This document shows, piece after piece, positions 1 to 16,659 of a stretch of 16,659 nucleotides of DNA. Source of the DNA: Microcoleaceae cyanobacterium (lineage in GTDB: Bacteria; Cyanobacteriota; Cyanobacteriia; Cyanobacteriales; Microcoleaceae); NCBI GenBank assembly GCA_051652765.1, contig JBOFUV010000012.1, positions 1 to 16,659 on the forward strand, given 5' to 3'. The translations under genes were made by a program, and so were the position numbers. Within the stretch, counting starts at the first letter, position 1, and each line of letters begins with the position of its first letter. The notes beneath the pieces were generated by a model. It was not told the DNA's origin. It saw only the letters and a list, made by a program, of their open reading frames with translations, and did no database searches.

Positions 1-199
1 ATTTTTCACAAAAAGCCGCCAATTTTTCTGGAGTTATGTTCAGTCGTTGATAAACCTGTTGTATTGGCATCACATAGCCCGCAATATCCACCTCCCGGCG
101 ATCGCCGTATTCATCATACTTGCCCTCCCACACCAACTCTGTCCGGAGTTGCGACAACAGGTGAGGATTGTAGGGGTCGTTGGTGGGTTCTGGGGTCAT
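1..199 (-). CDS. MNT (minimal nucleotidyltransferase) antitoxin with repeated N-terminal leader, copy 3; runs off the window edge
   Basis: Not in the ORF track. Manual translation from ATG 199: MTPEPTNDPYNPHLLSQLRTELVWEGKYDEYGDRREVDIAGYVMPIQQVYQRLNITPEKLAAFCEK, paralogous to the two complete MNT genes. The start overlaps the HEPN stop (ATGA). Confidence 0.85.
   Translation of the reverse strand, partial: MTPEPTNDPYNPHLLSQLRTELVWEGKYDEYGDRREVDIAGYVMPIQQVYQRLNITPEKLAAFCEK
104..197. repeat. Leader repeat core, copy C (94 bp)
   Basis: By manual alignment 91/94 identical to 899-992 and 82/94 identical to 1438-1531; similarity extends further toward about position 46. Confidence 0.95.
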
Positions 200-534
200 A
201 GGGTCTCTCCTAGTAACAACCTAAGTGATTCTAGGAGGGGTGGCAGGTCAGTTTGGACGACATCCCACACAGTTTCAATATCGATGCGATCGTATTGATG
301 GACAAGAACATCTCGCATTCCTGCAATACTCTGCCAATCAACCGCTGGATGAGCAGTTCTAAAATTCTTTGATAGCCGCTTTGTTGCTTCTCCCAGAATG
401 ATAATAAAGTAAAGAATTGCAGCTTGCTTTTCTTGATTTGTTGACAGTTCTTGAAAGCTAACTCGATCCATTGAAAGCATAATACTTTCTCCTGCCAGAA
501 TCATATCTTCAATTGTTTCTCTATCTCTTGACAT
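196..534 (-). CDS. HEPN/DUF86 ribonuclease toxin (HepT-like)
   Basis: 112 aa with an RX4HXY motif (GMRDVLVHQYD), GEA..L and the P.VDW..IAGMR signature; overlaps the end of the upstream MNT gene. Confidence 0.93.
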   Translation of the reverse strand: MSRDRETIEDMILAGESIMLSMDRVSFQELSTNQEKQAAILYFIIILGEATKRLSKNFRTAHPAVDWQSIAGMRDVLVHQYDRIDIETVWDVVQTDLPPLLESLRLLLGETL

Positions 535-1003
535 AAATAATTCGCGCCGAGTCTAATATATGCTTCTTTCTAATCGAGTTATGACTATTTAATACTTCAG
601 CCTTCATTACTACATCAACATCACGCCCCAATAGTTCTTCCAACTCAATTTTCATTCTCGCTCGTCGTAATAAACTCTTGTTTGCACCAAAACCATAGCT
701 AAAGAGAATATCAATATCACTAGGGTCAGCGCCATTAATGCGAAAGTCATCCCGAAGAATCGACCCAAATAGTGCGAATTCAGCCAAGTTCCACCTTTCA
801 CAAAATGCAATAATTTCTTCAACGGTTGTGTTGAGACGTTGATAGATTTTGTCTGTCTGCATCACACAGTCCGTAATATCCTCCACCTCGTAGTGGTTGC
901 CGTATTCATCATACTTGCCCTCCCACACCAACTCTGTCTGGAGTTGCGACAACAGGTGAGGGTTGTAGGGATCGTTGGTGGGTTCTGGGGTCGTGGGAGT
1001 CAT
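521..1003 (-). CDS. MNT antitoxin (MntA-like) with repeated N-terminal leader, copy 2
   Basis: ALFGSILRDDF...SDIDIL nucleotidyltransferase motif and ELEELLGRDVDVV; lies directly upstream of the HEPN gene. Confidence 0.92.
   Translation of the reverse strand: MTPTTPEPTNDPYNPHLLSQLQTELVWEGKYDEYGNHYEVEDITDCVMQTDKIYQRLNTTVEEIIAFCERWNLAEFALFGSILRDDFRINGADPSDIDILFSYGFGANKSLLRRARMKIELEELLGRDVDVVMKAEVLNSHNSIRKKHILDSARIIYVKR
899..992. repeat. Leader repeat core, copy B (94 bp)
   Basis: gccgtattcatcat...ggttctggggtc, 3 mismatches to 104-197. Confidence 0.95.
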
Positions 1004-1073
1004 TCTTCCAATGAGTTGAGAAAAGTCATCAGGTCAGGTAAATCATTTTATCTCTCGGCCTTTGTGGCAACAT
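1000..1073 (-). pseudogene. Internally deleted HEPN toxin remnant
   Basis: ATG 1073 gives MLPQRPRDK (cf. MSRDR of the intact HEPN, same overlap geometry). The out-of-frame tail NDLPDLMTFLNSLEE* resembles QTDLPPLLESLRLLL and ends in an ATGA overlap with the next MNT. Confidence 0.7.
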
Positions 1074-1533
1074 TATAAATAACCCTGGCAGACTCCAATA
1101 TATGCTGGCGACGAATATAGTTGGGATCAGCAAGAATGGCTGTCTTACTAACCATATCCACCTTTCGCCGTAATAAATCTTCAAGTTCAAATTTCATCCG
1201 AACTTGCAGGATTAAATTCTTACGTGCATCTTCTTCGTCAGTAAACAGCACATCCACATCACTAGGCTGCTCTCCATTCAGCCGGAAATCTTCCCGCAAC
1301 ACAGAACCAAATAAAGCGAATTCGGTCAGTCGCCATTTTTCACAAAAACTAGCAATTTGTTCAGATGTTGTGTTGAGACGTTGATAAACCTGCTGTAGCG
1401 GCGTCACACAGCCCGCAATATCCCCCTCACAGTGGTTGCCGTATTCATCATGCTTACCCTCCCACGCCAGTTCTGTCCGCATCTGCGACAACGAATGAGG
1501 ATTGTAGGAGTCGTTGGTGGGTTCTGGGGTCAT
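1048..1533 (-). CDS. MNT antitoxin with repeated N-terminal leader, copy 1
   Basis: ALFGSVLREDF...SDVDVL motif. Start moved from 1599 to ATG 1533 because it matches the paralogue starts, has AGGA upstream, and 1561-1597 is a terminator. Confidence 0.92.
   Translation of the reverse strand: MTPEPTNDSYNPHSLSQMRTELAWEGKHDEYGNHCEGDIAGCVTPLQQVYQRLNTTSEQIASFCEKWRLTEFALFGSVLREDFRLNGEQPSDVDVLFTDEEDARKNLILQVRMKFELEDLLRRKVDMVSKTAILADPNYIRRQHILESARVIYNVATKAER
1438..1531. repeat. Leader repeat core, copy A (94 bp)
   Basis: 12 mismatches to 104-197, no indels. Confidence 0.95.
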
Positions 1534-1560
1534 GATATTAGTCCTGTGGGAACAACTCAC

Positions 1561-1597
1561 AAAAAACGGGCTAGCCCCGTTACAGTGGCTAACCCGC
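1561..1597 (-). terminator. Rho-independent terminator of the ycf46-ycf35 operon
   Basis: Minus strand CGGGTTAGCC-N10-GGCTAGCCCG followed by T6, about 25 bp after the ycf35 stop. Confidence 0.8.
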
Positions 1598-1621
1598 AAG
1601 CTTTAAAACGCTCAAAAGAAA

Positions 1622-1972
1622 TTACTGAACGATCAACTTGACGTTGGCATTCTGTAAACCACGCTGCTTAACTTCAGACAGAGTCTTGTTCACGGCATAC
1701 TTTTGGTTGATAGCGTTGATCAACTCAGTCTGGTTGTGCTTCTTCGCAACACCCCAAAGGTCAGCGATCAGATCGAAGGTGCCATCACTATTGCGAGACC
1801 AACCTAGATCATACTCGCCATCCAAAACTGCAACCAAATCAGCCCGAACGCGCTGACCGTTGTAGCCACGAACATCAGCATTGGTCTTGGCAGAGATGCC
1901 AAGGTCGCGTAGAGATGCCTTCAGAGTTTCAGCATCGGTGATCTTAGTGCGTAATGTGCTAAAATGAGACAT
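1622..1972 (-). CDS. ycf35: DUF1257 / Ycf35 family protein
   Basis: MSHFSTLRTKI N-terminus, YDLGWSRN.DG.FDLIADLW, QKYA; GGAGG RBS at 1981-1985; lies downstream of ycf46. Confidence 0.9.
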   Translation of the reverse strand: MSHFSTLRTKITDAETLKASLRDLGISAKTNADVRGYNGQRVRADLVAVLDGEYDLGWSRNSDGTFDLIADLWGVAKKHNQTELINAINQKYAVNKTLSEVKQRGLQNANVKLIVQ

Positions 1973-2130
1973 TTGGGTATCCTCCTAGGACAGAAAACGA
2001 AACAACGGTTTGGACTAAAGGTGCTACTGAATTGCAATGACTCTGCAAAAAAAGTAGCGACTGTTTTGAGAAACTGCTAGCAATAGGAAGGTTGCTAGCC
2101 TTGCCTCCTGTTTGGACCAGGAGAAAGCTT

Positions 2131-3651
2131 TTAGAACTCCAATCGCTGATACTCAGCAACTGAAGATGCAGCTGGCCGCGCTCGCTGACGTGCCCAATCT
2201 CGTAGGGCTGCGATTTGCTCGCTCATCGTCTTTGACAGCGGTTGCGTCGATTTAATCGCGGCAATAATATCTAGCTGCGTAAACTCTCGATCTTGAGCAA
2301 AAGCTTCATACATAGCAGCAATGACAGCTTGCTCGATCTCTGCCCCAGAGAACCCCTCTGATACAGTAGAAAGTTGATCCAAATCGAAGCGGGCAATCTC
2401 TGAACGACGCTTCGATAAATGAATTCCAAAAATATCTTGACGCTCTTCCTTCGTGGGCAAGTCTACAAAGAAAAGCTCATCAAACCGCCCCTTTCTCAAA
2501 AACTCTCCAGGGAGGCGTTCAACTCGGTTAGCAGTTGCCATCACAAACACAGGGGAAGTTTTCTCCTGCATCCAAGTCAAAAAAGAGCCAAAGATCCGAC
2601 TGGACGTTCCACCATCAGAATCTGCAGAACCCGCCCCTCCAGCAAAAGACTTATCTAGTTCATCGATAAAAAGAACTACAGGAGAGATAGATTCAGCCGT
2701 CTTGAGAGCGTTCCGTAAGTTTGCTTCTGAGCGGCCCACTGTAGAGCCATCATAAACTCGGCCCATGTCCAGTCGCAGCAAAGGCAAACCCCACAGCCGT
2801 GACGTAGTCTTTGCAATCAATGACTTACCGCATCCAGGAACTCCTAAAATTAACATCCCCTTGGGTTGAGGTAGACCATACTCCCTGGCTCGCTCGGTGA
2901 ATGCATTTGAGCGCTGCCTGAGCCATCTCTTCAACTCCTCCAAACCACCAACGGAATCAATGGTTTCATCAACCTCAATGTATTCCAGAATCCCATTCCG
3001 CCGAATCAGTTGCTTCTTCTCCGTCAAGACAATGTCAACTTCAGATTCAGTGAGCTGCTTCCGAGTGACATAGGACTTGCGATAAACCTTTTCTGCTTCG
3101 TCCCGAGTTAAGCCCAGAGCTGCTTTCAACAACTTCTCACGGGCCTCAGTTGTAACCTTCCGCGTCCGGGCCTTTTCAAGTTGAGTTGAGAGTACCTGCC
3201 CCAACTCTTCCATAGTCGGCAGCGGAAAATCAAGCACAACAACTTCCTTCTCCAACTCAATCGGGATGGCATGAACAGGAGACATTAGAATAATGGCCTT
3301 GCTAGTCCCTCTAAAGCTTGCCACAGCATCCCGAAGACACCGAGTGACCTCTGGAGAATCTTTGAACGGATGCAAATCCTTGAAAACGTAGATGCTACCC
3401 CCGCCATTTGGCTCCCGATGCCGAATGACCCACTCAATGGCCGCCTGAGGAGATACCGTGTTAGACTGAACTGCGGTTCGAGGCTGATCGCACTTCACCA
3501 AACCCCGAGTCAATGTCCAAATGTAGACTTCTCGTTGACGCTCTACTTGAGCAATCCTAGCAATGGTTTGCTCAGATCGCTCTTCCTCAGACGTAATGAG
3601 GTAGATCAGAGGATACTGAGACTCTATTAAGATACTAAGTTCTTCGTGCAT
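2131..3651 (-). CDS. ycf46: Ycf46 family AAA+ ATPase (Synechocystis Slr0374-like)
   Basis: Walker A GVPGCGKS, Walker B LFIDELDK, second region of homology ATANRVERLPGEFLRKGRFD; degenerate N-terminal AAA domain (YPLIYLITSEEER). Confidence 0.93.
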   Translation of the reverse strand: MHEELSILIESQYPLIYLITSEEERSEQTIARIAQVERQREVYIWTLTRGLVKCDQPRTAVQSNTVSPQAAIEWVIRHREPNGGGSIYVFKDLHPFKDSPEVTRCLRDAVASFRGTSKAIILMSPVHAIPIELEKEVVVLDFPLPTMEELGQVLSTQLEKARTRKVTTEAREKLLKAALGLTRDEAEKVYRKSYVTRKQLTESEVDIVLTEKKQLIRRNGILEYIEVDETIDSVGGLEELKRWLRQRSNAFTERAREYGLPQPKGMLILGVPGCGKSLIAKTTSRLWGLPLLRLDMGRVYDGSTVGRSEANLRNALKTAESISPVVLFIDELDKSFAGGAGSADSDGGTSSRIFGSFLTWMQEKTSPVFVMATANRVERLPGEFLRKGRFDELFFVDLPTKEERQDIFGIHLSKRRSEIARFDLDQLSTVSEGFSGAEIEQAVIAAMYEAFAQDREFTQLDIIAAIKSTQPLSKTMSEQIAALRDWARQRARPAASSVAEYQRLEF

Positions 3652-3762
3652 AATCCTCGATCAGGTTAGAGACGATACAACATTGAGACAATACAACATC
3701 CGAGAAGGTTACCCAGAAGACAGAAAGCACTCTAAGTTCCAACAACCTCTACCGACAAGGCT

Positions 3763-4113
3763 TTACCGACAAGGAACTAGGCTCTCTTCCCCAGGACAAG
3801 TTGGGGTAACATCAGGCCGTGCAGGCTGCAACTCAAGCTCATCCTCCATAAGAACATTGGGCTGAACGCTCAGGGAAGCTAACTCTCCCTCCTTCATCAC
3901 AACAGAACTCGTACATTCAGGGCATGAATACACCCGGTGAGTCTGACCACTAACGGCTTCTAGCTCATCAACAACCTCAGGGTTACTGAGATAGAACGTA
4001 ATGGCCCTCTCGGCAATCACAGACATCGGCTCCGATTCAACTGCGGCTTTGATCTTAAGTTTGCGGTGCAGCTGAGGGGAGAGGTATAACGTTACCTTTT
4101 GCTTACTTTGCAT
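3763..4113 (-). CDS. Conserved cyanobacterial protein with ribbon-helix-helix-like N-terminus (Slr0373-like), first gene of the ycf46 operon
   Basis: KQKVTLYLSPQLHRKLKIKAA...MS.IAERAI is an RHH-like pattern; also carries a CPEC motif; operon position fits. Confidence 0.78.
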   Translation of the reverse strand: MQSKQKVTLYLSPQLHRKLKIKAAVESEPMSVIAERAITFYLSNPEVVDELEAVSGQTHRVYSCPECTSSVVMKEGELASLSVQPNVLMEDELELQPARPDVTPTCPGEESLVPCR

Positions 4114-4148
4114 AGGACAGTGAACTTGTGTACCCGGGTATGTACTTT

Positions 4149-4200
4149 AAGATAATGATCCGGTCTGAGAATGTCAAGACAGCATCCTGTCAAGACAGCA
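4149..4200 (-). promoter_or_regulatory. Sigma70-type promoter with a 13-bp direct repeat over the -35 box
   Basis: Minus strand TTGACA (4177-4172), 17-bp spacer, TATCTT (4154-4149); TGTCAAGACAGCA at 4172-4184 and 4188-4200. Confidence 0.7.
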
Positions 4201-4590
4201 ATACTGTAATATTCCGTTACATTAAAATTGACTGATTTGAGTTCGATTGATTAGTGAAATGGCTAGAATCGTTGCTATGCAGGCTTTAGATGCCTTCGAT
4301 CCCTTGATCTGGGCAAAAGAAATAACTATAGTAATCATACATAGGGGTTGACTAGAAGAATGGGTACTTTTTTGTAGCTGATGATACGTAGTATATCTGT
4401 GGAAAGCCACACCTAAGCTTTGATTAGAGATTGGAAAAAGTGCCTGAGTCCTGAGCTAGACAGATATTTGACCTCATTCATCAGTTGGCCCAAGTCTGTT
4501 TTAAGTTGCTCAGGGGATGTTACTTAAGTTTTTATTCTTCTAGAATGGATCAATTCATAAATTCCTTCATTGCTCTGGTTTGTCTGTGCT

Positions 4591-6591
4591 ATGCGTGATC
4601 TTGTTCTAGACGTTAAGAATCTTCAGGTTCAATTTCAAACTGATGAAAACAGAATTAAAGCAATAAACGACATCTCATTTCAGGTGCGGCGGGGACGAAC
4701 GTTAGGGATTGTTGGCGAGTCTGGTTCGGGAAAATCGGTGACCGCTCTTGCCATTATGGGATTACTCTTTCCCGCAAATGCTCAAGTCAGAGGAGAAATT
4801 CTGTTTCGGTTGAGTCATGCCAATCCATCTGCCCCAGATCCACTCGATCAATTGATAGGTTTTGTGAATCTGCTTCAACTCTCGGAACAAGAGAAGCAAG
4901 CTTATCGAGGGGGGCAAGTTGCTATGATTTTTCAGGAACCAATGAGTTCTTTGAACCCGGTTTATACCATTGGCTTCCAACTCACGGAGGCGATTCGGCA
5001 ACACCAGCAGATTTTACCTCAACAAGCCCTTTGGAGAGCGGCATCTCTCTTACAAGAAGTTAAGCTGTTACCCAGTGATAGGGATCTAGAAATGTTGGTG
5101 ACTCAGGACTATCACCACCATCATCCTGGGGTCAAGGACGGTACCAACCCCGAACTGTCTCAGGAGGCCAGACGCGCCATCCAAGCTCAAGTCAATGCCC
5201 GGAAACAGGAAATCCTGAACCGCTATCCCCATGAACTTTCTGGAGGGCAACTACAACGGGTGATGATTGCGATCGCGATTTCCTGCAATCCCACCCTGTT
5301 GATCGCAGATGAACCCACCACTGCTTTAGACGTTACCGTTCAAGCGACGATTCTAGACCTGTTACAAGAACTCTGCGATCGCCGAGGGATGGCGATGATC
5401 TTTATTACCCATGATCTGGGGGTGATTGCTGAGGTTGCAGACACCGTGGCGGTCATGTATCGGGGCAAAATTGTGGAGTTAGGGGATTTGAAACAGATTT
5501 TCCTGCGTCCCCAACACCCATATACCAAGGGATTACTTGCGTGCCGACCCGCCCCAGACTTGAACGTCAAACGCCTCCCTACCGTTTCTGACTATATGGA
5601 GGTTGTAATCACTGCAACCGGGGACTTCGAGATTCAAGAAAAACCCGGCGTGATTGCTGAAGCGTCAACGCTTCTAACAGTACCGAGTTCAACGGCGATC
5701 GCCACAATAGGTTCAAACCTGTCAAAAAATGGGTCAGAATCGGAGCCATTACTGTCCGTTCACAACCTCCGAGTTGGGTTCAGAGTTCCAGGAGTATTTG
5801 GGAAAACTCGGCAACTGTTTATGGCGGTCAATGACGTTTCCTTTGCCGTTTATCCGGGGGAAACCTTGGGGCTTGTGGGGGAATCAGGCTGTGGCAAGAG
5901 CACCCTGTCTAGAGCCTTATTGCAGTTAATTCCTCCCTTGGGTGGTCAGGTCATTTTTGAAGGAGAAAACATTACGGCTCCACACTTGAGCCTTTCAATG
6001 GCTAATGTCTTCAAAAATCATCAACTTCAACGGAAATATGCCCGTAGAATGCGAGGGTTGCGCCGAGACATGCAGATTATTTTTCAAGATCCCTTCAGTT
6101 CCCTTGATCCCCGCATCACCGTGGGAGAGGCCATTCTGGAACCAATGGTCATTCACAATGTTGGGAAAACGGGTCGAGAACGGCAAGATCGCACCGCTTA
6201 CTTGCTGGAACGCGTGGGTTTGAAGCCTGAGTTCATCAGTCGTTACCCCCATGAGTTTTCGGGTGGGCAGCGGCAGCGGGTCTGTATTGCTCGGGCTTTA
6301 GCCTTGAATCCTAAATTTGTGATCTGTGATGAATCGGTGTCCGCCCTGGATGTTTCGGTTCAAGCTCAAGTCCTGAACCTATTGAGGGAGTTACAAACAG
6401 AGTTTGGCTTGACTTACATCTTTATTTCCCATGATTTAGGGGTAGTGAAGTTCATGAGCGATCGCATTATGGTAATGAATAAAGGCAAGATTGAAGAAAT
6501 CGGCCCAGCGGAGGATGTTTACCATCATCCTCAAACTGACTATACTCGGCAGTTGATTGCCTCAATTCCTAAAGGGAATATCTCTGATTAA
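4591..6591 (+). CDS. Peptide/nickel ABC transporter ATP-binding protein with two fused ATPase domains (DppD/DppF-like)
   Basis: Two Walker A motifs (GESGSGKS, GESGCGKS), two signature motifs (YPHELSGGQ, YPHEFSGGQ), DEPTTALD and DESVSALD, HPYT. ATG 4591 preferred over TTG 4570. Confidence 0.93.
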   Translation: MRDLVLDVKNLQVQFQTDENRIKAINDISFQVRRGRTLGIVGESGSGKSVTALAIMGLLFPANAQVRGEILFRLSHANPSAPDPLDQLIGFVNLLQLSEQEKQAYRGGQVAMIFQEPMSSLNPVYTIGFQLTEAIRQHQQILPQQALWRAASLLQEVKLLPSDRDLEMLVTQDYHHHHPGVKDGTNPELSQEARRAIQAQVNARKQEILNRYPHELSGGQLQRVMIAIAISCNPTLLIADEPTTALDVTVQATILDLLQELCDRRGMAMIFITHDLGVIAEVADTVAVMYRGKIVELGDLKQIFLRPQHPYTKGLLACRPAPDLNVKRLPTVSDYMEVVITATGDFEIQEKPGVIAEASTLLTVPSSTAIATIGSNLSKNGSESEPLLSVHNLRVGFRVPGVFGKTRQLFMAVNDVSFAVYPGETLGLVGESGCGKSTLSRALLQLIPPLGGQVIFEGENITAPHLSLSMANVFKNHQLQRKYARRMRGLRRDMQIIFQDPFSSLDPRITVGEAILEPMVIHNVGKTGRERQDRTAYLLERVGLKPEFISRYPHEFSGGQRQRVCIARALALNPKFVICDESVSALDVSVQAQVLNLLRELQTEFGLTYIFISHDLGVVKFMSDRIMVMNKGKIEEIGPAEDVYHHPQTDYTRQLIASIPKGNISD

Positions 6592-6595
6592 ACAA

Positions 6596-7717
<1,122 letters not shown>

Positions 7718-7719
7718 TT

Positions 7720-7761
7720 ACCAATCAACGGTACGCTTAACAAACTGTACCGTTGATTGGT
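7720..7761. promoter_or_regulatory. Perfect 15-bp inverted repeat upstream of frmA
   Basis: ACCAATCAACGGTAC-N12-GTACCGTTGATTGGT, with 11 bp between it and the frmA ATG. Confidence 0.6.
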
Positions 7762-7896
7762 CAATCTTGACTGGGTTAGACCTACAAAATAGTGACCTTG
7801 TTACTCAACCAGGATTGGAGCATCGGGAACTGTTTTCAGTGCAAAGCCGTGAACCAATATCCTGCAATCATGCTTTGGCTTTAATTGAACTTTCGA

Positions 7897-8136
7897 TCAC
7901 TCTTCAAATATAGTTAACGCCTTGGGTTGACATTGTTTGACATCAACTTTGATTCCCTTTGCTCGTTCCTGAAGTAAATCTTCAATATACCCACTTTGGT
8001 AAACTTTAGCCTCGCTTGAACTCACAAATGGGCCAAAAAAATAAATACAAAATGGAATAGTCGTTTGAACTTCAATCCACCATTGAAATGAGGACATTTC
8101 AGAATTATTCATACGTTGACTCCAGGACTCAATCAT
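7897..8136 (-). CDS. DUF1816 family protein
   Basis: WWIEVQT..P.C.Y.FGPF.S..EA.....GYIEDL..E.A pattern of the cyanobacterial DUF1816 family. Confidence 0.85.
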   Translation of the reverse strand: MIESWSQRMNNSEMSSFQWWIEVQTTIPFCIYFFGPFVSSSEAKVYQSGYIEDLLQERAKGIKVDVKQCQPKALTIFEE

Positions 8137-8728
8137 TCTTGGGTTGGTCAGACTTGAATCGGACTTTAAAAGGATAAGGATACTGATAACGAATAAGAAT
8201 AACGGCTGCTGAGTTGAGATGTATGATCAGCAAGATAAACCTTTAATCTATGCCCCTAGGATTGATGATATAAGTGCTTAATCCACAGTCTAGATCACTA
8301 CGCCAATTTTATACTGAGTTCTGACTGACTATAGTCTGACTGACTACACTAGGGATAAAAACTCCTTAACTTTACCTCTAGATATTAATTGATGCTGGCC
8401 TTAAAAAACTTTTTCCTCTTACCACACAATATTTCTGACTGAACTTGTACATCACTGATGCAACCCCTAGAGAGAGCCAACGAAACTGGCTCAACCTTGA
8501 GAAAACCAACAATCAAGAACAGATGCAAAAAAATTGAATTGCTTTAAATTCTTATATCAGGAAAATTAACATTGGCTTCATAAAAGAAAAAGCACTTGTA
8601 ATAATTCGTAACACGAGCATTATAAGGTTACTCATGAACATTTTGTCATGAGTTTTTAAACTCAATTTTTAGAAATCAGTATACCGCTATACTCTCAGCA
8701 AAGAAATGCTTACAACCCCTAAAAACAT

Positions 8729-10453
8729 TTAGCCTAACCGCTTAATTTTTGCCTTTAATTTTGCCTGATCCTCCTCTGTTTTTTGCACTTCTTCTTTGCG
8801 AGTTGCATAGGCAGGAAAAGGAAAGCGGATCAAAAGTGGGGCGGGAACTTCCGGTTGCTGAATAAATAATGACCCTGACTTCAAAAACAACACCCGATCT
8901 TTAGCAGAAGCGGTTAAAAAGTTATATTCAGGTCTTGTGGCCTCCGCCGAATCTAACCGACCCACAACTCGTACTGCCGCCTGTCCAACTACCCGCCGTT
9001 CTACCTCGGAAGCAGTTTGTTGTGCGCCAATCAAAATAATGCCTAACGACCGACCCCGTTCAGCAATATCGGTTAACAAGGATTTGATCGGGCTGCGGCC
9101 TTCGCGAGGGGCGTACTTATTCAACTCATCTAGGGTAACCATCACAATCGGTTCTCGGCCTTGACGTTCCTTTTGGGTGAACAGCCGTTGCAAAATTGTC
9201 CCCACCACAAACTTCTGGGCCCGTTCTCCAAGCCGATGAATGTCTGCCACAATGATCTGGGCTGACTCCGTCAAGGGATCAAGTCGAAAGGTCGCAATTT
9301 CGTCCGGGGCTAAATCCCCTCGAATCAAATGTTCTACTTCGGCCCGAATCCCAAACAACCGCCGAATCAGGGCATTAGCTGTTGCTGGAGCGTTTTTACT
9401 CAGCCATCGGGGTTCCTCTTCTGTGATTAATTTATCTTCCAGGAACCGAATCAGATCGCTGAAACTTTCAATAAATTCTTTGCGATCTTCCCCGTAGGAA
9501 TCAACGTGTAAACCCGACAGGGGTTGACCCAATTTTTTGTCATCTCGGTCGTTTTCCTCTGCTAGTTGAGCCAATCGTTCTTCCACATTGGAGATTAAAT
9601 AGGGCAAATTCCCGCGTTCTAAATCTTCCCCGGTGAACAGGAAACTAAATAGGCGATCGCGACACACCTCTCGAATACTCCAGAGATAGGGCGTTACCCC
9701 TTCAGCCCGCTGATCTAGATTCACTTCGATCTGGGGCACACCGGGTTTTGGGGTCGCTCGAAAGCTGACATTCTGAAACGGAATTGCTGGAAGATTGAGT
9801 TTTTGATAGGTTGAGGAAACGTCTGAGGCTTTTTTATTCAGTTGATCAATGAAGAATAAATCTTCCCCTTTAACATTGAAGATCAGGGCTTTTGTATTGG
9901 CCTTGGCCGTGCCCAGAGTCTTGGAATTGAATATGGAATGGAGCAAAAACAGCATATAAGAGGTCTTCGTTGCCACCCCAGACAAACCGGAAATATTGAT
10001 GTGTGCGCCTTTTTCCCCGTTGATGAAAGAGAAATTAACCGATGCCGGAGAGCCATTGGTCATCAGCCCCGCCGGAATCGGTTTGTCCATGCTGTCAAAG
10101 TACAATGCCTGTTCCAATTGACTACCCAACGCCAGTTCCACCGGAGTTCCGGGAAAGGGCGGTAACAACTCCTCCTCCGGTTCAATCCGGGTCACCCGCA
10201 CATGGGCCGTGTAAGACGTGTTGATCGGCAATTGGCCCTGCTGGGCCAAGAACGTATCGCTGTCGAACTGGGCTCCTTCATATTGGGTTTGTACCCGATC
10301 GACAATGCCGTAGAATTCAATTCTGGCTCCGGTGTCCGGTCGTTGAGTCACAACCTTGACAACATCGTCTAATCGCAGGGTTTGGCCCGCATCGACCGCC
10401 ACCCAAAATTCTAACGGGGTTGCCGGTTGGGTTCCCAGAATATAACCAATCAC
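8729..10453 (-). CDS. herA: HerA-like ATPase/DNA translocase (HAS barrel + FtsK/HerA ATPase), bacterial type
   Basis: N-terminal beta-barrel, variant Walker A HINISGLSGVATKTS, Walker B VTLDELNKYAP, ERGRSLGIILIGAQQ; GTGA overlap with nurA. Confidence 0.85.
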   Translation of the reverse strand: MIGYILGTQPATPLEFWVAVDAGQTLRLDDVVKVVTQRPDTGARIEFYGIVDRVQTQYEGAQFDSDTFLAQQGQLPINTSYTAHVRVTRIEPEEELLPPFPGTPVELALGSQLEQALYFDSMDKPIPAGLMTNGSPASVNFSFINGEKGAHINISGLSGVATKTSYMLFLLHSIFNSKTLGTAKANTKALIFNVKGEDLFFIDQLNKKASDVSSTYQKLNLPAIPFQNVSFRATPKPGVPQIEVNLDQRAEGVTPYLWSIREVCRDRLFSFLFTGEDLERGNLPYLISNVEERLAQLAEENDRDDKKLGQPLSGLHVDSYGEDRKEFIESFSDLIRFLEDKLITEEEPRWLSKNAPATANALIRRLFGIRAEVEHLIRGDLAPDEIATFRLDPLTESAQIIVADIHRLGERAQKFVVGTILQRLFTQKERQGREPIVMVTLDELNKYAPREGRSPIKSLLTDIAERGRSLGIILIGAQQTASEVERRVVGQAAVRVVGRLDSAEATRPEYNFLTASAKDRVLFLKSGSLFIQQPEVPAPLLIRFPFPAYATRKEEVQKTEEDQAKLKAKIKRLG

Positions 10454-11478
10454 ACCAAAACTCCTTCATGCAACAAAAAATTCTGCAACCGCCGAGAAAC
10501 CAAGGTTTGATTCCCCATGAACCGAGCCAATTCCCGTTCCAAGGCTCCTACCGGAGTTAGGTTCTGAGGGGCGCGGGGGTCACGACTGGGAATTGAAGCA
10601 TACTCTGGAATTAACACGCACATTTGGTTGGCAATTTCTATGGCTTGATCCAGTCCAACATTACCGTATAGATCCAACCGAACGATACCATGCAACCCGT
10701 GATACCCCAGAGCTTGAGGGTTCAAACTGGCTTTCCCCGAGCGGAGATACCAACTCCAACGACGTTTGGGACTACCAGACTCCCCGAGGGCAAAAATCGG
10801 GGTGCGTTCCCCAGACTGGAGTTGCCAGAGAATTTCGGCCTTGTCCCCTTGCAAATACGCTCGCCCCATGGTCTTCACATACCCAACCGCCAGATCGGGA
10901 GAACGGTAAGGCTGATACAACAAAGGGCCATCCCGGATCACCATTAAATTTGGTTCTTCTGCGAACTGACTGGCATAGCGACTTTCCTCGGTCAGCATTG
11001 CCTCCTGAATCAGATTCAGAGGGGTTTGGGGATCGTTAGCAGGATCAGTGAGGGTCAAGTCGTAACACAATTCTCCCAAACCCCCTGAAGGAGCAGCAAT
11101 TTGGGCTTTTGGCGGCAAGCAGTTTCCCCCGGTCGCAATCACCCGCCGGACAATGGGCTCCAAACATATTGCTTGATTCTGTACCCGATCGACCAGAACG
11201 CCGCCAACCGCAACCGTTCCAAAAGCGCCCATAATCAGATTATTGCCACTCCGTCCCATAAACCGAGCATCCAAACGCCGCCGACCATCGATAAACAATA
11301 ATCGGTCAGGAAGAGCGATCGGGTTCGGGGCAGAACAGGGTTCCCAGGCCGCCTGTTCGACCTCTAGTTCAATGGCAACATCAGACTGGGTTTCACCGAC
11401 TGAAAATCGAACTGGGGTATCATAGTCGATTCCCCAGGGTTCTAAGCGAATATCATAATTTTTCCAGAAGCTATCCAA
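10450..11478 (-). CDS. nurA: NurA-like nuclease (RNase H fold)
   Basis: FIDGRRR and IRDGPL acidic motifs, GYVKT, GERTP.F, SWYLR, DPRAPQNL.P..ALER; coupled to herA. TTG start is uncertain. Confidence 0.82.
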   Translation of the reverse strand: MDSFWKNYDIRLEPWGIDYDTPVRFSVGETQSDVAIELEVEQAAWEPCSAPNPIALPDRLLFIDGRRRLDARFMGRSGNNLIMGAFGTVAVGGVLVDRVQNQAICLEPIVRRVIATGGNCLPPKAQIAAPSGGLGELCYDLTLTDPANDPQTPLNLIQEAMLTEESRYASQFAEEPNLMVIRDGPLLYQPYRSPDLAVGYVKTMGRAYLQGDKAEILWQLQSGERTPIFALGESGSPKRRWSWYLRSGKASLNPQALGYHGLHGIVRLDLYGNVGLDQAIEIANQMCVLIPEYASIPSRDPRAPQNLTPVGALERELARFMGNQTLVSRRLQNFLLHEGVLV

Positions 11479-11547
11479 TTTGCCTGAAGTTGAGTTTGGA
11501 CTAGCTAGATTTTAACGTCAACAGGAAAAACAATGACTCACACTTCA

Positions 11548-11609
11548 AAATACTTTTCAAATACTTTTCAAATACTTTTAAAGTATTTGGAAAAATACCT
11601 TAAAAATAC
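11548..11609. repeat. 11-bp-period AAATAC repeats with an embedded palindrome upstream of nurA
   Basis: AAATAC at 11548, 11559, 11570, 11593 and 11604; palindrome CAAATACTTT-T-AAAGTATTTG at 11569-11589. Confidence 0.75.
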
Positions 11610-11723
11610 TCAAACATAACTTAACAATTTCTTAAGGTTTCTAAATGGCTAACCTAATGTTTCTGAACACCTCTCTGTATAGATCGAGTAAAAATATAGA
11701 AAGGCAGTGTTAGCACTAGACCC

Positions 11724-11906
11724 CTAGTTGAAGTGGGCGATGCAAGATCCCATCAAAAAATAAACTAGCATCATCGCTGCAGCAGAAACGGCCACTAGAA
11801 TTCCCGCCAACATAAAGGAGAATTCGCGATACTTAACGGCCTGTTGCATCAAGTGCAATGACCAAGCTACGAGAGCTATATCAATAATGAGAACCGAGAT
11901 CAGCAT
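11724..11906 (-). CDS. Small two-helix membrane protein, hypothetical
   Basis: 60 aa, two hydrophobic stretches, ATG start, GAGGAG upstream. Confidence 0.7.
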   Translation of the reverse strand: MLISVLIIDIALVAWSLHLMQQAVKYREFSFMLAGILVAVSAAAMMLVYFLMGSCIAHFN

Positions 11907-11990
11907 GAGTTACGTTTCGTAACATCTCCTCTATTCTAGCAAGGATTTCATTAACTTTCTTAATCGTAATCCTGACTTTAGAGTTTGAGT

Positions 11991-12770
11991 TTAGTTCTCG
12001 TAAGGATGACGAACGAGGACTTGATGCTGTGTTAAGTAATTTTTAATCTCTGAGACACTCAGTTGACCATAGTGCAATAGTGAAGCTAGGAGTGCAGCTT
12101 CGGCTTTTCCCTGGGTCAGGGCTTCGTAGATGTGAGCACAGTTGCCTGCTCCTCCAGAAGCGATGACTGGAATCTCAACAGCTTCAGCAATCTTCCGGGT
12201 TAACTCCAAGTTATATCCTGCCTGGGTGCCATCGGCATCCATACTTGTCACCAGCAGCTCTCCAGCTCCCCGCTCAGCAACCTCAACAGCCCAAGCGATC
12301 GCATCTTTTGCCGTATTCTCTCGCCCGCCCCGAACGTAAACATCCCAACCTGGATTGTTAGAATCTAGACGGCAACGGGCATCGATCGCAACCACAATGC
12401 ACTGAGCCCCGAAGTGATCGCTGGCTTGATTGACAAACCCCGGATTCCGAACGGCAGCGGAATTAATGCTGACTTTATCGGCCCCGGCCCTTAACAAACT
12501 TTTAATAGTTTCTAAGGTTTGGATGCCACCCCCAACGGTTAAGGGAATAAAAACCTGTTCAGCAGTGCGATACACCACATCAATCATGATGTTTCGATCC
12601 TCGTGAGTGGCGGTAATATCCAGAAATACCAACTCGTCTGCCCCAGCGTCGTTATAAATCGTGGCGAGTTCAACGGGATCGCCTGCATCCTTGAGATCAA
12701 CAAAGTTAATGCCTTTGACAACGCGACCCGCTTTTACATCCAAACACGGCAAGATTCGTTTAGCCAACAT
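11991..12770 (-). CDS. hisF: Imidazole glycerol phosphate synthase cyclase subunit
   Basis: [45 protein letters not shown]. Confidence 0.97.
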
Positions 12771-12780
12771 ATCTAAAATT

Positions 12781-12837
12781 TGTTCTGAGGATTCTGTTCT
12801 AAGGAGTCTGTTCTAAGGATTGTTCTAAAGATTCTGT
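12781..12837. repeat. Short tandem repeat, about 4 x 14 bp (TGTTCTAAGGATTC)
   Basis: Units start at 12781, 12795, 12809 (12 bp) and 12821. Confidence 0.8.
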
Positions 12838-12848
12838 AAGCCTGAACC

Positions 12849-13346
12849 TTAAGTTTGCCACTTTTTGATTACATGCTCAGCCGCTGCCTCCAAAGACTGG
12901 CCCATCTGTTGCTTTGTCCGCCATCGTCTTAAGGCGTTCTGGTAGGCAGCCCCTTCCGTTTGGTAAGTTTGCCAAGCCCGTAAACTGAGAAACAACCCCC
13001 AAAACAACAAAATCGAGAGGGCGGAGGCTAAGCCATGGGTCGTCACAAGGTTCAGGAGCAGGAGAAATGTGCCAAAAATACCGTATTTCGCCAAGCTCTG
13101 CTTAAGTTTGTGACGACGATCCGTATTAAAAATCTCTCTTTCCTGGAGTTCTTGCTTACGAACTTTCCACTCTTGTTCAGCAATCTCTATGTCTTGAGGT
13201 GAAAGACCAAGCTCTATGGCAATTTCCATCAGTTGAACGCGGCTGAGTTCTTCCTCTCCCTCCCGTTTGGCAAAGGCAATTTGTAGAATTTCTTGAACAT
13301 CTTCCTGAATATAAGATTGAGTGATAGCAGATTCTGGAGTTTCCAT
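12849..13346 (-). CDS. 2TM domain-containing protein (cyanobacterial conserved)
   Basis: Y.QEDVQEILQIA, LSR.QL.EIA.ELG, two hydrophobic helices ending in WGL. In-frame ATG 13346 preferred over TTG 13370. Confidence 0.8.
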   Translation of the reverse strand: METPESAITQSYIQEDVQEILQIAFAKREGEEELSRVQLMEIAIELGLSPQDIEIAEQEWKVRKQELQEREIFNTDRRHKLKQSLAKYGIFGTFLLLLNLVTTHGLASALSILLFWGLFLSLRAWQTYQTEGAAYQNALRRWRTKQQMGQSLEAAAEHVIKKWQT

Positions 13347-13392
13347 AGAAGGTTTCAAGAATTTTTCCAAAAATATTTTTCTTTCATTTTAA

Positions 13393-13645
13393 TCATATTA
13401 TTTCAATAGTATTCCACTGCCCCTCACAGACAGGTTCCCTTCCCGTGTTGCAATCCCAAAGGCAAATGGTGTTGTCATCGCCACTGCTAGCTAAGGTTTG
13501 ACCATCGGGACTAAAGGCAACAGAACGCACCGAGTTGAACCTGTGCAAATGGCGAGTGCTATTTGCCCGTTTTGACTTTCTACAGCCTCACATTACAGTC
13601 CGTGCCGCAGAGACCAAGGGTTGACCACTGGGCTAAAGTTTGCAG
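13393..13645 (-). pseudogene. WD40-repeat gene relic
   Basis: From 13536: [34 protein letters not shown]. The preceding repeat is broken: NFSP / GQPLVSA / [14 protein letters not shown], with frameshifts and stops. Confidence 0.8.
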
Positions 13646-13867
13646 TTTGCAGACAAGGTGAGTATCTTTACTGGCAGCTTGGTTGAAGTCTCTGTTTTTA
13701 AGTCTCTGTTTTAACCATTTAAATCCAAAACTCATTAGCTTCTGTACTAATTACAGAATAAGAAACGCAAGGCGCAATTCTTACTCTTGTAGGCTCAATG
13801 GTTTGTTCTCCAACGCGGAATGTTGACGGGGAGATTCTCTCTCCCCTTTTATTTGGAGTTTTCAATT

Positions 13868-14053
13868 ATGCATAGACCAGCTCAAAATTCAATGGATTGG
13901 GTTGATTATTTGATTGCTACAATTGTGTTTGGCCTGCCTATTATTGTGATTCTTTGGTCTATTTTCCCACTCCATTTACTGATTGATCAATTCAAAGATT
14001 CTAAACCAATCTCTGCCACCCATCAAGTCAAAGCTATGCGGCTACTCCGCTAG
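13868..14053 (+). CDS. Small single-TM hypothetical protein
   Basis: ATG 13868; hydrophobic stretch LIATIVFGLPIIVILWSIFPL; GGAG upstream; co-oriented with the next gene. Confidence 0.5.
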   Translation: MHRPAQNSMDWVDYLIATIVFGLPIIVILWSIFPLHLLIDQFKDSKPISATHQVKAMRLLR

Positions 14054-14089
14054 TTTATCAACTGAGTTTAATGACTAAATTTATAAATT

Positions 14090-14683
14090 ATGCTGAATCT
14101 AACAAAAGGTGCATCTGACAATCGGGATTTTTGCAATTTCTACACTAAAGTAACTGAGGGCTCAAACAAGATAAACCCGCTCAAAGCAGGTGATTTTATT
14201 CCTCAATTCACCCTGACCAACTTGCAAGGACAACAGATTAATATTCAAACTCTCTTGGCCCAGAGTTCTTTACTGCTCTTATTTGATCGAGGTCAATGGT
14301 GTCCCTATGACAGCTTAGAATTATGGAAATTACAGCGGTCACTCCCTAAAGTTCTGGCTGCAGATGTGAAACCTGCAATCATTTCTTCTAAGCCTTCCAA
14401 GCACTTAGTAAAAGTTTTAAACCAGCAATCTTTGAATTTTGAAGTTTTAGTTGATCAAGATCTAAAAGTAGCACGAAAATTTGGCTTGGTACAGCAGTTT
14501 TTGCTGCTCTCTAATTCCACTTATAAACATTTTGAGTCTCGAGGTTTTAAAGCTCAGAGTTTGTCCCAATCTAACAATCATTTTGAACGCATAGTTCATG
14601 CCGTTTATGAGGTTAATTCAGATGGAAAAGTTAGTTATGATTGTATTGATTTGACCTACAGAAATACCCTGAATAATGTTTGA
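14090..14683 (+). CDS. AhpC/TSA peroxiredoxin-like (thioredoxin-fold) protein, divergent
   Basis: LKAGDFIPQFTL.N..G, F.RG.WCPY, FEVLVD.DLKVARKFGL; the expected CxxC reads CPYD. Confidence 0.8.
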   Translation: MLNLTKGASDNRDFCNFYTKVTEGSNKINPLKAGDFIPQFTLTNLQGQQINIQTLLAQSSLLLLFDRGQWCPYDSLELWKLQRSLPKVLAADVKPAIISSKPSKHLVKVLNQQSLNFEVLVDQDLKVARKFGLVQQFLLLSNSTYKHFESRGFKAQSLSQSNNHFERIVHAVYEVNSDGKVSYDCIDLTYRNTLNNV

Positions 14684-14860
14684 AATTCTCAACTACTCAT
14701 CCAATCCTCAGCAGTTTCCAATTAAACCATCAGTTAGTTCTCAGCCACAATTCAGGGTTGCGTAGCTTAAATAGGTTGATTGCAATTTTTGCATTCTCTT
14801 GCATGGCACTCTGCATCTTTGTTTGCGGCAATCAACCTATTCACTCAGGACAACTCAACT

Positions 14861-16081
14861 ATGGCAACTCAACAAGTCACGATTAGCGTCGAGAACCTTG
14901 CGCCTGCGAATGGAACACTGGTAACTCCCGTTTGGTTTGGTTTCCATGACGGCAACTTTGATACCTATGATCGGGGACGACCTGCATCTCCTGGTTTGGA
15001 AAGCGTGGCGGAAGATGGAGCAACCGCTCTAATTTCTCAAGAGTTTGACTTGTCTGGGTTCGGTTCAGTTCAGGGGACTATCCTCGGAACTGCGGGCACT
15101 CCCGGCCCCATTGATGCCGGGGAAGTGGCTACGTTTATGGTTGAACTGGATTTGAGTGACCCCCAGAGCCAGTATTTCAACTACGCAGCGATGCTCATTC
15201 CCAGCAACGATTTTTTCATTGCCAATGGCAACGAAAAGGCGTTTGAAATTGTGGATGAGAATGGGAACTTTATCGGAGTTGAATTCATTGTTGCAGGCAG
15301 CAATGTTTTAGATGCAGGAACAGAAGTGAATGATGAAGTTCCGGCAAACACCGCATTTTTTGGTCAACAAACCCCGAACACGGGAGTAGATGAAAATGGT
15401 GTGGTTCAGTTAGCCAATGGGTTCATTCCCGAGGGTGATATTTTGAATGATCCTCGCTTTGTCAACGCCGATTTTACAGCCCCAGACTATCAAGTCGCTC
15501 GGATTCGAGTGTTTATTGCAGATGATCGGAGTGGCAACGATGAAGTTGTCGGAACAGATGAGAATGAAACCTTGCAAGGAGGCGATGGCAACGATACGGT
15601 TGCAGGGGGTTTAGGAAATGACCTGGTCGAAGGCAATGATGGAAATGATCTCCTGCGCGGTGATGAAAACCTGCGTTCCTCCAGTCCAAATGGTGGAAAT
15701 GATACATTGTTTGGCGGCGCAGGTAATGATAGCCTTGGCGGCAAAGGTGGAAACGATCAACTTTTTGGCGAAGAGGGTAACGATCAACTCTTTGGTGATG
15801 CGGGAGACGACTTGATAGATGGAGGTTTAGGAATTGATCGTCTGTTTGGCGGAGAAGGCGCTGACCAGTTTGTTCTTGCGGTTGGTGCGGGCCGGGATTC
15901 CGTTCGAGATTTTGTTGTAACTGAAGATGTCTTTCTATTGTCAGAAGGCTTAGCTTTTGAACAACTCGAACTTTCTCAGGGTGGAAATAACGTTTTGATT
16001 CAGTTTGCGGAGACGAATGAACTCTTAGCTGTTGTTAGTAACCTACAAGTTAGTGACCTAACGGCTGCTAATTTCGTTTAG
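14861..16081 (+). CDS. Spondin_N-like domain protein with RTX (hemolysin-type) Ca-binding repeats
   Basis: ENLAP, TPVW.GFHDG.FD, AEDG, PSNDFF, DAGTEVNDE; multiple GGxGNDxL nonapeptides; AGGA RBS before ATG 14861. Confidence 0.85.
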   Translation: MATQQVTISVENLAPANGTLVTPVWFGFHDGNFDTYDRGRPASPGLESVAEDGATALISQEFDLSGFGSVQGTILGTAGTPGPIDAGEVATFMVELDLSDPQSQYFNYAAMLIPSNDFFIANGNEKAFEIVDENGNFIGVEFIVAGSNVLDAGTEVNDEVPANTAFFGQQTPNTGVDENGVVQLANGFIPEGDILNDPRFVNADFTAPDYQVARIRVFIADDRSGNDEVVGTDENETLQGGDGNDTVAGGLGNDLVEGNDGNDLLRGDENLRSSSPNGGNDTLFGGAGNDSLGGKGGNDQLFGEEGNDQLFGDAGDDLIDGGLGIDRLFGGEGADQFVLAVGAGRDSVRDFVVTEDVFLLSEGLAFEQLELSQGGNNVLIQFAETNELLAVVSNLQVSDLTAANFV

Positions 16082-16173
16082 CATCAACTGACTCTTTTGT
16101 AGGTCAAGCATCCTACCTGACTTAGACAACCGGGATGGCCATCCCCCAAAATTCAATCTGTATTAAACTCACT

Positions 16174-16203
16174 AAAAAAAAGCCTCTGCTATTTAGCAGA
16201 GGC
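16174..16203 (-). terminator. Rho-independent terminator of psbD
   Basis: GCCTCTGCT-N4-AGCAGAGGC stem with T8 on the minus strand. Confidence 0.85.
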
Positions 16204-16255
16204 AATAAAAGACACAATCAAAAAGACACGATCAAAAAGACCAGTTCAAATTTCC

Positions 16256-16659
<404 letters not shown>

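Follow-up and report, generated by a model that had tools for sequence, protein, structure and literature searches.

Integrons and tandem islands at tRNA ends hold rows of small cassettes, separated by repeats, behind one promoter. The array described here likewise consists of small repeat-separated cassettes behind one promoter; however, its repeats are ends of protein-coding genes, with neither a nearby integrase nor an attC-like fold. A linked tyrosine recombinase (IntI) was lacking: seven PF00589 matches were found in the genome, none of them on the two contigs (C12 and C130) that carry the array, in agreement with the initial annotation, which had seen no recombinase. No attC-like folded repeat was detected either, since all eight leader strands examined folded no better than shuffled sequences (z of +0.6 to +1.7).

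Insertion with long target duplication has been described for restriction-modification (R-M) genes (Furuta, Abe & Kobayashi 2010; PMC2853133), mostly, in the accessible part of that paper, in naturally competent species, with one case in Microcystis. There, as here, long direct repeats of the target lie on both sides of the insert, which carries no mobile-element genes. On the other hand, R-M genes are the insert in that system, whereas in our array an R-M gene is the target and toxin-antitoxin (TA)-like genes are inserted; furthermore, the event here is iterated into arrays, whose repeat, a coding start, is either fused with the cargo or coupled to it. Direct-repeat flanks of >30 bp, from a target present once in the empty allele, were found by cross-species comparison only, and the inserts contained TA-like or other small genes, not R and M genes. 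The lpl tandem paralog cluster of Staphylococcus aureus (Tsuru & Kobayashi 2008; PMC2568036), as far as the portion consulted describes it, is similar in that homologous recombination takes place at a conserved stretch inside ORFs, and no dedicated recombinase is needed to delete, convert or move units. It differs in that lpl genes are all paralogs, whereas our conserved piece remains from the gene of an unrelated enzyme and is related to none of the cargo families, which are also unrelated to each other. Genes embedded in defence operons were treated by Payne et al. 2024 (10.1101/2024.01.29.577857), and variable cargo also fills the gap between the methyltransferase (mod) and restriction (res) genes of the mod family studied here; however, repeated gene ends are apparently not treated in the available text, in which the words "recombination" and "truncated" do not occur. 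Searches of the open-access literature yielded no account of TA arrays with R-M gene ends between the units, and the mod-stub arrays represent a real, recurrent and apparently undescribed form of a known rearrangement.

Structure of the array and its repeated leader

The window is the whole contig C12 of genome G000 (16,659 nt). Its left end overlaps C130, the only partner listed for that end, by 139 nt, the usual overlap length of this assembly. Extension to the left of position 1, suggested in the initial annotation, showed that the array continues on C130 with two more leader copies, giving five mod stubs in total. Since the copies have diverged (71-89% identity over 45 codons), they are not an assembly duplication, and together with the single overlap partner this ruled out an assembly artefact. 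The order of genes is stub 1-MNT1, HEPN scar, stub 2-MNT2, HEPN2, stub 3-MNT3 and HEPN3 (the last MNT crossing onto C130), followed by stub 4, a DUF4258-like/DUF2283 pair, stub 5, a DUF6883 remnant/DUF4926, the mod C-terminus, XisH, XisI, Uma2 and res remnants. Features within the window are listed in Table 1.

Table 1. Features of the array and its flank within the window
Feature	Position	Strand	Basis or remark
Stub 1, mod codons 1-45, decayed, in-frame fusion to MNT1	1399..1533	-	PADLOC MTase_III PDLC03633, residues 11-50
MNT1 body, GS-X14-DXD, HEPN partner deleted	1048..1398	-	PF01909/PF18765; alignment
HEPN1 scar, start region joined to last ~14 codons	1000..1073	-	L031 HEPN match
Stub 2, mod 5' end with three additional N-terminal codons and a 1-codon insertion	860..1003	-	PDLC03633, alignment
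MNT2 body	521..859	-	PF01909, E 1.8e-9
HEPN2, predicted HepT-like RNase, RX4HXY (RDVLVHQY)	196..534	-	PF01934, E 1.9e-23
Stub 3, best-kept mod 5' end within the window	65..199	-	Similarity search
MNT3 start, continuing on C130	1..64	-	139-nt overlap
Terminator-like hairpin 3' of DUF1257 gene	1557..1581	-	Island begins directly behind
Host flank, DUF1257 gene	1622..1972	-	Orthologues 89-93% in G001/G002
AAA ATPase gene, preceding DUF1257 gene	2131-3651		

Three minus-strand units starting at 1533, 1003 and 199 had been reported, and were confirmed; recomputation reproduced the agreement of the 104-197 core with the two other copies (91/94 and 82/94) and of the MNT bodies of units 1 and 2 (U1 and U2; 62/107 amino acids). 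The leader was in frame with MNT, as proposed. At units 2 and 3, the start codon shares an ATGA with the stop before it, HEPN2 itself overlapping both the end of MNT2 and the ATG of unit 3; this overlap continues at unit 4 on C130, and unit 5 is without it. The reported HEPN scar is also real: its last 43 nt matched the 3' end of the HEPN gene at locus L031 by 84%, with a further 10-nt match near the start of that gene.

Similarity searches show the repeated leader to be the opening ~45 codons of mod, the methyltransferase gene of a type III R-M system. The 45-amino-acid leader matched 512 proteins, and the best 120 matches were mostly N6_N4 methyltransferases of 500-870 amino acids or truncated starts, plus MNT fusions. 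Stub 3 showed 73-86% amino acid identity to these 120, mostly Mod N-termini. Protein P0020 matched the PADLOC type III methyltransferase model PDLC03633 with an E value of 6.5e-225, and the U1 and U2 leaders matched the start of the same model. The large gene downstream of mod at L020 (1161-amino-acid ORF) is a type III Res (REase_III, E 2.8e-25), and res remnants lie on C130. A Pfam match of the leader to RHS was below the cut-off and was disregarded. In G000, mod is reduced to codons 1-124 and 592-696 and res to three fragments, so that the type III R-M system is dead here; as the leader is a mod 5' end, the array is a by-product of an R-M operon. The proposal of a cassette array stood in its alternation of repeat and cargo, while the repeat is no novel leader.

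The DUF1257 gene next to the island was called ycf35 in the initial annotation. The site behind it does not serve as a conserved platform: the same-genus genomes G001 and G002 lack the island, and in them another gene directly follows the DUF1257 terminator, with divergence starting right behind the hairpin, so that the island is lineage-specific at that site; other arrays adjoin other genes.

Elsewhere in the window, an overlapping pair at 8729-11478 (minus strand) comprises a 342-amino-acid ORF without a Pfam match and a 574-amino-acid HerA-like ATPase with weak PADLOC matches, presumably a NurA-HerA pair; an AT-rich near-palindrome with repeated AAAAGTATTTG units (11540-11595) lies upstream of it. 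A Spondin_N-like domain fused to RTX calcium-binding repeats is encoded at 14780-16081 (plus strand). GC-rich palindromic repeats occur at deletion joints inside mod and res (L001:12770-12900 and L001:10690-10790). In stubs, insertions of a short element (reading FASAFR…) recur at mod codon 45 (L001:13245-13262 and L001:14125-14142; also in P0005, P0010, P0018 and P0040), and this element resembles the short dispersed repeats of cyanobacteria.

Cargo, recurrence and junctions

The cargo had been described as MNT-HEPN alone. Only three of the five stubs are followed by MNT/HEPN units; the others carry one DUF4258-like/DUF2283 pair and a DUF6883 remnant/DUF4926, the labels DUF4258-like and DUF6883 being taken from relatives (the DUF4258 match was below the cut-off). 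We assume these other pairs to be TA-like. Adjacent PF01909 and PF01934 genes are present in units 2 and 3, and unit 1 has lost its HEPN, which leaves MNT1 an orphan. Class I HepT/MntA modules, according to the part of PMC7641770 consulted, have a PF01909 gene upstream of a PF01934 gene, RX4HXY in HEPN and GSX10DXD in MNT. The array units share this gene order and RX4HXY in both HEPNs (RDVLVHQY and RDIVVHDY), but differ in a 4-residue insertion in MNT (GS-X14-DXD in place of GSX10DXD, with the catalytic residues kept), in a Mod-derived N-terminal extension, and in scores below the NCBIfam cut-offs for MntA and HepT. MNT2/HEPN2 and MNT3/HEPN3 are predicted to be HepT/MntA-type pairs, in which MNT would AMPylate a HEPN tyrosine. 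A PDB search gave no match for HEPN2, and only 1wot for the MNT profile.

A genome scan with the leader gave 341 matches, and 77 loci, several with little upstream DNA, were drawn from the best 80, a choice that may favour multi-copy loci. At least two mod 5' copies were present at 16 of the 77: 15 of the stub-cargo type and one whole-operon tandem (L026). They were found at 14 of 32 cyanobacterial-type loci (by our own grouping, L013-L047 without L038, L045 and L046), L026 being one of the 14, and at two of the remaining 45, one a Planctomycete and one a Nitrospira record. By cross-species comparison only, mod was single at 61 of the 77 loci, versus stub-cargo-mod at 15. The five copies of G000 were the highest number seen. 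In a 400-genome sample of the phylum, the leader matched in 9 genomes, indicating an uncommon family, and two strong copies were found in none; this sample also yielded a leaderless stub-DUF4926-mod (L099), which is outside the tally of 16. When metagenome sequences were scanned with MNT bodies, most matches were distant MNTs and the leader matched at 3 of 80 loci.

Cassette number and order vary between loci, as had been anticipated. Cargo includes MNT-HEPN, DUF6883/DUF4926, DUF29, DUF4258-like/DUF2283, ORF6N and an ATPase. The order is DUF4926, DUF4258-like/DUF2283, MNT-HEPN at L031; DUF6883/4926, MNT-HEPN at L024; DUF4258-like/DUF2283, DUF29 at L043; and three MNTs followed by DUF2283 at L021. 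The same junction types recur across genera in shuffled order, and the stub-DUF4258-like-DUF2283 block is ~81% identical between G000 and L039, L043 and L031. Mod stubs also precede a 1607-amino-acid helicase-nuclease (PADLOC PDC-S37-like; L045:853-5957) and an ATPase (L063:8586-9967), both in records of non-cyanobacterial type, indicating that larger defence-like genes serve as cargo too. A decayed stub-MNT-HEPN-stub with no mod left lies behind minD/minE-like genes (L116:5920-6760). The mod-res gap at L013-L089 is a highly variable cargo slot across phyla (XisH/XisI, PIN, DUF4258-like pairs, Uma2 and others).

Stub ends cluster at mod codon ~45-52 or ~122-125 (stub 4 of G000, with an internal deletion, reaches codon ~124), scatter over ~15-25 nt, and also occur at other break points. 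The first site is inside a conserved block, where mod reads MQKI and MNT begins M/L/I-Q-Q/K-I/V-Y. The second (site B) lies close behind the DPPF motif, at the beginning of a variable loop, so that its apparent sharpness may partly be a detection effect. Spacers at site-B junctions did not match mod stop regions, and their origin as the mod 3' end (one long internal deletion) was rejected. CTATAAT, a putative -10 box, preceded 21 of 29 first or single copies versus 0 of 22 later copies, which suggests that cargo was placed between a promoter-bearing stub and a new mod start. No res remnant was seen before later copies, and CTATAAT was absent before the first stub of the window. Two small-share DNA read sets gave short pieces only; one 197-nt contig (depth 3.6, too thin to count) connects 529 with 75, so that HEPN2 and stub 3 are missing, and this variant joint is not leader-to-leader.

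A second array, of the mirror type, was found on contig C148 of the same genome (~104500-111250; L002:4560-11250, minus strand), behind a different, Eco57I-like gene. Its eight stubs are copies of the 3'-terminal ~100-130 nt of a type IIG gene (…YDIKYRMG…), several ending in GGAGG plus a stop just before the next ATG and several beginning at or near GCGATCGC, a HIP1 site. The cargo consists of MNT-HEPN, in which the unfused MNTs have the X10 spacing, three XisH-XisI pairs and other small pairs. The type IIG end piece matched in 10 of 400 other genomes, with three decaying stubs behind the gene end at L193 (G338), one stub behind the gene at L194 (G226), and two near-whole type IIG genes in tandem with three small genes between them at L195 (G186), which is possibly an intermediate. 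The presence in one genome of 5' stubs of mod and 3' stubs of a type IIG gene, two unrelated R-M genes, suggests a general process.

Divergence of leaders and MNT bodies

Synonymous divergence (pS) was 0.14-0.30 in leaders versus 0.60-0.63 in MNT bodies (Fisher p of 0.004, 0.001 and 1e-5). Together with the incongruence of leader and body, this gap rejected plain tandem duplication and upheld the initial description of a conserved repeat alternating with divergent cargo. The U2 and U3 leaders are 0.96 alike and their bodies 0.58, whereas the U3 body is 0.71-0.72 alike to the bodies of L015, L022 and L044; in general, adjacent bodies in G000 are 0.58-0.64 alike to each other and 0.71-0.77 to bodies in other genera. 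In the opposite direction, the L022 and L044 cassettes (L022s and L044s) have leaders 0.76 and bodies 0.88 alike, and the L022 leader is 0.89 alike to the mod of its own locus versus 0.71-0.76 to cassettes of the same type with bodies 0.87-0.88 alike. Leaders follow the locus, and bodies follow the cassette type.

This own-locus signal was not uniform. The L015 leader is 0.80 alike to its own mod and 0.82 to that of L044. Outside G000, 4 of 14 stubs best matched the last mod start of their own locus among 34 starts and several ranked 9-23, where two reference copies (L041b and L044b) are also broken genes; the four G000 rows, in which the fifth copy used as the resident mod is a stub, are omitted from this count, which becomes 6 of 18 with them. 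Similarity to the last copy (in G000 again the fifth stub) rose along the array in G000 and L046, was flat in L024 and reversed in L031, and polarised array growth was not borne out.

A leader remnant (at least 10 bits) was detected in 65 of the 122 closest MNTs, three of which are those of G000, and a near-intact one (at least 60 bits) in 35. Leader-bearing MNTs were scattered over all body clades of a weakly resolved tree, which was built by a quick method from 112 columns with one row skipped and left many forks open. The insertion giving GS-X14-DXD is common to all MNT bodies shown (10 of 10 in the alignment), which suggests one ancestral fusion. By a rough nearest-neighbour count, leader pN/pS was 0.07 in 21 mods versus 0.30 in 8 MNT fusions; pN was 0.101 on MNTs versus 0.020 in mods, with similar pS. 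Since amino-acid changes accumulate in MNT leaders, the leaders decay and seem to be renewed from mod. The leader had been thought to supply the translation start; because in-frame ATG/GTG codons lie near the junction, and two related leaders contain a frameshift or stop ahead of an open MNT body, it is not strictly required for this.

Origin of the arrays

We consider it probable that the array consists of leftover mod 5' ends with cargo, built and reshuffled by RecA-type homologous recombination at the mod start. Rare illegitimate joins would make stub-cargo junctions at codon ~46, where mod MQKI resembles an MNT start, or near codon ~122; near-whole tandem genes with cargo between (L026 and L195) may be intermediates. 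Such a join was perhaps made by homology-facilitated illegitimate recombination, a process described in PMC6382021 (as far as the part consulted goes). Because the cargo of stub-cargo-mod DNA is flanked on either side by homology to mod, a double crossover could insert it into any mod of the family, and the cargo would thereby acquire the recipient's own 5' end. A crossover between direct repeats would loop out units or homogenise neighbouring leaders. The stub would lend the mod promoter and translation start, and the stop/start overlaps would couple the chain. With mod and res destroyed and the promoter motif gone in G000, the array has outlived its host operon. comEC and dprA are present in G000. 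The homology arms are 135-370 bp with 80-95% identity, which is short for efficient recombination. With one genome per species compared, no cassette gain, loss or exchange event was observed. HIP1 possibly plays a role at some joints, and is dispensable for this model.

An origin within the genome only, in which mod-cargo(-res) operons were duplicated in tandem and eroded to stubs while their leaders underwent gene conversion, with little transfer between lineages, appears unlikely. Whole or near-whole tandems do exist (L026 and L195), deletions pervade the locus (HEPN1, mod and res), L075 resembles a deletion that starts at codon ~50 and reaches into the mod-res cargo, and the U1-U3 leaders share private changes. 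However, neighbouring bodies are closer to those of other genera than to each other, later copies are preceded by neither the promoter motif nor a res remnant, and the same junction types stand in shuffled order across genera.

The clustering of cargo junctions at two places in mod might instead reflect a dedicated site-specific or R-M-driven reaction (a recombinase acting in trans, a HIP1-linked process or cleavage by the system's own Res) at an integron-like platform. Of 21 mod loci, 9 carry an allele type with a 7/8 match to HIP1, and all inspected site-B stubs look like this type; several C148 stubs begin at or near the HIP1 site given above, and HIP1 aids integration in Synechococcus PCC 7002 according to 10.1101/2024.09.10.611283. 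We regard this reaction as quite improbable, given the scatter of junctions and the other break points, the bias in the called end point that the variable loop at site B can introduce, the folding of the leaders and the lack of a tyrosine recombinase on C12 and C130; moreover, similar stubs occur in the Planctomycete and Nitrospira records and in the AT-rich G338, at joints without HIP1. It is very improbable that the leader is kept for a function of its peptide, such as a tag that tethers MNT to Mod and lets the TA pair guard the R-M enzyme: the in-frame fusion is widespread (65/122) and the WEGKYDEYG core often survives, but amino-acid changes accumulate in the leaders, which also show deletions, a frameshift and a stop, and G000 has no Mod left.

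Beyond recombination at the mod start, a broader idea, which we hold to be doubtful, is that R-M gene ends are universal integrase-free landing pads, and that cassettes flanked by a mod start or type IIG end are self-targeting and expression-ready and spread between genera by natural transformation. If true, this would be an integron-equivalent for stockpiling TA and defence genes in cyanobacteria and other phyla, possibly driven by an R-M enzyme or HIP1 itself. The origin from mod stubs would explain why the N-terminal extension of one MNT subfamily is the remnant of a methylase, as well as many short "methyltransferase" gene calls. It also offers a concrete way for TA-like and defence genes to accumulate next to R-M genes with no mobile element involved, and competent cyanobacteria make this route testable.
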